In this document: positions 1 through 64,000 of the stretch, piece after piece
How the letters are laid out: each line of letters begins with the position of its first letter
How positions within the stretch are numbered: the stretch's first letter is position 1
Source of the DNA: an uncultured Candidatus Saccharibacteria bacterium
GTDB taxonomy: Bacteria; Patescibacteriota; Minisyncoccia; Phycocordibacterales; DATGWK01
Reading direction: 5' to 3'
NCBI GenBank assembly: GCA_964492195.1
Contig: CAZBJL010000001.1
Location: 79,082 to 143,081 of the forward strand
DNA length: 64,000 nucleotides
The notes under the pieces: model-generated
The model's input: the letters and a program-made list of their open reading frames with translations, nothing else
Told to the model about the DNA's origin: nothing
Databases searched by the model: none
Made by a program: the position numbers and the translations under genes

Positions 1-129
1 CCGCTGACGGCTGAAGCTGTTGGAAAATTCCAGCTCAAATATGGCATCGTTACATCAGCCCAGGACGTTGGGTATGGGGGATTTGGTCCGGTTACACGGG
101 CGAAGTTAAACAGTGTGCTTGCACAATAA
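1..129 (+). CDS. 3' end of a CDS with a peptidoglycan-binding-domain-like C-terminus (partial)
   Basis: In-frame translation ...AVGKFQLKYGIVTSAQDVGYGGFGPVTRAKLNSVLAQ* resembles PG_binding_1 repeats. The CDS is truncated by the window edge. Confidence 0.4.
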   Translation, partial: PLTAEAVGKFQLKYGIVTSAQDVGYGGFGPVTRAKLNSVLAQ

Positions 130-164
130 TAAGAGCGGCGAAAGATAGACTATATGGTTGCACA

Positions 165-190
165 CGACGGCTTTGGCCGCTTTTTTTATT
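165..190 (+). terminator. rho-independent terminator
   Basis: GC hairpin cggctttggccg followed by a T7 run. Confidence 0.45.
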
Positions 191-212
191 CAAAAATAAA
201 CCCTAGCGCGCC

Positions 213-449
213 CTAGTGTTTTTTAGAAAGATTTTCTAAATCCCGACCAATTCTTTTTATTTCGTTCTGACTGTGAGCAATTTTCTGGTTGATGTCGCTT
301 ATCTCACGGTCGAGTTCTGCAATTTCTCTGTTGAGTGTTTCCTGGTCGCGTTTCTTTTTGGTGTGTTCAGCTTCTACTTTTCTTAAACGAGCTTGTTCGT
401 TTGTGATTTCTCTCTCAAGAATTTGAAGGGCTTGTGCTGATCCACTCAT
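213..449 (-). CDS. hypothetical coiled-coil protein (78 aa)
   Basis: ORF is rich in heptad-like E/K/R/L/I repeats. A palindromic hairpin plus T-run lies downstream at 191-220. Confidence 0.45.
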   Translation of the reverse strand: MSGSAQALQILEREITNEQARLRKVEAEHTKKKRDQETLNREIAELDREISDINQKIAHSQNEIKRIGRDLENLSKKH

Positions 450-476
450 GGTTAGTTGTTTGTTACGTTGCTAATC

Positions 477-552
477 TGGTGCCGAGAGCCGGATTCGAAC
501 CGGCGACCCCATCCTCTTCAGGGATATGCTCTACCAACTGAGCTATCTCGGC
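477..552 (-). tRNA. tRNA-Phe (anticodon GAA)
   Basis: Manual cloverleaf: acceptor GCCGAGA/TCTCGGC, D arm GCTCAGTTGGTAGAGC, anticodon loop CTGAAGA, T arm GCCGGTTCGAATCCGGC, CCA encoded. Confidence 0.9.
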
Positions 553-564
553 GTGGCGCTCGTA

Positions 565-682
565 GGGTGAATTTTAATTCAGCTGTGCTGAGAGCACCTT
601 CGTGCGGACATATGTTTCGCGTCGCATGCTCCGCTCAACATATGATCCTTCCTCAGTTGCTCCGACCGCTTAAAATTCACCC
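565..682. repeat. 118 bp element bounded by perfect 13 bp terminal inverted repeats (gggtgaattttaa / ttaaaattcaccc)
   Basis: Perfect inverted repeats at 565-577 and 670-682, immediately 5' of the minus-strand tRNA-Phe. An internal CATATG-flanked hairpin is present. Confidence 0.5.
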
Positions 683-716
683 GTACTCACTTTTCGATGT
701 AAATACAAATTCAATG

Positions 717-977
717 CTATGGTTTTGCGAACGGATTTACGAAGTTTTGGATAGAATTCGCACCGTGTTGAAGGTTGCTGTATGCGGCAAAAAGCTGTTC
801 TAGGTAGGGCTGAATGTAGTAGTAGGCGCCAATAGATACACCGATAAGGATAATCCAGTAGATAAGCCTTCCAATTCCAACCAAACGGGCCGTTCTGCGC
901 ATTCCGTGAAGAATCCTGTTATTCTCCTCGGTAAGCGACATTAACCTCTCAAAAAACTTCTTATCTTGCAAATCCAT
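717..977 (-). CDS. hypothetical small membrane protein (86 aa)
   Basis: ORF with a central hydrophobic helix (LIYWIILIGVSIGAYYYI). Confidence 0.4.
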   Translation of the reverse strand: MDLQDKKFFERLMSLTEENNRILHGMRRTARLVGIGRLIYWIILIGVSIGAYYYIQPYLEQLFAAYSNLQHGANSIQNFVNPFAKP

Positions 978-1049
978 GTCGGAAATAGTACCAAAATATG
1001 GGCTTTGACGCCACTTTCTCGGCGGCAGTGCTTATACATCTTACTTCTA

Positions 1050-1121
1050 TGCCACCGATAGGAATTGAACCTATATCTATCCCTTAGGACGGGACTGTTC
1101 TATCCGTTGAACTACGGCGGC
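1050..1121 (-). tRNA. tRNA-Arg (anticodon CCT)
   Basis: Cloverleaf: acceptor GCCGCCG/CGGTGGC, D stem GTTC/GAAC, anticodon stem GTCCC/GGGAT with loop GTCCTAA, T arm ATAGGTTCAATTCCTAT. Confidence 0.8.
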
Positions 1122-1161
1122 TCGGACCGAAGCATATCACGAGCAAAAAACAGGGGGAATG

Positions 1162-1404
1162 TTATGCGGGCAAACCGAGGAGATTAGCGATGATTGGTTT
1201 GTTGAAACCAACAACGAGGTCAGTGTCGCCAATAATGATGACAGGGACACCCATCTGGCCGCTTTTTTCGATCATTTCATTTCGCCTTTCAGTGTCTGCG
1301 GCGACGTTGTGTTCTTCGTAAGGGATATTGTTTGCTGCGAAATACTCTTTGGCTAATTTGCAGTATTTGCACACAGGGGTAGAAAATATTGTGACTTTTT
1401 TCAT
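1162..1404 (-). CDS. glutaredoxin-like protein (NrdH/YruB family)
   Basis: 80 aa protein with N-terminal CKYC redox motif and a thioredoxin-fold pattern (VPVIIIGD). Confidence 0.75.
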   Translation of the reverse strand: MKKVTIFSTPVCKYCKLAKEYFAANNIPYEEHNVAADTERRNEMIEKSGQMGVPVIIIGDTDLVVGFNKPIIANLLGLPA

Positions 1405-1549
1405 ATTTTTTTAAAAAATAAATTAGAAGTGAAGAGATTATAGCATATTTGAAATGTACGGAATTTTTAGAAAGAAACCTTTTATTTTATGACCCACTAG
1501 CGTTGCTTTCAGAACTGTATAAAGATAGAGAGTATATTAAATCAAGCAT

Positions 1550-2134
1550 TTACGCTCTGACAGAAATTGCCTCTTCAAGTAATTGAGGAAACTCAACCGT
1601 TTGCATATCGCTAAAACAAAAATGCCCGTATGAGTGGAAGTCTACAAGTTTTATATCAGGAATGGACCCGAGTATTTTTTCAACACTTACGTGAATTGAA
1701 CTATCGTCATTATCGCTATTGAAGATAGTTACTCCTGCTGTACGTGAGACCAGTTTTTCATCCATTGTAAAGTTGAAGAAATCATTATCTTTTCCTTTGC
1801 TTTTTTCAGGGTCTAGCCACGGAGCAACCAATACAACCTTACCAACAGTTACGTTTTTATTTTCAGATAACCAACGAACTAAAAATCCACCACCACAACT
1901 ATGACCGATAAGTATTGTTTCTGGTGTGATATCAAAACGTTCTAGCTCACGCTTCCATACAGCATAATCAGGCATATATGAGTTTGGTACCTCTATAACT
2001 ACAGCAGGAATATCTCTAATGATGAGTTGTTTCTGTAGCCACGGTAGCCAGTGTGAGTTACTGGCTGAAGGGTAGTCAGGTGAGTAGTACTCTTCTTTAT
2101 CAGATGTGCCGTGAATGATAATTGCATTTTTCAT
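1550..2134 (-). CDS. alpha/beta hydrolase, RBBP9/YdeN-like serine hydrolase
   Basis: GHSCGG nucleophile-elbow motif. Start taken at MKNAIIIHG inside the longer ORF 1550..2167. Confidence 0.65.
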   Translation of the reverse strand: MKNAIIIHGTSDKEEYYSPDYPSASNSHWLPWLQKQLIIRDIPAVVIEVPNSYMPDYAVWKRELERFDITPETILIGHSCGGGFLVRWLSENKNVTVGKVVLVAPWLDPEKSKGKDNDFFNFTMDEKLVSRTAGVTIFNSDNDDSSIHVSVEKILGSIPDIKLVDFHSYGHFCFSDMQTVEFPQLLEEAISVRA

Positions 2135-2211
2135 AACACAAAGTATACCAAAGTTCTGAACCCCCATTGGGGTGCTCTGAAATACGTTGATAAATATAGC
2201 TTCTTATTTTG

Positions 2212-2283
2212 TGACCCTACCGGGAATCGAACCCGGGTTTGCGCCTTGAAAGGGCACTGTCCTAACCGTTAGACGATAGGGCC
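2212..2283 (-). tRNA. tRNA-Glu (anticodon TTC)
   Basis: Cloverleaf: acceptor GGCCCTA/TAGGGTC, anticodon stem GTGCC/GGCGC with loop CTTTCAA, T arm CCGGGTTCGATTCCCGG. Confidence 0.85.
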
Positions 2284-2374
2284 GAAAAACATCGGAACGC
2301 TTGGTACTGTAACATTTTCTTTAAAAAGTGTAAAAAAGGCCCCAATGCGTTACTATTTGCAGGTGTTGAAGACT

Positions 2375-2461
2375 GGAAGTGTGGCAGAGTGGTCGAATGC
2401 ACCGCTTTCGAAAAGCGGCATGCTCGAAAGGGTATCAGAGGTTCAAATCCTCTCACTTCCG
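2375..2461 (+). tRNA. tRNA-Ser (anticodon CGA), long variable arm
   Basis: Acceptor GGAAGTG/CACTTCC, anticodon stem CCGCT/AGCGG with loop TTCGAAA, long extra arm, T arm AGAGGTTCAAATCCTCT. Confidence 0.85.
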
Positions 2462-2516
2462 CAATGACCGATAAGGTATAATTCTTGTATTAGAAGGTGA
2501 TTTAATATTACGCACT

Positions 2517-2936
2517 ATGGACATTAATTTCTGGGCAGTGCTTGTGAGTTCGGTGGTTGTGATGGTTTTAGGTTTTGTGTGGCACGGACCGCTTTTTGGA
2601 AAAAAATTCAACGAAGCGATGGGTATGACGATGCCGACCGATCCTGAAGTGCGAAAAAAGATGATGAGGGGAATGAATAAAATTTATCTCATTCAGTTTC
2701 TTCTTTTTGTTGTGCAAATGTTTGTTTTGGCAAAACACATCAGCTTAGTTCCAAGTATGTCTGCCGTTGCAACCGCGTTCTGCTTGTGGCTTGGATTCGT
2801 GATGCCGACGGTTGCGAGCGCTGCAATTTGGAATGATAGATCAACAAAAGCGCGATGGACGATTTTCTTTGTGAGCGCAGGTTTTAATCTTGTTTCACTT
2901 GTCATTGCGGCGTTGATTCTCGGGATGTGGAACTAG
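2517..2936 (+). CDS. DUF1761-like integral membrane protein
   Basis: 139 aa, four predicted TM helices. N-terminus (WAVLVSSVVVMVLGFVWHGPLFGKKF) matches DUF1761 proteins. Confidence 0.5.
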   Translation: MDINFWAVLVSSVVVMVLGFVWHGPLFGKKFNEAMGMTMPTDPEVRKKMMRGMNKIYLIQFLLFVVQMFVLAKHISLVPSMSAVATAFCLWLGFVMPTVASAAIWNDRSTKARWTIFFVSAGFNLVSLVIAALILGMWN

Positions 2937-3001
2937 GGTAGCTTGAATTAATATTTGAATTTGAGTTAGAATAACGATCCGGAAATTGTTTCCGGATTCC
3001 A

Positions 3002-3073
3002 GGGCGATTAGCTCAGTTGGTAGAGCGCAACATTGACGTTGTTGATGCCAGAGGTTCGAGTCCTCTATCGCCC
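3002..3073 (+). tRNA. tRNA-Val (anticodon GAC)
   Basis: GGGCGAT TA GCTCAGTTGGTAGAGC ... anticodon loop TTGACGT ... AGAGGTTCGAGTCCTCT ATCGCCC A. Confidence 0.9.
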
Positions 3074-3086
3074 ACAGAGTTTTATT

Positions 3087-3908
3087 ATGTCTATAAATAA
3101 AAATTTTCAAAATATCGAATCGTATCTGCATCCATATGAAAACTGGAAGGCTGTTCAAGACAAACCTCGGCCGTATGTGTTTGAAATTAAGAGAGGAGGG
3201 CAAAACCTCTTTTATTTTGGTGCAAACCATTCTCGTGACATCCGAGACGACCAATATAAAAAACTAGAAGAATATTGGAGAAATTTTTTAGATACCACTA
3301 AGGGTAATGACAGAATTGTTTTTGTTGAAGGGGCATTACGTCAAGTTTGGACAGACCCTCAAACTTCTATTCTAAAAGATTCAGAAGCTGGTTTCATAAC
3401 CTTCCTGGCTTCAAAAGAGGGTATTGAAATTTCTTGTCCCGAACCTGATGCAAAATCTGAAAGAGATTTTCTGCTCACCAAATTTTCCAATGACGAGATT
3501 CAGTATTATTATTTTGCTCGGATCATTCCAAGTTGGTATAAACTTCCCGAACCTCGGCCAACTTTTGAAAGTCATATGAATATGTATCAAATGGCTGCGA
3601 AGAAGGGAGTTTCTGAAGAATCGTGGAGCGGATATGATTTTTCACTGGATAATATGAAAAGTGTTCACAAATCTTTGTTCGATCAAGATTTTGATGAACA
3701 TGACAAGGATTTTATTTTGAGTGTGATAAATCCGATGACAGAAAAGACAATTATAAATAAAATTGCGAGAGCGAGTAGTCGATTTCGAGACGTTAGTATC
3801 GTCTCGAACATTGTCGAGGAATGGCAGTCTGGTCGAGATATTTTTGTTGTCTTTGGATTTGCCCACGCTGTACTGCAGGAACCAGCACTTAAAAAAATGT
3901 TGATTTGA
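3087..3908 (+). CDS. TraB/GumN (Tiki-like) family protein
   Basis: N-terminal LFYFGANH and C-terminal VFGFAHAV match the GTxH ... GAAH signature of TraB/GumN/Tiki proteins. Start moved to MSINKN because the longer ORF (3033) overlaps tRNA-Val. Confidence 0.45.
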   Translation: MSINKNFQNIESYLHPYENWKAVQDKPRPYVFEIKRGGQNLFYFGANHSRDIRDDQYKKLEEYWRNFLDTTKGNDRIVFVEGALRQVWTDPQTSILKDSEAGFITFLASKEGIEISCPEPDAKSERDFLLTKFSNDEIQYYYFARIIPSWYKLPEPRPTFESHMNMYQMAAKKGVSEESWSGYDFSLDNMKSVHKSLFDQDFDEHDKDFILSVINPMTEKTIINKIARASSRFRDVSIVSNIVEEWQSGRDIFVVFGFAHAVLQEPALKKMLI

Positions 3909-3984
3909 TTCTAGAAATCTGAACTTTTTTCAACAGTCTCTCATACAAATTTCCAAACAGCGAAATCTGGTTATACGAGAGTTT

Positions 3985-4452
3985 CTACGCTTGGGTCACA
4001 GGCAGACTGTATGTTGCGTTTCCAAAACCTAAAATTGGATAGAAAATAATTGGGAGAAATACGAGTCCGAGAGTAAACAAAAATCCTTTACCAAAAGCTT
4101 CAGAGAGTTTGTGCACAACAATGAGAGCGATAATAATATTCACAATCGGAATGAAATAAAGGATTATCCACCACGTTGGTTTTTTTATGATTTGGAGCAT
4201 GATAACGAGGTTGTAGATTGGAATAAGGGATGCCCAGCCAGGTTGACCTGCTTTGGTGAAAATTTTCCAGAGGGAAATAAATATGATGATTGTGGGAATC
4301 CAGAACACAGAAAAAATCGAAGGTCCGAGTATGTGGACGAAGAACGGACAGACAACATTGTGCCCGTTAACGCTACACGCGGCGCTTGCAGTATTGAGTG
4401 CTGGAGAAAAAGCAGAATACGTATTTGCTAAAAAATAAGACGCTGAATTCAT
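3985..4452 (-). CDS. DUF5684-like small membrane protein
   Basis: KAGQPGWASLIPIYNLVIMLQI...TWWIILYFIP motif. N-terminal extension of the ORF is uncertain. Confidence 0.45.
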   Translation of the reverse strand: MNSASYFLANTYSAFSPALNTASAACSVNGHNVVCPFFVHILGPSIFSVFWIPTIIIFISLWKIFTKAGQPGWASLIPIYNLVIMLQIIKKPTWWIILYFIPIVNIIIALIVVHKLSEAFGKGFLFTLGLVFLPIIFYPILGFGNATYSLPVTQA

Positions 4453-4617
4453 GTGTAATGTATTAATTTTAAAAACGTATCATTAAGAATACCATGCAGT
4501 TTTTTGGTGCAAAAAACCCCCTGTAAGTGAGATTAGACTTTTTTATGGTATGTGTTATTATATTGTTCGAACACATAAGGCCACAGCGCCTTGAGTACCT
4601 TCAAAAAGGAGAGTTGA

Positions 4618-4773
4618 ATGGGTCGATTGAATCACGGAGGAAAGTGGAAGGCAGAAGCCATGCCATCGAAAAAATGGAGGATTCCAGCTATCGTTGATTT
4701 TCTTTGTACCGCATTGACCTTCGTGTCTCTTGCGGTAGGACTCTTCGCTGTTCTGACTGCTGTATTGTTCTGA
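4618..4773 (+). CDS. unannotated 51 aa membrane peptide (MGRLNHGGKWKAEAMPSKKWRIPAIVDFLCTALTFVSLAVGLFAVLTAVLF)
   Basis: Strong SD AAAAAGGAGAG 4 nt before ATG. Basic N-terminus plus one TM helix. Upstream TTAGAC-17-TATTAT promoter-like sequence. Followed by a nested hairpin plus T-run at 4792-4835. Confidence 0.4.
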   Translation: MGRLNHGGKWKAEAMPSKKWRIPAIVDFLCTALTFVSLAVGLFAVLTAVLF

Positions 4774-4791
4774 CCCCGTTCCCTATGTTCA

Positions 4792-4835
4792 CACCTCGTA
4801 GATTCGCACAGCGAATTACCACGAGGTGTTTTTTT
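4792..4835 (+). terminator. rho-independent terminator (nested hairpin + T7)
   Basis: Stem cacctcgt...acgaggtg with inner stem attcg/cgaat, followed by ttttttt. Abuts the trxB stop codon (convergent). Confidence 0.5.
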
Positions 4836-5754
4836 ATGCCCGCAAATAGAGGTAGATGTCCTCGAGTGCTTTTACTGCATCACCAGCAGCGATGTTGTTT
4901 TGGTGATAGAGACCATCTGTGCAGTCTCCTGCAGCCCAGATGCCAGGTACGTGTGTCATTTGAGTCTTCGGGTCAACGGGAATCTGTCCGTATTGGTTGA
5001 GCGCAACAGCATCTTTTGCAAAATCTGTATTTGGAATGAGGCCAATTTCAACAAAGATTCCTTGCACAGAAAGAGTAATATCTGTAGCAGTTTTTTCGTC
5101 TGTGTATGTAAAAGAATTTACAAATTTTTCACCCTCGATTTTTTTTGGAATTGCATTCCTAATTAATTTCATGTTCGGGTGAGCCAAGACTTTTTCAACA
5201 GTTACCGGGTCAGCCTTGAGTGTATCGCCGCGGTTTATGAGTGTAACGCTTTTTGCATAGGCTAAAAGTTGCGCAGCTGTTTCAAAGCCGGCATTTCCGC
5301 CACCAACAACCAGCAAATCTTTGTCAGCAAACAATGGGCCGTCGCATGATGCGCAGTAGGTGAGTCCTTTACCGTCAAACTGCGCTGCACCAGGGATTTC
5401 GAGTTTACGGCGATGACTTCCGGTTGTAATGAGAACTGTTTTTGCTTCGTATGAAGCCGAGTCTGTTGTTATAGAAAAAATGTCACCGCTTTTGCTGATT
5501 TTTGTGACGTATTCACCTTCGCGAATATTGACCATGTCTCCGGCATTTGCCTCAAGGTGCTTTTTGAGATTCTCAACAAGGTCGAGTCCGCTAATAGAAA
5601 TGGTACCAATCCAATTTTGAATATCTTCGGCGACTGAACTCTGGCTTTCAAAATTTGGTGTAATAAAAACAGTCGAGAGTCTTTTTCTCGACGCATATAC
5701 ACCGGCGGCAACACCAGCCGGCCCACCGCCTAAAATTGCGAGATCATACACCAT
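4834..5754 (-). CDS. trxB: thioredoxin-disulfide reductase
   Basis: GGGPAG FAD motif, CASCDG redox-active disulfide, GGGNAG NADPH motif. Confidence 0.9.
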   Translation of the reverse strand: MVYDLAILGGGPAGVAAGVYASRKRLSTVFITPNFESQSSVAEDIQNWIGTISISGLDLVENLKKHLEANAGDMVNIREGEYVTKISKSGDIFSITTDSASYEAKTVLITTGSHRRKLEIPGAAQFDGKGLTYCASCDGPLFADKDLLVVGGGNAGFETAAQLLAYAKSVTLINRGDTLKADPVTVEKVLAHPNMKLIRNAIPKKIEGEKFVNSFTYTDEKTATDITLSVQGIFVEIGLIPNTDFAKDAVALNQYGQIPVDPKTQMTHVPGIWAAGDCTDGLYHQNNIAAGDAVKALEDIYLYLRA

Positions 5755-5760
5755 TAGCGA

Positions 5761-6957
5761 TTACTTTAACTTAGAACGACGTAAAAAGGCAGGGACAGCG
5801 CTCCATTCATCGTCTTCGTCAGTTTCACCCATTGGGATTGGTTTCTTTTCAGAAGAAGTTTCAACAAGCTTTGGCTGGCTGATAGCTGTAGGAACGGAAA
5901 TAGTGTTGTAAATTTTGCCTTTCTTTTCCGTTTCTTCTTCAGGACTTCGGTCGATAATTCTTTTCTGTTCTTCGTGTTGGAAAAGAGATTTGCGAACAGC
6001 GGCTTCGGGGAATCCTGTTGCAATAACGGTAATCCGCACTTCACCCTTTTTGAGCGCATCGCTTCTGATCGTTCCAAAAATAATTTTGGCGCTTGGGTCA
6101 ACGGATTCTGTAACAATTTTAGCGGCATCTTGGATTTCAAACATAGTGAGGTCGTCGCCACCAGCAATAGAAAAGAGTACGCCTTTTGCACCCGCAATAG
6201 AAAGTTCAAGGAGGGGAGAATTGATAGCCATTTTTGCGGCTTCTTCGGCGCGTTTGTCGCCTCCGGCATTACCGATACCCATAAGCGCAGGACCAGCATT
6301 TTCCATAATGGCTTTGATGTCGGCAAAGTCGATGTTGATGACACCGGGAGTTGTGATGAGGTCGGAAATTGCTTCGACTGCCTGTCTCAACACTTCGTCA
6401 CACATTGCGAAGGCACTTCGTGCGCTTGTTTCTTTATTGATGATGCTCAAAAGGCGATCGTTCGGAATGACAATAATAGCGTCTACAACGCTTCGAAGTT
6501 CTTCGAGGCCTTGTTCTGCGACACGCATGCGCTGGAGACCTTCAAAAAAGAAGGGCTTGGTAACGACAGCAACGGTGAGCGCACCGAGTTCTTTGGCGAT
6601 CTGGGCGATGCGAGGTGACGCACCTGTACCAGTACCACCTCCGAGTCCGCCGGTAACGAACACCATGTCTGCACCTTGGATTGCTTCACGAACTTCTTCT
6701 TGAGCTTCATCTACTGCACGACGGCCAAGTTCTGGATTCATGCCGGTACCGAGACCTCGAGTCAAATTTTTGCCGATGTGAATCTTTTTCTTCGCAAGCG
6801 TGTTGTGAAGATCTTGTGCGTCTGTATTGATTGCGATGAATTCAACGCCCTTAACCTTGGAGTTGATCATGTGGTTCAGTGCATTTTTGCCGGAACCACC
6901 AACACCGAGGACTTTGATTCGTGCAAATGCTTCAACTTCTGGCTTGATTTGGGGCAT
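5761..6957 (-). CDS. ftsZ: cell division protein FtsZ
   Basis: GGGTGTG tubulin signature and VGGSGKNA-like N-terminus. Start taken at MPQIKPEV. Confidence 0.92.
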   Translation of the reverse strand: MPQIKPEVEAFARIKVLGVGGSGKNALNHMINSKVKGVEFIAINTDAQDLHNTLAKKKIHIGKNLTRGLGTGMNPELGRRAVDEAQEEVREAIQGADMVFVTGGLGGGTGTGASPRIAQIAKELGALTVAVVTKPFFFEGLQRMRVAEQGLEELRSVVDAIIVIPNDRLLSIINKETSARSAFAMCDEVLRQAVEAISDLITTPGVINIDFADIKAIMENAGPALMGIGNAGGDKRAEEAAKMAINSPLLELSIAGAKGVLFSIAGGDDLTMFEIQDAAKIVTESVDPSAKIIFGTIRSDALKKGEVRITVIATGFPEAAVRKSLFQHEEQKRIIDRSPEEETEKKGKIYNTISVPTAISQPKLVETSSEKKPIPMGETDEDDEWSAVPAFLRRSKLK

Positions 6958-7130
6958 GGTGATGGTAGTTAATAATATTAGATGCCCAATGATACCACAG
7001 GGAAATTTCAAAAGAAAACACTTGACCCAAGGCACGTCGTGTTTCTAATTACAAGCCACTTTTCTGCTAATTTTAAGAAAAATTAAGCGAAAATTGAGGC
7101 TGTTTTTGGAATACTGGGAGGGGAATACGT

Positions 7131-8312
7131 TTACGGTAAAAACTGCTTCACAAAAGAAAGGATTTTGTTTTTTGTGCGTTTGGTGATTTTGCTGAAATGA
7201 AGTGCTCCTGAATCGTCTGTTGAAAGTCCCCATACACAGAGGCCATATGCCACTGACCATGAGCTGTCTTTGAACGGGCTTTTTGCTGGGTCACCAGAAT
7301 GAATTGCTGCAACTCGCGCTGGAAGCATAAGAGAGCTTTTTGCAATTTCTTCGATACCACCAATACTTGCACCTCCGCCGGTAAGAATAATTCCTGCGGG
7401 AAGAAGTCCGGCGTGACCAACTTTTTTAAGGTGATTACCGACAAGATCAAACATGTCTTCGATTCTTGCGTCCATGATGTCGTCGAGTTTCTTGCGGGGA
7501 ATGTTGAAAGAAGTGATGCCGCCGATTTTTATGTGTTCGGCTTCGTCGAGTGCGATTTTAAATCCAAGCGCAATGTCGTTCGTAATATTTGAAGAACCAA
7601 CAGGAAATACTTCGAGCGACTGCGGTTTGTTTTCGTCAAAGACGGCAAGGGTCAATGTTTCTGAACCAATGTTTACAAGTGCACAGCCAGCAATTTTCTG
7701 ACTTTTGTTTAAGGTGACGAGACTTGCAGCCATGGGCGACGCCATAACATCGATAACTTCAACTCCCGTTTCTTCAACTGCTTCGATTAAATTATGTAAA
7801 TGATGTTCGAGATACGTTATGAAAATCATGCGACATTCGAGCTTGTTGCCGCGAAGTCCTGCGGGGTTGTTGCCCAACACGAGCTTTCCGTCGAGTTTGT
7901 ACTGAAGGGGAATCGAGTGAATCGTTTCTCGATTCACAATCATTGAAGATGGGATTTCTTTTTCGCAGGCTTCGTGGACTTTCGTGACGTCGAGTTCGTC
8001 AATTTCAGAATCTCCACGAGATACCATGATAGAGCCTGTGGAAACAATGCTTTCGAGGCCGATTCCACCAACAGAAAGAAAAGCCCGCTTGATTTTAATG
8101 CCGCTTGTTTTTTCGGCGTGGGCGATTGCTTGGCTTAAACTTTTTACAACATCCGGCGCGCTGATTACGTACCCATGACGAAGGCCTTTAGACTCGGCAA
8201 ACCCGAGCCCTAACACACGTGGAAATTCCTTACCAGAGTCGGCGCTTTCCGCCACGACCACTTTGATTTGGTATGTTCCTATATCTATGCCAACAGTTGT
8301 TTTTTTGGACAT
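7131..8312 (-). CDS. ftsA: cell division protein FtsA
   Basis: Actin-like ATPase: N-terminal VGIDIGT and GGGAS motifs. Confidence 0.9.
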   Translation of the reverse strand: MSKKTTVGIDIGTYQIKVVVAESADSGKEFPRVLGLGFAESKGLRHGYVISAPDVVKSLSQAIAHAEKTSGIKIKRAFLSVGGIGLESIVSTGSIMVSRGDSEIDELDVTKVHEACEKEIPSSMIVNRETIHSIPLQYKLDGKLVLGNNPAGLRGNKLECRMIFITYLEHHLHNLIEAVEETGVEVIDVMASPMAASLVTLNKSQKIAGCALVNIGSETLTLAVFDENKPQSLEVFPVGSSNITNDIALGFKIALDEAEHIKIGGITSFNIPRKKLDDIMDARIEDMFDLVGNHLKKVGHAGLLPAGIILTGGGASIGGIEEIAKSSLMLPARVAAIHSGDPAKSPFKDSSWSVAYGLCVWGLSTDDSGALHFSKITKRTKNKILSFVKQFLP

Positions 8313-8403
8313 TTAAAATACTAAAAAATACACCGGTATCCGTGTACATCGAACGGTTGAGGAAAGCGATCTAAAAATAAATAAAAGAAAGAATTAAAAG
8401 ATG

Positions 8404-8799
8404 TTAATTCTTTATGCCAAAAATTGATCTGATCGCCATTTCTTCTTTGTCCATTCTACTACCATGATCCAGTCCTTTCAAATGATGTAAACCGTGGATA
8501 AACAAAAAAGCAACGCGTTCGTTGAGTGAAACGTTGAGTTTTTTTAGTTGGCGCGCAACTTTGTCTATACAAATAAAAATTTCTCCAGAATCTTTTGTGA
8601 GCGTGAAGCTTAAAATATCTGTAACCTTATCTTTGTTGCGATACGTTCTGTTGAGTGTTCGCATTCTTCGAGAACCGACAAATACAAGACTCAGTTCGTA
8701 GGTTTTCCCTAGAACTTTTTCTTTCATGAGGTTATACGGAAGGCGCAGAGGCGCTGTGTGTACCGTACTTTTTATTTCTACTGGCATCGAAGAAAACAC
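8404..8799 (-). CDS. ybeY: rRNA maturation RNase YbeY
   Basis: HGLHHLKGLDH zinc-binding motif. Confidence 0.85.
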   Translation of the reverse strand: MFSSMPVEIKSTVHTAPLRLPYNLMKEKVLGKTYELSLVFVGSRRMRTLNRTYRNKDKVTDILSFTLTKDSGEIFICIDKVARQLKKLNVSLNERVAFLFIHGLHHLKGLDHGSRMDKEEMAIRSIFGIKN

Positions 8800-9038
8800 T
8801 ACTTGCTATATTTGTTTTCTGGGAGTTTGCCCATTTTTATAAGCTCGGCAGTCTTTTGCTGGCGAACAATCTTTTTGAGAGCGTGTTTTTTAGTGACGTA
8901 TTCAGATCGTTTTCGCTCGGTAAAGCGGATTTTTCTGACACGCATCAAAACACCGGAACCTTGTACGCGACGAGTGAAGCGTTTGATGACGCTTACGCTG
9001 TTTTCGTTATTTCCTCGCTCTACTTCAACGTTTATCAT
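8799..9038 (-). CDS. rpsU: 30S ribosomal protein S21
   Basis: 79 aa basic protein with the S21-like pattern VKRFTRRVQGSGVLMRVRKIRFTERKRSE. Confidence 0.75.
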   Translation of the reverse strand: MINVEVERGNNENSVSVIKRFTRRVQGSGVLMRVRKIRFTERKRSEYVTKKHALKKIVRQQKTAELIKMGKLPENKYSK

Positions 9039-9072
9039 AGGTTGAAGATATTAACATATGATTTTTTCATTT

Positions 9073-10299
9073 TCAAGCAACTGAACCTCGAGAGAGCTTA
9101 CTTAAATAGAGGGAAAGATCGAGAACGGGGATGATTTCTTGGGAGCGTGTAGGCATGTGGCGGACGACAACAGTGCCTTCAAGAGCCTCTTTTTGACCCA
9201 TAATGATGACGTACGGAGTCTTCAAATTCTCGGCAGACGCAAGCTGACCGACGAATTTGTTGTCATTTAACTGATGATACACGGGAATTCGGGCTTGGCG
9301 GAGGGATTCGATAACAGAAAGGCTTTTGAGGCGAGCTATTGAGCCAAACTGGATGAAGAAAAATCGCGGTTGCTGTTTCTTTTTGAAGAACAGTTTAGGT
9401 GCTGCTGATGGCTTTTTGAAATTAAGGTTGACACTCATCATCGGTACGTCGCGTTTGAAGCCAACTCGGCGAGCCATGTAGTTGTGTCGAGTTCCGATAG
9501 CGAACGTTTCGTCTGGAATACCTTCTTTTGGTTCGGCATTCTTAATTTCAAAAATAGTGTGTGAACAATAGTGTCGATGACCAACGAGGCCGTTGTTGAT
9601 TCGGTAGGGAATCTCAAGTGTTTCGAGATATTCAAGAACTTCTCGGAAATGTTCGATGCTTTGTTCTGAAAGGAAACTCAAAGACTGCGGTGCGCGGTCG
9701 CGAACCTCTCTCCATTTTTCGTGATCACAGTGGAGAACTTCGAACGGATCTTTTTTGAGCTGTTGGCGAACTTCAGGCGGCATACTACTGCCGTATTTTT
9801 TAGAAAAATTACCAAGTTCCTTTTCAAACTGGAAAATGGAATTTTTGTCGCCAAGGCTGTTGATGTCGACGATGACTTTTTCGTGGCCGTGGTCGGCAAG
9901 GATAGCTACTGCAGTGCGAATTGCGATCGCTTCTGCAACGCTTTCAAACGAACCGATGATGTCGAGTGCGTAATGATGCTCATCTGCGGGGCGTTTGATA
10001 GAAAGTTGTGAGACAGGGCGTTTGTACTGGAGCATTGCAGGCTGTGGATCTGTCGATAGATTCCAAGCGAGCACTGAACGAAGTATAGAAGTTTTTTCTT
10101 CTGGGCGGGGAAAGGCGTTTTTGGTGATGTCTGCTCGAGATGAAACGAAAGAATTTGCAATATCAAAATCTACTTTCTCAATTTTTGGAGTTTTAATCGG
10201 CTGAAAACCATAAAACAAGGCGATCTCCGCAGCTTTGTCTAAATCCTTGAGCACATATGAGGGTTCGCGCACTGACCTTGGTTTTGATTTGGCCGGCAT
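9073..10299 (-). CDS. hisS: histidyl-tRNA synthetase-like class II aaRS (divergent)
   Basis: Collinear with HisRS: AEIALFYGFQPIKTP, LQYKRP...HHYALDIIG, VDINSLG, HRHYCSHTIFE, GTRHN, and C-terminal anticodon-binding block YVIIMGQKEALEGTVVVRHM. Catalytic motifs are atypical. Confidence 0.6.
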   Translation of the reverse strand: MPAKSKPRSVREPSYVLKDLDKAAEIALFYGFQPIKTPKIEKVDFDIANSFVSSRADITKNAFPRPEEKTSILRSVLAWNLSTDPQPAMLQYKRPVSQLSIKRPADEHHYALDIIGSFESVAEAIAIRTAVAILADHGHEKVIVDINSLGDKNSIFQFEKELGNFSKKYGSSMPPEVRQQLKKDPFEVLHCDHEKWREVRDRAPQSLSFLSEQSIEHFREVLEYLETLEIPYRINNGLVGHRHYCSHTIFEIKNAEPKEGIPDETFAIGTRHNYMARRVGFKRDVPMMSVNLNFKKPSAAPKLFFKKKQQPRFFFIQFGSIARLKSLSVIESLRQARIPVYHQLNDNKFVGQLASAENLKTPYVIIMGQKEALEGTVVVRHMPTRSQEIIPVLDLSLYLSKLSRGSVA

Positions 10300-10323
10300 G
10301 GTTGTCGCGTTTAGTCTTTTAAA

Positions 10324-10956
10324 TTATTTACTGAAATCTCCTGGTAAAAAATGAAAACTTGCGGCTGGTAAAAGTCTGAACAACGGACGCCCGACGATGA
10401 GGTCGGCGGGTACAGGTCCCCACGACCTCGAATCGAGGCTGCCGAGGCGATTGTCGCCAAGAACAAAATATTCCTTTTCTCCAAGCGGCTCGCTTTTGAA
10501 ATCCTCGAGCTTTTTATTTCCGTCCGCGATGAATGGTTCGTTGAGTGTAGTAGTTCCACCGTCCTTTGAGAGGACTGTAACGATTCCGTTTTTAATTTCT
10601 ATTGTTTCTCCAGGTAAACCGATGACTCGCTTGATGAAAAATTTAGTTTTATCTTTTGGATATTTGAAAATAATGACAGAATCACGTTTTGGTTCTTCAA
10701 AACGCTGACTTAATTGGTCGACAATTAAATATTGACCGTCTGCAAAGGTTGGATCCATCGATGCGCCTGAAACAATGAAGGGTTGCGCGATGTAGAGGCG
10801 GAACGGAATGACGATAATGAGGGTAATGAACGTAAACTTGATGATTTCTTTCCAGAAACCGCCGCGGGGAGATACAGGAGCAGATTCTTTTACTTCAGTA
10901 TCATGAGAACTTTCATTCATGCTTGCCATTCTAGTACGTTTGAGCGTTTGACACAA
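10324..10956 (-). CDS. lepB: signal peptidase I
   Basis: SGASMDPT (Ser nucleophile box) and GDNRLGSLDSRSWGPV (box E). Confidence 0.85.
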   Translation of the reverse strand: MCQTLKRTRMASMNESSHDTEVKESAPVSPRGGFWKEIIKFTFITLIIVIPFRLYIAQPFIVSGASMDPTFADGQYLIVDQLSQRFEEPKRDSVIIFKYPKDKTKFFIKRVIGLPGETIEIKNGIVTVLSKDGGTTTLNEPFIADGNKKLEDFKSEPLGEKEYFVLGDNRLGSLDSRSWGPVPADLIVGRPLFRLLPAASFHFLPGDFSK

Positions 10957-11018
10957 GACTTTTTGATATGTTTTGGTGGCCGTAAACTCGTTTTTATTCT
11001 CTGTGTTACAATTTTGCC

Positions 11019-11615
11019 ATGTATGTAATCGTCGGTCTCGGAAATCCGGGAAATGAATACGAAAATACGCGTCACAATGTGGGCCGAATGCTCGTTCGGG
11101 ATTTTTTCACTGCGCACAAACTGCCTGAATTTGTTTTTGATAAAAAATCGAACGCACTTGTGAGCGAAGGAAAGCTAGGAAATCAGAAAATTGTCGCACT
11201 GTTGCCAGAAACGTTCATGAACAAGTCGGGAGACTCTGTAAAAAAGTTTGTAAAGAGCAAAAAAGCTGCAGAAATGCTCGTTGTTGTGCACGATGAGCTC
11301 GATCTTCCGCTTGGTCGCGCTAAAATTTCATTTAATAAAAGTTCAGGAGGTCATCGTGGCGTGGAATCTGTAAAGAAAGCTGTTGGTACAGAAGCGTTCG
11401 TACGTATAAGGATTGGAATTTCTCCTTCAACCGCGGGAGGTAAACTCAAAAAACCAACAGGCGAAGAAATGGTGAATAATTTTATTCTTGGAAAACTTTC
11501 AAAAAAAGACGAAGATGCACTCGCAAAAATGTCTAAAAGTTTTAAAGAATCACTTGAACTGCTTATAAAAGAGGGAAAAGACGCGGCAATGAACGAGTGG
11601 AATGGGAAACTGTAG
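11019..11615 (+). CDS. pth: peptidyl-tRNA hydrolase
   Basis: MYVIVGLGNPGNEYENTRHNVG N-terminal signature. Confidence 0.9.
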   Translation: MYVIVGLGNPGNEYENTRHNVGRMLVRDFFTAHKLPEFVFDKKSNALVSEGKLGNQKIVALLPETFMNKSGDSVKKFVKSKKAAEMLVVVHDELDLPLGRAKISFNKSSGGHRGVESVKKAVGTEAFVRIRIGISPSTAGGKLKKPTGEEMVNNFILGKLSKKDEDALAKMSKSFKESLELLIKEGKDAAMNEWNGKL

Positions 11616-11642
11616 AAGATACATTTCTCCGCACCCTTGCTA

Positions 11643-11670
11643 TTGACAAAAATGTGTGTTTTGGTACAAT
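11643..11670 (+). promoter_or_regulatory. consensus sigma70-like promoter (TTGACA-16-TACAAT)
   Basis: TTGACA at 11643-48 and TACAAT at 11665-70. An AAGGAGG SD lies before the ATG at 11746. Confidence 0.5.
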
Positions 11671-11745
11671 ATTTCGAGAATTACAGGGGCTGGGTGTTCC
11701 AGTTCTCTACGCGCACATTGGCATTTTGATCAAGGAGGATAGGCC

Positions 11746-12090
11746 ATGAAGAGTTGGTTCAAAAATCACACGGAGCTTCTTGTGGGGATACTCGTCGGCT
11801 TGCTGTTCGTCAGTCTGGCAATTGTTTCCGGCCCCTTCGCCGTCTTTATGATGGTGATGCGATCCAGCAAGGGTCATCCGGCGACTCCGACGGTGTGCAC
11901 GTTCAGTGCAATCTTGTGGCTCTTCGCTGTCGGTCTCGCGTGTGGTCTTTATCGAGACCCGATCTTCGGCTGGCCATACCTAACCGCTCTGTTGGTTTGG
12001 AGCGTGTCGGTGGTTCTTACGCTCGCTGTCTCATTGTTCGATGCCTATGAGTATTCAGCGAACAAGTTCAACGCCGACTTTGGCAACTGA
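11746..12090 (+). CDS. hypothetical 3-TM membrane protein, GC-rich cassette gene
   Basis: 114 aa ORF, visibly higher GC than its neighbours. Own promoter, AAGGAGG SD and terminator. Confidence 0.5.
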   Translation: MKSWFKNHTELLVGILVGLLFVSLAIVSGPFAVFMMVMRSSKGHPATPTVCTFSAILWLFAVGLACGLYRDPIFGWPYLTALLVWSVSVVLTLAVSLFDAYEYSANKFNADFGN

Positions 12091-12110
12091 CTTCGTGATC
12101 TGTGTAACAC

Positions 12111-12146
12111 AAAACCCCAGCTGGGATAGCTGGGGTTTTTCTTTTT
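12111..12146 (+). terminator. rho-independent terminator
   Basis: ccccagc-tgggata-gctgggg hairpin plus T-run. Confidence 0.7.
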
Positions 12147-12166
12147 GTGTGAGGATGGGTGAAAAC

Positions 12167-13324
12167 TTACTTCGCCTCCACAAATGACAACGTCATTCTC
12201 TGGTCTTTTGGTTCAAAGAGAGTGATTTTGAATGAGTAACTCTTTCCAAGAGAAAGTTTTTCACGCATTTTTGCTTCACTGCCGAATTCAGAGATGTGAA
12301 CAAGGCCAGACACACCTTCTTCTATTGAGGCCAATGCACCATGCTTGTTGAATTTGATGATAACAGCCTGAACCATTTCATCTTTCTTGAATTTCTTTTC
12401 AGCTTCGATCCATGGATTTGGTCGGAGTGCTTTGATAGAAAGAGAAATCTTTCCATCTTTTATTTCGATAACCTTTGCTCGAACCTTATCGCCAACCTTG
12501 AACATTGCTTTGATGTTGTCGACGAGACCCCAATCAACTTCAGAGATGTGCACGAGACCTTCGAGACCTTCTTCGAGTTTAATGAAGAGACCAAAATCAA
12601 CGATACCTGTAACTTCGCCTTCAGTTTCATCACCGACTTCATATTTGTCGATAATTTTTTCTTTATTTTTGAGTTCGGGATTCTTTTCAGAGAAAATCAA
12701 CTTTCCATCCTTTGGAATTGCACCAATGATAGATACAGTAATTTTTTCACCGATAAGCTTTTTGAGTTCTTCGAGGATTCTGTCTTTGTCGCCATCTGCA
12801 ACGCGAGGGTAGTGAGACGTGTTGAGTTGTGAAGCGGGGAGAAAGCCGACGATACCTTGCCAGCTCATGATAAGACCGCCTTTGTTTGCATCCTGAACTG
12901 GAAGTTCAAATACGTTTTTGTTTTTGATTGCTTCTTCAGCTTCGCTCCAAATGATTGCTTGTCGAGCTTCTTTAAGAGAGATTTCGATGTAGCCGTTTTC
13001 ATTGTCGAGAGAAACGACTTTACCGGCGATCGCGTCACCTGGATTTACTTTCTTGATGATGTCGCGAGCATTGATGTATTCGCGACCGTAAATGATACCT
13101 GTTCCAAATGGTGGCAAATCGACAAATACGGATGCTTTGTCGAGACCGATAACGGTACCTTCAATAACGTCACCAACTGATGGTGGGTTTTGGGTTTCAG
13201 CAAAAAGCTTCCCCATAGGGGTTTCTTTTTTGAGTCGAGCTGCGGCTTCGAGTTCCGTTTCTTCTGCTTGTACTGCTGCACCTTCTGCTTCCTTTTTTGA
13301 AACTTTCTTTGTTTTTGTTGTCAT
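12167..13324 (-). CDS. rpsA: 30S ribosomal protein S1 (four S1 domains)
   Basis: Repeated S1 RNA-binding domains (GDVIEGTV..., GDKVRAKV..., etc.). Start taken at MTTKTKK. Confidence 0.8.
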   Translation of the reverse strand: MTTKTKKVSKKEAEGAAVQAEETELEAAARLKKETPMGKLFAETQNPPSVGDVIEGTVIGLDKASVFVDLPPFGTGIIYGREYINARDIIKKVNPGDAIAGKVVSLDNENGYIEISLKEARQAIIWSEAEEAIKNKNVFELPVQDANKGGLIMSWQGIVGFLPASQLNTSHYPRVADGDKDRILEELKKLIGEKITVSIIGAIPKDGKLIFSEKNPELKNKEKIIDKYEVGDETEGEVTGIVDFGLFIKLEEGLEGLVHISEVDWGLVDNIKAMFKVGDKVRAKVIEIKDGKISLSIKALRPNPWIEAEKKFKKDEMVQAVIIKFNKHGALASIEEGVSGLVHISEFGSEAKMREKLSLGKSYSFKITLFEPKDQRMTLSFVEAK

Positions 13325-13526
13325 GTGAAATTGTGCAAAGGAAGTATTGAGATGTTCGGGCGTATCGGAGTTACATCGCAAGGTTAGCTTCCGTTTGCGC
13401 TAATAATTTCTACCTACAAACGTTGTGACATTATATTGATATTTTTGGATTTGTAAAGCGGGCTGTTACGGATAAGTACCTATAAAAATCGTGAATTTAA
13501 AAACGCCTATGCTATAATGTGCCATT

Positions 13527-14165
13527 ATGGTTATTTCATACCTCGGCGGACAATCTTTTAAACTGCAATTCGGTGACATTGTTATTGCGTATAATCCAAT
13601 TTCCAAAAATTCAAAGCTCAAGTCAACAAGTTATGGTTCGGATATTGCGCTTGTAAGTGTCGACCATCCTGACATGAACGGTGTCGAGAACGCATCTCGC
13701 GGTGAAAAGTTGCCCTTCATTATAAAAGGACCAGGCGAATACGAAATCACAGGCGTTTTCATCCACGGTTTTCCAAGTAAATCAAAATACGACGGCAAGG
13801 AGCGAATCAATACGATTTACAACGTATCGCTCGAAAATATGAATCTCTGTTTCTTGGGTGCACTTAGTTCAACTGAACTTTCAAACGATGTGCTTGGAGA
13901 GTTGGAAGAAATCGACGTTCTTTTCGTGCCCATCGACGGGGAAGACGTCCTTTCTCCCGCCGAAGCCTACAAACTTGCCGTTTCTCTTGAACCAAAACTG
14001 ATTGTGCCGATGTACTCAACTACCGATGGCAAAAGCAAAGCGCTTGAAACATTCCTTAAAGAAGCTGGTGAAAACGCTCCAGAAAAACATGATAAACTAA
14101 CTATTAAGAAGAAAGATTTGGAAGGGAAGCAGGCGGAGCTCGTCGTTATCAATCCTTCACTGTAG
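13527..14165 (+). CDS. MBL-fold (UPF0173-like) protein lacking the HxHxDH zinc motif
   Basis: N-terminal MVISYLGGQSFKL...IAYNP resembles UPF0173 metal-dependent hydrolases, but the motif region reads VDHPDMNG. A TGcTATAAT extended -10 lies upstream. Confidence 0.55.
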   Translation: MVISYLGGQSFKLQFGDIVIAYNPISKNSKLKSTSYGSDIALVSVDHPDMNGVENASRGEKLPFIIKGPGEYEITGVFIHGFPSKSKYDGKERINTIYNVSLENMNLCFLGALSSTELSNDVLGELEEIDVLFVPIDGEDVLSPAEAYKLAVSLEPKLIVPMYSTTDGKSKALETFLKEAGENAPEKHDKLTIKKKDLEGKQAELVVINPSL

Positions 14166-14174
14166 TGTATTCAT

Positions 14175-14564
14175 ATGTCACTCATCGAAAATCTACGCGG
14201 AAAATCTGAAAATTATAAGCGAGGCGTCGCATTTGGTGTTTCGCTTTTTGTAACCCTCGCAATTTTCGGTGTCTGGGTCACGGTTCTTTTCCCTGGCACA
14301 ATTTCAAACCGAACGATCGTGGCACAAAGAGCAAAACCCGAACAACCCGTCGCTACATTTAGTAGAAACGTGGCGTCAGCTCTTTCGGCGGTCAAATTTC
14401 AATTTGCATCGGTTTTTCATTATTTCAAAGACATGAAAGTTGATACAAATAATGAAATAATCATTGTTTCTCCGGAAGAAAGTGAGGCACGTGCGCGTGA
14501 GTCGCAGCAGACAACAAAAACCGATTATCCGGCTACAAACAAAGGTAGTTCTGTGGTATACTAG
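14175..14564 (+). CDS. hypothetical membrane-anchored protein
   Basis: 129 aa, single N-terminal TM helix. Confidence 0.4.
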   Translation: MSLIENLRGKSENYKRGVAFGVSLFVTLAIFGVWVTVLFPGTISNRTIVAQRAKPEQPVATFSRNVASALSAVKFQFASVFHYFKDMKVDTNNEIIIVSPEESEARARESQQTTKTDYPATNKGSSVVY

Positions 14565-14570
14565 CAACAC

Positions 14571-17054
14571 ATGAGCGACAAACAGTCGAAAAAACCCAAA
14601 GGTTCTGATGGTGACTCTATACCTTCACCTTTTTCTGCAAACGTTGTAGATCGAAGCATTACGACCGAAATGAAAGAGTCGTATTTGGACTATGCCATGT
14701 CCGTTATTACGGCGCGCGCATTGCCCGATGTTCGTGACGGTTTAAAGCCTGTGCATCGTCGTATTCTCTACGCCATGTTGGAAAAGGGTTTGACGTCTTC
14801 GGCAAAATTCCGCAAATCTGCGGTCGTTGTTGGAGACGTGCTCGGAAATTATCATCCACACGGCGACGTCGCAGTGTACGACTCAATGGTTCAGATGGCC
14901 CAGGATTTCAAAATGCGTTATCCGCTCATTTTGGGACAAGGTAATTTTGGAAACATTGACGGCGACCCAGCTGCTGCGATGCGTTACACCGAGGCAAAAA
15001 TGTCTCGACTTTCGAGTGAGCTTCTTCGTGACCTTGAAAAGGAAACTGTCCTCTGGCGCCCCAACTACGACAATACAAAAAAGGAACCCACCGTTTTGCC
15101 CGCTGCAACCCCAAACCTTCTATTAAACGGAACGCTTGGTATTGCCGTTGGTATGGCCTCAAACATTCCTCCGCACAATCTGGGCGAAGTGAGCCAGGCA
15201 CTTATTCATTTGGTGGATAATCCAAATGCAACAACCGAAGAACTTATGGAATTCATCCAAGGGCCGGATTTCCCAACAGGCGGTATCGCTTTTAGTCGAA
15301 AAGATATTCATCATGCGTCGGCGACGGGTCGTGGAGGTGTTGTTGTTCGCGGTGTTGCCGAGATCGTCGAAACAAAAGCTGGTGTAAATCAGATTGTTAT
15401 TTCTGCTGTCCCATACCGCGTCAATAAATCCGATTTGATTATAAAAATTGCCGATCTTGTTCGAGAGAAAAAACTCGAAGGTATCAAAGGTCTCCGAGAT
15501 GAATCCACAAAAGATATCCGCATTGTCATCGATCTCAAGGGTGGCGGTCATCCACAAAAAGTTTTGAACGCTCTTTTTAAACATACACAGCTCGAAGAAA
15601 CATTTCATTACAACTTAGTCGCGCTTGTTGACGGTGTGCCGCAAACTCTTTCTCTCAAGAGCATGCTTTCCGAGTTTATCGGTCATCGCAAAATCGTCAT
15701 TCGTCGTCGAACAGAGTACGACCTCAAAAAGGCCCTCGAGCGCGAACATATTTTGCTCGGCCTCACGAAGGCTCTCGACCATATCGACGAAATCATCAAG
15801 CTCATTAAGGCGTCAAAAGACACTGCCGAAGCGCACGTGAACCTCATGAAGAAGTTCAAGTTTAGCGACTTGCAGGCGACAGCTATTTTGGAAATGCGTC
15901 TTCAGAAACTCGCTGGTCTCGAACGCAAAAAACTCGAAGACGAACTTAAGGCAGTTCAAATTTTCATCAAACGATGCAGAGAGATTCTTGCAAGCGAAAA
16001 AATCATCGTCGACATTATTAAATCTGAAACAAAAGAAATTGCTGAAAAATATGGCGATCCTCGTCGAACGTTGATCATGAAGCAAGGCGCAAAAATTCTT
16101 TCTGTCGAAGATCTTGTTCCAGATGAAGAAAACGCTCTCGTTCTTACAGCTGGCGGATACGTAAAACGCACAAAGCCTGAAGAATTCAGAAAACAAAAAC
16201 GTGGTGGTGTCGGCGTCGTTGATCTTGAAACAAAAGAAGAAGATTTTGTCACACACCTTCTCGTGGGTAACACGCACAGTGACGTTTTGTTCTTTACGGA
16301 CAAAGGAAAGGTGTACCAGATAAAAATGTACGATCTTCCTGAAGGCAAGCGTGCAACTCGCGGAAAATCTTTGGTGAACTTTGTTGCACTTGGTGCAGAT
16401 GAAAAAGTAACTTCTGTTTTGGTGATGCCAAAAGAAATGAAAGGAGCAGAATTGTCTCTCCTTATGGTTACCAAAAACGGTGTTGGTAAAAGAGTGAAGG
16501 CCTCGAGCTTCAACGACGTTCGTCGCAGTGGCCTCATTGCTATCAAACTCCAAGCAGGGGACGAACTTGTATCCGCTTCGTTTATTGCAAAGGACGACAC
16601 GTCCATTCTTGTAACCGCAAAAGGTCAGTCAATTCGTTTTAAAGAATCAGACATCCGTGAAATGGGACGTGGTGCCGGCGGTGTGCGAGCAATTCGTCTT
16701 GGAAAGGGTGACAGCATTGTTGGGGCACAAGTGATTTCTAAAGCCGACAAAGCGCCGTCTCTTCTTATTATCAGTAGTAACGGTTACGGCAAACGAACTG
16801 AAATCGAAGAATATAAAATTCAAAACCGCGGCGGTTCTGGTATCAAAACATCAAAAGTTACTCCAAAGACAGGTGACATTATTTCCGCTCTCATTGTGAC
16901 CGAAGAAACCGAAGAACTCGTCGCTATTTCTCAAAAAAGTCAGGTCATTCGCACCGATGTAAAAGAAATTCCATTACTTGGTCGTTCTACGCAAGGTGTC
17001 AGAATCATGAAACTCCGAGAAAAAGATCAGATCGCAAGTTTGATTTGTTTGTGA
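14571..17054 (+). CDS. gyrA: DNA gyrase subunit A
   Basis: 827 aa. Active-site region AMRYTEAKM (catalytic Tyr), N-terminal [12 protein letters not shown]-terminal beta-pinwheel repeats. Confidence 0.95.
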
Positions 17055-17062
17055 GTAAGTTT

Positions 17063-17155
17063 CACCCACCCCTCCAGGAGAGCGCATAAATTCTACTGAA
17101 TTTTGCTCCTCTCGGTCGCCTTCGCGACCTGCGAACTCTCCTGTTAGGGTGGGTT
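17063..17155. repeat. structured palindromic repeat, family B copy 1 (candidate ncRNA)
   Basis: Core cgcATAAATTCTACTGAATTTTGctc + GC hairpin ggtcgc-cttc-gcgacc, enclosed by stem caggagag/ctctcctg and outer cacccaccc/gggtgggt. Sits in the gyrA 3' UTR before the terminator. Confidence 0.6.
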
Positions 17156-17183
17156 TGGTAAGATAATTCAATTCAATTCCAAA

Positions 17184-17241
17184 TAAAAAACCGGACGTTG
17201 GTACAGAGTGAATCTCACTGTACCGGCGCCGGTTGTTTTTT
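17184..17241. terminator. bidirectional rho-independent terminator between convergent genes
   Basis: A-run, long hairpin ccggacgttggtacagagtga...tcactgtaccggcgccgg, T-run. Confidence 0.55.
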
Positions 17242-17683
17242 ACGTTGTCACAGACGGAGCTTCAAAAGTGGTGCCGCATTCGGGGCACACATGGTCCTCA
17301 AGTCCCGCCAGGCTATAGTCGCATTTCATGCAGAAGCGGCCCTGTCTCTTGTAATACTCCCATTTTGCATCCCTCCATCGTCCTCGTGAGTGCAATAGTG
17401 CGAGACCAATGATCGTGATTACTCCAAAAACTGTCATACCTACTGGCCAGGAACGTAATGCGGGAACTGGAGATACGAAGAGGGCCACTATGAGTGAGAA
17501 TATGGTGAGTATTCCCAACCAAAAAGTGATTTGGATATGCAAACGGATCACTTGTAAATCATTTTTGTACACTTTGAACACCGCACTATATAGAAATATC
17601 ATGAATAGTAACCACGAAAGAAAGAAGTAGGGAGGTAAAATGAGAGTGTAAGTCACCAGACGGGTGGTAAGACTTGGAAACAT
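17240..17683 (-). CDS. hypothetical membrane protein with C-terminal CxxC...CxxC zinc ribbon
   Basis: 147 aa, 3-4 TM helices, C-terminal CMKCDY...CPEC. Confidence 0.5.
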   Translation of the reverse strand: MFPSLTTRLVTYTLILPPYFFLSWLLFMIFLYSAVFKVYKNDLQVIRLHIQITFWLGILTIFSLIVALFVSPVPALRSWPVGMTVFGVITIIGLALLHSRGRWRDAKWEYYKRQGRFCMKCDYSLAGLEDHVCPECGTTFEAPSVTT

Positions 17684-17810
17684 ATGTCGTTCTCCTGTGA
17701 TCTGTGAATTGTATATTACGGTTCCAGCAATAAAATAACACGTTGAGTGATTTTGTCAAATAATGAGTGGAATGAAAATTTATTGAAAAAACTCATGATA
17801 AAATAAATGA

Positions 17811-18338
17811 ATGTTCTCTGACCCTAAAAAGAATCTCGAGCAGTTTGACATCGCTCCCGCCCAAAAAGTTGCTGACTTCGGCTCTGGTGCCGGCTACTAC
17901 ACATTTCTCACTGCAAAGCGTGTTGGCCAAACAGGTCGTGTGTACGCGATCGACATCAACAAAGACCTCCTCGTTACGCTCAAACGCGAAGCCGACAAAG
18001 CCCATCTTTTTAATATCGACATTGTGCTTGCAGATTTTGAACTTTCTGGTGGCACCAAACTAAAAGAAAAAGTTATCGAACGTGGTCTTGTGACGAATGT
18101 GCTGTTCCAAGTTCCAAATAAAAAAGGTTTTGTAAAAGAAATTGCTCGAGTGCTTCGTCCAGATGCAAAAGTGCTTGTTATTGATTGGACAGATTCGTTT
18201 GGTGGCATCGGTCCGAAGCCAGAAGATGTATTTTCAAAAGAAAAATGTCGAGCACTTTTTGAGGAACATGGCTTTGCGTTCGAAAAAGAAATTTCCGCAG
18301 GTGTACATCACTATGGGTTTGTGTTTAAAAGAGTGTAG
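17811..18338 (+). CDS. class I SAM-dependent methyltransferase
   Basis: VADFGSGAGYYT motif I. Confidence 0.75.
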   Translation: MFSDPKKNLEQFDIAPAQKVADFGSGAGYYTFLTAKRVGQTGRVYAIDINKDLLVTLKREADKAHLFNIDIVLADFELSGGTKLKEKVIERGLVTNVLFQVPNKKGFVKEIARVLRPDAKVLVIDWTDSFGGIGPKPEDVFSKEKCRALFEEHGFAFEKEISAGVHHYGFVFKRV

Positions 18339-18348
18339 AATATAAACA

Positions 18349-19650
18349 ATGAAGGGGATGAGTAAATTTCAATTGATCCTCACCGGAATTTTCGGTGCAT
18401 TTATTCTTATTGGCGTATTGGTCTTTGCGTTTGCGGGAGGTTCTGGTTCGAACACAGTGGTAAGTCAGGCAACAGTCTGGGGTACGATGAGCAGCGGCCT
18501 TTTCGATACATTTTTGAAAGAGTCTGGACTCAACCAAGACAAAACCATTGCGATTACCTATGTCGAAAAAAACAAAGATACATTTGACCAAGATTTTGTC
18601 GAAGCACTCGCTGTTGGCAAAGGTCCCGATCTTTTCTTCCTGCCACAAGACAGCATTTTAAAACATCAAGACAAAATTTTTACAATTCCCTTTGCCTCAT
18701 ATTCAGAAGGAACGTTTAAACAAAACTTCATTCAGGAAGGAGAGTTGTATCTCAACAAAGAAGGTATTCTCGGTTTGCCGTTTATGGTTGACCCGATGGT
18801 TATGTATTGGAATCGAGACATCTTTTCGAATGCCGGTTTGAGTCTCACACCGAAATATTGGAGCGAGCTCTATGACCTTTCAACGAGACTTACAGTCAAA
18901 GATACAAGTTTCAATGTAAGCAAAAGTGCAGTGGCGATCGGTGAGCATGCAAACGTTACGAACGCCAATGAAATCGTAAGTCTTTTGGTGATGCAAGCAG
19001 GGAGTCCGATTACACAGCGGAATAAAATTGATGGAAATGTAAATAGTGTTTTCAATCAGCGTTTCAATTTGCCAATTCCGCCAGCACAGTCGGCACTTAA
19101 TTTTTATACTGAATTTTCAAATCCGCTCAAACCATTTTATTCTTGGAATCGATCGATTCCAGAATCAAAAAATTTCTTTCTTGCAGGTGACCTTGCGCTT
19201 TACTTTGGTTTTGCATCAGAACTTTCAGATATTCGCCTCAAGAATCCTAATTTAAATTTTGACATCGCATCGATTCCGCAATCAAAAAATTCAAATCTTA
19301 CAATTACGTTCGGCCGAATGGTCGGTCTTGCTATTCCAAAAAATTCTAAAAACATTGCCGCGGCGTTTAAAGTTGCTGCCTCACTTACGAGCCCAACGAG
19401 CATCACTGCACTTTCAAAAGTAACCCATTTGCCGCCAGTTCGAAGAGATTTACTCGCGATTCGTCCGTCAGAAGCCTATCTTTCAACATTTTACGATGGG
19501 GCGATTCAGTCGCGCGCCTGGCTTTCTCCTGAACCATCAAGTCTCAACCCAATTTTTAAAGAAATGATTGAATCTGTAACGGCAGGCCGAGCAAGCACAG
19601 CCGAAGCGCTTACTCGTGCAAGCCAGCAACTTGAAACATTACTCCGATGA
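18349..19650 (+). CDS. membrane-anchored extracellular solute-binding protein (family 1 SBP)
   Basis: N-terminal TM anchor. Sugar-SBP-like blocks: ALAVGKGPDLFFL, WNRDIFSNAGL, YWSELYD. Confidence 0.7.
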   Translation: MKGMSKFQLILTGIFGAFILIGVLVFAFAGGSGSNTVVSQATVWGTMSSGLFDTFLKESGLNQDKTIAITYVEKNKDTFDQDFVEALAVGKGPDLFFLPQDSILKHQDKIFTIPFASYSEGTFKQNFIQEGELYLNKEGILGLPFMVDPMVMYWNRDIFSNAGLSLTPKYWSELYDLSTRLTVKDTSFNVSKSAVAIGEHANVTNANEIVSLLVMQAGSPITQRNKIDGNVNSVFNQRFNLPIPPAQSALNFYTEFSNPLKPFYSWNRSIPESKNFFLAGDLALYFGFASELSDIRLKNPNLNFDIASIPQSKNSNLTITFGRMVGLAIPKNSKNIAAAFKVAASLTSPTSITALSKVTHLPPVRRDLLAIRPSEAYLSTFYDGAIQSRAWLSPEPSSLNPIFKEMIESVTAGRASTAEALTRASQQLETLLR

Positions 19651-20108
19651 AACGTATAATCCTCACTTTATTTTTACTGTTTGTGTTGATCGCAGTGCCG
19701 GTCGTTGCGTCTGCGCAGGCATTTGTAATTCCATGTACTGGCGCTCCGGCTGCAGATTTTCAGGGTACGCCTGGCCCAACGGATCACAACTGTACGTGGG
19801 TTGATTTTCTCCAACTTATTTCAAATGCACTTACGTTTTTAGTGCTCCTTTCGATTCCACTCGCAACGATCGCTTTTGCCTGGTCGGGCTTTCTTATGCT
19901 TACAGCGGCAGGAAGTGAATCCAAAGTTTCTGACGCGAAAGAAATTTTTACAAAGGTACTCATGGGTTTTATTTTTGTACTCACCGCATGGCTTATTGTG
20001 AAGTTGATCGTGTCGACACTGCTCAATGATTCATACGACGACATATTGCAAAGCGGATTGCCTTCGACACATCAGGAATATGTTATTCGAGGCGAAGAAT
20101 TAGTGTAG
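19647..20108 (+). CDS. VirB2/TrbC-like pilin-like protein, paralog 1
   Basis: Signal peptide (ends VVASAQA), two hydrophobic helices separated by a short charged loop. ATGA start/stop overlap with the SBP gene. Confidence 0.55.
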   Translation: MKRIILTLFLLFVLIAVPVVASAQAFVIPCTGAPAADFQGTPGPTDHNCTWVDFLQLISNALTFLVLLSIPLATIAFAWSGFLMLTAAGSESKVSDAKEIFTKVLMGFIFVLTAWLIVKLIVSTLLNDSYDDILQSGLPSTHQEYVIRGEELV

Positions 20109-20131
20109 TTTAAATTTGATACAATAAAACA

Positions 20132-20536
20132 ATGAAGTTTTTAAAATTTTTTGCGGGTTTGCTAGCCTCATTCGCGTTGCCTCTTGCTGCTTTTGCTGAT
20201 GGTCCCGCTGGTGGGGCAGGTGGTCTGCCAAATCCTCTTGCCGGCGGCGTTGATAGCATCCAGGCACTTCTTGTCCTTGTTCTCAACAACATTGTTCTTC
20301 CAATTGGATCTATCGTTGTGGTCATTATGATAATTTATTCCGGCTTTCTTTTTGTGACTGCGCGCGGAAGCGAGGATAAAATCGATACTGCAAAACATGT
20401 ATTGAAGTACGTGGTCATTGGCACCGCGATTCTTTTTGGTTCAGTCATCATTTCTTCGGTTATTGGCAATACACTCTGCCAAATCGCCCCAAGTCTCCCG
20501 GGTTGTGTTGCGTCAGGAAATCCTCTTGGAAATTAA
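20132..20536 (+). CDS. VirB2/TrbC-like pilin-like protein, paralog 2
   Basis: Signal peptide (LAAFA), two TM helices with loop TARGSEDKIDTAKH. Confidence 0.55.
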   Translation: MKFLKFFAGLLASFALPLAAFADGPAGGAGGLPNPLAGGVDSIQALLVLVLNNIVLPIGSIVVVIMIIYSGFLFVTARGSEDKIDTAKHVLKYVVIGTAILFGSVIISSVIGNTLCQIAPSLPGCVASGNPLGN

Positions 20537-20539
20537 TTC

Positions 20540-20920
20540 ATGAAAAAGCTCTATCCTCTCATCCTCCTTGCTCTTGGTTCGTTTTCTCTGCCGATGCCTT
20601 TGTTTGCAGCTGTGTGCACGTCATTTACGGGTACACCGAGCACGTTTGGAGACGTTATCTGTTTGTTTACTGATCTCTTGCTCACGATAATCCCGATCGT
20701 TGCTGGTTTGGCGCTCGTCTTTTTCTTCTGGGGCTTGGCTAAGTCCATTTTGCACGCTGACAACGAAGATGCTCGCGAAGAAGGGCGGGAAGTAATGAAA
20801 TGGGGAATTGTGGCGCTTTTTGTACTCGTTTCGATTTGGGGAATCGTCCTCTACCTCCATGGTGATTTCTTTGGATACAGTCCTGTCGGTATTCCACAGC
20901 TGCCGACAGGTTCGATATAA
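20540..20920 (+). CDS. VirB2/TrbC-like pilin-like protein, paralog 3
   Basis: Signal peptide (PLFAA). Conserved FFWGLAKSIL-HADNEDAREEGREVMKWGIVALFVLVSIWGIV core. Confidence 0.6.
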   Translation: MKKLYPLILLALGSFSLPMPLFAAVCTSFTGTPSTFGDVICLFTDLLLTIIPIVAGLALVFFFWGLAKSILHADNEDAREEGREVMKWGIVALFVLVSIWGIVLYLHGDFFGYSPVGIPQLPTGSI

Positions 20921-20924
20921 ACAT

Positions 20925-21290
20925 ATGAAACTACAAAAAATTATTTTGAAAATTAAAACTGTAATTCTACTTTCCGTTTTTTCTATTCCCGCATTCGCAT
21001 TTGCTCAACAAGCTGACGGAATAAAGGGACTCATCGTATCTTTTGGGAATATTGTTCGGCTTCTTATCCCTTTGAGTGCTGCATGTGCGCTCCTGTTCTT
21101 TTTCTGGGGTTTGGCAAAATCGATTTTGAAATCTGACAGTGAAGATGGAAGGGAAGAAGGAAAAGAAATAATGAAATGGGGCATTGTTGCGCTTTTCGTA
21201 ATTACTTCTATCTGGGGCATCGTTGGATTTATTCAGGATGACCTTGGTATTCCAGATGTACACACCATTTCAGCGCCGGGTGTGAGGTAG
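20925..21290 (+). CDS. VirB2/TrbC-like pilin-like protein, paralog 4
   Basis: Signal peptide (AFAFAQQ). FFWGLAKSILKSDSEDGREEGKEIMKWGIVALFVITSIWGIV core. Start moved to the ATG at 20925 to avoid overlap with paralog 3. Confidence 0.6.
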   Translation: MKLQKIILKIKTVILLSVFSIPAFAFAQQADGIKGLIVSFGNIVRLLIPLSAACALLFFFWGLAKSILKSDSEDGREEGKEIMKWGIVALFVITSIWGIVGFIQDDLGIPDVHTISAPGVR

Positions 21291-21383
21291 TGTGGTACTA
21301 TGAATTCGACGGAGCTTTAAAATTGTGCTCAATTTATTATTAGTTTCTTTAAAAATATGCCCAGCATGGTTGGGCTCAATCAA

Positions 21384-21728
21384 ATGAAAAAAATTATTAT
21401 CGGAACCTTGCTTTTTGCTCCAATGTTCGCGTTTGCCCAGCAATTAGGCAATATCACCACGCTCATTCGATCAATCGGCAATATCATCCAGATTCTCATT
21501 CCGATCACTGCTGCGCTCGCCCTCCTCTACTTCTTCTGGGGCCTTGCAAAGTTTATTTTGAACTCTGCTGACGAAGAAAAACGTTCAGAAGGCAAGCATA
21601 TTATGATCTGGGGCGTTGTTGCGCTTTTCGTGATCGTGTCTGTTTGGGGTCTCACTGGTTTCATTGGCGATGCACTCGACATCAATACTCCACAGAGCCA
21701 ACCAATTCCTACCGTTAACGGTATCTAA
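21384..21728 (+). CDS. VirB2/TrbC-like pilin-like protein, paralog 5
   Basis: Signal peptide (MFAFAQQ). FFWGLAKFILNSADEEKRSEGKHIMIWGVVALFVIVSVWGL core. Confidence 0.6.
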   Translation: MKKIIIGTLLFAPMFAFAQQLGNITTLIRSIGNIIQILIPITAALALLYFFWGLAKFILNSADEEKRSEGKHIMIWGVVALFVIVSVWGLTGFIGDALDINTPQSQPIPTVNGI

Positions 21729-21751
21729 TCGCTCTCGTTTCTTTTTCTTCA

Positions 21752-22027
21752 ATGCCACTTAGCATACAATCATTTTTGAGTAGGATAAGTGAATTTATCC
21801 TCAACCCAATTATTGTGCTCATGTTTGTGGTGGCACTTCTTACATTTTTCTGGGGACTTGTTGAATTCATTCGCAGCGCGGGCAGTGAAGACGGCCGCGA
21901 AACCGGAAAGCGAAACATGATGTGGGGAATTATCGGTATGGTTATTATGGTCGGTGTGTACGGCATCATTCGGATCACCCTTTCTACCTTCGGAATCGAC
22001 ACCCCAGTATATTTGAGAGGTCTCTAG
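21752..22027 (+). CDS. VirB2/TrbC-like pilin-like protein, paralog 6 (no signal peptide)
   Basis: FFWGLVEFIRSAGSEDGRETGKRNMMWGIIGMVIMVGVYGII core only. Confidence 0.5.
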   Translation: MPLSIQSFLSRISEFILNPIIVLMFVVALLTFFWGLVEFIRSAGSEDGRETGKRNMMWGIIGMVIMVGVYGIIRITLSTFGIDTPVYLRGL

Positions 22028-22042
22028 TTTGTGAACACATAT

Positions 22043-22072
22043 TAAAAACCACTCCGAAAGGGGTGGTTTTTG
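22043..22072 (+). terminator. rho-independent terminator closing the SBP-pilin array
   Basis: ccactcc-gaaa-ggggtgg hairpin plus T-run. Confidence 0.5.
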
Positions 22073-22116
22073 TATTTCAGGATAAGAAAAAGGGCGTCAT
22101 TGCTGACGCCCTGTAA

Positions 22117-23034
22117 TCACCATTTGTTTTGTTCGAATGTCATGGTGACGATGACACTGTTTTGCTCGAGGGACCTGAAACGGACTCTTCGGGTAGTTCG
22201 CCCGTAGTCGGTGGCTTGTCCCGGACCATCTTTTTGGGGTGGTTTACCATCGGCCTCGTACTCGATCTGGCCGCTTGGAGTTACCCATGCTACCCAGCCG
22301 ATTGGAATGTCTTGAATGGCTGACCATTCACCAGGCTTTGCAACCACTTCCACCTTTCGGATGAGGGATTGCCTGTAGGCAAGAGCGGCTTGAGCTTTTT
22401 CTGCCTTCCTGATTTCGCGGGCGACTTGCTCTGTCTTCCACATGTTGGTTTTTTTGTAGGAATTCCACGTGGCTTGCGTTACAACGAGGAGCAAAATTGT
22501 TGCTCCGACGCCTGGTACGAATCTCTTGTATTCGTATACCATCACCACGATCAGTACGATCGTGGGAATTGCCCAAAAAACTTTCACGTCGTCAATCCAG
22601 AGCCAGTTGTAGTAGTCTGGAAAGAAGCTCTGAAGAAGGTACAAAACAATCGCAAACCAGATGCCGTAGATGAAGATTGGGTAGAGCATCCAGCTGCGAA
22701 TGTATTTCTTCGGGATGTCTTTGAACCTGTTCAGAAGCCTGTCCCACCACGTCAAGACTTTTGTATCTGGTGTGTCGGTGCCTTCTTTTTTCAACTTCGA
22801 AGGTTTGTAGGCGCGCTGAATAATGAGAGCAAAGGCTGCCAGTGCGCACACGATACACACCACCACTACAAGCACTGCCTGAAGGTTGATGTGTGGAAGT
22901 TTGAGCCGTGGAATGCCGTAGATGATAAAAACTACGACAAGACCAACAAAAACAGCGAGTGCAAGCAGTCCTCTCATCCTTTTCGCAACGAGCGAAAAAG
23001 CCGTCTTCAATCGTGATCTCGTAAACGGGTCCAT
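22117..23034 (-). CDS. hypothetical multi-TM membrane protein with C-terminal beta-rich domain (possible NfeD-like partner)
   Basis: Start at MDPFTRS preceded by AAAGGAGG SD. Four or more TM helices, then a soluble C-terminus. Lies downstream of the SPFH gene on the same strand. Confidence 0.45.
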   Translation of the reverse strand: MDPFTRSRLKTAFSLVAKRMRGLLALAVFVGLVVVFIIYGIPRLKLPHINLQAVLVVVVCIVCALAAFALIIQRAYKPSKLKKEGTDTPDTKVLTWWDRLLNRFKDIPKKYIRSWMLYPIFIYGIWFAIVLYLLQSFFPDYYNWLWIDDVKVFWAIPTIVLIVVMVYEYKRFVPGVGATILLLVVTQATWNSYKKTNMWKTEQVAREIRKAEKAQAALAYRQSLIRKVEVVAKPGEWSAIQDIPIGWVAWVTPSGQIEYEADGKPPQKDGPGQATDYGRTTRRVRFRSLEQNSVIVTMTFEQNKW

Positions 23035-23154
23035 GTAGACCTCCTTTGTTTGTGTAAGAACTTCTGTGTGAAATAGTATCACATATTTGATTTTTGTCAA
23101 TAAAAAAGCCAGTCGGATGACTGGCTGTCACACCACATTTCTGTGAGTGATAGG

Positions 23155-24312
23155 CTATGAATTGCTGGAAGCAGGAGGAACAGGTGGGGATTTTGTAGAG
23201 TTCCCGCGGGTCGGATCGACAATGATCGAAGTTCCGAGATTTCCTCCTGACAACACTGTCAGGTTCTTCAGATTTTCTGAGGCGATCTGACTTGCCACGT
23301 AGGGTGCGGCTTCGGGATTTCCTGAATACGCTCTGGCAAGCTCGACGATTCTTGCGGCACCACCTTTGGCCCGAAGTTCGGCGGCTTGCCTTTCAAGGTC
23401 TGCTCGTTTGACGTCCGCCTGGCCTTCGAGTTCGGCGATCTCAAGTGCTTGAGTTGCCTCTCTTGCTGTCTTCGCGTCGGCGGGGAGGCCGTAATCCTCA
23501 ACCCACACATCAATGATTCTGACCCCTAGATCTTCTATGATGCCATTTTTGATGTCACCATAGGGTTCGGTGTTAAGTCTCTTGATCGCTTCAGAAAAAA
23601 CCGATCCTTTGCCCTTGTTTGATTTCACAAAATCGACAAAGTTCCGTTCCTTCATGTAGTCCGCAACGGCACCGCCGATTGTTGCTTCAAGAGTGGTAAA
23701 GAATTCCTTACCAACCATGAAAACCACCGTATGTGGTTTGACAACTTGAAACATGGTCATGACCAGGAGGTTGACCTCAAGTCTGTCAGCAGATTCAACT
23801 TCGTCAAAGACGAATGGACGAGGAAAACGAAATCGAAGATGATCAGTGATACTGGTAGAAGGATCGAGCTCGATTCTTGACTGAAGCGATGTGTCCTTCG
23901 ACGTAGCCGCGCTGCTTGGTTTGAGCCGTGCACGCGTGATTTCGAAGCGATGGATTTTCTTGAGCGGGTATAACCAGCTCACCCAGTAGAAACCGTAGTG
24001 TTCCCGAAGGTATCTTCCTATCCAGGACTCGCCGCCTTCCGAGTATCGTTTGATCTCTTCTTCCGTAGCAGCGATTTCACCTGTTCCAGCTGTATTCTGG
24101 TTGCGAGGTTTGATGGCATTTTCTCTGGTGAGGACGTAACCGTCCACATTCAATAAAATGCGCTGCAGATCTTCTCCCGCCATGACAAATTCCATCGTTC
24201 CTTCGCTGACGAAGGTCGCCTGCTGCTTGTATTGAGCAGCTCGGTACAGGAAAATCACCACAAACAGGGGAATAAGTAGTAATGCAACTACTCCTCCAAT
24301 AATCATCCACAT
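23155..24312 (-). CDS. SPFH/band 7 (stomatin/prohibitin-like) domain protein
   Basis: N-terminal TM anchor, band-7 core, C-terminal coiled coil (ALEIAELEGQADVKRADLERQAAELRAKG). Start at MWMIIGG with AAAAGGAG SD. Confidence 0.75.
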   Translation of the reverse strand: MWMIIGGVVALLLIPLFVVIFLYRAAQYKQQATFVSEGTMEFVMAGEDLQRILLNVDGYVLTRENAIKPRNQNTAGTGEIAATEEEIKRYSEGGESWIGRYLREHYGFYWVSWLYPLKKIHRFEITRARLKPSSAATSKDTSLQSRIELDPSTSITDHLRFRFPRPFVFDEVESADRLEVNLLVMTMFQVVKPHTVVFMVGKEFFTTLEATIGGAVADYMKERNFVDFVKSNKGKGSVFSEAIKRLNTEPYGDIKNGIIEDLGVRIIDVWVEDYGLPADAKTAREATQALEIAELEGQADVKRADLERQAAELRAKGGAARIVELARAYSGNPEAAPYVASQIASENLKNLTVLSGGNLGTSIIVDPTRGNSTKSPPVPPASSNS

Positions 24313-24437
24313 GTTGAAACTCCTTTTACGATTGTGTGTATGTGAAGAACAAACCAAAATTCCTTCGCTATTGTATCAGGTTTTAATACAAAGTCAAGGG
24401 GACTGAACTCCTTTAAAAACAGAATATTTCTTATTGG

Positions 24438-24522
24438 TGGTGCCGAGGAGAGGACTTGAACCTCCATGGGTTACCCCGCTTGCTCCTAAGGCAAGTGCGT
24501 CTGCCAATTTCGCCACCTCGGC
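24438..24522 (-). tRNA. tRNA-Leu (anticodon TAG)
   Basis: Acceptor GCCGAGG/CCTCGGC, anticodon stem CTTGC/GCAAG with loop CTTAGGA, long variable arm, CCA encoded. Confidence 0.85.
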
Positions 24523-24531
24523 GTAATCGCT

Positions 24532-24627
24532 CGCGAGAGTATTTTTGGAATGAGCACATAAAAGTCTGCTGACTTTTTGCTCTGCTCGCGCCAAGCGCTG
24601 CGCAACTCATTTTGAAAATACTCTCGC
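24532..24627. repeat. structured palindromic repeat, family B copy 3 (diverged)
   Basis: Core caCATAAAAGTCTGCTGACTTTTTGCTC + gcgcc-aag-cgc hairpin + tgcgcaactc. Enclosed by IR gagagtatttttggaatgag / ctcattttgaaaatactctc. Lies between tRNA-Leu and tRNA-Lys. Confidence 0.5.
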
Positions 24628-24677
24628 TCGCTCCTACGTTACTTAATTCTATATTATCTTTACTATCACAAACCTTG

Positions 24678-24750
24678 TCCGCCCAGCAGGATTCGAACCT
24701 GCGACCTTATCCTTAAGAGGGATCTGCTCTACCAACTGAGCTATAGGCGG
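24678..24750 (-). tRNA. tRNA-Lys (anticodon CTT)
   Basis: Acceptor CCGCCTA/TGGGCGG, D arm GCTCAGTTGGTAGAGC, anticodon loop CTCTTAA, T arm GCAGGTTCGAATCCTGC. Confidence 0.75.
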
Positions 24751-24763
24751 ATATATCAAAGGG

Positions 24764-24845
24764 TGCCCAGGGCGAGACTCGAACTCGCACTCCTTACGGA
24801 ACTCGATCTTAAGTCGAGCGCGGCTACCAATTACGCCACCCGGGC
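24764..24845 (-). tRNA. tRNA-Leu (anticodon TAA)
   Basis: Acceptor GCCCGGG/CCTGGGC, anticodon stem CTCGA/TCGAG with loop CTTAAGA, long variable arm. Confidence 0.85.
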
Positions 24846-24862
24846 ATTTTACTTTTCCGCAG

Positions 24863-24934
24863 AGGCCACGACAGGAATCGAACCTGCGCATAAGAGTTTT
24901 GCAAACTCTCGACTTACCACTTGTCTACGTGGCC
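24863..24934 (-). tRNA. tRNA-Cys (anticodon GCA)
   Basis: Acceptor GGCCACG/CGTGGCC, anticodon stem AGAGT/ACTCT with loop TTGCAAA, T arm GCAGGTTCGATTCCTGT. Confidence 0.85.
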
Positions 24935-24990
24935 GCGTAAGCCGCTTATCCGTACTACGGTCGTGGCTTGGTCAAATATACACCAAAACC

Positions 24991-25341
24991 TTACGCTTGA
25001 GAATTCTCACGTGCCTGATCGTCTTGTGAAGAGATATCGTCGACTCTTTGACGATTTTTTTCACCGACGTCGATAATGAATTCAAACACGGGGAGAGAAC
25101 GCATGTTTACGAATTTTTTAACGTATTCGCGGAGGTCAGAACTCTTTCGTTTTGCGAAAGCGAGCGCGGCTTTTTCTTGAGTTTCGGGCAACACAGAAAT
25201 GAAAACCGTGGCGCCTTTCGTTTTTTCGTTATATGCAATGCGAGTAACGGTGATGAGCGACATCGGCCCCGCTTCGTGACTTAAAAATTCACCAACAAGT
25301 TTGGTGAGAAGCGATTCAACTTTTTCTTGATGATGATCCAT
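24991..25341 (-). CDS. rbfA: ribosome-binding factor A
   Basis: 116 aa. RbfA-like pattern (LITVTRIAYNEKTKGATVFISVL). Confidence 0.75.
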   Translation of the reverse strand: MDHHQEKVESLLTKLVGEFLSHEAGPMSLITVTRIAYNEKTKGATVFISVLPETQEKAALAFAKRKSSDLREYVKKFVNMRSLPVFEFIIDVGEKNRQRVDDISSQDDQARENSQA

Positions 25342-26858
25342 TATTTTTCGATTGTTTGATATGAGCGGAGAATGTCGCCAACTGCAATTTCAAATTTGGA
25401 ATCGACAAGAGCTCCGAATTCATTGCCAGCTTCGACTTTCGATGTGTCTTTTTTCTGCTGCTGCATGCCGCGAATTCTGCCTGTACCGATTTCGGTTTCT
25501 CGGCGGATTATTTTGATTGCTTCGCCTACAGCAAGGAAACCTTCGTCAACCTTACCACCGATTATCTGCTTGTCTTTCTGGCGGCTGAACGTGCGGAGAA
25601 TTCTCGCACTTCCTGTAGTTTCGTCAACCATCATCTTTGGCGTGTGTTCGACGAGGAGCTTCTCTACTTTTTCTGTGAGTTTATAGATAATTGAAAAAAT
25701 TTCTATTGAAATTCCATCTCGTTCGGCGAGGATTTTTGCTGCAGAGTCAGCTTTTGTGTTGAATCCGAAAATAAATGCTTTGGTGCTTGCATTTGCGCTT
25801 TTTACATCTCCTTCGCCAATCGCACCAACACCTTCAGAAATTATTTCTGGGCGAATCCTGTCATTTCCCAATTTTTTAACTTCATAGTTAATAGCTTCAA
25901 GGCTACCTGCGGTGTCTGCTTTAACAATAATTGTGAGTGTAGAAATTTTATTTTCTTGACCAAGGTTCGAAGTTCTTTGAACTTTTGTTGCATTGAGGTC
26001 GAATGTTTTTGTATATGAAAGTGCTTCTTCTTTTGAATCAAACGTTTTAAATTCCACACCTGCAGGAACAAGTTCGCTCCAGCCAATGATTGTGATCGGA
26101 GTTGAAAAACTCGCTTCCTGCAACTTTTCTCCCATATCATTTTCAACAATTCGAACTGTTGCGAAGCTGTTGCCAGCGGCCACGAATTGTCCTGTTCGAA
26201 GCGTCCCGTCTTTAATAATAAGCGTAGCGGAAACACCCTTTCGAGAATCAAGTTTGCTTTCAATAACCACGCCGCTTGCGTTCATTGCTTTGATACCTTT
26301 GAGTTCTTGAACGTCTGTGGTGAGGAAGACGACGTTGATTAATTCGTCGACGCCTTCGCCAGTTTTTGCAGACACAGGAATGCAGGTGACAGTGCCGCCG
26401 TAGCCTTCGACATACACTTCGTTTTCGGCAAGGCTTTGTTTTGTGCGGTCAATGTTCGCGCCTGGCTTGTCAATTTTGTTTATTGCAACGACAAAGGGAA
26501 TGTTTTGTTCTGTGATTGCGTTCAGTGCTTCGAGCGTTTGTTTTTTGACACCGTCTTCAGCAGAAACGACAAGGATAGCAACGTCCGCGACTTTTGCTCC
26601 GCGAGATCGGAGTGTTTGAAACGCTTCGTGACCCGGCGTATCCAAAAAAGTTACCCGTCGTTTTTTACCGTCGATTTCGTAGAGAGTTTCGTACGCAGAA
26701 ACATGTTGGGTAATACCTCCAGCTTCGCCATCAACAACTTTTGTTTTTCGAATGTAGTCGAGAAGGGTAGATTTACCGTGGTCGATATGCCCCATAACCA
26801 CCACCACTGGCGGTCGTTCTGTGACTGTAGCGTCTGTTTTTGGAGCGGTTTTGTTCAT
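25341..26858 (-). CDS. infB: translation initiation factor IF-2 (short form)
   Basis: GHIDHGKST G1 motif, DTPGHEAF G3, NKID G4. Overlaps rbfA by 1 nt. Confidence 0.92.
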   Translation of the reverse strand: MNKTAPKTDATVTERPPVVVVMGHIDHGKSTLLDYIRKTKVVDGEAGGITQHVSAYETLYEIDGKKRRVTFLDTPGHEAFQTLRSRGAKVADVAILVVSAEDGVKKQTLEALNAITEQNIPFVVAINKIDKPGANIDRTKQSLAENEVYVEGYGGTVTCIPVSAKTGEGVDELINVVFLTTDVQELKGIKAMNASGVVIESKLDSRKGVSATLIIKDGTLRTGQFVAAGNSFATVRIVENDMGEKLQEASFSTPITIIGWSELVPAGVEFKTFDSKEEALSYTKTFDLNATKVQRTSNLGQENKISTLTIIVKADTAGSLEAINYEVKKLGNDRIRPEIISEGVGAIGEGDVKSANASTKAFIFGFNTKADSAAKILAERDGISIEIFSIIYKLTEKVEKLLVEHTPKMMVDETTGSARILRTFSRQKDKQIIGGKVDEGFLAVGEAIKIIRRETEIGTGRIRGMQQQKKDTSKVEAGNEFGALVDSKFEIAVGDILRSYQTIEK

Positions 26859-26887
26859 GGGTGTGTATGTTCTTTGGAAAAAAGAGA

Positions 26888-27385
26888 TTAGCCACGGTGA
26901 GAAAGTTTTTTGTGGACGTTTTCGATAACCGCTTGTTCTTCTTCGCTAAGCTCAAATTCAGATTTGTAGTTTTTTACCGATTTACTAAAAATACTTACTC
27001 GTTCACGGCTATACAAACCAGAAACAACAACACCGTTTCCTGATTCGTCTATAAACGCGGTAGAAAAGCTTTGATTGCCACCGTCGCCCGTGCCTTTGAA
27101 TGGATTGAATCGAATTGTTTCGACACCTTGAACGCTTCTTTTGAGGCGCATCTCGACAGTTTCGAGGTATTTGTTAATGGTGTTCTTGAACGTGTTGAAT
27201 TTGTCGAGTTCCGTTTTGTGCAATACAAGCGCTTCCTGAATATTTTTGGCTTGAGTGCCGCCGAGGAGCTGACGGATCTTTCGGCCCAATAAAATAAGCC
27301 AGACGGTGTTGGCGACAGCAAGAACACATGCTCCGACAAGAGCCCAAAAAATGGTTTCTGTTGTAAGGGTGAAAGGCATGTTCAA
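26888..27385 (-). CDS. hypothetical N-terminally anchored protein (DUF4446-like)
   Basis: 165 aa, N-terminal TM helix then a soluble domain. Confidence 0.4.
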   Translation of the reverse strand: MNMPFTLTTETIFWALVGACVLAVANTVWLILLGRKIRQLLGGTQAKNIQEALVLHKTELDKFNTFKNTINKYLETVEMRLKRSVQGVETIRFNPFKGTGDGGNQSFSTAFIDESGNGVVVSGLYSRERVSIFSKSVKNYKSEFELSEEEQAVIENVHKKLSHRG

Positions 27386-27434
27386 GTTCCGATTATACTT
27401 TTAAAATGGTATTTTGCCAAAGCGTGGAGGAGGG

Positions 27435-27544
27435 AAGCACTTATGCATATCTCAAAATGACCGCCATAAATTCTACTGAATTTTGGCTCACTCTCGGCGC
27501 CTACGCGCCTGCGAGAGTCATTTTTCAACATGCATAAGTGCTTC
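27435..27544. repeat. structured palindromic repeat, family B copy 2 (candidate ncRNA)
   Basis: Outer perfect 15 bp IR gaagcacttatgcat/atgcataagtgcttc, inner stem aaaatgac/gtcatttt. Core ccgcCATAAATTCTACTGAATTTTGgctc + ctctcg-(ggcgcc-tac-gcgcc)-tg-cgagag. Confidence 0.6.
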
Positions 27545-27567
27545 AGTTTGTTGCGGTAGAGGATACG

Positions 27568-28422
27568 ATGCAATATGATTACTCTATGGAAGACTTAAGT
27601 ACGACCCAAACAATTCTCCTCTGTGTTCTTGTGAGCTTTGTTACCTCAATTGGAACTGGAATTATTACCACTTCTTTTCTCCAGGAGGCTCCACAAACAG
27701 TAACCCAGACTATTAATCGCGTCGTTGAAAGGACAGTAGAAACAATCGTGCCACAGCAAACCGGCGGCCCAACTCGCCAAACGACGGTTGTTGTAAAAGA
27801 AGAAGACCTCGTTATTGATGCAATACAGAAAAGTCATGGCAATCTCGTGTGGATTACAAATAGCGAAAACCGCAACCAGTCGCCAGTTCGAAGTATTGGC
27901 GTTGTTGTTAAAAAAGACGGAACGATTCTTGCAGATAAAAGATTTGTGTTAGCAAGTGGAAGTTATAATGCCGTTTCGTTCGGAGATCAAACTCCATATT
28001 CGCTGTCTGTCCTTGCGGTAGGGAGAAATACAAATGCAATTTTTCTCAAACCCACAACAGTAAGTACCACTACAAAAGCCTTTGCTCCACTCGTATTGAG
28101 TAAACCTAACAGCATTCAGCTCGGCCAAACTGTCATCGCGATCGGAGGTAAGGAAAAAGAATCTGTAGCGATTGGAAGAATTATTTCTGTGAACACTTTG
28201 CCGCAAAATTCAGGTCAGGCAACAAGTACAAAAGTGATCGATACGATAGAAACAGACGCCGCGCTCCGTGACGGCATTCCGGGCTCTATACTCCTCAATC
28301 TTAACGGTGAAATTGCAGGATTCGAAAATTTTGACGCAGCTCGAGGCCTCGAATCCATCTATACATCTATCAATATTATTAAGAACGAAAACCCTTCATT
28401 CTTCGAACCTTCTACAATCTAA
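27568..28422 (+). CDS. membrane-anchored trypsin-like (HtrA/S1C-like) domain protein, catalytic triad substituted (pseudoprotease)
   Basis: TDAALRDGIPGSILLNLNGEIAGFEN aligns to HtrA TDAAINPGNSGGPL-VN-NGE-IGIN with Ser replaced by Pro. The His region reads ILADKRFV and the Asp region NAIFLKP. Confidence 0.5.
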   Translation: MQYDYSMEDLSTTQTILLCVLVSFVTSIGTGIITTSFLQEAPQTVTQTINRVVERTVETIVPQQTGGPTRQTTVVVKEEDLVIDAIQKSHGNLVWITNSENRNQSPVRSIGVVVKKDGTILADKRFVLASGSYNAVSFGDQTPYSLSVLAVGRNTNAIFLKPTTVSTTTKAFAPLVLSKPNSIQLGQTVIAIGGKEKESVAIGRIISVNTLPQNSGQATSTKVIDTIETDAALRDGIPGSILLNLNGEIAGFENFDAARGLESIYTSINIIKNENPSFFEPSTI

Positions 28423-28476
28423 AAATCTTTCTTTTTGCTGTTTTTGTGCTATTATTGGGGTCTAAAAATACGACAC

Positions 28477-31167
28477 ATGCCTCCATTTAATCACTTCACA
28501 ACCAAAGCCAAAGAAGCCATCAGAAAAGCCCACGAGCTTGCTATTGAACGTGGTCAAAATCACGTAAATCCAATGCATTTATTGGCCGCTTTGATCCTTC
28601 AGGAAGAAAGCATGGTTACCTCTATTTTGGAAAAACTCGACACCGACACTGTTCTTCTTACAGATTCTATCCTCGAAGCTATCGAAAGCCCCGATACTGG
28701 TGGCACCCTTTCTCCTTCATATCAGATTTACCTCACGCCAGAGTTGGCACAGTCGATCGAAAGCAGTACAAAAATTGCTTCGTCACTCCAAGATGAATTT
28801 GTTTCTACCGAGCATTTGTTCTTAGCAATTTTGGATGGTCAAAGTCATGCGCGTGAACTTCTCGCTCGGTTCAAAATCAACAAAGAAAAAGTTTTGAAAG
28901 TTCTCGAAGAACTCAAACGCACAAAAACTGTCGACGCATCGCAGTCTAAAAAACCAAAATCAATTTTGAAATATACTCGAAGTCTTACAAAGCTCGCGCA
29001 AGAAAATAAACTCGACCCTGTCATCGGCCGAGATACAGAAATTTCTCGCATCATTCAAATTCTTTCTCGCCGCAAAAAGAATAATCCAATTCTCATCGGT
29101 GAAGCCGGCGTTGGAAAAACTGCAATCGCCGAAGGTTTGGCAATAAAAATGGCGACAGGGGACGTACCAGAATCTCTTAAAGGCAAAGAACTCGTTTCGC
29201 TCGACCTTGGTTTGCTTATTGCAGGTACCAAATATCGCGGTGAGTTTGAAGAACGTCTCAAAAACATCATAAAAGAAATCGAACGTTCTGAAGGAAAGAT
29301 TATTCTTTTCATTGATGAAATTCACACAATCGTTGGAGCTGGCGCTGCTGAAGGTTCTATTGATGCTTCAAATATGCTCAAACCTCCGCTCGCGCGTGGC
29401 GAACTTCGTGCGATCGGCGCAACAACCCTCAAGGAATACCAAAAATATATTGAAAAGGATCCTGCGCTTACGCGACGTTTCCAGCCAGTGTATGTAAACG
29501 AACCAGCAGTTGAAGATGCGATTGCAATTTTGCGTGGTCTTAAGGACAAATACGAGCTCTATCACGGTGTGCGTATTACTGACGATGCAATTCGGGCAGC
29601 AGTTATTTTAAGCAGTCGTTACATTACAGATCGTTTCTTGCCAGACAAAGCTGTTGACCTCATCGACGAAGCCGCGTCTTTCCGCCGAATTTCTCTCGAA
29701 AATATGCCGCCAGTTCTTGCTGAAGCTCATTCAAAGATTATGCGTCTTGAAATTGAAAAAGAAGCGCTTTCAAAAGAAGTGAAGACGACAAAAAGTGCAA
29801 AAACAAAACTCCGTTTGAAGGAAATTGAAAAAGAAATTGCTGATTTGAAAGAAGAAACATCCGAACTCGAGCTCAAATGGAAAAATGAAAAGGAAACTGT
29901 TAACGAACTCAAGAAAATAAAGAAAGAACTCGAGGCACTTCGTCATGAATCCGAAAGTGCAGAAGTCCGCATCGATCTCGCAAAGGTTGCTGAAATTCGC
30001 TATGGCAAAATCCCCGAACTCGAAAAGGAACTCGATGTAAAAACAAAACGTCTCAAAAAACTCCAAAGTTCACGAAGTATTTTGCGAGAAGAAATCACTG
30101 AACCCGACATTGCCGAAATTGTTTCGCGTTGGACGGGGATTCCGATGGCTCGCATGCTCGAAGCAGAAGCTGAAAAGTTAAGCCGTATGGAAGAATTTCT
30201 CAAGCGACGAATCGTGGGTCAAGATAATGCGGTTAGTGTTATTTCAGACACCGTGAAGCGTTCACGTGCAGGAATTTCTGACCCGAATCGTCCTATCGGT
30301 TCATTCCTTTTTATGGGCCCAACAGGTGTGGGTAAAACAGAACTCACAAAGGCTCTCGCAGAATTTATGTTTGATGATGACAAGGCTCTCATCCGTGTCG
30401 ACATGTCAGAATTCATGGAGAAACATGCAGTTTCTAAACTCATCGGTGCGCCGCCAGGATACGTTGGTTATGAAGAAGGTGGAGCTTTGACTGAACTTGT
30501 TCGTCACCGACCATACGCTGTTATTCTTTTTGACGAAATCGAAAAGGCGCATCCAGAAGTCTTCAATATCCTTCTCCAGGTTTTGGACAACGGTCGTCTT
30601 ACCGATGCCAAAGGCCGTGTCGTGAATTTCAAAAACACTGTCATTGTCCTTACTTCAAATATCGGTGCGCAGTTTATCGACCGAATGCAGAAAATTGGCT
30701 TTGCAGGAGACAAGACAGAAAAGGAATCCTACGAAGAAACAAAAAACCGCCTCATGAATGCGCTTAAGGAATACTTCAAGCCGGAATTCTTGAATCGTCT
30801 TGATGACATTATTATCTTCGATGTCTTGAGCAAAGAGGCAATTATGAATATTGCCAAAATCCAGGTTGAGCTTGTCAAAGAACGTCTCGCCCAGAAAGAA
30901 ATTTCTCTTGAAATCTCACCGCTTGCGATCGAACACTTGGCAAAAGAAGGATACAACCCACAATACGGTGCGCGACCACTTCGTCGACTTATTCAGAGTA
31001 AAATCCTCAATCAAGTCGCGTCACTTATTATTTCAAAGGGAATTGTAAGGGGCGGAATTGTGGTTGTTGATGTAAAAAATGGTGAGTTTACGTTTGATGT
31101 AAAGAAAGGCCGCAAAGGAAGTCTTGTTGATGAGCCGATTCTTTCGACCGAGCCAGTCACACAGTAA
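28477..31167 (+). CDS. clpB: ATP-dependent chaperone ClpB
   Basis: Two AAA+ modules ([15 protein letters not shown]; [15 protein letters not shown]), long middle coiled coil, Clp N domain. Start at MPPFNHF. Confidence 0.92.
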
Positions 31168-31229
31168 AAAACGAGAAAAACCGCTCCGACTATGCCCGAA
31201 GCGGTTTTTCCTATACAATAGTCGACATT

Positions 31230-31313
31230 GCGTAGGTGGCGGAGCGGTCAATCGCAACAGACTGTAAATCTGTCGACCATTGGTCTTCGCAGGTTCGAAT
31301 CCTGCCCTACGCA
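31230..31313 (+). tRNA. tRNA-Tyr (anticodon GTA), long variable arm
   Basis: Acceptor GCGTAGG/CCTACGC, anticodon stem ACAGA/TCTGT with loop CTGTAAA, T arm GCAGGTTCGAATCCTGC. Confidence 0.85.
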
Positions 31314-31361
31314 CCGTAGTTTTGCTGTTCTTTTAATATCGGCTCACGTTTGGAGGGAACT

Positions 31362-31538
31362 ATGTCCAAGAAAGAAAGAGGACTGGATGGTTTTGTAGAG
31401 CGAATGATGCAAGAAAGAGGAGATCAAGTTGCCTGCATGCAAAAGCAAGCACGGTTGAACTTCCGTCTGGGTCTCGTGGTGGGTTTGTTTTTCGGTGTAT
31501 TACTTGGTGTTATGGTTGTTTCTGTCTTTAGCCGCTAA
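31362..31538 (+). CDS. hypothetical small membrane protein (58 aa)
   Basis: GGAGGGAAct SD. C-terminal TM helix LGLVVGLFFGVLLGVMVVSVF. Terminator hairpin agccgc-taaca-gcggct plus T-run at 31530-31555. Confidence 0.4.
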   Translation: MSKKERGLDGFVERMMQERGDQVACMQKQARLNFRLGLVVGLFFGVLLGVMVVSVFSR

Positions 31539-31586
31539 CAGCGGCTTTTTCTTTTCCAACAAAGTAAAGTCTGTTAATCTTCATAC

Positions 31587-32717
31587 ATGCAAGACTCCGA
31601 AACAAAAGGCCTTCGAACATGGATTGAAATTGATCGTGCGGCAATTGCGCATAATTACTCTTTACTCAGAAGCCTTCTTTCGCCTAAAACAAAATTCATG
31701 GCCGTGGTGAAGTCCAATGCCTACGGACACAACTTTATCGACTTTTCTAAAGAAATCGCCAAGCTTGGTGCGGATTGGCTTGGGGTCGATTCTATTGTTG
31801 AAGGTTTGGCATTACGTAAAGAGGGAATTAAAAATCCGATTCTGGTTTTGGGTTACACCTTGCCTGAACGTCTCGCAGAGGCAGCAGAAGCACATATTTC
31901 TCTTACCGTTTCGACATTTGAAACACTCGAAGCAATTTCAAAGCTAGACACTGCACTTTCTATTCATATCAAAGTCGATACTGGCATGCATCGGCAAGGC
32001 TTCCAAGCAGAACAGATGCAAGAAGTGATTTCGACTCTCACATCTTTGCCGAAACATATTTCTGTTGAAGGTTTGTTTACTCATTTTGCTGCAGCAAAAA
32101 ATCCTGGGACGACAGAAAAAACTCTCGCCCAGATCGCAGAGTTTGAAATGTGGCAAAAAGCTTTTGGTGATGCAGGATTTTCTCCGCTCATTCATGCGTC
32201 TGCAAGCGCAGGTGCGATGGTCTACCCGCAGGCTCACTTCGATATGGTGCGTTTTGGGATTGCGATGTATGGAGTCTGGCCATCTTCTGAAGTGAAGGGA
32301 TCCGAAAAGGGTATGGATTTGAAACCGATTCTTTCCTGGAAAACGATTATTGGTGAAATAAAAAATGTAAAAAAGGGAGAAGGGGTTGGGTATGATTTTA
32401 CAAACATATTGAAACGAGATTCAAAACTCGCCATTTGTCCGATTGGGTATTGGCATGGTTTGCCTCGTTCTGTTTCAAACAATGGAAGCGTGCTTGTCTG
32501 TGGAGCGCGCGCACCGATCACTGGCCGAGTTTCTATGGATATGATTACGATTGATGTAACTGATATTCCTGACGCAAAGGTGGGAAGTGTCGTCACTATC
32601 ATTGGCCGAGATGGCGGAGAAGAAATCCGCGCCGACAAAATCGCAGATCCAGAAAGGACTTCAGAATACGAGATCATTACAAGAATCAATCCGTTGATTA
32701 AGAGGATTTTTGTGTAG
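31587..32717 (+). CDS. alr: alanine racemase
   Basis: PLP-lysine motif AVVKSNAYGHN. C-terminal GRVSMDMITIDV pattern. Confidence 0.85.
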   Translation: MQDSETKGLRTWIEIDRAAIAHNYSLLRSLLSPKTKFMAVVKSNAYGHNFIDFSKEIAKLGADWLGVDSIVEGLALRKEGIKNPILVLGYTLPERLAEAAEAHISLTVSTFETLEAISKLDTALSIHIKVDTGMHRQGFQAEQMQEVISTLTSLPKHISVEGLFTHFAAAKNPGTTEKTLAQIAEFEMWQKAFGDAGFSPLIHASASAGAMVYPQAHFDMVRFGIAMYGVWPSSEVKGSEKGMDLKPILSWKTIIGEIKNVKKGEGVGYDFTNILKRDSKLAICPIGYWHGLPRSVSNNGSVLVCGARAPITGRVSMDMITIDVTDIPDAKVGSVVTIIGRDGGEEIRADKIADPERTSEYEIITRINPLIKRIFV

Positions 32718-32742
32718 TAATGAATTGTATTTCTATTCCAAT

Positions 32743-32885
32743 CCAGCTCTAAAGGAGGGTTTCGCAGCCCCTCACAAGGAGGGACAAGTCAGACCGGACT
32801 TTCGTCTGGTATTTCTCGAAAGTCCGGTCGTGGGCGAGAAGAGCGAAATTTCAGCAGAAATTTACGCGCCCTCCTGAAGAGCTGG
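32743..32885. repeat. structured palindromic repeat, family A copy 1 (candidate novel ncRNA)
   Basis: Terminal IR atccagctct/agagctggat. Nested helices aggaggg/ccctcct, 13 bp gaccggactttcg/cgaaagtccggtc, gcgaaattt-CAGCAG-aaattt(a)cgc. Conserved gtgggcgaga. Second copy at 50389-50512 with compensatory changes in every helix. Confidence 0.65.
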
Positions 32886-32937
32886 ATTACGCCATATCTT
32901 GCCTTTTTTGCACGTTTACTGTATATTTTCTCTCACT

Positions 32938-33096
32938 ATGTCACAAGACCATTTGATCAAACTTACCTGCACGAAATGCAAAGAAGTTAATTACTATACG
33001 ACTAAAAATCGTAAATCTGTTGAACGTAAAATAGAATTGAAGAAATTCTGCAAAACCTGCAAAAAGAGAACTCCTCACAAGGAATCTAAAAAGTAA
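32938..33096 (+). CDS. rpmG: 50S ribosomal protein L33
   Basis: MSQDHLIKLTCTKCKEVNYYTTKNRKSVERKIELKKFCKTCKKRTPHKESKK. Start taken at MSQDH. Confidence 0.8.
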   Translation: MSQDHLIKLTCTKCKEVNYYTTKNRKSVERKIELKKFCKTCKKRTPHKESKK

Positions 33097-33163
33097 TTTC
33101 TCCAAAATCGGCCTTCGGGCCGGTTTTGATTATGACCTCTCCCTCTGGTACGATGTACTCCGA

Positions 33164-33235
33164 GGGTCCATAGTTTCAATGGTAAAACGTCGGTTTCCAA
33201 AACCGCTGTTCCCCGTTCGAGTCGGGGTGGACCCG
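33164..33235 (+). tRNA. tRNA-Trp (anticodon CCA)
   Basis: Acceptor GGGTCCA/TGGACCC, D stem GTTT/AAAC, anticodon loop TTCCAAA, T arm CCCCGTTCGAGTCGGGG. Confidence 0.85.
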
Positions 33236-33335
33236 CTTTCTCGTGCAGTGTTCAAGACGCGTTGTTTTTTAAATTCATAAAAATATAAATAAAAAAACCG
33301 CATCAGGAAGTTGCCGCGGTCGGTTGGCACTTTTG

Positions 33336-33388
33336 TATAAAAGAAAACCACCATCTTGCGACAGGGTTTCCTGTGCGAGACGGTGGTT
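33336..33388 (-). terminator. rho-independent terminator for the minus-strand gene 33390..33658
   Basis: Long hairpin aaccaccatcttgcgacagg-gttt-cctgtgcgagacggtggtt followed on the minus strand by a T-rich run. Confidence 0.45.
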
Positions 33389-33389
33389 G

Positions 33390-33658
33390 TTACCATCCGT
33401 TGAGGCATAGCCGTAATGTAGCGATGGTCCACATGACGACTAATCCGTAGATGTCTGCTGGAATGGTTTTTTTGGCACCGGAAGTGATTCCGTAACCAAT
33501 ACGACCAATAAAGATTGTTCCAGACAGAAAGGCGAAAATAAAACTGCTGTGCACCTGGCCCCTGGTGATGCCTGAATAAATCTCATAGCCACCACCAAAC
33601 GTTACATATGTGAACACCAATATCTTGGTGATCCACGCCCACATGACGTCCTTTTTCA
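33390..33658 (-). CDS. hypothetical small membrane protein
   Basis: Start at MKKDVMWAWIT. Three hydrophobic helices. Confidence 0.4.
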
Positions 33659-33798
33659 TGGAACACCTCCATAATTCAAGGTACTTAATTCCTGCATACA
33701 TACAGGATTTACTACTGAATATTAGCATATTTACGGTAGTTTGTCAATGATAGGCGAAATACCGTCTGAATTAGGTTCAAATGCTATACTTTTAAAAA

Positions 33799-34461
33799 AT
33801 GGAACATTTTCCAACAAAGGATAGGCTGCACACAGATGTTCTTGAGGCCCAATATGGACCGATCCATTCTGTAGTTTTGCGTCATGATGATTCTATCCGA
33901 GAAGCAAAATTGGTCGATGAAAATAATATCTTGAGAACGTACGCACTTACGTTTCTTGATTATGATAAAGCTAATAAAGAAATTTCTGAGATAGACCACG
34001 AAATTAGAAATGGTGGTCTTATCGGAAAAACTTTTAGAGAACACGGATATACAATTAAGAAAAATGTTATTGATGTTTTTCTAATTTCGATTCCTGAATG
34101 GATGAAAAAAGATTTTCAAACTAACTCTGATCAGGCTAAAGCAAGAATTTCAGAATTTTACGCAAAGAAAGAAGGGTATACACCTCTTGTTTATGGAAAA
34201 GTATTAGAGATTTATTCGCCTGATTTCAGAAATCCAAAAGATGGAATAAATAATATAGATACCGATCAGGTTAATCCTGTTACGACCACTCTTGTTGAAG
34301 CGGGCATTCCAATAGAGGAGGTGTGGAGTCGACTTGATAGGGCAACGGAAAGGAACGAATGGGACGATGTTAAAAATAAGTTTGATCTGGCTGTAAGAAA
34401 CAGCATTTCAATGGTTGCTGAATTGCATCGGAAAACCGATGAATATTTACAATCTAGGTAG
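33799..34461 (+). CDS. hypothetical protein, AT-rich orphan gene
   Basis: 220 aa ORF, visibly lower GC than surrounding genes. No recognisable motif. Confidence 0.45.
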   Translation: MEHFPTKDRLHTDVLEAQYGPIHSVVLRHDDSIREAKLVDENNILRTYALTFLDYDKANKEISEIDHEIRNGGLIGKTFREHGYTIKKNVIDVFLISIPEWMKKDFQTNSDQAKARISEFYAKKEGYTPLVYGKVLEIYSPDFRNPKDGINNIDTDQVNPVTTTLVEAGIPIEEVWSRLDRATERNEWDDVKNKFDLAVRNSISMVAELHRKTDEYLQSR

Positions 34462-34658
34462 TTATTTACCTGCACGAATGGCTTTGCGCAAGTAGTGTAA
34501 AATATACCTATTTCCGTCAATCTGGGCTTGACCACTCACGGTTCGAGCTCGAGACGGTCCGCCTTCGCTCCGCCGTAGCTCACTTGTGAGCGAAGGCGAG
34601 CTTCAGTTGCAGCGTAGCTATGGCGTAGGAACCCCGCCCATTAAAGTCTCTTAAAAAT

Positions 34659-34695
34659 AAATAATAAAAAATCCCCCACACGTTCGTGCGGGGGA
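34659..34695 (-). terminator. rho-independent terminator for the LMW-PTP-like gene
   Basis: tcccccacacgttcgtgcggggga hairpin with a T-run on the minus strand. Confidence 0.5.
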
Positions 34696-34701
34696 GGTGA
34701 T

Positions 34702-35193
34702 TCACAATTCGAGTTGTCCGGTGATTGCTCGAGCAACCTGGGATAGTTTCTGAAGACAGGCTTCGTACGCCTTGTCGCGTTTCCTGCCCGCTGGTTCGAG
34801 TTTGGGATCACTGACGCCGTCTTCTTCGGGGTTAATGAGCTCAATTCGAGCTCGCGGAAAGGTAAGGCGAGAAGTTCGGAGAAAATCTCGGACCTCGGCA
34901 TCAACACAAAGCACAAGCTGGAAGGAGTTCAAATCGATTTCATCGATACGTTGACTTCGGTGCTGCATAAGTCCAAGACCAACTTCTTGGAGGAGTCTAT
35001 CCGCAGTCGCATCCATTTTTTCGCGAACTTTCCTTACACCAATCCCAGCGCTGGCCACATTGAACTTGTGGCCATTGCTGAACAACTCCTGCATGATGAA
35101 CACCTTGAGTGCCGGCGCTCGGCAGGTGTCTGTACTGTCGACGCAGAGAATGTTTCGGATCGCAATAGCTCTCGATTTTCTTTTCTTACCCAC
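34702..35193 (-). CDS. low-molecular-weight phosphotyrosine phosphatase / ArsC-like protein with non-canonical P-loop
   Basis: ILCVDSTDTCRAP in place of CxGNxCRS. Conserved DP loop (GVSDPK) and overall LMW-PTP layout. Confidence 0.45.
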   Translation of the reverse strand: MGKKRKSRAIAIRNILCVDSTDTCRAPALKVFIMQELFSNGHKFNVASAGIGVRKVREKMDATADRLLQEVGLGLMQHRSQRIDEIDLNSFQLVLCVDAEVRDFLRTSRLTFPRARIELINPEEDGVSDPKLEPAGRKRDKAYEACLQKLSQVARAITGQLEL

Positions 35194-35279
35194 GTTCCGC
35201 TCCTTTTTAGGTTGGTGTTGTGTTCAAATTCTGGCAACAGTGTGACATATCTTGAGGGAAAATCAAGAGCATTGCATAT

Positions 35280-36182
35280 TTATATATTCAAAAACTGTTC
35301 GACGTGCTTTTCTATTTCATTCAAGGATTTTGGATGAAACCAGGTAATTCGTGTGTCTTTTCTAAACCAAGTCCTTTGTTTTTTTGCGAATTGCCAGATA
35401 TGGAGTTCGAGATCTGCTATCATTTTTTCTCTACTTATTTTGTGTTGCAGAAATTCAGCAATCGAACGATATTCCAAACCAAAACTCTCAAGCCTTTTCC
35501 ATGAAAGACCATTTTTGTGCAAGACTTCCACCTCTGCAATCATTCCTTCGTCGATTCTTGTTTTGAGTCGTGTGTTGATTTTATTTTGTAATTCCTCGTC
35601 AGACAATTCTGTGCCAATGAAAAGTGGGGAATAAAGTTCTGGACCTTTTTTGATTCTGGGAACGGTACCAAGTGCAGTGGCAATTTCTATTGCGCGTACG
35701 AGTCGTACCGGATTATCTTTGTCTATGGTTTTGAAACGTTTTGGATCTAATTCTTCGAGAATTTCACACAGTTCCTCTACACTTTTTTTCTCTAGTTTTT
35801 TGCGAAGTGTAAGGTTTGGTGCGACATTCGGAAAAAGAATGGAATCAACAAGGGCTTGAATATAAAATCGAGATCCGCCGCAAATGATCGGTACCTTACC
35901 TCGACTTACAATCTCCTTAATTTTTTCTTGACCCAGCTTCTGAAACTCTGCGACTGTAAAAACTTTTTTGGGTGAAGCAATGTCGAGAAGATAATGAGCA
36001 ATTCCCTCCATTTCTTTTTCCGTAATTTTGCCACTGCCAAGGTTGAGGCCTTTGTAAACCTGTCTTGAGTCAGCAGAAATTACTTCGCCATTGTATGTGT
36101 GTGCGAGTGTGACCGCGAGAGCACTTTTGCCAGAAGCCGTCGGGCCGACGACAACGAGTATGTTGGGTGTATGTTTTGCCAC
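35280..36182 (-). CDS. miaA: tRNA dimethylallyltransferase
   Basis: P-loop GPTASGKS, ISADSRQVYKGL motif. Confidence 0.88.
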   Translation of the reverse strand: MAKHTPNILVVVGPTASGKSALAVTLAHTYNGEVISADSRQVYKGLNLGSGKITEKEMEGIAHYLLDIASPKKVFTVAEFQKLGQEKIKEIVSRGKVPIICGGSRFYIQALVDSILFPNVAPNLTLRKKLEKKSVEELCEILEELDPKRFKTIDKDNPVRLVRAIEIATALGTVPRIKKGPELYSPLFIGTELSDEELQNKINTRLKTRIDEGMIAEVEVLHKNGLSWKRLESFGLEYRSIAEFLQHKISREKMIADLELHIWQFAKKQRTWFRKDTRITWFHPKSLNEIEKHVEQFLNI

Positions 36183-36192
36183 AAAACGAATG

Positions 36193-36274
36193 TGCCGGGA
36201 GAGAGAATCGAACTCTCAAGGATTGCTCCGCACGATTTTGAGTCGTGTGCGTCTACCAATTCCGCCATCCCGGC
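36193..36274 (-). tRNA. tRNA-Leu (anticodon CAA)
   Basis: Acceptor GCCGGGA/TCCCGGC, anticodon stem CACGA/TCGTG with loop CTCAAAA, long variable arm. Confidence 0.85.
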
Positions 36275-36353
36275 AGAGCTTCACTTTACTAGAAAAGCCC
36301 CAAAAATCAACGGTGCCGGTATTCTCGTAAAATCAATATGCTAAAATACTTCC

Positions 36354-37364
36354 ATGTCTTATTACTATAACGATTCGATTTTCTGGGTTGATGTCGACAA
36401 AATAAAACCAAACCCATTCCAGCCGCGCAAAGAATTCGACCAAGCACAGCTCGAAAGTCTCGCAGATTCTATAAAACAATACGGCGTTTTGCAGGCGCTC
36501 GTGGTAACGCGTAAGGAGTTTGAAAAGGAAGACGGTGGCCTCGGTGTCGAGTACGAACTCATTGCGGGGGAACGTCGCCTCCGTGCGTCCAAGCTCGCAG
36601 GTTTGAGTCAGTTGCCTGTGCTCATCAAGACTGGCAATGAAACCGACCAGATGAAGCTTGAGCTCGCAATTATCGAGAACATTCAGCGAGAAGATTTGAG
36701 TCCAATCGATCGCGCTCGAGCTTTCGAAAAATTGGCAAATGAATTTAGATTCAAACATGCAGAAATTGCACGAAAGGTTGGTAAGAGTCGCGAATATGTT
36801 TCAAACACTATTCGAATTCTCACATTGCCCGCAGAAATTTTAGATGCACTTGCGAAAGGACAAATTTCCGAAGGTCATACACGACCGATGCTCATGTTGG
36901 GCGACCGGCCAGAAGAACAGCGAACGCTTTTCAAAGAAATTTTGTTAAAAAAATTAACTGTCCGCGAAGCTGAAGCAATTTCTCGCAAAGTCGCATACGA
37001 CAAAGTTCGCAATCGCGTCTACATCCAAGATCCAGAAATTGTTGAACTCGAGGCGAAAATCAGTGCCTCACTTGGTACACGTGTTTCTATTGAGAAAAAA
37101 GATAACGGCGGCAAACTTACAATCGATTTCTTTTCTGCAGATGATTTGCACACGATTCTCGACCTCATAAAATCAAATCAAAAATATAATCCGGACGTGA
37201 TGCTCGACAATCATGTTTCTAAAAAGAGTGGGGAAGCGAAAGTGGAAAATACAGAAACTTCGCTCCCAGATGTATCACCAGAATTTGTTGACGATCGAAC
37301 TCCAGAACAAAAACAAAAAGAAGATAATGAGGAATTGTATTCAGTGACAAACTTTTCTTTGTAA
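36354..37364 (+). CDS. parB: ParB/Spo0J-like partition protein
   Basis: ParB box LIAGERRLRAS, HTH region, K/E-rich C-terminal tail. No parA adjacent. Confidence 0.85.
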   Translation: MSYYYNDSIFWVDVDKIKPNPFQPRKEFDQAQLESLADSIKQYGVLQALVVTRKEFEKEDGGLGVEYELIAGERRLRASKLAGLSQLPVLIKTGNETDQMKLELAIIENIQREDLSPIDRARAFEKLANEFRFKHAEIARKVGKSREYVSNTIRILTLPAEILDALAKGQISEGHTRPMLMLGDRPEEQRTLFKEILLKKLTVREAEAISRKVAYDKVRNRVYIQDPEIVELEAKISASLGTRVSIEKKDNGGKLTIDFFSADDLHTILDLIKSNQKYNPDVMLDNHVSKKSGEAKVENTETSLPDVSPEFVDDRTPEQKQKEDNEELYSVTNFSL

Positions 37365-37390
37365 TAAAAAACGCCACGATGTGTGGCGTT
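37362..37390 (-). terminator. rho-independent terminator for the minus-strand two-gene cassette
   Basis: aacgccacgatgtgtggcgtt hairpin, followed on the minus strand by TTTTTTATTAC. Confidence 0.6.
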
Positions 37391-37406
37391 GTGAGGTAAT
37401 CCTCTG

Positions 37407-37493
37407 TTTATAACCGTGCCAGGATGAGCAGGATCAGAAAGACAAAGATGCTGATTTCTACAAAGGTGAGTGGGCGACGCGCCCGGGCAGACA
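37407..37493 (-). CDS. unannotated 28 aa hydrophobic peptide (MSARARRPLTFVEISIFVFLILLILARL)
   Basis: GGAGAGAGGAG SD 8 nt upstream of ATG. Basic N-terminus plus single TM. Terminator immediately downstream. Below the ORF-track size cut-off. Confidence 0.4.
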
Positions 37494-37520
37494 TACCTGT
37501 GCTCCTCTCTCCGATGTTGT

Positions 37521-37829
37521 TCAGAAGAACCCTGAAATGAATGGAAGATCACGAGCTTCAGTCGCTTCCCTCGTCTCAATGACCTTGTGGGTGAAGTTGA
37601 CGTGGCCCGTGATCTCTTCGATCAAACCCCTTTCAACCTCGCCCTTGAGAAGCAAGACTGCGGGGAATGCCACATGGCCCGAGACAGCAAACTCATCTCT
37701 TTCCCTCGCTTCTCTGAATGCGTTTTCGAGCCTGGTTCGTGCCTCGGTTTCCCACATTCCGGTCAGGGTGATGATCACCGTGACGAAGATTGTCTCACTT
37801 GCAATTGTTCCGCCGGTACTATTTTTCAA
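37521..37829 (-). CDS. hypothetical protein, possibly Asp23/Gls24 (DUF322)-like
   Basis: TTG start with AAGGAGGAG SD. GTIASETIFVTVIITLTG and GLIEEITGHVNFTHKV weakly resemble Asp23 N- and C-terminal blocks. Visibly GC-richer than neighbours. Confidence 0.4.
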   Translation of the reverse strand: MKNSTGGTIASETIFVTVIITLTGMWETEARTRLENAFREARERDEFAVSGHVAFPAVLLLKGEVERGLIEEITGHVNFTHKVIETREATEARDLPFISGFF

Positions 37830-37918
37830 TGTGTCTCCTCCTTGGGTTATAAGGTGCTGATGTGAAAGTCCGAATAGACGATAACATTTTTCACCATTTA
37901 GTCAAATCAACGCCAAAT

Positions 37919-40114
37919 TTATTTGCCGAGTTTGTGAGGGTTGTGATTGGGACAGGTTTTGTCACTGCAGCGTTCAGGAATTGTTTTTGTTCCTTCCATC
38001 ATGAGGTGTCCGCATGGACCATTTTCGCGCATGTATGAACAGAAGTTGCCAGTTGGTTTTGCTTTGATTGCTTCTTTGCATTTTGGATAATTGCTGCAGC
38101 TATAGAAAAGTCCGAAGCGTCCGCGTCGTTCTACCATTTCACCGGTTTTGCAGGTTGGGCAGGTTACACCTGTGCCGTTTTGATTATTCTCGCCTTGTTT
38201 TACGAATTTACATTTTGGATAGTTGCTGCAGGCAACAAAGCGGCCGAATTTTCCGTCACGTTCGAGGAGTTTGCCATCTTTGCAGTCAGGGCAGAGTTCG
38301 CCGGTTTCTTTCGGACCTTCGAGTTCTGTGCCGTCAATTTTGCGCGCACCGATACAGTCTGGGAATTTTTCACAGCTCAAAAACTTTCCAGAACGGCCAA
38401 GTTTGATGATCATGTTTGCACCACAAACAGGGCATTTGAATTTCGGATCAGCCTGACCCAAGTTTGTGAGTTTTTCAATTTTGTCTTTTGACTTAACGTC
38501 TTTGAGAAATGGTTTGTAGAAATCTTTAAGAGTTTTTTCATATTCAAGTCGGCCGCCGGCGATTTCGTCGAGTTTGTCTTCCATTTCTGCTGTGAAAGAA
38601 TCGCTGATGTAGTCGGTAAAATTTTGTTCGAGGAATGTACTCACAACTTCGCCTGTGTCTGTTGGGACAAGGGACCGAGCAACTTTTTCTACATAGCCGC
38701 GATCTTCGATTGTTTTGATAATCGATGCGTATGTTGATGGTCGGCCGATACCTCGCTTCTCGAGTTCTTTAATGAGACCAGCTTCGGAATATCGATCGGG
38801 TGGAGTGGTGTATTTTTGTTCTGAATCAATAGAAAGGAGATTCAACGGATCACTTACTTTTACCGGCGGTAAAATCATATCTTCCTTTTGTGCTTCAGGG
38901 TCAGCCATGAGCCAGCCTGGGGAAACAACTCGAGAACCGTTGGATTCAAAATCGGGCACTGTTTCGTCTGCGACTCGAGCAGTGATTTTGGTACGAAGCA
39001 TCTGGGCATCAGCCATTTGAGATGCAATCGTTCGGCGCCAAATGAGTCGGTACAATTTTTTCTGTTCGTCGGTGACGCCTAATACTTCTGCGCTTAGATT
39101 CGTCGGGCGGATTGCCTCGTGAGCTTCTTGGGCATTTTTACTTTTGGTTTTAAACGTTCGAACAGCAACCAAATCTTTGCCGTATTTTTTCTCAATGACA
39201 GAAGTAGCTTGGGCAACAGCAATGGCACTGAGGTTCGTGCTGTCTGTTCGCATGTATGTAATGTGGCCGGCTTCGTAGAGACGCTGGGCGGTGGACATGG
39301 TGCGCGACGGAGCAAAGCCGAGCTGTGAGCTCGCTGCTTGCTGGAGCGTTGAAGTAATGAATGGGGGACGAGGAGAACGTTTGACGGCAGTTTCTTTTAC
39401 GTCGGTAACTTTCCAGTCACCTTTTTTAGCTTTCTTGATGATTTCTTCTACAGACGTACCGTTGTTTGGTTGTTCGGAGCATGTAAAAGTAATCGGTTCT
39501 TTTTTCCCAGTTTCCGTTTGTGCTGTGATGATCCAATATTCAACAGGAATAAATGCGCGGATTTCTCGTTCGCGTTCCATGATGATGCGAAGTGCAGGGG
39601 ACTGGACTCGGCCTGCAGAAAGTCCGTAGCGAACTTTTTTCCAAATCAGGCCAGAGAGGTCGTATCCAACGAGACGGTCGAGAACTCGGCGAGCCTCCTG
39701 CGCTTGGCGGAGATTTTGGTCGATCATGCGCGGATGTTTGAGCGCCTCAATAACTGCATCTTTCGTAATTTCATGAAAAACGACGCGCTTTGGTTTTTTA
39801 AGGCCGACAGCTTGGGCAATGTGCCAGGCAATGGCTTCGCCTTCTCGGTCGGGGTCGGTTGCGAGGAGGACTTCGTCAGCTTTTTTTGAAAGGCGGGAAA
39901 TTTCACTTACCACGCTTTCTTTACCCTTGGTGATTTCGTAATGAGGAATAAAACCACCTTCGATGTCGATGGCTTTTTTATTATTTTTTGGCAGGTCGCG
40001 CACATGGCCGACAGATGCAACAACTTCATAATGACTGCGGTCGCCAGGAATATCTTTCAGATATTTTGAAATTGTTTTTGCTTTTGCAGGTGACTCGACA
40101 ACTAATAGCTTCAT
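37919..40114 (-). CDS. topA: DNA topoisomerase I with C-terminal zinc-ribbon repeats
   Basis: Toprim DPDREGE motif, active-site Tyr region, four C4 zinc ribbons at the C-terminus. Confidence 0.92.
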   Translation of the reverse strand: MKLLVVESPAKAKTISKYLKDIPGDRSHYEVVASVGHVRDLPKNNKKAIDIEGGFIPHYEITKGKESVVSEISRLSKKADEVLLATDPDREGEAIAWHIAQAVGLKKPKRVVFHEITKDAVIEALKHPRMIDQNLRQAQEARRVLDRLVGYDLSGLIWKKVRYGLSAGRVQSPALRIIMEREREIRAFIPVEYWIITAQTETGKKEPITFTCSEQPNNGTSVEEIIKKAKKGDWKVTDVKETAVKRSPRPPFITSTLQQAASSQLGFAPSRTMSTAQRLYEAGHITYMRTDSTNLSAIAVAQATSVIEKKYGKDLVAVRTFKTKSKNAQEAHEAIRPTNLSAEVLGVTDEQKKLYRLIWRRTIASQMADAQMLRTKITARVADETVPDFESNGSRVVSPGWLMADPEAQKEDMILPPVKVSDPLNLLSIDSEQKYTTPPDRYSEAGLIKELEKRGIGRPSTYASIIKTIEDRGYVEKVARSLVPTDTGEVVSTFLEQNFTDYISDSFTAEMEDKLDEIAGGRLEYEKTLKDFYKPFLKDVKSKDKIEKLTNLGQADPKFKCPVCGANMIIKLGRSGKFLSCEKFPDCIGARKIDGTELEGPKETGELCPDCKDGKLLERDGKFGRFVACSNYPKCKFVKQGENNQNGTGVTCPTCKTGEMVERRGRFGLFYSCSNYPKCKEAIKAKPTGNFCSYMRENGPCGHLMMEGTKTIPERCSDKTCPNHNPHKLGK

Positions 40115-40415
40115 GTGGCTAAGTAATACTACAGATATTTTTTTTGTGCAAATGGTGCTTCACCAAACCCCTCCAGCGTACACCCCGCTCCGATCCACGA
40201 AAATTACAGTCGTCTTGTACGAGGGAGTTGCGAACTCCTCGTGTGTACACTCGTCAAACAACGCAACTCCCTTTCTCAAAAGACTTCTTAATTTTCTGTG
40301 TCTCTCTGCGAAACGCTTTCGGGTTTTGATGGGGAAATAAGAATGCAATTCATACAGAAGAAAACACCCAACTTCGTGGTTGAGAGAGAAAATTCATTAG
40401 ACGACACAAGATAAC

Positions 40416-41228
40416 TCACTTTTGCCGTAACTCTCCACCAGACTCTTCAATAAAACCTTTCATTTCCAGAAGGGAGAGAGCGACGCTGATGTCGCTTACA
40501 TTTCCGGGCAGGATTCGAAGAAGTTCTGTTCGGGGCAAGGGTTCGGTGAGTGTTTTGTAAATTTTTCTTTCTAACTCTGTGCAATTTTCAAGTACGCCTT
40601 TTTCTTTATTACGTGTAGTCGTGTGGAGTTTAAGGGTGAGAATAATGTCCTCTGAACAGGTGATCGGTGTTGCACCGTTTGAAATGAGCATATGCGGCCC
40701 ATAGGATTGATTTGAAAAAATTGAACCAGGCACCGCAAAGACGTCTCGGTTGTAATCGAGCGCAAGTCGAGCAGTAATGAGCGTGCCGGACTTCGGTGAG
40801 GCCTCTATTATAAGAGTGGCATGACAGAGCCCAGCCATGATTCTGTTTCGTTCCGGAAAATTATAATTCCAGGGCTTGTGCTGTGGCGGCATTTCAGAAA
40901 TAATCGCGCCTCCTGCCGCCAAAATTTCTTTTGCCAAATGTATATGCTGTTTCGGGTATATCGTGTCCCACTCAAGACCAGAACCGAGCACAGCAATCGT
41001 TGTGAGTCCCGCTTTGAGCGCTGCTTCGTGGGCACTGCCGTCAATGCCGAGCGCTAACCCCGATACAATAACAATGTCAGTTCCAGCTAACCCAGAAATT
41101 AATTTCTGACATGCGTCCTGTCCATACTGGCTTGCACGGCGTGAACCTACAACACACAGATGTGGACGTTTTTGGTCGGGCAGTATGCCGCGAATAAAAA
41201 GCTTCCTCGGCGGTTGAGGAATTTCCAT
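40416..41228 (-). CDS. dprA: DNA processing protein DprA (Smf)
   Basis: Rossmann-like LCVVGSRRASQYG...VSGLALGIDGSAHEAAL signature. Confidence 0.85.
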   Translation of the reverse strand: MEIPQPPRKLFIRGILPDQKRPHLCVVGSRRASQYGQDACQKLISGLAGTDIVIVSGLALGIDGSAHEAALKAGLTTIAVLGSGLEWDTIYPKQHIHLAKEILAAGGAIISEMPPQHKPWNYNFPERNRIMAGLCHATLIIEASPKSGTLITARLALDYNRDVFAVPGSIFSNQSYGPHMLISNGATPITCSEDIILTLKLHTTTRNKEKGVLENCTELERKIYKTLTEPLPRTELLRILPGNVSDISVALSLLEMKGFIEESGGELRQK

Positions 41229-41300
41229 GAGTCGTGCGGGAAGGTTCCCCGCACAAATCTCGGTAATAGCGTTTTGTTCCGAATCTTGTATAATTTCGTC

Positions 41301-42569
41301 ATGTTAGACATCAAATTCATAAGAGAAAATCAAGAATTAATAAAATCTGCTGCTAAAAAGAAGCATATTGAATTTGATGTTGAAAAACTTATTGCTGTTG
41401 ACGATGTTCGTCGCAAACACCTCTCATCTATAGAGACCCTCCGTACGGAGCAGAATCAAGCAAGTGAAAAAATTGCCCAGGCAAGTCCTGAAGACCGCAA
41501 AACGCTCATCGATGCAATGAAGAGCGTAAAAGATTCTCTCGAAAAAGAAGAGATCGCATTTAAAGATGTCATGCATGAATGGCAGCTTCTCATGGTTGCT
41601 GTTCCAAACCTTCCCGACATGTCAGTACCTGAAGGTGCGAGTGACAAAGAAAATCAGGAAGTCCGAGTCTGGGGCGAAAAGCCTGCGTTTGGTTTTCAGC
41701 CAAAAGGCCATATTGAAATTCTCGAAGCGCTCGACATGATCGATCTCGACCGTGGTGCAAAGGTGGCTGGCTTCCGTGGTTATTTTCTTAAAGGCGATGC
41801 AGTTGTTTTGATGTTCGCGTTGTGGCAATTCGTGATGAAGGAATTAGTTGCAAAAGGGTATATGCCGATGTCCGTGCCGTCACTTTTGAAAAAAGCTCCA
41901 TTTATTGGTACCGGATATTTGCCGCAAGGTGAAGAAGATTTGTACCGCACCCAAGATACCGATTACCTTGCCGGTACTGCCGAAGTTGCGACAATGGCCT
42001 ACTTTATGGACGAGACAATTGATCTTAAAAATTTGCCGATGAAGTTTATTTCTTTTTCTCCGTGTTTCAGAAGGGAAGCAGGAAGTCATGGAAAAGATAC
42101 GAAAGGTTTGATCCGCGTCCATGAATTTATGAAGCTCGAACAAGTTGTGCTCTGTGAAGCTAACCACGAAGAATCCGTAAAGCTTCACGAAGAAGTAACT
42201 GCGAATGCCGAAGACATTATGAAAAAACTCGGCCTCATGCACCGTGTGGTTGTGAACTGTGGTGGAGACTTAGGTCTCGGACAAGTTAAAAAATACGACA
42301 TTGAAGCATGGGTTCCTGCCGAAAATGCATACCGCGAAACTCACTCTGCTTCTTATTTCCACGATTTTCAAACACGACGTTTAAACATCCGCTACCGCGA
42401 TGGCGACAAATTAAAGTTCGCTCATTCTCTCAACAACACCGCAATCGCTTCGCCTCGCATTCTCGTTCCGATTATTGAACAATTCCAACAAGAAGATGGT
42501 TCTGTCTTAATTCCTGAAGTCTTGCAGCCTTACATGAACGGCATCACAAAGCTCTCTAAGCGTACATAA
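41301..42569 (+). CDS. serS: seryl-tRNA synthetase
   Basis: N-terminal coiled-coil arm. Class II motifs (FRREAGSHGKDTKGLIRVHEF; GLGQ...). Start at MLDIKFIREN. TATAAT lies 6 nt upstream of the ATG. Confidence 0.92.
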   Translation: MLDIKFIRENQELIKSAAKKKHIEFDVEKLIAVDDVRRKHLSSIETLRTEQNQASEKIAQASPEDRKTLIDAMKSVKDSLEKEEIAFKDVMHEWQLLMVAVPNLPDMSVPEGASDKENQEVRVWGEKPAFGFQPKGHIEILEALDMIDLDRGAKVAGFRGYFLKGDAVVLMFALWQFVMKELVAKGYMPMSVPSLLKKAPFIGTGYLPQGEEDLYRTQDTDYLAGTAEVATMAYFMDETIDLKNLPMKFISFSPCFRREAGSHGKDTKGLIRVHEFMKLEQVVLCEANHEESVKLHEEVTANAEDIMKKLGLMHRVVVNCGGDLGLGQVKKYDIEAWVPAENAYRETHSASYFHDFQTRRLNIRYRDGDKLKFAHSLNNTAIASPRILVPIIEQFQQEDGSVLIPEVLQPYMNGITKLSKRT

Positions 42570-42572
42570 TAT

Positions 42573-43400
42573 ATGAGTCGGCGAGGGTCATCACTTGTTT
42601 CAAAGCGCCTTAAAAGCACGAAAGGTAAAAAAAAGAATGCTCATCTGTACTTGTACGGCACCGTTGTGGGTTCTGTTCTCGTAATTATATTTGGAATTAT
42701 TTTTCTTGCGCGGTCACATGCGGTGCGAGTGCAAACGGTTGTTATTTCTGGAAATGAAATTGTTAAAAAAGAAGAGATAGAAAAAATTGTCACTGAGGCA
42801 CGTGGAGAAAGATTTCTCTGGATCATTCCGAAAGATGACATTATTCTTTTTCCGCGCGAAGACGTAACGAAAAAAATTCTCGAACAATATCCAACGATCG
42901 CTAATGCCTCTGTTTCTTTTTCTGGCCTCCACACGCTTGCAGTTGTTGTAAGAGAATATAAACCACGGTATTTGTGGTGTGATTCTGTGAAGCGGGAAAA
43001 ATGCTATTTCATGGATGACCGCGGATATATTTTTACGGAAGCAGCAGGATTTTCTGAAGGGGTACTTTTTACATACTACGGACTCATTGATCCCGCACAG
43101 CCGATTGGGAATATGTATTTACCGCTCCCAATGTTTACCGAGCTTAATAAATTTGCAGAAAGTTTGAAGTTGCTCAAAGTTACACCTGTTGGGCTTAACG
43201 TTCTCGGTCAGGATGATTTCGAACTCCACCTTTCTACTGGCAGCACGATCCTTTTTTCAAACCGCGAAGATTTTCTACAGACATTCGCGAATCTCGAAAC
43301 AATCATTGCAGAACAAACTCGGCTTAATAAAAACTTTTTGGCAGAGCTCGACTACATCGATGTTCGGTTTACAAGTAAAGCATTTGTAAAACTTAAGTAG
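42573..43400 (+). CDS. ftsQ: FtsQ/DivIB-like cell division protein (POTRA domain)
   Basis: Basic N-terminus, single TM, POTRA-like IVISGNEIVKKEEIEKIV and beta-rich C-terminal domain. Confidence 0.55.
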   Translation: MSRRGSSLVSKRLKSTKGKKKNAHLYLYGTVVGSVLVIIFGIIFLARSHAVRVQTVVISGNEIVKKEEIEKIVTEARGERFLWIIPKDDIILFPREDVTKKILEQYPTIANASVSFSGLHTLAVVVREYKPRYLWCDSVKREKCYFMDDRGYIFTEAAGFSEGVLFTYYGLIDPAQPIGNMYLPLPMFTELNKFAESLKLLKVTPVGLNVLGQDDFELHLSTGSTILFSNREDFLQTFANLETIIAEQTRLNKNFLAELDYIDVRFTSKAFVKLK

Positions 43401-43412
43401 TATAATTAACAC

Positions 43413-43802
43413 ATGCAAATTGTTCTTGTTATACCCGAGTATATCGTGTGGCATTACTCGCGGGCGCTCCGGCTTACTCTGAACATCATCACGAACTTCA
43501 TCTGGTTTACATACCATTTCTTCTCAATCCCGATTCTCGTTAAAACGTTTTTATCGCCCTGGCATGTTGCGCCGCCGGTTACTCGACCTGGCTTTCATCC
43601 GATTTTAGTGACCGAAGATTTATTTCTTCCAGCACTCATGCGAATCTGTGGGCCGATAATTCGTGCAGTCGTTATTGTGTTCGGCCTTACGCTCTGTGTT
43701 TTTTTGAGCATCTTTGGTCTCGCATTGTTTCTCATTTGGCTTTCTCTTCCTTTGGTTGCGATCGCGTTGTTTATTGAAGCAATATATCTTTTGATCTCAT
43801 GA
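43413..43802 (+). CDS. hypothetical membrane protein
   Basis: 129 aa, three or more TM helices. 4 nt overlap with the next gene. Confidence 0.45.
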   Translation: MQIVLVIPEYIVWHYSRALRLTLNIITNFIWFTYHFFSIPILVKTFLSPWHVAPPVTRPGFHPILVTEDLFLPALMRICGPIIRAVVIVFGLTLCVFLSIFGLALFLIWLSLPLVAIALFIEAIYLLIS

Positions 43803-45265
43803 CGTTCTCTGAAATTAAAAAAAATGAAGGTCGAATCAGTGGACTCGTCGCTCTCGAAAGGGCGTTGCCGTATGGTTTGCGTTCAAAATCAAAAGAATTT
43901 CTTTTACTTGTCGCACCGTTTGTTATGGTCTTGCTTCTTTCCCTCCAGGATGAACTTGGCTTGTCCATTAATACGCTCTACGCGTTCATGTTTTTTGTCG
44001 TCGACACATGGCTTGTGATTTTTATGCTCGATGTGTTTTATAATTCGCATTATTTCGAGGGTTCTCGTTTTACGATTCCAGAATGGGGAATTGCTCAAAA
44101 AAATCATGCGATTCCTTTTGAAATACTTGAAATTGTTTCGCATACGCATTCTGGCGATCTGACTCGCGGTTTTTTGGAATCCAAAGCCGGCAAAGACATC
44201 ATGTTCCGGCTTAATGTGTCTCCGAAACATGTACAAGAATTTATCCACGGCACTCGAGCGAGCATTTACGCTGATTCCATTACGATTGCTGAACCCGTCG
44301 ACCTCGTATCATATGCATCAGCAGTTTTTTCTGCAGATGCGTCATTTGCTCGTTTTTTGACCAATCAGGATGTAACGCGTGGCGACTATGAAGAAGTTTC
44401 GCAGTGGGTTGCGGCAATATATGAGCGTAAAAAAGAAGCGTTCCGTTGGTGGGGTCGCGATGCGCTTGGTCGCATTCGAAGCATTGGTAAAAATTGGGCT
44501 CGAGGCAAAACAGAAATCCTCGAACGATATGGAGGACTGGTACAGCCCGTAAACAATGAGGCACTTTTTAAAAAAGAAATTGATGACCTCGAAACCGAAC
44601 TCACACAGGATTCCAACTCAAGCGTCTTGCTTGTTGCGAATGAATATCGAAAGCTTGTCGCGGTGACTTCGGGTCTTTCGCATCGAATTCAAGGTGGAAC
44701 AGTGTTGCCCGCAATTGAACACAAAAAACTTTTCTTGCTCGATATGGACATTGTCGCAAGTGCAGCAGTTGTTGAAGGACAATTCGAGTCGCTTGTGATT
44801 CAGCTTTTGAACGAAGCAGTACGAGTTGGAAATGTAATTCTTGTGATTAAGAATTTCCCAACATTTGTCGAAGAATCAAAGAAACATGAAGTTCAGCTTG
44901 TAAAAATTTTAAAGCCGTATCTTGCCGTCTTGCAGATTGTCGCCTTTGCTGAACAAAAGGGTTATACCTCGGTGCTCAAAACTGACGAAGAAATCTTGAG
45001 TATGTTCAAATCTATTTTTGTTGAGAATGAAAAATTGAATATCATTATTCGAGCGCTTGAGGATAAGACATTTGAATTTGAAAGAAGGAGTAAAATGTTT
45101 TATTCATACCAGGCGCTTGTTGCTATTGCCGAAATCGCGAGTCTTAAATTTCCAAACGTTGACGCTGAAACGAAAGCACTCCAAATTTTTGATGCAATTG
45201 GACCAAACATTGTGAAAAAACGAATTGAGAAAATTTTGGTAAAAGACGTACGAAAACTTACATAA
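43799..45265 (+). CDS. hypothetical protein (488 aa), N-terminal membrane anchor
   Basis: Long ORF with coupled start. No motif recognised. Confidence 0.5.
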   Translation: MTFSEIKKNEGRISGLVALERALPYGLRSKSKEFLLLVAPFVMVLLLSLQDELGLSINTLYAFMFFVVDTWLVIFMLDVFYNSHYFEGSRFTIPEWGIAQKNHAIPFEILEIVSHTHSGDLTRGFLESKAGKDIMFRLNVSPKHVQEFIHGTRASIYADSITIAEPVDLVSYASAVFSADASFARFLTNQDVTRGDYEEVSQWVAAIYERKKEAFRWWGRDALGRIRSIGKNWARGKTEILERYGGLVQPVNNEALFKKEIDDLETELTQDSNSSVLLVANEYRKLVAVTSGLSHRIQGGTVLPAIEHKKLFLLDMDIVASAAVVEGQFESLVIQLLNEAVRVGNVILVIKNFPTFVEESKKHEVQLVKILKPYLAVLQIVAFAEQKGYTSVLKTDEEILSMFKSIFVENEKLNIIIRALEDKTFEFERRSKMFYSYQALVAIAEIASLKFPNVDAETKALQIFDAIGPNIVKKRIEKILVKDVRKLT

Positions 45266-45292
45266 ACGACATTCTTCGGCTAGAATGGCGAA

Positions 45293-46267
45293 GTGAAAGA
45301 AAATTTCTGGCAAAAACTACAGAAACCAATACTCGTGTTGGCACCGATGGCGGACGTCACTGATGCTTCTTTTCGACGTGTGATTGCAAAATATGGCAAA
45401 CCGGACGTCATGTGGACGGAGTTTGTATCGGCAGACGGACTCTTCCTTGGCGGCAAAGAAACATTGATGAAAGACTTGCTCTACACCGAAAGTGAGCGGC
45501 CGATTATTGCCCAATTTTTTACTGCACGCCCAGAAATGATGGAAAAGGCAGCTGCGCTCGCGCGAGAACTCGGTTTTGACGGTATCGACATCAACATGGG
45601 CTGTCCTGACCGAAGTATTGAAAAACAGGGTGCTGGAGCGGCTCTCATTAAAAATCCGAAACTCGCACGAGAAATAATTCGTGCAGCAAAAGCGGGAGCA
45701 GGGGATTTGCCTGTTTCTGTAAAAACTCGAATTGGATTTAACACAAACCAACTCGACACCTGGCTTCCAGAACTTTTGGCCGAAGAGCCTGCAGTCATTA
45801 CAGTCCATGCACGAACGAGAAAAGAAATGTCAAAAGTTCCTGCTCGATGGGAAGAAGTAAAAAGAGCGGTAGAAATTAGAAATGGTTTGAATTCCAAAAC
45901 ACTTATTTTTGGTAATGGGGACGCAGTGAGTGTGGAAGATGCAAGAAAAAAAGCTGCAGAAACAGGATGTGACGGGGTGATGCTCGGCCGAGCGATTTTC
46001 GGCAACCCCTGGCTTTTTTCTGGTCGGCAGGCAAGTGACATTTCTCTAAAAGAAAAATTACAGGTATTGATCGAGCATACAAAACTTTTTGAAGAAATAC
46101 TTGGCGGGACCAAAAATTTTGCCATTATGAAAAAGCATTACAAGGCGTACGTACACGGCTGGGAAGGTGCAAAAGAGCTCCGCATGAAACTCATGGATGC
46201 GCCGGACGCACGCACAATAGAACAAATTATTACTGCATATCTTTCGAGCCCGGTTTTTCATATGTAG
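45293..46267 (+). CDS. dus: tRNA-dihydrouridine synthase
   Basis: LAPMADVTD N-terminal motif. Catalytic Cys region GIDINMGCP. Confidence 0.85.
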   Translation: MKENFWQKLQKPILVLAPMADVTDASFRRVIAKYGKPDVMWTEFVSADGLFLGGKETLMKDLLYTESERPIIAQFFTARPEMMEKAAALARELGFDGIDINMGCPDRSIEKQGAGAALIKNPKLAREIIRAAKAGAGDLPVSVKTRIGFNTNQLDTWLPELLAEEPAVITVHARTRKEMSKVPARWEEVKRAVEIRNGLNSKTLIFGNGDAVSVEDARKKAAETGCDGVMLGRAIFGNPWLFSGRQASDISLKEKLQVLIEHTKLFEEILGGTKNFAIMKKHYKAYVHGWEGAKELRMKLMDAPDARTIEQIITAYLSSPVFHM

Positions 46268-46284
46268 GGTGGTGTGTATACGTG

Positions 46285-46392
46285 TTGACAAGGAAGAGAG
46301 ACTTTTCTACTATTCATGTAGACATTTAGTTCCACGACCTCCTTCCGTCGCTAACATACTGCATGAGCAGGTGTTGGCGACGTTTTTTTTAT
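46285..46392 (+). ncRNA. candidate small RNA: TTGACA-17-TACTAT promoter to hairpin+T8 terminator (~75 nt transcript)
   Basis: -35 at 46285-90, -10 at 46308-13. Transcript contains ccacgacctccttccgtcg and nested hairpins (ctgc-atga-gcag within ccgtcgc...gcgacg), then tttttttt. Confidence 0.35.
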
Positions 46393-46449
46393 GCCAAAAA
46401 CATGAACTGTGGGCTGTTACAAGGTGAGTAGATTACACGTACATTTCGC

Positions 46450-46787
46450 TTGACAATATTTTAAGGTGTGCTAAGGTTATCTCAGAACAGATAGCCCCGC
46501 ACGTTGCAGGGTGACTCGAAAGCACTTTTTACAGGAGCTGTCAGATGAAAACGATCAATGGACCCAATTGTTCCGTTCATTCTTTCATTTCTTTTTTGAG
46601 CGCCTCGCAACCCCGCAGCACCGCCGGCAACATCAGCCCGACCACCCGCGCGTCCAACGGCCATCTTGCGGCCTCCTGACGTTCGCCTCCCAGTCGCTTG
46701 GACCACTAGCGACTGTCTCCCCAGATTGAGGGTTGCCCAACCCTCAATCGACCCCTTCCGAAGACAACGGAAGGGGTTTTTATTTTA
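46450..46787 (+). ncRNA. candidate GC-rich small transcript (ncRNA or 44 aa ORF) with promoter and double-hairpin terminator
   Basis: TTGACA-16-TGcTAAGGT promoter. AGGAG-7-ATG at 46545 opens a 44 aa ORF. Body is strikingly GC-rich for this genome. Hairpins gagggttg/caaccctc and ccccttccg-aagacaa-cggaagggg plus T-run end it. Confidence 0.3.
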
Positions 46788-46814
46788 TATCCATCATTTT
46801 GCTATACTGGTGAC

Positions 46815-47867
46815 ATGAAAGAAGAAAAAGGTCAGACCGCACTGTATCGGAAATATCGTCCGCATACGTTTAAGGATGTAATCGGCCAGGATCACGTCAT
46901 CAAAGTAATTGAAAATTCAATAAAACTTGGAAATATTTCTCATGCATATCTTTTTGCTGGTTCGCGCGGAACGGGCAAAACTTCTGTTGCGAGAATTTTT
47001 GCACAAGAAATTGGCACGACTGGTTCTGATCTCTACGAAATGGACGCCGCTTCGAATCGCGGTATTGATGACATTCGAGAAATCCGAGAAGGCGTCAACA
47101 CACTTCCTTTTGAATCCAAATATAAGGTGTACATTATCGACGAGGTCCACATGCTTACTAAAGAAGCATTTAATGCGCTTTTGAAAACACTTGAAGAACC
47201 GCCTCCGCATGCGATTTTTATTCTCGCGACGACGGAAACAGAAAAACTTCCCGAAACAGTCGTTTCTCGTTGTCAGACATTTACTTTCAAAAAACCAAAT
47301 CAAGCAATTTTGCGCGAGTTTGCAATGACTATTGCAAAAAAAGAAGGTTTTAGTCTCGAAGCATCTGCAGGGGATCTGGTTGCGTTGCTTGGTGATGGTT
47401 CGTTTCGTGACACGCAGGGAATTTTGCAGAAAGTAATTGCTGGTTCAAAAGATAAGAAAATTTCTCGTGAAGAAGTTGAGCTTGTAACGGGTGCACCTCG
47501 AAATTCTCTTGTTAATGAATTTATTGATTCGATCGCGGCAGGGGATTCACAAAAAGGCATTGTGGCACTTCATGGTGCTGCCGAACAAAATATCGATATG
47601 AATATTTTTGCCAAATTAGTTCTTGAAAAAATGAGATTCGTTCTTCTTTTGACACAGGCACCGGATTTGGAAAAAACAATCAAAGAACGGGTGTCAGCAG
47701 AAGATTTCGAATATCTCCATTCGCTCGCAAAAAGTAAAAATAAAAATCTTTCTTTTGGCTCATTGCTTGAAATGCTCAAAGCAAGTCAGCTCATTGGACG
47801 AGCGTTCATTTCAGAATTGCCGCTTGAGTTGGCACTCGTGAAGATCGCCGGGGAACATAAGGCGTAG
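46815..47867 (+). CDS. dnaX: DNA polymerase III subunit gamma/tau (short form)
   Basis: AAA+ P-loop GSRGTGKTS, DEVHML Walker B, SRC motif (VVSRCQ). Confidence 0.88.
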   Translation: MKEEKGQTALYRKYRPHTFKDVIGQDHVIKVIENSIKLGNISHAYLFAGSRGTGKTSVARIFAQEIGTTGSDLYEMDAASNRGIDDIREIREGVNTLPFESKYKVYIIDEVHMLTKEAFNALLKTLEEPPPHAIFILATTETEKLPETVVSRCQTFTFKKPNQAILREFAMTIAKKEGFSLEASAGDLVALLGDGSFRDTQGILQKVIAGSKDKKISREEVELVTGAPRNSLVNEFIDSIAAGDSQKGIVALHGAAEQNIDMNIFAKLVLEKMRFVLLLTQAPDLEKTIKERVSAEDFEYLHSLAKSKNKNLSFGSLLEMLKASQLIGRAFISELPLELALVKIAGEHKA

Positions 47868-47945
47868 AAGGTCTTATTCTGCCACCTAGTTCAATAATGG
47901 AAAATATTGTATATAATGGCTTTCACGCGTCGTTCTGTTCGTTAT

Positions 47946-48016
47946 TGCCGGATCGTCTAAAGGTAGGACAAGAGACTTTGGATCTCTTTATCTTGGTTCG
48001 ATTCCAAGTCCGGCAG
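47946..48016 (+). tRNA. tRNA-Gln (anticodon TTG)
   Basis: U1:A72 acceptor TGCCGGA/TCCGGCA, anticodon stem AGAGA/TCTCT with loop CTTTGGA, T arm CTTGGTTCGATTCCAAG. Confidence 0.8.
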
Positions 48017-48233
48017 CAGTATTTTTCTAACTTGCTTCGCAAAGCTGGATAGAATCATTTATAGAGAGTACTTGCCTAAAACCTACTTATGTGCTATATT
48101 TTTTAAGGATCGATCTTTAACACAGAAAGGATAAAGACATATAAAAATATGTGAGTTGTGAGTTTCATCCATCGCGCTTGTGTGCGGTGGATTCTTGTTC
48201 AGTGTCAGTTGTATCGCATTAGGAGTGATAGAG

Positions 48234-48938
48234 ATGAAATCATCGTTCGTTCGTATTGTGGCTACGTGCTTGTCCATTGTCCTTACGTTGCTCGACCTGA
48301 GTTCAGCCAAGGCTGACACGATCAGTACCTGGAACGTCGGCTCCGGCCAACCGCAGGACAACTTCTTGCTCACGCAGGTCTCGGCATTTCCCGGTGGCAT
48401 GCTCGAGCTCGGTCAGCGGGCGATCTTCCGCCAGTCGGCAACACCTGTTGCACTGACGGGTGACACGTACCTCGTGTACTCTGGTTTCCAGACTGCAGGC
48501 GAGTACGGCGCGCCCACAACTGTCACGAATCGCAATCGTTGGAATTTCGATTACCACATCTCCTACGGAGGTGGAGTCCAGAACTTGGACAGTCTCACCA
48601 TGACGATCATGAGCCCTTCCGGCAACACCGTCATGGCGCCATTTTTCGACATGAAGGTTGCCAACAACGACAACGTCACCGGCAGTACACCGTTCCCCGG
48701 CGGCGATTCCCAGAACCCCGTGTTCTTCATTCAAGATTCGCAAAATCCGGTTTTCGCGCCGTGGTTCGCGCCAAGTTTCGACATGAACGTCGAAGGCATC
48801 TACACCTTCACGCTCACAGCTGTTGAAGCCAACACCACCATCACGCAGGTCATGCACCTGAACGTCGTTCCGGCTCCGGGCTCGTTCGCTCTTCTCGGCC
48901 TCGGTGGCCTTGCAGCTGCACGTCGTCGTCGTCGCTAA
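48234..48938 (+). CDS. secreted protein with C-terminal PEP-CTERM sorting motif, GC-rich
   Basis: Signal peptide MKSSFVRIVATCLSIVLTLLDLSSAKA. C-terminus VPAPGSFALLGLGGLAAARRRRR (VPxP - hydrophobic helix - Arg cluster). AGGAG SD. Clearly GC-richer than the flanks. Terminator at 48965-48993. Confidence 0.6.
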   Translation: MKSSFVRIVATCLSIVLTLLDLSSAKADTISTWNVGSGQPQDNFLLTQVSAFPGGMLELGQRAIFRQSATPVALTGDTYLVYSGFQTAGEYGAPTTVTNRNRWNFDYHISYGGGVQNLDSLTMTIMSPSGNTVMAPFFDMKVANNDNVTGSTPFPGGDSQNPVFFIQDSQNPVFAPWFAPSFDMNVEGIYTFTLTAVEANTTITQVMHLNVVPAPGSFALLGLGGLAAARRRRR

Positions 48939-48964
48939 TCCTTTCTTCGTTTTTGTTCCCACAA

Positions 48965-48993
48965 GGGCACCTCACAGGTGCCCTTTTTCTTTT
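48965..48993 (+). terminator. rho-independent terminator
   Basis: gggcacc-tcaca-ggtgccc plus ttttt. Confidence 0.6.
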
Positions 48994-49048
48994 ATAAGGA
49001 TATTCTTACGCTGGCTACAGACATATTTTTTGATGTTAAAATAATTCA

Positions 49049-50023
49049 ATGAACAAAAAGATTTTTATTACGCGGAAAATTTCAGATGCAGGGATCGAAA
49101 TGCTTTCAAAGAAAGGGTACCAGGTTGATGTATATCCAAAGGATCGAATTCCAACTCAAAAGGAAATCATCACCATTCTTAAAAAAGGTTCATATGATGC
49201 TGTACTGTGCCTTTTAACAGACAAAATTGACGCTCAAGTATTCGACGCGGCGCCAACAGTAAAAATGTATGCCAATTACGCAATTGGTTTTGATAATATT
49301 GACGTTGTCGAAGCTAAAAAGCGTGGAATTTGTGTCACAAACGCTCCTGGTGACCTCACAACAGAAGCCGTCGCCGAACACGCCATGGCTCTCATGCTCG
49401 CTCTTTCGGCGCGTATTGTTGAAGCAGATGCATTTGTCCGCAAAGGAAAATACAAAGGTTGGATGCCAATGGGCTTTATCGGTGAGGATCTTGCAGGCAA
49501 AACGCTTGGCCTTATCGGGGCGGGGAGGATTGGTGAGCGAACTGCGCATTATTCAAAAGGGTTTGGTATGAAAATTTTATATACTGATTTAAACCAAAAT
49601 ACCCAGCTTGAGCAGGAACACGGTGCGATGTATCGCAACACTGTTGAAGAAATTTTGGCGGAAGCTGATGTGGTCAGTCTCCACGTGCCGCTCCTTACTT
49701 CAACACGACACCTTATGAATGAACGTCGACTCCGACTTATGAAGCCGACAGCATTTCTCATTAATACCTCTCGCGGACCTATTGTCGATGAAAAAGCTCT
49801 TGAAAAAGTTTTGAAGCAAAAGGGTATCGCGGGGGCGGCCTTGGATGTGTATGAATTCGAACCAAAGATTTCTCCAGGTCTCCGAAAACTCCAGAACGTT
49901 GTGCTGACGCCTCATATTGCTTCGGCAAGTCGTCAGGCACGAAATCAGATGGCAGAAATTGCCGCACAGAACATTGTCGACTTTTTGGAAGGCAACAAAC
50001 CGAAACACGTTGTTAATGCGTAG
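49049..50023 (+). CDS. D-isomer-specific 2-hydroxyacid dehydrogenase (glyoxylate/hydroxypyruvate reductase-like)
   Basis: NAD-binding GLIGAGRIGERTA, catalytic R/E/H layout (NTSRG...TPHIAS). Confidence 0.8.
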   Translation: MNKKIFITRKISDAGIEMLSKKGYQVDVYPKDRIPTQKEIITILKKGSYDAVLCLLTDKIDAQVFDAAPTVKMYANYAIGFDNIDVVEAKKRGICVTNAPGDLTTEAVAEHAMALMLALSARIVEADAFVRKGKYKGWMPMGFIGEDLAGKTLGLIGAGRIGERTAHYSKGFGMKILYTDLNQNTQLEQEHGAMYRNTVEEILAEADVVSLHVPLLTSTRHLMNERRLRLMKPTAFLINTSRGPIVDEKALEKVLKQKGIAGAALDVYEFEPKISPGLRKLQNVVLTPHIASASRQARNQMAEIAAQNIVDFLEGNKPKHVVNA

Positions 50024-50103
50024 TTTGGCTGGTGGGGAGTCCCCATACCACTCCTCTGGGGCATGATATGATAAGTGGGCATTAATAATAGATAATAATA
50101 AAT

Positions 50104-50358
50104 ATGGCAAAAACCAATTCCGCGTTCATGAAACCTATGACTATCAGTGCTGATCTCGCCGAAGTCGTCGGTAAGGGTCCTATGCCTCGGTCAGAAGTTG
50201 TGAAGAAGCTCTGGGTCTACATCAAGAAAAATAATCTTCAGGATCCTAAGAACAAGCGCAACATTGAAGCTGATGCACCTCTCAAGAAAGTCTTTGGAGG
50301 TAAGGGTACCGTCAACATGTTTGAAATGACAAAACTCGTTTCAAAGCATCTTTCATAG
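50104..50358 (+). CDS. SWIB/MDM2 domain protein
   Basis: 84 aa. ISADLAEVVGKGPMPRSEVVKKLWVYIKKNNLQDP matches the SWIB fold consensus. Confidence 0.65.
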   Translation: MAKTNSAFMKPMTISADLAEVVGKGPMPRSEVVKKLWVYIKKNNLQDPKNKRNIEADAPLKKVFGGKGTVNMFEMTKLVSKHLS

Positions 50359-50388
50359 TTCTGCATTGTTTGTATTAGTTTTTCTAAA

Positions 50389-50512
50389 CCCAGCCCACAA
50401 GGAGAGTTTCCGCAGCCAGGTCGCATTTTCGTCATGAATTTTCGAAAATGCGACCGTGGGCGAGAGTAGCCGAAATCCAGCAGGATTTACGGCGCTCTCC
50501 TGAAGGGCTGGG
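50389..50512. repeat. structured palindromic repeat, family A copy 2 (candidate novel ncRNA)
   Basis: acccagccc/gggctgggt ends. aggagag/ctctcct. 13 bp ggtcgcattttcg/cgaaaatgcgacc. gccgaaatcc-CAGCAG-ggattt(a)cggc. Ends 11 nt before the ABC ATPase start codon. Confidence 0.65.
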
Positions 50513-50522
50513 TTAAACCTCC

Positions 50523-51308
50523 ATGATAGACATCAAAAACGTCACAAAAAAGTACGATACATTTACTGCCGTTGATAATATTTCTCTCCATGTAAGTAAG
50601 GGTGAGGTTTTTGCCTTTCTCGGCCCAAATGGTGCAGGAAAATCCACTACGATCAAAATGCTTACGACTCTTTTGCATCCAACATCGGGCGAAATTTTTC
50701 TCGATGGCCATAACGTAAAAGAGAATCCACACCAAACTCGTCGTTCTTTCGGTATTGTGTTTCAAGACCCAAGTCTCGACAATGAACTCACTGCGTACGA
50801 AAACATGCAGCTCCACGCGATTCTCTACGGCGTTCCAAAGAATGTATACATAGAACGAATTGCGAAACTTTTGAAGCTTGTTGAACTTGAGGATCGAAAA
50901 GATTCATTTGTAAAAACCTTTTCTGGCGGCATGAAGCGCCGACTCGAAATTGCTCGCGGACTTCTTCATACGCCAACCGTCCTTTTCCTCGACGAACCAA
51001 CGATTGGTCTTGATCCGCAGACTCGAAATCATATCTGGAATTACATTAAGAAGTTGAATGAAGAGGAAAACGTAACGATTTTCTTTACAACGCATCATAT
51101 GGAAGAAGTAGAACGATACGGTACCAAGATCGCTATTATCGATCACGGCAAAATTATTGCCCAAGGAACTATCGATGAAATTAAGTCCCAAGCGTCAGCA
51201 GAAAATCTCGAAGATGCCTTCATTGCTCTTACGGGAAAACAAATTCGTGCCGAGGTTGGCGATGTGTCGAAAAATCTTATGAGAACGAGTCAGAGACTGA
51301 TGCGATAA
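50523..51308 (+). CDS. ABC transporter ATP-binding protein
   Basis: Walker A GPNGAGKST, signature FSGGMKRRLEIA, Walker B LFLDEPT. Confidence 0.88.
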   Translation: MIDIKNVTKKYDTFTAVDNISLHVSKGEVFAFLGPNGAGKSTTIKMLTTLLHPTSGEIFLDGHNVKENPHQTRRSFGIVFQDPSLDNELTAYENMQLHAILYGVPKNVYIERIAKLLKLVELEDRKDSFVKTFSGGMKRRLEIARGLLHTPTVLFLDEPTIGLDPQTRNHIWNYIKKLNEEENVTIFFTTHHMEEVERYGTKIAIIDHGKIIAQGTIDEIKSQASAENLEDAFIALTGKQIRAEVGDVSKNLMRTSQRLMR

Positions 51309-51312
51309 AATT

Positions 51313-52059
51313 ATGAGAACAATCTATATTTTGTGGATACGACAGCTTAAAAGGTATATCCGAAAGAAGGCTACAATTGTCGGTTCTCTTGGTCAGCCGG
51401 TGATTTTCCTTTTCGCACTCGGTTTTGGCTTGAGTCCGATTTATGCCAAGGCGGGAAGTGGTGACTATATTCAATTCATTGCCCCCGGCATTATCGGTAT
51501 GACGGTTCTCTTCAGCTCAATTTTTAACGGTGTTGAAATCATTTGGGACAAGCAATTTGGTTTTTTGAAAGAAACATTTGTTGCTCCTGTTTCTCGGTTT
51601 GAGATTTTTATCGGCAAAACGTTGGGCGGTGCGACGGTTGCTATCATTCAGGGCAGTCTCGTATTCCTCATTACCCTTATTGCAGGCTTTCGTCCGGTAA
51701 GTCTCGCAATGATTCCCGTTGCTTTTTTGTTTCTCGTTTTGATTTCGTTTCTCTTTTCGGCTTTGGGAAATGCGATCGCCGCACGTCTCGATGACATGCA
51801 AGGCTTTCCGCTCATTATAAATTTCGTTATTCAGCCACTTTTCTTTCTTTCCGGTGCACTCTTTCCACTTCAGGGTTTGCCCGTAGCCCTTGGTGTAATA
51901 ACGAAAATCAATCCGCTTTCCTACGGCATCGACAGTCTTCGTTTCGCCTTGAGCAATAGTAATATTTTCTCTCCATGGACGAGTCTCGCGGTTCTCCTCG
52001 GTGTTTCTATCGGGTTGGTATGTTTCGGTGTCTATCAGTTTTCAAAGATCGAACTCTAA
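51313..52059 (+). CDS. ABC-2 type transporter permease
   Basis: Six TM helices, adjacent to and co-oriented with the ATPase. Confidence 0.7.
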   Translation: MRTIYILWIRQLKRYIRKKATIVGSLGQPVIFLFALGFGLSPIYAKAGSGDYIQFIAPGIIGMTVLFSSIFNGVEIIWDKQFGFLKETFVAPVSRFEIFIGKTLGGATVAIIQGSLVFLITLIAGFRPVSLAMIPVAFLFLVLISFLFSALGNAIAARLDDMQGFPLIINFVIQPLFFLSGALFPLQGLPVALGVITKINPLSYGIDSLRFALSNSNIFSPWTSLAVLLGVSIGLVCFGVYQFSKIEL

Positions 52060-52061
52060 TT

Positions 52062-52846
52062 GCATGAAAAAATCTGGAGAATCAAAACCAAACTCATCAA
52101 CTTCCTGGGGATCGGTTGCTCATTGGTATGACGAAATGCTTTCAGGCGATGACACGTACCAGGCAAAAGTAATTTTGCCAAATCTCCTTCGACTTCTTCC
52201 ACCAAAAGATAAAAAAATACTCGACATTGCCTGCGGCCAAGGATTTTTTTCAAAAGTTTATGCTGAAGGAGGTGCGGACGTTTTTGGCGTCGACATTTCT
52301 CCCGAGTTAATTAAAAAAGCAAAGGAACATACGAGTTCGAACCCCCGTTTTGAAGTTTCGCGAGCAAGTGAGCTTGATTCTGTGCAGAACGAATCTTTTG
52401 ACGGAGCGTTTATTGTTTTGGCGCTTCAGAATATTAAAGAACTAAACGAAACAATACGAGAAGCCGCGAGAGTGCTCGTGCGTGGCGGAACACTTGTCAT
52501 TGTTCTCAATCATCCCTGTTTTCGAATTCTCAAATCGTCTTCATGGGGCTATGACGAAGCACAAAAGATTCAGTATCGCCGAGTAGATGCGTACGGCAGA
52601 CCATTTTCTACTGAAGTAGAGATGAATCCTGGTGCGAAAAATCCGGCAGAAAAAGTGCACACCCTTTCTTTTCACAGACCCCTTCAAGAATATTTTAAAG
52701 CGTTTGCAAGTGCTGGACTTGTTGTTGTTGGTCTTGAAGAATGGATTTCTCATAAAAAAAGTGAAGCAGGGCCGCGCGCGCAGGCCGAGGATATAGCCCG
52801 GAAGGAATTCCCTCTCTTTTTAACGATCATTGCCAAGAAACTTTAA
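52062..52846 (+). CDS. class I SAM-dependent methyltransferase
   Basis: ILDIACGQGFF motif I. Start at MKKSGES. Confidence 0.7.
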
Positions 52847-52949
52847 AAGTTGTCTTGTTTCTTTAGGTTTGTTACTCTTTACGTGGAATTGAAAGCTGTA
52901 AGCGCGGCTTATAAGAGCGCTTGGTGGAACTTTGAAAAGGGAGAAACGT

Positions 52950-53690
52950 ATGATCAAGCCAACACGGCGTGACCTGTTTAACGGATTGGCAGAGAAGTGG
53001 AAACGCCACTATTTCAGTGCTGGCGCACGGTGGAAGTGGAATCCAGAGGGAGACGAAACACTTCCGCACGCAGCTCTCACTACAGCAGTGCATGCGGATC
53101 AATTTCTCAACACTGACTGGTTGAATCGAGATCCGCTTTTGGTTGAGGAAGCTGCGACGGACATGATCACTGTGTTGGAAGCCATCGGTTTCGATTTCGA
53201 CCAACCGGACTATGTGGCGGGGCCGGTCTACGGTTCGACGTGTTTGGCGTTTTGTTTGGCTTCTCTCATCTCGCGTCATCGCGATCGTCATTGTTACTCT
53301 GTGCCAATCCTGAAAACGGGGTGTGGGGCAGCCATGAAGATGTCCCTGCGAGGCTGCTTGGTGGAAGAGGGTGACGAAGTGCTGATCGTTGATGACGTCC
53401 TGGCAACAGGAGGAAGTCTGCACCTGGCACGTGAAGCCGTGCTCGCTGAAGGGGCTCTCGTCATTCCGACCTTTTTGGTGATGGCGAACAGGATGGACGT
53501 CGAAGAAATTCCTGGTGGGAATGTTCTTGCTCTGATGAAGGACCTGATGCCTACGTATGCAATTTCGAAGTGTCCGATCTGTGAGAAGACTCAAGACCAA
53601 TCAAAGGCGATTTACCCTAAGGAGGGTAAGAACTGGCGAACTCTCATGGCTCCGAAGTCGTCCCGAACTCAAGCAACTGCGAAGGTTTAA
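52950..53690 (+). CDS. type I phosphoribosyltransferase-family protein (PRPP-binding), GC-rich
   Basis: VLIVDDVLATGGSL PRPP-binding loop. C-terminal CPICEK. A mirror ORF lies on the opposite strand. Confidence 0.6.
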   Translation: MIKPTRRDLFNGLAEKWKRHYFSAGARWKWNPEGDETLPHAALTTAVHADQFLNTDWLNRDPLLVEEAATDMITVLEAIGFDFDQPDYVAGPVYGSTCLAFCLASLISRHRDRHCYSVPILKTGCGAAMKMSLRGCLVEEGDEVLIVDDVLATGGSLHLAREAVLAEGALVIPTFLVMANRMDVEEIPGGNVLALMKDLMPTYAISKCPICEKTQDQSKAIYPKEGKNWRTLMAPKSSRTQATAKV

Positions 53691-53698
53691 TCTCATCT

Positions 53699-53727
53699 AG
53701 CCCGTCCACATGGACGGGCTTTTTTAT
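53699..53727 (+). terminator. rho-independent terminator
   Basis: agcccgtcc-acat-ggacgggct plus tttttt. Confidence 0.6.
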
Positions 53728-53843
53728 TGCCCGATTGTCTTATATTAGGCAAAAAGGCGGGCATCGTGTATAATCCCCGCAGTGCAAAGGCGCTGAAACA
53801 AAGTCGAGTTTCTAGGTATAGTAATAACAAAAAATCAAATCAT

Positions 53844-54041
53844 ATGAACGGAACAATCAAAACTCTTACAGATAAAGGATTTGGATTCATTTCTCGCCCA
53901 GGCGAAGCAAAGGATCTTTTCTTTCATTCTAAAGAATTGAATGGCGTTACTTTTGACGAACTTAAAGTTGGCGATATGGTCACTTTTACAGTTGTTGAAG
54001 GCGACAAAGGCCCAGCTGCTACAAACGTTTCTCGCGCGTAG
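53844..54041 (+). CDS. cspA: cold-shock protein (CspA family)
   Basis: MNGTIKTLTDKGFGFISRPG RNP1 motif, FFHSKEL RNP2-like. About 115 nt 5' UTR typical of csp genes. Terminator 54056-54086. Confidence 0.85.
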   Translation: MNGTIKTLTDKGFGFISRPGEAKDLFFHSKELNGVTFDELKVGDMVTFTVVEGDKGPAATNVSRA

Positions 54042-54118
54042 TCAGTAAAGAAAAAGCCGCTTCATGGAAACGTGAGCGGTTTTTTCTTGGGCGATTTTGT
54101 GTGATACAGTGATTCTTC

Positions 54119-55582
54119 ATGGCAAAACAAGACACAGTTATATCTTTTGAAAAGGTTTCATTTGAATACGGGCATAACAAACAAATCCTCGATGAGGTGG
54201 ATTTTTCTATTCGCCGTGGAAGGAAGGTAACTGTGATGGGTCAAAACGGCGCCGGCAAAAGCACCCTTTTCGAGCTCGTTACAAAGTCCATCGTTCCCGA
54301 ATCTGGTCGAATCAATATTTTAAATGGCACAACTATTGCGATTTCTAAACAAGTCATTCCTCGCGATGAAATGGATCTTTCTGTGCGAGACTTTTTCCTT
54401 AAACGTTTTACTAAAAAGGTGTACGATATCGACCCGCGGATTGATAAGGTGTTAGAGGTTGTAAACCTTGTTGGGCACAAAGACGTGCACGACCGTATCA
54501 TCAAATCTTTTTCTGGTGGCCAGCAAGCGCGTTTGCTTCTCGCATCAGCTCTTATTCAGGATCCAGACATTTTGCTCCTCGATGAGCCAACGAATAATCT
54601 CGACAAAGCAGGAATCGAACATCTTACCCAGTTTCTTATTGAGTATAAAAAAACTGTTATCGTCATTTCCCATGATGCGGACTTTTTGAATGCATTTACA
54701 GACAGCGTGCTCTACCTCGACGTTCATACGCATAAAATCGAGCAGTACGCAGGAAATTACAAAGACGTGGTAGAAGAAATCACTGCGCGAATTGATAAAG
54801 AAAACCGCAAGAACGCCCAGCTTGCAAAAGAAATCCAAGACAATAAAGACAAAGCAAACTTCTTTGCCCAAAAAGGTGGCCAGATGCGTCTTGTTGCAAA
54901 ACGAATGCGTGAAAAAGCCGAGGAGCTCGAAGAAGAAAAAGTTGATGTGCGAAAAGAAGATCGAACGATCCGACCATTCATTATTCCTGTGCAAGAAAAT
55001 ATTACCGGCGAATTTCTCCATATTTCTTCTTTCAGTGTTCTTGGTAAAAATTTCAAACCCGTTGTTCGTAAAGCAGACATTTCTTTAAAAAAGGGCGAGC
55101 ATTTATTGCTCAAAGGTCCAAACGGCATTGGCAAAACAACGCTCATTGAAGCGATTGCAAAAGGTGAAGCAAAGGGGACTGAAATCACCAAAGGTGTGAA
55201 AGTTGGTTTGTACCGCCAGGATTTTTCAACGCTTAATTTTGAGGACACGGTTTACGAATCTCTTCTCCGCAACATGGAACGTCACGAAGAAGAGCGTCTC
55301 CGCAGTGTTGCCGCAGGTTTTCTCATTAACGGCGATCTCATCAAGTCCAAAATCGGCAGTCTTTCTGAAGGTCAAAAAGGACTCGTGGCATTTGCTGGTC
55401 TTGTGTTGCTCCAGCCGGGACTTTTGATTCTCGACGAACCGACAAATCACATTAATTTCCGCCACATTCCGCTTATTGCTGAAGCGTTACATAAATTTGA
55501 AGGAGCGATGATTATGGTTTCCCACGTTCCGGAATTCGTTGAGAAAATTAAAATCGATGAAATTTTAGATTTGGAGAAGTAG
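54119..55582 (+). CDS. ABC-F family ATPase (two ABC domains, no TM)
   Basis: Two Walker A sites (GQNGAGKST, GPNGIGKTT), two signature motifs, charged linker between the domains. Confidence 0.85.
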   Translation: MAKQDTVISFEKVSFEYGHNKQILDEVDFSIRRGRKVTVMGQNGAGKSTLFELVTKSIVPESGRINILNGTTIAISKQVIPRDEMDLSVRDFFLKRFTKKVYDIDPRIDKVLEVVNLVGHKDVHDRIIKSFSGGQQARLLLASALIQDPDILLLDEPTNNLDKAGIEHLTQFLIEYKKTVIVISHDADFLNAFTDSVLYLDVHTHKIEQYAGNYKDVVEEITARIDKENRKNAQLAKEIQDNKDKANFFAQKGGQMRLVAKRMREKAEELEEEKVDVRKEDRTIRPFIIPVQENITGEFLHISSFSVLGKNFKPVVRKADISLKKGEHLLLKGPNGIGKTTLIEAIAKGEAKGTEITKGVKVGLYRQDFSTLNFEDTVYESLLRNMERHEEERLRSVAAGFLINGDLIKSKIGSLSEGQKGLVAFAGLVLLQPGLLILDEPTNHINFRHIPLIAEALHKFEGAMIMVSHVPEFVEKIKIDEILDLEK

Positions 55583-55783
55583 GCTTGATATATTTCTTCG
55601 ATGGTGTATCTTGACTCCGGGTGCGTTTCGAAAAATGGTGGAGTTACAACCACCGCTGCTAAAGAGGTAGCAGGAAAGGATTGGTAAAACCTAGTGCGGC
55701 TAGCGCTGCACAAAAACCATCCTCGACAGCTTACATGATGGTCTCCTTAGCCAGGAGAGTCCGGGCATCTGGGCACCTCTAAA

Positions 55784-55815
55784 GACGCCTCTACCACATG
55801 GGGGCGTCTTTTTTA
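55784..55815 (+). terminator. rho-independent terminator ending a ~230 nt structured region after the ABC-F gene
   Basis: gacgcc-tctaccacatggg-ggcgtc plus tttttt. Confidence 0.55.
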
Positions 55816-55863
55816 TATAAGAGAGTGCTGTAAACTTGTCGTAAGTGGTGATTGGAATATGAA

Positions 55864-56607
55864 TTACCCCAAATCAAGTGCGTGCAAAAATGTTTCTAAC
55901 TCTTCGCCTTCGATTTTTCTATGACCGCCTTGGTTGAGATTGCCGAGGTTGATATTCATGATTCGAACGCGTTCGAGGTCGTCGACTTCCTGAAAGAGCG
56001 CAGCACACATGCGGCGGATCTGATGCTTTTTTCCTTCGGTCAAAATAACTTTGAATTTTCTTTCAGTAAGGATCTGAACTTTGCAGGGCGCGGTCATTTC
56101 TGATTCGATACGGACACCCTTTTCCATATTTTTCTTGAAGCTTGTGCGGAGTTTTTCTTTTGTGATCACGATGTACTCTTTTTCGTGAGCAAATTCTTTG
56201 CCGAGGAGCCGTTCAGTAATGCGACCGTCGCTTGTGAGGATGATGAGTCCGTGTGAATCTTTGTCGAGTCGGCCAATAGGGAAGACGTCTTTGAGGGCAA
56301 CGACGTACTTAATTTCTTTTTCATTTCCTTGAGCCGAATGAGTCACAACGCCACGAGGTTTGTTGTACGCAAAGTACACGTGTGGTTTTTGTTTGCCGGT
56401 AAATCTAACTTCAACATTGTCATGTTCGTTAACTTTGTCACCAAGGACTGCAAGCCGACCATTCAAAAAGACCTTCTTTTGTTTGATAAGGTCGTCCGCT
56501 CCGCGTCGAGTAGAATGTTTTCGGTACGCGAGGTATTTGTTAATACGCATAGGAAAAAGCGGCTTTTCAGGGCTTTGTGGGTGTAGTGGTCTTTGTGGCG
56601 ATTTCAT
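55864..56607 (-). CDS. pseudouridine synthase (RsuA/RluB family) with S4 domain
   Basis: Active-site RLDKDSHGLIILTSDG. N-terminal S4 domain. Confidence 0.8.
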   Translation of the reverse strand: MKSPQRPLHPQSPEKPLFPMRINKYLAYRKHSTRRGADDLIKQKKVFLNGRLAVLGDKVNEHDNVEVRFTGKQKPHVYFAYNKPRGVVTHSAQGNEKEIKYVVALKDVFPIGRLDKDSHGLIILTSDGRITERLLGKEFAHEKEYIVITKEKLRTSFKKNMEKGVRIESEMTAPCKVQILTERKFKVILTEGKKHQIRRMCAALFQEVDDLERVRIMNINLGNLNQGGHRKIEGEELETFLHALDLG

Positions 56608-56722
56608 GGTGTGGGCAGTGTAACATAGAAATTGCTAATAGTATTGATTTCACTTATATATCATGTTATTCTTACGTCTCAATTATCGACCGGAAGGTCG
56701 TTTTTAATTCAAAATTTAATTC

Positions 56723-58513
56723 ATGGAAATCCGAAATATTGCAATTATTGCCCACGTCGATCATGGTAAGACGACTCTCACTGACGCGATGATGCGCCAG
56801 AACTCCGACATTGTTGAAGGAGTTTCTATGGATTCAAACGATCTCGAACGTGAACGTGGTATCACTATTTACGCCAAAAATACCTCAATTTTTTATAAAG
56901 GTACGAAGATCAATATTGTCGACACTCCAGGTCATGCCGACTTCGGTTCCGAAGTTGAACGCGTTCTTCGTTCGATCGATTCCGTTCTTTTGATCGTCGA
57001 TGCACAGGAAGGTCCGATGCCGCAAACACGTTTCGTCTTGAAGAAATCTCTTGAACTCGGTCTTCGTCCAATTGTTGTTATTAATAAAATCGACAAAAAA
57101 GCTGCAGACATCCATGCGTGTGAAGAAGGAGTACTCGGTCTTTTCCTCGAACTCGGTGCAAGCAACGAGCAGGCTGAATTCCCAGTTGTCTACGCAATCG
57201 GCCGCGACGGTGTTGCAAAACGAAGCGTTGGAGAAGAATTAGCTCCTAACCTCAATCCACTTCTCGATGTTATTCTCGAACACGTCAAACCTGCATCATC
57301 AGCTGAACGTGAAAGCAAACCACTCATGCTTCAGCCATTCAACCTCGGTTACGATAATTTCATCGGCCGTCTTGCAATTGGCCGCATGTACGAAGGTACG
57401 ATCAAACAAGGTCAGACTGTTTTTATAAAAAATGTTGATGGCAAAAATCGCACAGGAAAAATTACCAAAGTCTTTGTATTTCACGGCATTGAGAAAAAAG
57501 AAGTTCCCGAAGCTGTTGCTGGTGACATCGTGATGATTGCCGGACTTCCAGACATTTATATTGGCGAAACAATTACGTCCGACGAAAATGCAATTCCACT
57601 TCCTGCGATCGCTGTTGATGAACCAACGATTGCTCTTAATTTCCTCGTCAACAATTCTCCTTTTGCAGGAAAAGAAGGAAAGTTTGTGACTTCACGACAG
57701 ATTCGTGACTATCTCGAACGCGAACTTGAAATCAACGTTGGTCTCAAAGTTGAGTTTGGTTCTGGCGACAGCTTCCGAGTTCTTGCTCGTGGTGAACTTC
57801 ATGTTGAAATTCTTTTGGAAAATATGCGCCGAGCCGGATTTGAACTCCAGGTTTCTGAACCGCAAGTTATTATCCACGAAGAAAACGGGGTCAAAACTGA
57901 ACCGTACGAAGAAGTTGTTATCGACATTCCAAGTCAGTACCAGGGTACGATCATTGACCGTCTTGGTTTGAAAGCATTCGTCATGACCAACCTCGTTGTG
58001 CACGGTGACTCTGTCCGACTTCTTTTTGAAGGTCCAACTCGAGGACTTTTGGGTTATAGAAATCAATTCGTTATCGATACAAAAGGGGAGGGAATTTTCT
58101 CTTCACATGTGATTGGCTTCAAACCATACGCTGGTGAAATCCGAAAACGTCACGTTGGTGCCATGGTTTCTATGGCCACCGGAAAGGCGCTTGGTTTCTC
58201 CCTCTGGAATTTACAGGAACGTGGCGAGCTCTATATTGCGCCGGCAACAGAAGTCTACGAAGGTATGGTTATCGGTAACACTTCAAAGGGTGAAGAAATG
58301 TACGTGAACCCAACAAAAGGAAAGCAGCTCACAAACATGCGCGCCTCTGGTTCTGATGACGCCATGGATTTGGTAAAACCTTTTGAAATCACGATTGGTC
58401 GTGGTTTGGAAATTATTGCAAACGACGAATATCTCGAAATCACTCCAAAAAGTATCCGTCTCCGAAAACAACTCCTTACAGAAAACGATCGAGCAAAAGC
58501 AAGAAAGAGTTAA
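56723..58513 (+). CDS. typA: translational GTPase TypA/BipA
   Basis: AIIAHVDHGKTTL, DTPGHADF, NKID. EF-G-like domains. Confidence 0.92.
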   Translation: MEIRNIAIIAHVDHGKTTLTDAMMRQNSDIVEGVSMDSNDLERERGITIYAKNTSIFYKGTKINIVDTPGHADFGSEVERVLRSIDSVLLIVDAQEGPMPQTRFVLKKSLELGLRPIVVINKIDKKAADIHACEEGVLGLFLELGASNEQAEFPVVYAIGRDGVAKRSVGEELAPNLNPLLDVILEHVKPASSAERESKPLMLQPFNLGYDNFIGRLAIGRMYEGTIKQGQTVFIKNVDGKNRTGKITKVFVFHGIEKKEVPEAVAGDIVMIAGLPDIYIGETITSDENAIPLPAIAVDEPTIALNFLVNNSPFAGKEGKFVTSRQIRDYLERELEINVGLKVEFGSGDSFRVLARGELHVEILLENMRRAGFELQVSEPQVIIHEENGVKTEPYEEVVIDIPSQYQGTIIDRLGLKAFVMTNLVVHGDSVRLLFEGPTRGLLGYRNQFVIDTKGEGIFSSHVIGFKPYAGEIRKRHVGAMVSMATGKALGFSLWNLQERGELYIAPATEVYEGMVIGNTSKGEEMYVNPTKGKQLTNMRASGSDDAMDLVKPFEITIGRGLEIIANDEYLEITPKSIRLRKQLLTENDRAKARKS

Positions 58514-58523
58514 AAATATAAAA

Positions 58524-58549
58524 GAAAAAACCGCCGTGGGGCGGTTTTT
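58524..58549. terminator. bidirectional rho-independent terminator
   Basis: A-run, ccgcc-gtgg-ggcgg, T-run between convergent genes. Confidence 0.6.
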
Positions 58550-58563
58550 GATTGTGAAGCGTT

Positions 58564-58830
58564 TTATTTGATGGCTTCTTCGAGTTCGGTGATGAGGACG
58601 AAGTATCCATCACCGTGGCTTGTGACTTCGGCTGCCTCCTGCCACCTGTGGTCGTAAAACATGTCCTGAGGCGGATGAAGCATGATCTGTGCACCGCCGG
58701 GGAGGCCAGTTTCCTGATCCCACCTGAGGCGTTTGTCATTTTCGCGCTCCGGAGCGCATTTTTGAAGTGCTCGAAGATCTTTTTTGAGCACGACAGTTCG
58801 AAGACCTGTTTCCGTTCCGGTCGCGGGCAT
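58564..58830 (-). CDS. hypothetical protein (88 aa), GC-rich orphan
   Basis: AAAGGAG SD 7 nt upstream of ATG. Terminator shared with typA. Confidence 0.45.
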   Translation of the reverse strand: MPATGTETGLRTVVLKKDLRALQKCAPERENDKRLRWDQETGLPGGAQIMLHPPQDMFYDHRWQEAAEVTSHGDGYFVLITELEEAIK

Positions 58831-58944
58831 GTTCAGACTCCTTTATGTGGTGGTTGTGTACGATTCCTGAAGTATTTAATCACGACCTCGCATAAAGTCA
58901 ATTCTGCTAGCTCGGTCAGCATTCATCATGCTAGAATTCCCTAA

Positions 58945-60342
58945 ATGAAAAGGACATATATAAAAGAATTGAAGGATTTAACCGGCTCTGAAGTCGTTGT
59001 AAAAGGTTGGGTAGATATTCGTCGTGACCATGGAAAATTAATCTTTATCGATCTTCGTGATGCGACAGCGAAGGTGCAAATGGTAGCTTTGCCAAACCAT
59101 ACCGAAGCTCATGCACTCGCAAGCACGATTCGTCCAGAATGGGTTGTTGAAATCAGCGGTAAGGTTAACGCCCGGCCAGAAAAAATGGTCAATAAAGACG
59201 AATCAAACGGGGCGGTGGAAATTGAAATCCTTTCAATTGTTATTTTAAACAAGGCCGAAACGCCACCGTTCGATATTCGCTCAGAGGGCAAAGAAATAAA
59301 CGAAGAAGCCCGACTTCGATATCGTTACATCGATCTTCGTCGAGACCGCATGCAAAAAAATATTCGTAATCGTCACAAAGCGACAAGTTTTGTGCGCGAG
59401 TTTTACACATCTGAAGGTTTCGTTGAAATCGAAACACCAATGATGACAAAATCGACGCCAGAAGGTTCGCGTGATTACATCATTCCATCACGTTTGGATA
59501 ACGGTAAGTTTTACGCCCTTCCGCAGTCTCCCCAGCAGTACAAACAGCTTCTCATGTCTGCAGGTTTTGAAAAATATTTCCAGATCGCACGCTGTTTCCG
59601 CGACGAAGACACTCGTGGTGACCGCCAGCCAGAGTTTACCCAGATCGATCTTGAAATGAGTTTTGTTGCGCAGGAAGATGTGATGGCTATCAATGAAAAA
59701 ATGATCATTGGTCTTGTGCAGAAACTCTATCCAGAAAAGAAAATCCAAGAAATTCCATTTCCCCGGCTTACCTATAAAGAAGCAATGGAAAAATACAATT
59801 CCGACAAACCGGATTTGCGCACAGACAAAAATGATCCGAACCTTCTTGCATTCTGCTGGGTTATTGATTTTCCATTTTTCGAAAAAACAGAAGAAGGCGG
59901 CTGGACGTTTACCCACAACCCTTTTTCTGCACCAAAGCCAGAATTCATGAATGACCTTTTGGAAAAGAAAAATATTGAAGGCATTTTGACGACACAGTAT
60001 GACATTGCACTCAACGGTTCTGAAGTCGCCGGTGGTAGTATTCGAAATCACAACCCTGAAGCACTCAAAAAAGTTTTTGAAGTTATGGGATATGCCGATG
60101 AAAGAATCGAAAAGAATTTTGGTCACATGCTGAAAGCTCTTGGTTCTGGTACGCCTCCGCACGGTGGCATTGCGTTTGGTTTTGATCGCTTCATGATGAT
60201 TCTCCAAAACGAACCAAATATTCGTGAAATTATTGCATTTGCAAAAACCGGCGAAGGAAAAGACTTGATGATGGATTCTCCGTCAGAAGTTGATGCACTC
60301 CAGCTTCGCGAACTTGGCATAGAACTCAAAAAGAAGAAGTAG
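58945..60342 (+). CDS. aspS: aspartyl-tRNA synthetase, short archaeal/non-discriminating type
   Basis: 465 aa. Motif 2 FRDEDTRGDRQPEFTQIDLEMSF, motif 3 GSGTPPHGGIAFGFDR. N-terminal OB fold. Confidence 0.85.
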   Translation: MKRTYIKELKDLTGSEVVVKGWVDIRRDHGKLIFIDLRDATAKVQMVALPNHTEAHALASTIRPEWVVEISGKVNARPEKMVNKDESNGAVEIEILSIVILNKAETPPFDIRSEGKEINEEARLRYRYIDLRRDRMQKNIRNRHKATSFVREFYTSEGFVEIETPMMTKSTPEGSRDYIIPSRLDNGKFYALPQSPQQYKQLLMSAGFEKYFQIARCFRDEDTRGDRQPEFTQIDLEMSFVAQEDVMAINEKMIIGLVQKLYPEKKIQEIPFPRLTYKEAMEKYNSDKPDLRTDKNDPNLLAFCWVIDFPFFEKTEEGGWTFTHNPFSAPKPEFMNDLLEKKNIEGILTTQYDIALNGSEVAGGSIRNHNPEALKKVFEVMGYADERIEKNFGHMLKALGSGTPPHGGIAFGFDRFMMILQNEPNIREIIAFAKTGEGKDLMMDSPSEVDALQLRELGIELKKKK

Positions 60343-60448
60343 AGATTAATGTAATAAAATATTCGTTGACTTTTTTGGGGTCAGTGATAGATTGTCATTC
60401 GGCATAGTTCTTTCACTTCAATAGACGAAAACACAGAAAGGAGGAAAG

Positions 60449-60757
60449 ATGGATTCTCGCAGTCAGCTGCCAGGGAAGATAGCTTTCTTCACCTGTGCAT
60501 TCGTCACATCCTGGACAGTCGTTCTTACGACTCACGGTGGTGGGGTTCTCCCGCTCATACAGGTCCAAAGCAACTCGGCGAACAGTGAATACTATGTGAG
60601 CCATGACCCTCTGGACCAGTCAGACGAAGTCATTTTGGGTTTTGTGGAGGCCGCAGGTCTCGTGACCTGTCGGTTGCTTCTCGTGAGTTCGTTGATTGAA
60701 TATACTTTTGGATATCCTAACGGACATCCGAAGGTGCGTCCTCCGGATTGTGTGTAA
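60449..60757 (+). CDS. hypothetical protein (102 aa), GC-rich orphan
   Basis: GAAAGGAGGAAAG SD. Terminator gggccca...tgggccc plus T-run at 60805-60840. Confidence 0.45.
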   Translation: MDSRSQLPGKIAFFTCAFVTSWTVVLTTHGGGVLPLIQVQSNSANSEYYVSHDPLDQSDEVILGFVEAAGLVTCRLLLVSSLIEYTFGYPNGHPKVRPPDCV

Positions 60758-60909
60758 TTTCTCCTGAACACAGTGTGTGCAGGAATGACCAGTTTCATAA
60801 GTAAGGGCCCACGCGTATGCCCCTGCATGGGCCCTTTTTCTATGGGAAATTTTTAATAAAAAACCACCCCTCAAAAAAGGAGTGGTGATAAACCTGGGCA
60901 ACTTTTGTG

Positions 60910-61647
60910 CTACATCGGAATTGTGTTCGCAGTTTCGTTGCGGTATCGATGAAACGGGCCGCATGTGCATGGTCTTGAGTTGCAGCGCTTATGCTTGCCG
61001 CTGTAGTTCTCTTGAAGCTCTGTGTCGAGATCGATACCCAACAAGGAACAGATTGTAAAGATCCAAGCGAATGTGTCTGCGAACTCTCGGGCAATAATGT
61101 TGGAGAGCTCATCTGAAGAGATCTTCGGGTTATTGATATCGATAAGGGCCGTGTCTCCTACCTCGCCAATTTCTTCTGCAAGCCGCATGACCGCCGCGAG
61201 CAACCCTCTTTCTCGATTGTTCTTCCCGTAGAGTTTTTCGAGGTGTTTGCACCAATCATTGACTCCCCAGGTCAACTGAACAACAGAAGGTGGGGCATAG
61301 GTGATGTCATTAGTGCGGGCAGCTGGACAAACACACGGGATTGCTGAACACCAGCTACAGCCACCGCTGTGAGGATACTTTGTAGTGAGTGACTCAACGA
61401 TGGGAATGTTCCCGAAACTTCTCGCAAAGTTACTTGTTCGCGCAAAGATACTGGCGAGTGCGCGCCCCAACCCTTCTTTGTCAGTCACACCACGACGTAA
61501 GAGTTTAATCAGGTGTCTCAGCGACCCATTCAGAAAGATGAATCGATCGCCTCTGTCTGGCATGTACATCCGATTGCGTTGCCCGAAAAGTTTGAAAAGC
61601 TCATCAAAACGTTCGTTCAAAGTCTTCGTTGAGGTCTCCCTTCCCAT
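60910..61647 (-). CDS. MazG-like NTP pyrophosphohydrolase-like protein with Cys-rich insertions
   Basis: N- and C-terminal helices resembling MazG (LAEEIGEVGDTA, EFADTFAWIFTICSLLGIDLDTEL). Inserted GGCSWCSAIPCVCP and C-terminal CNSRPCTCGPFH. Confidence 0.4.
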   Translation of the reverse strand: MGRETSTKTLNERFDELFKLFGQRNRMYMPDRGDRFIFLNGSLRHLIKLLRRGVTDKEGLGRALASIFARTSNFARSFGNIPIVESLTTKYPHSGGCSWCSAIPCVCPAARTNDITYAPPSVVQLTWGVNDWCKHLEKLYGKNNRERGLLAAVMRLAEEIGEVGDTALIDINNPKISSDELSNIIAREFADTFAWIFTICSLLGIDLDTELQENYSGKHKRCNSRPCTCGPFHRYRNETANTIPM

Positions 61648-61965
61648 ACCGAGTCTCCTTACGTTGTATGTTTGTACTGTTTTTGTTTTGATCCAAAAAA
61701 ACTATACTTTTTTTTAAAAAAAAGTCAAAAATGCCCGACTATTGTTCGGTATCAATCTCTACTCGTTTACTCCCGAGCCAGTTGACAAAAAACCACATAT
61801 GATATATTATGTGGTTCGTAATACATCTCTAGGTTTTGTTTGGAGTCCGCTCTAAACGTTGAGGCCATTGCGCTTTTTCTAAAAACTCTCGAGACAGACT
61901 AGTCGAAATTTATATGACTGGCGATTGTTACATCGAGACACTTTTTAACGTCTCTTAGAAAAAAT

Positions 61966-63276
61966 ATGCAACCACATTCAAATCCCTCGAATAATTCGGG
62001 GCACTCATATCGAGGCAACAAACCACGTTTTAGTGGTAATTCAACGTCAAAAGTTGGCGATAGCATCAAGGGCCGAACTTTCGCGCGCCCAAGTTTCCAT
62101 AGTGGAAACAAGTCATCGTACCGAGGCGGTTCACGAGGTCCATCTCGAGGTAATTCTCGCGGTGGCCGAAGCGAACGAATCGATTTTTCACGATACGTGA
62201 ACAAAGCTGTGATCACCGAAGAAGTTGTTCACTTCAAACCAGATCACAAATTCGATGATTTTCTTATCCAAACTGATCTCAAAAATGCCATTAAGACAAA
62301 AGGATATCTTGATCCAACTCCGATCCAAGACCGAACAATTCCACATATTCTTAAAGGTCAGGACATTGTTGGTATTGCCAACACCGGTACCGGTAAAACT
62401 GCTGCCTTCCTTATTCCACTCATCAACAAAGTACTTTTGAATCGCAAGGAGCAAATTCTTATCGAAGTACCAACTCGCGAGCTTGCAATTCAGATCGACG
62501 ACGAGCTTAAGGGCTTCACAAAAGGCATGAAGATCTATTCTGTCTGTTGCGTTGGAGGTGCTCCAATCGGCCGTCAGATTTCTCAGCTCAAATACCAATA
62601 CAATTTCATTATCGGTACTCCCGGTCGTATTAAAGATCTCGTTGAGCGCAAAATGATCAAGCTTCCAGAATTCAAGACACTCGTCATGGATGAAGCTGAC
62701 CGAATGCTCGACATGGGCTTCGTAGCTGATATGCGATACGTTGTGTCGCTTATGTCAAAAGAACGTCATACACTTTTCTTCTCTGCAACACTTTCTTCTG
62801 AAGTTGAAAAACTCATCAAAGAATTTCTCAAAGAACCTGTTCGAATTTCAGTAAAAACTGGCGACACGTCTAAAAACGTCGACCAAGATATTATAAAAGT
62901 TGAACGTGGTACAAACAAAATCGATATTTTGCAGGAACTCCTTAAGCAAAAAGAATTCAGTAAGGTTTTGATTTTCGGCCGAACAAAACACGGTGTAGAA
63001 AAACTCTCAAAAATTCTTACAGATAGGGGATTCAAAGCGCAGTCTATTCACGGCAATAAAAACCATTCAAAACGACAGCAAGCGCTCGGTTCATTCAAAA
63101 ACAATATGTCACAGGTCCTTGTTGCAACAGACGTTGCTGCTCGAGGTCTCGACATTGCGGACGTGAGTCATGTTATTAACTTTGATATTCCTGCAACATA
63201 CGACGATTACATTCACCGCATTGGCCGAACTGGTCGTGGAAACAAAAAAGGTAAGGCGCTCACATTCATCGAATAA
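61966..63276 (+). CDS. DEAD-box ATP-dependent RNA helicase with N-terminal R/G/S-rich extension
   Basis: Q motif, ANTGTGKT, PTRELA, DEAD, SAT, HRIGRTGRG. About 80 aa low-complexity RGG/SR N-terminus. Confidence 0.9.
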   Translation: MQPHSNPSNNSGHSYRGNKPRFSGNSTSKVGDSIKGRTFARPSFHSGNKSSYRGGSRGPSRGNSRGGRSERIDFSRYVNKAVITEEVVHFKPDHKFDDFLIQTDLKNAIKTKGYLDPTPIQDRTIPHILKGQDIVGIANTGTGKTAAFLIPLINKVLLNRKEQILIEVPTRELAIQIDDELKGFTKGMKIYSVCCVGGAPIGRQISQLKYQYNFIIGTPGRIKDLVERKMIKLPEFKTLVMDEADRMLDMGFVADMRYVVSLMSKERHTLFFSATLSSEVEKLIKEFLKEPVRISVKTGDTSKNVDQDIIKVERGTNKIDILQELLKQKEFSKVLIFGRTKHGVEKLSKILTDRGFKAQSIHGNKNHSKRQQALGSFKNNMSQVLVATDVAARGLDIADVSHVINFDIPATYDDYIHRIGRTGRGNKKGKALTFIE

Positions 63277-63291
63277 TTTCTGAATACCACC

Positions 63292-63471
63292 ATGAGTCAC
63301 ATTATCGACAAAAACAAATTAAGAAAATCGTTTCCTGGAAGTGGAAATTGGATTGAAAAACCTCGACGCTCTGAAGTGCTCGTGTGTTCATCATGTAAAG
63401 GAAAATATATTAAAACTCGAACAGGTCAAACAACGTGTGTTCGTTGCCTCGTAAGAAGCGTTCGAAGTTAA
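63292..63471 (+). CDS. unannotated 59 aa zinc-ribbon protein
   Basis: MSHIIDKNKLRK...VCSSCKGKYIKTRTGQTTCVRCLV: CxxC-(13)-CxxC. Just below the ORF-track cut-off. Confidence 0.35.
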   Translation: MSHIIDKNKLRKSFPGSGNWIEKPRRSEVLVCSSCKGKYIKTRTGQTTCVRCLVRSVRS

Positions 63472-63525
63472 TCCTTGCACTCCTACTGTGCTAGAATTGG
63501 CCCATTAGTAGTAACGTATATTCCT

Positions 63526-63888
63526 ATGGCTCTATATAGCGTCATGCATCTCGTTGGTCAGGTTCTTTTTGGTGGGTATTTTATCTATTCTGGAATTCGT
63601 CATTTTACTGAACACAAAAACTTCACCGCATATAGCGTGTCGATGAAAGTGCCAAGTCCAGCTCTTGCTGTATATGCCACAGGTGCATTACTTCTTCTTG
63701 GAGGTCTCGGTGTGATTTTAAATATGTATACACACATCGCACTCTGGCTTCTTGTGATTTTCCTTATACCAACAACGGTCATGATGCACGCATTCTGGAA
63801 AGTAACCGATCCTCAAATGAGAATGGTCAACAAAATAAATTTTTTCAAGAACGTCGCACTTCTCGGTGCTGTTCTTTGGATGATGTAG
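63526..63888 (+). CDS. DoxX family membrane protein
   Basis: Four TM helices. Start at MALYSVMHL within the longer ORF. Confidence 0.65.
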   Translation: MALYSVMHLVGQVLFGGYFIYSGIRHFTEHKNFTAYSVSMKVPSPALAVYATGALLLLGGLGVILNMYTHIALWLLVIFLIPTTVMMHAFWKVTDPQMRMVNKINFFKNVALLGAVLWMM

Positions 63889-64000
63889 CTATTGCGTGAC
63901 GATAAATTTTCCAACCATTCCCATTTGTCGGTGAGAGCCAACTGAACAGTAAAATTCGAATGTTCCAGTTTTGTCTGCCATAAATTCGAGCACTTCGGCA

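Follow-up and report, generated by a model that had tools for sequence, protein, structure and literature searches.

Patescibacteria (the Candidate Phyla Radiation, CPR) have streamlined genomes of about 1 Mb or less, in which repeats are generally considered scarce. A structured sequence that recurs among the genes of such a genome raises a question about its own standing: is it a signal that the host uses, as RNA or as DNA, or a traveller that has found room in the spacers? The case considered here starts just past the gyrA gene in a window of 64 kb (the whole stretch of DNA that was analysed). The copies found there are members of a hitherto undescribed family: small non-coding hairpin repeats, T-shaped when folded, distributed through many Parcubacteria/Paceibacteria. 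A structured repeat present in at least about 80 assemblies would be a new component of CPR genome biology.

Copies in the window

The first-pass annotation had described three copies, all on the + strand, each with a core of two hairpins inside a helix of its own. All three are present at the positions given, and every sequence quoted exists; the surroundings were also correctly named, as the region past the gyrA stop, a tRNA-Leu/tRNA-Lys spacer and a divergent intergenic region. The labels of the second and third copies had been exchanged: it is the copy at 24532 that has the hairpin AAAGTC-TGCT-GACTTT and the gagagtattttt helix, and the copy at 27435 that has the 15-bp gaagcacttatgcat helix. 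These three (c1-c3) have in common RTAAA, a 6-7 bp A/T hairpin with a C-TRCT-G loop, GCTC...CTCG, a short GC hairpin and CTGCG, the core being enclosed by a helix particular to each copy.

Shuffled sequence is expected to contain the 24-mer core 0 times. A loose hairpin pattern matched the window seven times, against 0.54 expected, and led to two further copies (c4 and c5), both on the minus strand; the family in the window is thus neither limited to three members nor confined to one strand, and its density is one copy per 13 kb. The covariance model R1, run over the whole window with filters off, matched exactly these five, with E-values from 9e-16 to 9e-4:

c1, 17064-17154, + strand: R1 41.0 bits, E = 1e-8; ends by stem extension
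c1 inner stem P1, CAGGAGAG 17075-17082 / CTCTCCTG 17136-17143, + strand: paired arms
c1 hairpin P2, 17088-17103, + strand: AAATTC-TACT-GAATTT
c1 hairpin P3, 17114-17129, + strand: GGTCGC-CTTC-GCGACC
c2, 24533-24627, + strand: R1 67.6 bits, E = 9e-16; canonical type
c3, 27434-27544, + strand: R1 56.7 bits, E = 7e-13
c4, 32740-32888, - strand: R1 36.0 bits, E = 2e-7; ends by stem extension
c5, 50387-50514, - strand: R1 22.2 bits, E = 9e-4; ends by stem extension

All five fold far better than shuffled versions of themselves (z = -4.2 to -8.3; -5.7 for c1, -6.8 for c5). The first begins 10 nt past the gyrA stop (17054), with an ordinary terminator-like hairpin downstream of it at about 17186-17240. 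Copy c2 lies in the tRNA-Leu(tag)/tRNA-Lys(ctt) spacer, antisense to both tRNA genes; its P2 is AAAGTC-TGCT-GACTTT, and its outer helix (gagagtattttt...) runs to 20 bp, including three G.T wobbles. Copy c3 separates two divergent genes, for a DUF4446 protein (26888-27385, -) and a trypsin-like protease (27538-28422, +), and is built of a perfect 15-bp outer helix (gaagcacttatgcat), an internal loop and an 8-bp inner stem; the same copy is carried by Logan contig L001. Between the alanine racemase gene alr (31587-32717, +) and rpmG (32899-33096, +) lies c4, with P3 enlarged to a 13-bp hairpin, an additional hairpin, and the outer helix AATCCAGCTCT/AGAGCTGGATT. Copy c5, between a SWIB-domain gene (50104-50358, +) and an ABC ATPase gene (50523-51308, +), likewise has a 13-bp P3, within the outer helix AACCCAGCCC/GGGCTGGGTT. 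The outer helices had been thought entirely unrelated from copy to copy, which does not hold: c1, c4 and c5 carry what is one outer helix in three diverged but compensated forms (aAyCCAsCyC.../...GrGsTGGrTt). The first copy exemplifies a variant subfamily with a GAGAGCGC...CTCTCC inner stem, which comprises c1, c4 and c5, and also L066, L112 and L115.

The family and its fold

The pattern TAAAN{2,3}CTRCTGN{6,7}GCTMNKCTCGS, scanned in one genome per species, returned at least 116 stretches, with at least about 110 true copies in at least about 80 Patescibacteria MAGs. Among the matches listed, 106 of 122 have a perfectly complementary P2 stem and four more a single mismatch; all 110 of these complementary-P2 matches listed come from Patescibacteria MAGs. 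The other 12 listed matches, in Clostridia, an archaeon and others, were set down to chance, as the complementarity of P2 is missing. Named records include Paceibacterota, Nomura-, Taylor-, Vogel-, Portnoy- and Zambryskibacteria, Parcubacteria RAAC4_OD1_1 and Minisyncoccia. Many of the matching MAG records are labelled 'uncultured Candidatus Saccharibacteria', a designation taken here with reserve. The named relatives of the IF-2 gene between c2 and c3 are 'Patescibacteria group', Minisyncoccia, Paceibacter and Zambryskibacteria, and on this ground a Chlamydia-like origin, which the SWIB domain had suggested, was discarded; a search with the IF-2 protein found nothing between 86% and 100% identity to the genome of the window, and look-ups of the exact gyrA and SWIB-domain proteins returned no identical record. 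In 856 kb of Patescibacteria loci (8-kb pieces around copies), R1 found 126 matches.

A phage origin was considered and dropped: the pattern has 0 matches in IMG/VR viral contigs. The comparison with Rfam proposed in the first-pass annotation gave no matching family. At gathering thresholds, Rfam 15 recognized 13 tRNAs and nothing else in the window, and only tRNA and LSU rRNA in 18 loci with canonical copies; around c1, c5 and L087, no credible Rfam match appeared at E-values up to 10. Inspection by eye of either strand found no hammerhead, twister or other ribozyme core. Full-text literature searches turned up no description of such an element for Patescibacteria/CPR, and a 2024 review of prokaryotic MITEs does not mention Patescibacteria. 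The family is a clean, covariation-rich structure absent from Rfam; it offers a marker for typing strains and for problems of assembly in CPR MAGs.

A three-way junction of helices P1, P2 and P3 is supported by RNAalifold and by an explicit test of the pairing, on 102 aligned copies whose consensus is [variable stem] CAC-R-CA-T-AAAANNC-TGCT-GNNTTTT-TG-CT-M-NN-C-T-CGG-(GC hairpin)-CC-T-GCG-NN-A-K-G [variable stem]. The element has a median length of 110 nt (range about 90-190 nt), of which only the central 55-69 nt or so is shared; the arms are complementary within a copy and different between copies. P1, the enclosing stem, is long, variable and quick to evolve, with a median arm of 26 nt. P2 is a 9-bp A/T stem with a bulged T and a C-UGCU-G loop; the loop is invariant across the family in the form C-TRCT-G, and the stem occurs in at least 20 different variants, all perfectly complementary. 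The pair A22-T42 becomes G-C in six sequences. P3 is GC-rich, of a length that varies across the family, with a bulged A. The GC hairpin was rightly included in the core by the first-pass annotation, and P3 is longer than described there, by the pairs M46-K77 (C-G in 60, A-T in 30), N48-N75 (T-A in 79, C-G in 17) and N49-N74 (G-C in 85, T-A in 11). About a fifth of the copies (some 18%) have a conserved internal loop, ..CTC on the 5' side and TCG.. on the 3' side, followed by a further outer helix.

That pairing is kept while sequence changes, as had been proposed from three copies, is borne out by the 102: standard pairs occupy 92% of the pair cells, against 72% in shuffled alignments and 33-49% when partners are slid by 1-3 columns. 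Double-change cells number 537 against 153 in the shuffled case, and double changes occur at 18 of the 27 pairs; the covariation score is 0.496, compared with 0.143 shuffled and 0.11 or less slid. Among family members, copies with broken helices do not dominate. The fold is maintained by compensatory change. A pseudoknot or alternative helix between CRCA at the 5' junction and TGCG on the 3' side was tried and rejected: it has no covariation, and 47 of 102 copies have A.C mismatches there on the model strand. As those mismatches become G.U on the reverse strand, the pairing is kept only as a hint about which strand folds.

Compensatory change has more than one possible source. Template switching during replication can yield compensatory changes in inverted repeats without selection (PMC8794818); the same process homogenizes and extends the arms of inverted repeats and inverts their spacers (PMC8794818, PMC13100816, PMC8604942). 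The covariation could thus be mutational in part. Template switching may lie behind the locus-specific outer extensions of P1 (as in L018 against L037, both in one MAG), and behind the near absence of wobble intermediates. Possibly it also accounts for an intergenic region represented by L007 and L100, in which the element stands in opposite orientations, through either a flipped core or two independent insertions.

Carried to its end, this argument makes the family an inert, decaying repeat, its stem-preserving changes a by-product of template switching without selection on structure. The perfect hairpins that template switching makes and keeps (PMC8794818, PMC13100816, PMC8604942), the great rarity of G.U intermediates, the locus-specific extensions and the two orientations at L007/L100 would all be at home in such an account. 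It does not explain the near-invariant unpaired nucleotides (the loop C-TGCT-G, the junction CAC-R, GCT, CTCG and the bulged A) across at least about 80 genomes, nor the strand asymmetry of the wobbles described below, and is very improbable. The data already point to purifying selection on the unpaired core positions.

Gain, retention and the probable folding strand

Copies are gained and lost between related genomes. Synteny between the window and a relative whose IF-2 is 86% identical extends over 21.5 kb (L002-L005); in the relative, none of the sites orthologous to c1-c4 carries a copy, R1 is blank across its 21.5 kb, and its spacers are shorter by roughly one element length. No clean empty site was found among these spacers, and the comparison with L003 does not fix the exact ends, because the available relatives are too diverged. 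In the orthologous divergent intergenic region of four MAGs, the element E2 is present in four of four and E1 only in L031 and L011.

Copies also land beside or inside other copies, and occasionally in frame in genes. In MAG CAZFHL, a canonical copy is nested within the P2 region of a diverged family member, which is intact at L116:575-710 and interrupted at L116:5366-5580 and L117:2795-3030, the latter two together rebuilding it. (The nested copy came to light in a loose search with the outer helix of the long form, a search otherwise too noisy.) In seven cases two copies stand just 27-104 nt from each other, as convergent pairs in five (L011, L031, L059, L078 and L121, at 43-104 nt) and as tandem pairs in two (L068 and L076); this clustering is far above the background of about one extra copy per 40 kb, and one convergent pair unit occurs three times in MAG CAYODR. 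In two MAGs (L048 and L105) an element lies in frame within a 481-aa phosphoglucomutase/phosphomannomutase ORF: residues 10-132 and 186-471 align with PDB 1wqa, and about 30 extra amino acids fall at the element. Such copies are rare (one gene in two MAGs, among about 130 copies), nearly all being intergenic; cores often stand just 7-40 nt off a stop codon, and the stem arms overlap the 3' ends of genes.

The usual marks of transposition were sought around the copies. No consistent direct repeat, of the kind a target-site duplication would leave, was found at the stem ends of 118 copies (ends as set by stem extension), and no conserved flanking tetranucleotide was seen there. An apparent flank, CTC before the element and TCG after it, was discarded as a target signal on proving to be the internal loop of the longer forms. 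No gene for a transposase, a reverse transcriptase or an HUH-family nuclease was seen adjoining or between the copies examined. Neighbouring copies have ordinary genes between them (prfA, RNase R, S16, L10/L12, ComEC and similar); as these are housekeeping genes in either relative orientation of the copies, a composite transposon was also rejected.

Some copies stay where they are. An orthologue of c2 occurs in MAG JBAQFC (L026), in the same tRNA-Cys/Leu/Lys/[element]/Leu spacer and in the same relative orientation, the two having the outer CGAGAGTA arm in common; the nearer relative L003 lacks the c2 copy. The core has been kept in the four E2 orthologues; their stems still pair, although hardly recognizable any longer as related. 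The mutase copies of L048 and L105 are orthologous as well, and differ by compensatory changes in P1 and P3. Decay is what one expects of a dead selfish copy; therefore, orthologous copies that are kept hint at selection in situ or at concerted evolution. The retention could reflect selection at the level of the host, selection for continued mobility, or concerted evolution among cores.

If the conserved object were a transcript, the element should care which way it faces. Orientation was counted for 88 classifiable copies, from crude ORF calls, with 30 ORF-overlapping copies set aside: 28 point the same way as both neighbouring genes and 22 the opposite way to both, 22 lie between convergent and 16 between divergent genes, without bias. 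Within the helices, hardly any G.U or A.C occurs where P2 and P3 covary; in P2, the two pairs that vary most have a single T.G among 204 cells. P1 is different: on the model strand it has 104 A.C against 46 G.U, and after collapse to 69 clusters 55 against 23 (30 elements against 7; p = 2e-4). An excess of A.C on the model strand means that wobbles outnumber A.C mismatches on the reverse complement. The reverse complement also folds more stably (108 of 126 elements, 98 of 102 cores), and its internal loop is purine-rich (AGCGAA/GAGTAA). In the unambiguous co-directional contexts of the window (c2, c4 and c5), the transcribed strand is the reverse complement. Since orientation is random relative to genes, the asymmetry is a property of the element. 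On the simplest reading, the element persists or spreads only if one given strand folds, as ssDNA or RNA.

One way to bring these observations together is to regard the family as non-autonomous mobile palindromic repeats, found throughout the Parcubacteria/Paceibacteria, resembling REP, ERIC and RPE elements, that spread via a folded single strand. This is the account preferred here, at somewhat better than an even chance. The intermediate would be single-stranded and folded, whether ssDNA or RNA, and the spreading strand would be the reverse complement of the one given in the first-pass annotation. A putative trans-acting enzyme would recognize the conserved junction and loops; the stems may be kept perfect partly by the need for recognition, and partly by hairpin-templated repair or template switching. 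If the host uses the element at all, for instance to mark transcripts for processing, termination or stability, that use would be secondary. Several observations sit uneasily with mobility of this sort: conservation is confined to the centre and the arms are particular to each copy, the reverse of what a classical MITE shows; a core of about 55 nt conserved throughout a class goes back unusually far for a MITE family; the c2/L026, E2 and mutase copies hold their positions across diverged genomes, with intact cores and compensated stems; and the searches described above met with no transposase-type gene near copies, no target duplication and no clean empty site.

A bolder variant supposes a new kind of bacterial mobile element, confined to the ultra-small Parcubacteria, in which a T-shaped junction is read in single-stranded form (ssDNA or RNA) by a putative enzyme, its copies having since been co-opted as RNA or DNA signals. 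Co-option would explain the intact cores at orthologous sites, even inside a protein gene. This variant is a real possibility, though well short of an even chance. Were it true, the Candidate Phyla Radiation would have its first described family of dispersed repeats, and the family would offer a way into a new mobilization mechanism. The repeat may point to a mobilization enzyme acting on branched single-stranded nucleic acid.

The main rival supposes that the element is above all a structured RNA module used by the host (a small RNA, say, or a signal for processing, stability or termination), present in many transcription units and with its three-way junction selected as RNA, insertion being merely the route by which it arrives. 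The covariation is strong, and loops and junction are near-invariant across a class-level clade; at orthologous sites and in the mutase insertion the cores are intact, and the P1 arms are scrambled yet paired. The strand that would be the RNA has the wobbles, the better fold and a purine-rich internal loop, as many RNA motifs do, and is the one transcribed at c2, c4 and c5. However, with no orientation bias among the 88 copies (28 against 22 of the co-directional ones), some half of the copies would yield the wrong strand as transcript, were RNA the function. A single G.U among 204 cells, in the two P2 pairs that vary most, would be uncommon in an RNA family; close relatives differ greatly in whether they have the element; the element tolerates translation inside an enzyme; and it has no relative in Rfam. 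A host module is a live alternative, though clearly less likely than not.

This bears on the claim of the first-pass annotation that the structure is under selection as RNA (or hairpin DNA). The compensated fold is there; RNA-level selection does not follow, as covariation alone cannot tell a functional RNA from a mobile hairpin. It is insufficient in this instance because orientation relative to genes is unbiased, G.U is nearly absent in P2 and P3, the P1 wobbles lie on the strand opposite to the one that had been considered, and the copies behave as insertions.

A host protein might instead bind the element as a DNA site, a hairpin or cruciform kept for genome architecture and concerned with the nucleoid, gyrase, recombination or replication, a role that has been suggested for REP/BIME. 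Helices that are strictly Watson-Crick, orientation independent of genes, intergenic copies flanking housekeeping genes, and copies in pairs as in BIMEs would all fit. The wobble asymmetry, however, points to a single-stranded form of one strand rather than to a duplex or cruciform, which would be symmetric; relatives differ sharply in copy number, and the in-ORF and nested copies better match opportunistic insertion. A DNA site is for these reasons unlikely.

Likenesses to known repeats

The preferred account, of mobile palindromic repeats acting through a folded strand, can be set against several systems already described. One likeness of form is to the parvovirus/AAV ITR (inverted terminal repeat), the terminus of a linear replicon, bound and nicked by Rep. 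It too has a long stem with two tip hairpins and a T- or Y-shaped three-way junction, and it is read as ssDNA. The analogy is one of fold only: the Patescibacteria elements are internal chromosomal repeats, and there is no evidence of a relationship.

Classical MITEs (Correia, QMITE, Nezha) are likewise small, AT-rich, non-coding, multicopy and mostly intergenic, and their transcripts would form long hairpins (PMC10969869). MITEs share family-wide terminal inverted repeats, whereas the termini of the Patescibacteria elements differ between copies; MITEs also have target-site duplications and a parent IS, neither of which was seen around the copies examined here.

REP/BIME elements and the PATEs derived from IS200/IS605 have several features in common with the family. 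These lie outside genes as hairpins, lack both terminal inverted repeats and target duplications, and act, on the usual view, through one particular strand, folded and single; they tend to insert at or close to palindromes already present, and REP/BIME copies, like those described here, are clustered in alternating orientation. REPs, however, are simple hairpins of 20-40 nt with a 5' GTAG, whereas the Patescibacteria elements are branched, of 90-190 nt, and have no conserved flanking tetranucleotide. A RAYT (Y1 HUH) or TnpA partner is a feature of REPs and PATEs; none was seen among the genes examined here.

ERIC (enterobacterial repetitive intergenic consensus) is, like the present element, an imperfect palindrome, of about 127 nt, found in transcribed intergenic regions and with no known transposase (in part after PMC10969869). 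ERIC/IRU and the present family have in common insertion in either orientation, a copy number hugely variable between related species, conservation over a wide clade, and longer forms that arise by internal insertions at defined points. The host clade is another one, and the likeness is one of description; ERIC is conserved over its full length, arms included, whereas the Patescibacteria family is conserved in the centre only.

The Rickettsia palindromic elements (RPEs) come from an unrelated lineage and, as with ERIC, are compared by description. Patescibacteria copies are mostly intergenic, the in-ORF ones being rare, and the family differs from RPEs in its conserved three-way-junction tip with variable arms. 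In other respects the two agree: both are palindromic non-coding repeats of about 100-150 nt, dispersed in the reduced genome of a host-dependent bacterium, and for neither is a transposase known. RPEs can lie in frame in conserved protein genes without destroying them (PMC10969869), and the Patescibacteria element does likewise in the phosphoglucomutase of L048 and L105.

Copy 1 and the gyrA terminator

Between c1, the copy at 17064-17154 (+), and the convergent ORF at 17240-17683 of the window stands a second structure:

17186-17240, GC-rich hairpin with an A-run and a T-run at its sides, aaaaaaccggacgttggtacag...ctgtaccggcgccggttgtttttt

This hairpin resembles a normal intrinsic terminator that would act in both directions; it is therefore unlikely that c1 serves as the terminator of gyrA.

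Five or six small genes stand in a row at 19647-22027 of the window, located by synteny with L003:14866-17198, a locus of a related genome, where the products match T4SS_pilin/TrbC. The IF-2 encoded at 25341-26858 is short (505 aa), the long N-terminal region being absent; a protein search found similar lengths in Patescibacteria relatives. An 84-aa SWIB/MDM2-domain protein is encoded at 50104-50358, in what is a Patescibacteria genome.

Expansion, in-frame insertion and orientation

The arm that carries the GC hairpin, P3, tolerates large insertions, as three copies illustrate:

L045, ~860-960: AT-rich P3 insert of at least 80 nt
Window 32740-32888 (-), c4: P3 a 13-bp hairpin, plus an extra hairpin
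Window 50387-50514 (-), c5: P3 a 13-bp hairpin

Elements also occur within coding sequence, in frame, in a phosphoglucomutase/phosphomannomutase gene:

L048:2251-3696, mutase gene with element
L105:162-1607, mutase gene with element

Between domains I and II, the enzyme is thereby longer by about 30 residues. Two different MAGs have this insertion conserved, and its stems differ by compensatory changes.

One intergenic region of two further MAGs, with flanks 83-91% identical, holds elements of the same subfamily in opposite orientations:

L007:4519-4639, element
L100:5575-5702, element, opposite orientation

Both come right after a terminator hairpin common to the two loci; either the core was flipped, or there were two independent insertions.

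Chance matches in Clostridia, and a copy near a 23S rRNA gene

The Clostridia matches listed for the search pattern (L023, L036, L082, L095) all fall within one conserved stretch, L023 and L036 being 91% identical across 6.8 kb; these were rejected as element copies and are chance matches in a single homologous locus. L112 (1-1236; 1888-1956) carries a copy of the variant subfamily on the strand of a 23S rRNA gene, about 650 nt ahead of that gene's 5' end.

Nested and paired copies

Copies also occur in compound arrangements:

L116:575-710, diverged 'V-type' relative of the family, intact (53.6 bits)
L116:5366-5580 and L117:2795-3030, 'V-type' relative interrupted by a canonical copy
L059:4294-4499, L078:7558-7763 and L121:850-1094, convergent element pair in MAG CAYODR

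The 'V-type' composite, elsewhere in the MAG of the intact relative, is present on two contigs and truncated differently on each. The CAYODR pair is a single one found three times, with near-identical stems, which suggests that element pairs can duplicate as one unit; such duplication of pairs would be a likeness to BIMEs.

Follow-up and report, generated by a model that had tools for sequence, protein, structure and literature searches.

MITEs and the Correia/NEMIS, ERIC, RUP and BOX elements carry conserved terminal inverted repeats and usually target-site duplications, and integron attC sites have conserved R''/R' core sites at their base and form arrays adjoining intI. The CPR/Patescibacteria have tiny genomes that are generally considered to carry little repetitive DNA, and few non-coding RNAs are known from them. 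REPINs are short dispersed extragenic repeats that are predicted to form hairpins in single-stranded DNA or mRNA and in which compensatory changes are common (Bertels & Rainey 2011, PMC3116915). Their copies are clustered, persist in lineages and are mobilised by RAYT (TnpA-REP) transposases (PMC3116915). Skipping-rope, DUF3800-I and drum are orphan structured motifs of unknown function (Weinberg et al. 2017, PMC5737381), and that paper does not report them as multi-copy repeats that are present in one genome and absent from its sister.

Here, we analysed a 64-kb stretch of DNA (the window) from a Parcubacteria/Paceibacterota (CPR) bacterium in which two copies of a multi-helix element had been predicted. 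The element belongs to a family that is dispersed through Paceibacteria (CPR) genomes, lies between genes, measures ~90 nt and was previously uncatalogued. The family behaves like a small selfish or domesticated repeat and not like a switch for neighbouring genes; our best, though tentative, explanation is a non-autonomous mobile intergenic repeat that would be REPIN-like in behaviour but not in anatomy.

Fold of the two long copies

The coordinates given by the original prediction were right for both copies. The copies and the parts of the fold of copy 1 are as follows.

32740-32888, + strand: copy 1 (the original finding), long-form, between alr and the rpmG promoter
32741-32750, + strand: P1 5' strand of copy 1, atccagctct; partner agagctggat at 32878-32887
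32753-32759, + strand: P2 5' strand of copy 1, aggaggg; partner ccctcct at 32869-32875
32760-32765, + strand: P2a 5' strand of copy 1, tttcgc; partner gcgaga at 32834-32839
32769-32783, + strand: extra small hairpin of copy 1, ccctc-acaag-gaggg, from the MFE structure and an alignment gap
32792-32829, + strand: extended P3 hairpin of copy 1, gaccggactttcg / cgaaagtccggtc
32843-32867, + strand: P4 hairpin of copy 1, with an AGCA loop, a C-G closing pair and a bulged A at 32864
50387-50514, + strand: copy 2, long-form, between a SWIB-domain gene and an ABC ATPase gene

Both copies fold far more stably than shuffled sequences (z = -7.8 for copy 1, whose MFE is -73.5 kcal/mol, and -10.0 for copy 2; for each copy, none of 200 shuffles was as stable). 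When the 21-nt insertion of copy 1 is taken out, the two are 87% identical, and RNAalifold on the aligned copies yields 48 pairs, 10 of them compensatory, with both sides changed, and none with a one-sided change; the sole non-pair in this structure is an alignment gap at the terminal pair. The predicted retention of the helices by compensation is thus borne out, with no helix pair broken. Two segments of the earlier fold, tttcGC and GCGAGA, had been taken as unpaired and in fact pair together as a further helix, P2a. What had been described as a 22-nt partial duplication in copy 1 is indeed an extra segment, but it is a 21-nt insertion (~32769-32789) that partly forms its own small hairpin, and copy 2 is without it. 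Co-variation in P3 also stood, at four co-varying pairs instead of six positions.

Two covariance models were used, R1, built from copies 1 and 2, and R2, a second model. Copy 1 scores 107.6 bits with R1 and 41.8 bits with R2, and copy 2 scores 147 and 21.8 bits. Copies 1 and 2 are the least typical of the five window members, the others of which reach 52.7-77.8 bits with R2, and their low R2 scores are due to their 13-bp P3 extension, against only 4-6 bp in typical family members. P4 is the most conserved module of the family.

Extent and consensus anatomy of the family

Where two copies had been reported in the window, the covariance model finds five: a search with R1 added three on the - strand (46-52 bits, E ~1e-9 to 1e-11), all with a short P3, and with P1/P2 sequences that are unrelated yet still paired.

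17063-17155, - strand: copy 3, short-form; R1 51.8 bits, R2 52.7 bits
27434-27544, - strand (model hit 27442-27536): copy 4, short-form; R2 61.3 bits
24535-24625, - strand: copy 5, short-form with the majority core type; R2 77.8 bits

A pattern derived from the five window copies (CGAGNNNAGCN{6,7}CAGYAGN{2,3}TTTAYG) was scanned on JGI/ENA metagenome contigs and gave at least 120 loci (L numbers below), most of which carry full-length members. The covariance-model search over metagenomes that the original prediction had called for thus returned many further members, mostly full-length: with R1 and R2, full-length matches measure ~85-97 nt in most listed loci, and 98 matches fall in 100 metagenome loci (632 kb), among the matches listed. 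A gene next to one metagenome member carries the name Candidatus Paceibacterota. The same pattern gave 0 matches in IMG/VR viral contigs, and the family is therefore not phage-borne. An initial pattern, GTGGGCGAGA...CAGCAG...CCTGAAG, had given 63 hits in unrelated phyla, none of which is scored by R2, and these were set aside as chance matches.

Several loci hold more than one copy. Besides the five in 64 kb of window, three occur in each of L096 and L084 and two in each of L088, L133 and L091, and adjacent or inverted pairs are present in L100, L168, L120, L125 and L162. The members of inverted pairs lie ~20-30 nt apart, head-to-head in L100 (4175-4382) and L168 (3571-3778) and tail-to-tail in L120 (1191-1396). 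Partial or low-scoring copies are present in L162 (903-967), where a mutated core adjoins the copy, in L123 and in L179.

The earlier statement that the element matches no known family also held. At the gathering threshold, Rfam 15 detected only tRNAs in the whole window; with E up to 10, the two original copies gave only chance hits far below the gathering scores; and 20 loci with typical members gave only tRNA, tmRNA and LSU rRNA. No description of the element was found in a literature search. The junction was compared by eye with the hammerhead, twister-sister, K-turn, 5S loop E and sarcin-ricin motifs, and the resemblances of GAGAGUAG and CGAGAGGA were rejected because only a few copies show them and the family as a whole does not conserve them.

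The consensus was drawn from an alignment (A6) of 66 distinct short members. Overall, a variable basal helix of 17-40 bp is capped by a conserved three-way junction of 52 nt. The basal helix, P1/P2, measures ~19-20 bp in the consensus; its sequence is essentially free, and 19 of its 19 pairs have changed on both sides. P2a follows, in which M-U-U-G-C is paired with G-C-A-K and positions 22:52 covary between A-U and C-G. A conserved GCA/GA internal loop separates P2a from P3, which has 4-6 bp, a GNNG-type loop and at times long insertions. Junction nucleotide A53 stands after P3 and G81 after P4; G81 is followed by the 3' strand of P2/P1. P4 consists of a G-C pair and 7 further bp, has a bulged A and ends in a C-AGCA-G loop. 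Standard pairs fill 90.5% of the cells of the 66 members against 67.4% in shuffles, none of 500 of which reaches the observed value, and only 33-51% of cells pair when the 3' partner is slid by 1-3 columns. Both sides have changed in 31 of the 37 pairs, and 99.5% of P4 cells are paired.

Beyond this common plan the members vary at their base and at two places in the cap. In 32% of copies the basal helix runs at least 8 bp past the model (null, 1.4%), and the total stem can be as long as ~40 bp, as it is in L124. A conserved outer module, AAACUC-GUYGMA ... RAGWAA-GAGUUU, characterises one subclass; another has GCGA ... GAGCG flanks, which are probably better read as tandem G·A pairs that continue the helix. 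Extra hairpins or long extensions were seen in L099 (7498-7608), L146 (6130-6255), L134, L081, L089, L113, L174, L104 and L125 (1396-1566), and they sit in the P3 loop or between P2a and P3, as in the enlarged copies 1 and 2; the recurrence of these two places across members marks them as sites at which the fold tolerates expansion. Two core subtypes, UUGCGCAG...GAGCAKAGC and UCUCGCAG...CGAGAGG, coexist both in the window and in L195.

The predicted single-strandedness of the element is upheld by its G·U pairs. There are 89 G·U against 32 A·C in the whole structure, and 27 against 1 in P4; at G54:Y80, 38 members have G-C and 27 have G·U. This excess implies that one strand folds, either as RNA or as single-stranded DNA. 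A structured single-strand element without a known family match is thus strongly supported.

A folded strand with ~25 core nucleotides that are invariant or nearly so, unpaired ones included, is also what would be expected of a paralogous family of small-RNA genes, possibly forming a ribonucleoprotein, with each copy transcribed on the model strand. We consider this reading possible, if somewhat unlikely. The long basal helix would then be a processing stalk or the RNA's own terminator hairpin, and the cap, with its tandem G·A motifs, would bind a protein or have a tertiary-structure function. Consistent with it are the strand specificity of the G·U pairs, the near-invariant core, the G·A-rich internal loops of some subclasses (the GCGA/GAGC base and the GCA/GA P3 arm) and the coexistence of core subtypes in the window and in L195, which also fits paralogous RNA genes and to that extent weighs against a mobile repeat. 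However, bacterial RNA genes do not usually show decayed or partial copies or occur as inverted adjacent pairs, and no complementary target of the variable arms is present elsewhere in the window; a guide or antisense role for these arms was dropped because within the window they match only other copies.

Gene context and turnover of the copies

The two original copies were correctly placed, 53 nt from the rpmG start codon and 11 nt from the ABC start codon, and a cis-regulatory role for rpmG and the ABC exporter/methyltransferase operon had been proposed. Such a riboswitch-like leader would fit the position of both copies, which precede the next gene and share its strand, and the AAGGAG-like sequence in P2 of copies 1-3, which is paired to CCUCCU. 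However, this sequence is not conserved in the family, and copy 1 ends at 32888, upstream of a promoter-like site of rpmG (TTGCCT-17-TATATT, 32899-32927, + strand). Likewise, copy 4, whose basal helix reaches 17 bp (GAAGCACTTATGCATGT / ATATGCATAAGTGCTTC), lies in a divergent spacer upstream of the promoter-like TTGGCA-17-TATAAT (27420-27392, - strand) of a DUF4446 gene. Copy 3 is bounded on one side by the stop codon of gyrA (17054, + strand) and on the other by the terminator of a convergent gene on the - strand; it has no downstream gene on its own strand. Moreover, the element is missing at both loci in relatives, and the metagenome copies, found in all spacer types and both orientations, have no gene association. 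The position of the promoters, the absence in relatives and the lack of a recurrent neighbour rule against the proposed regulatory role, and a leader is excluded for practical purposes. A caution follows for similar cases: compensatory changes between two intragenomic copies alone do not indicate a regulatory RNA.

Copy 5 has a tRNA gene of its own strand on either side, tRNA-Lys and tRNA-Leu, together with GCGA...GAGCG flanks and a weak promoter-like site (24681-24653) just upstream, a setting that would suit a small-RNA gene. Against this, no conserved promoter motif was seen on reading the upstream flanks of the copies. Linkage to tRNA genes was considered and rejected: 5 of 75 copies have a tRNA no more than 300 nt away, roughly as many as we would expect from the local tRNA density. 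Other ideas were tried on the window copies and abandoned. The sole ORF through copy 1 (55 aa) is not hydrophobic, as a type I toxin would be, and the ORFs through copies 4 and 5, judged by eye, are not common to the copies; the strand of the copies switches between 27.5 and 32.7 kb, but there is no matching switch of GC skew that would point to a replication-strand bias.

Two further features of the window were recorded. Three diverged 158-nt direct repeats, 68-74% identical, occupy 20690-21655; they are probably paralogous pilin-like genes, since the syntenic region of the sister genome holds a run of small paralogous genes with PF18895 (T4SS_pilin). A 252-aa ORF at 48180-48938 (+ strand) has the C-terminal end ...VVPAPGSFALLGLGGLAAARRRRR, which we take to resemble a PEP-CTERM-type sorting signal; the equivalent place in the sister genome (L066 6658-8376) holds different genes.

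The neighbours of the metagenome copies are unrelated housekeeping genes, and no protein family recurs beside them in more than 4 of the element-bearing loci analysed. Copies occur in tandem (35), convergent (9) and divergent (12) spacers and in both orientations. Stop codons, of a convergent or an upstream gene, usually lie ~8-25 nt from the copy, and longer gaps precede start codons, as would be expected if insertions near promoters were not tolerated; the spacer is usually longer on the 5' side of a copy than on its 3' side, which would also suit a small-RNA gene. Of 87 copies, 36 have TTTT in the 3' flank and 37 have AAAA in the 5' flank, against 11 and 10 for the opposite runs, and the A-run 5' and T-run 3' co-occur in ~40% of copies, much like a self-contained terminator, which small-RNA genes could use.

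These flanks bear most directly on a cis-acting gene-end element, that is a bidirectional terminator, an insulator, or a cleavage or binding site at mRNA 3' ends, whose role would be analogous to that of REP sequences or phage T7 RNase III sites. The short distance to stop codons, the long, near-perfect basal helices and the A/T runs speak for such an element, as does a recurrent position after ftsA: in three distant lineages (FtsA 50-56% identical), a copy lies 9-15 nt past the stop codon, antisense to ftsA/ftsZ.

L146 6130-6255: copy past ftsA
L082 635-726: copy past ftsA
L103 8-103: copy past ftsA

Copies also stand between ftsZ and trxB in L114 and L100, and the ftsA-ftsZ-trxB cluster of the window (4834-8312) has none. 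Nevertheless, we judge a gene-end element unlikely. The A/T runs are equally common in divergent spacers (7/13) and must accordingly be part of the element's outer helix rather than host terminators, which also disposes of host terminator loops as insertion targets. None of the five window copies is followed by a U-tract, although ordinary terminators are present elsewhere in the genome. An orientation-independent hairpin needs no strand-specific core, yet copies are found in both orientations, and the sister genome is without the element at the same sites.

That sister genome is syntenic with the window: its ClpB falls in the same 90%-identity cluster, its ABC ATPase is 89% identical, and gene order is kept. 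A model search of its 62 kb with filters off found no copy (best score, 13 bits), against 5 in the 64 kb of the window, and the four orthologous sites examined (copies 1, 2, 4 and 5) are all empty, with the flanking promoters and tRNA genes conserved.

Copy 1 site: in the window, the element between alr and the rpmG promoter; in the sister, an unrelated spacer with no copy
Copy 2 site: in the window, the element in the SWIB-ABC spacer; in the sister, an unrelated spacer with no copy
Copy 4 site: in the window, ~126 nt from a conserved CCGCAACAA block to the promoter; in the sister, 27 nt with the same blocks
Copy 5 site: in the window, a 154-nt tRNA-Lys/tRNA-Leu spacer with the element; in the sister, a 71-nt spacer without it

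The SWIB-ABC spacer has no element in three relatives with 89%, 82% and 81% ABC-protein identity. The absence of copies from the sister means that the element is dispensable, which weighs against a family of small-RNA genes. The sigma-70-like promoter sites of rpmG and DUF4446 are near base-for-base conserved in the sister genome; the remaining spacer is not. At the empty site of copy 4 (L202 9040-9075, - strand), the 27-nt segment reads GATATTGCGAAGCGAGCGTGTACTATT, and GCGAAGCGAGCG within it is similar to the GCGA...GAGCG flanks found around many copies in other genomes, such as L177, L161 and L095, and around window copy 5; it may be either a motif favoured as a target or a footprint. The alr-rpmG spacer of the sister (L202 14135-14200) is a different, hairpin-rich 170 nt that includes CCACAAGAGTGAG-TTGCCTCG-TCTCATTCCGTGG, a sequence that resembles the family's P1/P2 arms without the core between them and may be a decayed copy.

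The non-autonomous proliferating repeat with a folded strand remains our preferred reading, with the tentativeness already stated. It draws on the strong covariation and strand-specific fold, the density and clustering of copies, their decay, the basal helices that extend past the model far more often than in the null, the empty sister sites despite conserved gene order, the lack of a gene family association and the absence from viral contigs. The movement of the copies, its chemistry and the enzyme involved are what we infer from these observations. One strand, RNA or single-stranded DNA, would fold into a long basal hairpin of free sequence bearing the three-way-junction cap, and the basal helix would join both ends of the unit. 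The cap (P2a, the GCA/GA loop and P3, together with P4, A53 and G81) would serve as the recognition module for a putative trans-acting factor. New copies would enter gene-free DNA, mainly just past stop codons and in either orientation, and copies would be gained, persist and then decay.

Several observations sit less well with a mobile repeat. Neither the genes beside the copies, nor the 20 window ORFs that were scanned against Pfam, nor the precomputed Pfam labels on the syntenic genes of the sister genome yielded a transposase, reverse transcriptase or recombinase. The flanks show no consistent target-site duplications, L124 alone having a flanking TTTAGTA repeat. Moreover, the spacer between an xerC-like and an exonuclease-III-like gene carries a copy in three species, with ~95% core identity and compensatory changes that include a P1 A-U to G-C replacement; the outer palindromes of these copies are wholly different and fully paired. 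Such retention of pairing between species at one site would also be expected of small-RNA genes, and it looks like selection on resident copies, which suggests a host-level function. Neither these copies nor those that recur past ftsA in three distant lineages fit well with selfish DNA that is simply dead.

Another proposal, which we regard as improbable, makes the cap itself a functional RNA module, whose core would bind a protein or act catalytically, in a new RNA-based mobile element or RNP class of Paceibacteria/CPR, with a variable stem that would be processed (e.g. by RNase III) or would define the ends. If true, the family would represent a replicator or RNP of a kind undescribed in bacteria, and not a REP-like DNA repeat.

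Whichever reading applies, the family combines more than 100 members, very strong covariation, a conserved branched apex on a 20-40 bp stem of free sequence and turnover between sister species. It gives a new covariance model for annotating such genomes and a handle toward the putative protein that would recognise the element, and it offers a tractable case in which to ask whether the structure of a repeat is kept by replicator selection or by host function.

Comparison with known systems

An intrinsic terminator has a U-tract after its hairpin, a feature that the window copies lack. With skipping-rope, DUF3800-I and drum the element shares a complex covarying structure, a position that is rarely that of a leader and, at times, a terminator-like end; these motifs are in Rfam, however, and none of them matches the element.

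Among DNA repeats, the MITE, Correia, ERIC, RUP and BOX elements are similar in size (~100-150 nt), multi-copy and intergenic occurrence, insertion polymorphism between relatives and stable folds. Unlike MITEs, the element has terminal helices whose sequences differ completely between copies, with no conserved terminal inverted repeats. Like attC sites, it would, if recognised at all, be recognised in its folded single-stranded form, its structure is better conserved than its sequence and its terminal structure varies in length. In contrast to attC, its base is variable and its apex conserved, its copies are dispersed, and it shows neither GTTRRRY-type conservation at the base nor an associated integrase.

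REPINs come nearer. Both are multi-copy, extragenic and hairpin-forming, with compensatory changes, clusters and persisting copies. No RAYT gene was seen in the 64 kb of this genome (20 ORFs scanned against Pfam). REPINs have conserved ends, the inverted REP 16-25-mers, around a free spacer, whereas the element has free ends around its conserved 52-nt apical junction, a conserved centre that is the reverse of both MITEs and REPINs and counts against simple mobility of their kind; its fold is branched, and a REPIN is a simple hairpin. Judged by these likenesses, REPINs are the closest known analogue of the element.

Follow-up and report, generated by a model that had tools for sequence, protein, structure and literature searches.

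The window analysed here, i.e. the whole stretch of 64,000 nucleotides, contains one gene coding for a protein with a PEP-CTERM-type C-terminus in what is, as outlined below, the genome of a member of the CPR. Comparisons of this gene, its homologs and their genomic surroundings indicate that horizontal transfer has carried into CPR genomes a class of sorting signals known by definition from outer-membrane bacteria, and that selection has maintained it in the CPR. The best explanation for these observations, which we consider probably but by no means certainly correct, is that of a transferred and selected PEP-CTERM gene whose former sorting signal would now serve as a membrane anchor. On present evidence, this is a known class of proteins in an unusual host and not a new type of system. 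It makes two ideas accessible to a check in a concrete case, namely that the tail of an orphan PEP-CTERM protein, deprived of its exosortase, simply anchors the protein in the membrane, and that genes acquired from GC-rich diderm bacteria may give clues to the hosts on which CPR episymbionts live.

With respect to the organisation of the locus (Table 1), the coding sequence is separated from the upstream tRNA-Gln gene by an intergenic gap of 216 nt (from the tRNA to the ATG) and forms a single-gene unit with its own terminator. The initial annotation had assigned the gene to positions 48234 to 48993 and had credited it with its own Shine-Dalgarno sequence and terminator. Both signals are indeed present; the coding sequence extends from the ATG at 48234 to 48938, and the interval up to position 48993 takes in the terminator. 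A GGAG motif is located 6-9 nt upstream of the ATG in seven out of seven CPR copies of the gene. An alternative GTG start codon at 48180, which would add 18 codons, was rejected because it lacks a Shine-Dalgarno sequence and because the identical database entry begins at the ATG. Hairpins similar to that of the terminator can be found 3' of the copies residing in other genomic contexts, with a match at 21 of 22 nt to the one in L002 and with compensatory changes in the stem in two further copies, and by this comparison the terminator hairpin appears to travel together with the gene. The promoter-like site, in turn, is not significant when taken alone, since two such sites were found as compared to 1.2 expected. 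Leader with Shine-Dalgarno sequence, coding sequence and terminator form what we regard as a genuine single-gene cassette encoding a Sec-exported beta-sandwich protein of a PEP-CTERM protein family. The gene is real and has the look of an expressed one.

Table 1. Positions in the window of the PEP-CTERM gene, its expression signals and protein segments, and of further genes referred to in the text
Feature	Position	Strand	Remarks
Signal peptidase I gene	10324-10956		
dnaX	46815-47867		
tRNA-Gln(ttg), left neighbour, outside the cassette	47946-48017	+	ARAGORN; Rfam tRNA 60.4 bits
Promoter-like site TTGCCT-17-TATATT, extended TG	48072-48100	+	Consensus match only
11-bp hairpin, presumed 5' leader	48167-48192	+	Sequence
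Shine-Dalgarno sequence AGGAG	48221-48225	+	8 nt 5' of the ATG
Coding sequence, 234 aa, PEP-CTERM domain protein	48234-48938	+	ATG 48234, TAA 48936-48938; identical to P0001 in the database
Predicted Sec signal peptide, residues 1-27	48234-48314	+	Cleavage after A-K-A; sequence features by inspection
Exported body, residues 28-211	48315-48866	+	Beta-sandwich core, low-confidence loop 141-180 (AF2)
Duplicated DSQNPxF motif (DSQNPVFFIQ / DSQNPVFAPWF), residues 158-178	48705-48767	+	Sequence, alignment
PEP-CTERM-type tail, residues 212-234	48867-48935	+	VPAP, G-rich hydrophobic SFALLGLGGLAAA, RRRRR; TIGR02595, PF07589
Intrinsic terminator	48963-48993	+	10-bp stem, 6 GC pairs (stem-loop 48963-48985), then T-run
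2-hydroxyacid dehydrogenase gene	49049-50023		

The C-terminal tail of the protein reads VPAPGSFALLGLGGLAAARRRRR, the protein ending in ...NVVPAPGSFALLGLGGLAAARRRRR, and it consists of the three-part module VPAP-GSFALLGLGGLAAA-RRRRR at the extreme C-terminus, directly followed by the stop codon. The PEP-CTERM layout which the initial annotation had recognised in the succession of VPxP, hydrophobic span and Arg cluster is borne out by both curated models, as the tail yields a significant match to TIGR02595 (19.6 bits vs. a curated cut-off of 16) in agreement with PF07589 (21.8 vs. 20.7 bits). All other above-noise NCBIfam matches of the query are to PEP-CTERM protein families as well, and the same is true for nearly all NCBIfam matches of the query and its homologs taken together, with single members weakly touching MYXO-CTERM, LPXTG and GVDTG. 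The scores for VPLPA-CTERM (15.5 vs. 25.35 bits), MYXO-CTERM (13.7 vs. 20), GC_trans_RRR (13.5 vs. 15.85) and VPDSG-CTERM (9.4 vs. 22) were below the respective cut-offs, and the LPXTG model did not match the query protein. Judged by its sequence, the protein is a member of the PEP-CTERM class. The near-invariant Glu of the Pro-Glu-Pro motif is, however, replaced, the motif being P-A-P in the query and P-A/T-P in all copies from low-GC hosts. The PEP motif is present in the sister clade of the low-GC-host copies, and PAP can be found in relatives from Planctomycetota and in 8 of the 71 tails recognised in the wider family that shares the body. The idea that the change from Glu to Ala reflects a CPR-specific decay was discarded, since the Planctomycetota relatives and P0025 bear nearly the same VPAPG...RRRR tail. 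The tail of P0025 (NVVPAPGAMALLGLGGLAAARRRRA) matches the query at 22 of 25 positions, and BLASTP did not align the body of P0025 with the query; in these comparisons, the tail behaves as a module. Despite saturation at synonymous sites, no CPR copy deviates at P213, at P215 or in the Arg cluster, and the two prolines are not obviously needed by a plain anchor. The hydrophobic span comprises about 14-15 residues and is Gly-rich in all CPR copies, which is short for a permanent anchor, short Gly-rich spans being typical of transient sorting signals.

At its other end, the protein begins with MKSSFVRIVATCLSIVLTLLDLSSAKA followed by DT, i.e. with a basic n-region, a hydrophobic core and an A-x-A site (AKA, preceding the D) as judged by eye. 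As an equivalent N-terminus can be found in 20 of the 20 homologs in the alignment, and the AF2 model places a helix at residues 7-19, the N-terminal signal peptide claimed earlier is also the one predicted here. The AF2 model itself, computed on an alignment of 20 sequences (mean pLDDT 74, pTM 0.71), predicts a C-terminal helix and a beta-sandwich core with a pLDDT of 84-95 for residues 41-130 and 191-210, while the DSQNP motifs sit within a low-confidence loop. These motifs form the small tandem repeat that had been noticed before, and no variation was seen among family members in the second copy (S169, Q170, N171, P172, F174, P176, W177, F178). Searching the PDB with Foldseek gave nothing significant, the best match being to AA10 LPMO/CBP21 (E = 0.01, TM 0.24-0.35). 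An LPMO/CBP21-like function was rejected because these fold matches are not significant and because the mature N-terminus is Asp and not the required His. With a profile restricted to the body, 203 cluster representatives were matched among 1.84 billion; about half of the 149 representatives examined carry PxP-type tails according to a strict pattern, and some others matched by the body profile are longer multidomain proteins. The body can accordingly be regarded as an uncharacterised extracellular domain that is often joined to a PEP-CTERM tail.

As to the host, all GyrA relatives that carry an organism name belong to the Patescibacteria, Paceibacterota, Parcubacteria or Taylorbacteria. In addition, the window contains four tandem T4SS pilin genes, of a type described as homologous to monoderm conjugation machinery, and the two GTDB species representatives encoding a member of the family are labelled Ca. 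Zambryskiibacteriota and 'uncultured Ca. Saccharibacteria', respectively. From the GyrA relatives, the pilin genes and the GTDB labels it follows that the host had been correctly described as CPR-like, with the GyrA relatives placing it in the Patescibacteria (Paceibacteria). Patescibacteria are regarded as lacking an outer membrane and thus as having a single membrane. The neighbouring genes dnaX, tRNA-Gln and 2-hydroxyacid dehydrogenase had been named correctly, too, and the same tRNA is found at 8047-8120 in the syntenic relative L008.

In this genomic environment, the gene is conspicuous by its composition. Its G + C content is 0.569 as compared to a mean of 0.445 (sd 0.039) for the ORFs of the window, in which about 44% of all nucleotides are G or C, and its GC3 is 0.694 as compared to 0.408 ± 0.053 in 50 other genes (z = +5.3), which makes it the strongest outlier in the window and confirms that it is GC-richer than its neighbours. 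The GC-richest segments of 1 kb and of 400 nt in the whole 64 kb both fall on the gene, and the anomaly is limited to the coding sequence, the leader and the downstream spacer being host-like in G + C content. A structured RNA as the source of the GC peak was dismissed, as the Rfam matches in the window are tRNAs only.

An abrupt GC step that extends over only about 0.7 kb and adjoins a tRNA gene might also be brought about by a chimeric assembly or binning, in which a fragment from a GC-rich organism was wrongly joined into a CPR contig. This possibility, which the initial annotation had taken into account, is refuted and deserves practically no credence. First, a Logan contig from SRR12487045, generated by a different assembler, is 100% identical to positions 47989-50345 of the window and spans both junctions, reaching from within the tRNA gene across the leader and the PEP-CTERM gene to include the two genes that follow. 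Second, an ortholog (P0007) with 63% identity is located at the same dnaX/tRNA-Gln/2-hydroxyacid dehydrogenase locus of a related genome, whose GyrA is 94% and whose neighbouring genes are 65-99% identical. This genome also shares the SWIB and ABC genes beyond the dehydrogenase and was assembled independently four times, from two JGI and two ENA samples. Further members of the family lie within no fewer than five other CPR contexts of low G + C content, the longest contig measuring 226 kb, and the Shine-Dalgarno sequence of the gene is of the host type and lies in a low-GC leader, both of which likewise argue against a chimera.

The family is rare, as a word-indexed search of a collection of 5.8 billion proteins resulted in 27 proteins at E <= 1e-3. 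About 12 copies come from low-GC CPR, form one clade and occur in at least six different contexts. In the seven sequenced copies from low-GC hosts, the G + C content of the gene amounts to 52-61% and its GC3 to 0.60-0.77, with a host G + C content of 40-44%, whereas the relatives L018, L011 and L019 reside on contigs with 68-71% G + C and have the same composition as their hosts. In a neighbour-joining (NJ) tree, the copies from low-GC hosts form a single star-like clade which is sister to a clade with VPEP tails and lies inside GC-rich outgroups, and the direction of the transfer is therefore from diderm bacteria to the CPR. The contig of one VPEP member bears secretin and DUF1559-type genes, a neighbourhood typical of Planctomycetota or Verrucomicrobiota, and the contexts of the GC-rich relatives look like Planctomycetota. 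Taken together, the acquisition of this foreign gene by the CPR from GC-rich diderm bacteria is supported by the sequence data, and horizontal acquisition is the one among the explanations proposed earlier that agrees with the nesting of the CPR copies among relatives of 68-71% G + C and with the GC-richness of every measurable copy from a low-GC host. The family would then be native to GC-rich diderm bacteria, and one of its branches would have been transferred into the Paceibacteria, where it would have spread or been re-inserted among related CPR genomes and subsequently been kept under purifying selection, with its G + C content drifting only partly towards that of the host.

Within the CPR, the protein is 63% identical to the copy from the closer genome (GyrA 94%) and 68% identical to the copy from a more distant genome (GyrA 85%). 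The gene tree departs from the genome tree, which would agree with one entry and subsequent spread, with repeated entries or with rates that vary. Movement of the cassette between CPR lineages and a difference in evolutionary rates are the two alternatives to be considered here. The gene was probably already present at the tRNA-Gln/dehydrogenase locus in the common ancestor with the related genome. With respect to possible vehicles, phage carriage was rejected because a collection of viral contigs contained no relative, and a tRNA-linked integrative element was rejected because there is no integrase and most of the other copies are not located beside a tRNA gene. A scan of metagenomes returned only duplicates of loci already in the set. 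Flanking direct repeats above chance level were not found either; a 14-nt pair at 48129/49013 matches at 12 of 14 positions, with an estimated three or so such pairs expected by chance.

In comparison with six CPR homologs, the dN/dS ratio of the gene is about 0.1-0.25, and it is therefore under purifying selection in its CPR hosts. Four-fold degenerate sites are nearly randomised among the CPR copies (0.24-0.44 identical vs. 0.27-0.32 expected), with one pair reaching 0.59. For the syntenic ortholog pair, the proportion of identical four-fold sites is 0.39 in the gene (0.29 expected) and 0.32-0.47 in the neighbouring genes (0.26-0.32 expected), so that the synonymous divergence of the gene equals that of its neighbours, which fits its presence at this locus in the common ancestor. 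That GC3 is nevertheless high in all CPR copies despite such randomisation, and that the gene is equipped with a strong Shine-Dalgarno sequence and a terminator, could be taken to indicate a native CPR gene for a strongly expressed surface protein, GC-rich because selection acts on its codon usage or mRNA and not because of a foreign origin. However, the CPR clade is nested among relatives from genomes with 68-71% G + C, in which the composition of the gene is native. Moreover, the excess includes NCG codons (ACG, TCG, CCG, GCG) in addition to CTC and CTG, a pattern typical of GC-rich genomes rather than of translational selection, and the distribution among close CPR relatives is patchy, with about 12 copies as compared to dozens of GyrA clusters at >=80% identity. 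Finally, a simple amelioration estimate already explains the observed G + C level, and we consider a native origin very improbable. For this estimate, the residual four-fold signal of about 0.14 implies that about 0.37 of the starting excess was kept per lineage, and with a single rate and a change in GC3 from 0.89 in the donor towards 0.38 a value of about 0.57 is predicted, to be compared in this rough calculation with the observed 0.60-0.69. Insofar as such a rough inference permits, the G + C level fits incomplete amelioration without selection. The assumption that selection is required for the GC-richness to persist was given up, since the neighbouring genes are equally saturated at four-fold sites and the one-rate estimate suffices.

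As regards an enzyme acting on the tail, scans with NCBIfam and Pfam gave no exosortase, sortase, rhomboid or CPBP protease among the membrane and unassigned ORFs of the window, all of which were included if they had at least three predicted membrane spans, with the exception of ORF 20537-20920. Within this scope, the earlier statement that the window lacks an exosortase holds true. PF09721 is also absent from the Pfam annotation precomputed for the related CPR loci, which represent seven distinct contexts. With the tail HMM of the family, a single match was obtained in the 64-kb window and a single one at each of the related CPR loci, and thus no second PEP-CTERM protein. The search for an enzyme in the host covered the 64-kb window out of a contig of at least 173 kb, i.e. 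perhaps 10% of the genome. Two membrane proteins were considered as processing enzymes, namely a DUF817 protein adjoining the L010 copy and a PrsW-type protease in the vicinity of the L017 copy, and both were rejected, as neither of them recurs at the other loci. The label 'PEP-CTERM sorting domain' on a CPR protein should accordingly not be equated with the presence of an exosortase system.

In the mechanism that we favour, the signal peptide would direct the export of the protein and would be removed by the signal peptidase I encoded in the window, and the VPAP/hydrophobic/RRRRR tail would then fix it to the cytoplasmic membrane, the Arg cluster facing the cytoplasm and the body being exposed on the outer side. 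The tail would most likely be a permanent C-terminal anchor rather than a cleaved sorting signal in a host which, as far as covered by the searches described above, shows neither an exosortase nor other PEP-CTERM proteins. Alternatively, the protein might be a true sorting substrate, in which case a divergent exosortase or archaeosortase, or another intramembrane protease, would be encoded elsewhere in the genome, recognise the VPAP motif, cleave the tail and transfer the protein to an acceptor, which could be a lipid or the cell wall or S-layer by analogy to ArtA and PGF-CTERM in archaea. In favour of such a substrate, the tail passes the curated PEP-CTERM cut-offs, the P-x-P motif, the short Gly-rich span and RRRR have been kept in all CPR copies despite saturated synonymous divergence, and the enzyme search spans less than 10% of the genome. 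However, there is only one such protein per locus, whereas the genomes found positive by Haft et al. (2006, PMC1569441) encode a median of eight PEP-CTERM proteins, and neither the window nor the seven CPR contexts searched contain a match to the exosortase family. Moreover, the literature searched holds no substantive link of PEP-CTERM or exosortases with Patescibacteria, Parcubacteria or CPR, and one or two orphan PEP-CTERM proteins in the absence of EpsH are already known from the same survey as degenerate systems (PMC1569441). Therefore, cleavage and transfer of the protein seem to us doubtful, though worth keeping in view as an account of the conserved tail. A still bolder proposal, that the Paceibacteria clade runs functional PEP-CTERM-type sorting with a novel enzyme, or that it uses the captured surface protein of a Planctomycetota-like host to attach to the exopolysaccharide matrix of this host, appears distinctly improbable in either form; if the protein were captured in this way, the donor lineage of the gene would point to the host of the episymbiont.

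With respect to known systems, PEP-CTERM proteins (TIGR02595/PF07589) are the putative substrates of exosortase EpsH/XrtA, and in the survey of Haft et al. (2006, PMC1569441) they were found only in bacteria that have an outer membrane and EPS genes. The protein described here resembles them in its signal peptide, in a body with little homology, in the 23-aa module of P-x-P, hydrophobic span and Arg cluster, and in being encoded by a gene that stands alone after a long intergenic gap. It differs from their definition by the Ala in place of the near-invariant Glu and by being the sole such gene in the DNA searched, in which no exosortase was found, and its host is, in contrast to those of the survey with their outer membrane and EPS genes, a Patescibacterium according to GyrA. 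The association of exosortase systems with diderm EPS producers, which the initial annotation had mentioned, thus stands for PEP-CTERM within this survey (PMC1569441), but it does not extend to enzymes of the exosortase/archaeosortase kind in general, as ArtA processes PGF-CTERM in archaea, i.e. in cells without an outer membrane. The PGF-CTERM/archaeosortase A system likewise has a three-part C-terminal signal in single-membrane cells, and the likeness is one of analogy only; it is marked by another signature motif, and the DNA searched here yielded no archaeosortase.

Among individual proteins, P0021 from a member of the Planctomycetota (GCA_039033175.1, contig JBCCDD010000020.1) is of the same size as the query and about 30% identical over 85% of the length, and together with its relatives P0022-P0027 it has nearly the same tail, VVPAPGxxALLGLGGLxAxRRRR. 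Unlike the query, P0021 and its relatives have the composition of their own genome with 70% G + C and lack the second DSQNP copy. Furthermore, the gene of P0021 has two further single genes with VPAPG/IPSPAG...RRRR tails as its neighbours, so that three such genes are adjacent in the Planctomycetota MAG, which is not the case for the query. A partial likeness also exists to the EDSAP-1 family (NF041538), floc_PepA and XDP1, with residues 122-233 corresponding to the C-terminal third of the model, and the EDSAP-1 model is matched by 15 of 20 family members. The query is not a member of EDSAP-1 (NF041538), because it scores 31.4 bits as compared to a cut-off of 100 and matches with its C-terminal part only. 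A situation reminiscent of the one described here is that of the orphans in Chlorobium tepidum (Haft et al. 2006, PMC1569441), where one or two PEP-CTERM genes go along with no detectable exosortase, as they do here in the DNA searched. However, orphans of the Chlorobium tepidum type reside in a diderm organism and have been read as degenerate remnants, whereas the gene described here is under purifying selection across the CPR clade.

Similar terminator hairpins lie 3′ of copies of the PEP-CTERM family that reside in different genomic contexts, namely in the window (48963-48985), at the locus of its syntenic relative (L008) and at two other loci (L002 and L010). Because the hairpins of the window and of L002 are identical at 21 of 22 nt, and those of other family copies show compensatory changes in the stem, these sequence comparisons suggest that the PEP-CTERM coding sequence and its terminator travel as a single unit. 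On the 5′ side, the leader of the PEP-CTERM gene contains a hairpin, downstream of the promoter-like site and upstream of the SD (see table).

With respect to the upstream neighbourhood of other family copies, L008 codes for a 170-aa protein without a Pfam match immediately upstream of the PEP-CTERM gene (9464-9976), and a 68%-identical copy is located 1 kb upstream of a family member in the unrelated context of a further CPR locus (L017, 8489-9004). The GC content of this gene is host-like, and no copy of it is found in the window. At loci L006-L009, it comes after two other genes, one for a membrane protein of 149 aa and one for a sigma-70 region-4 fragment of 99 aa.

A phosphoribosyltransferase-domain ORF (GC 0.52-0.545) accounts for the window's second GC peak and may represent a second foreign insertion; in the related genome, the corresponding syntenic stretch (L008, 14665-14810) lacks a counterpart. 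A small, GC-rich membrane ORF with its own SD (AAGGAGG) and hairpin terminator, for which neither Pfam nor NCBIfam yields a match, constitutes another single-gene unit. The window also carries a tandem run of four T4SS pilin genes (19647-21728, +) and two tRNA clusters.

Features of the window, with positions in nucleotides
Feature	Position	Strand	Remarks
tRNA cluster	477-3075		5 tRNAs, first 3 kb
Membrane ORF	11746-12090	+	114 aa; GC 0.53, GC3 0.67
T4SS pilin gene 1	19647-20108	+	PF18895
T4SS pilin gene 2	20132-20536	+	PF18895
Further small membrane ORF, T4SS pilin region	20537-20920	+	
T4SS pilin gene 3	20808-21290	+	PF18895
T4SS pilin gene 4	21357-21728	+	PF18895
tRNA cluster	24438-24934	-	Leu, Lys, Leu, Cys, within 500 nt
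PEP-CTERM gene leader	48167-48192	+	11-bp hairpin, then TCTTGTT
Phosphoribosyltransferase-domain ORF	52932-53690	+	252 aa; PF00156, 27.8 bits

In the Planctomycetota MAG GCA_039033175.1 (L019, 8843-11695), three adjoining single genes each code for a different exported protein, and all three proteins end in a C-terminal tail of the form VPAPG/IPSPAG-hydrophobic-RRRR, an arrangement that resembles a locally clustered set of substrates of the PEP-CTERM-variant type.
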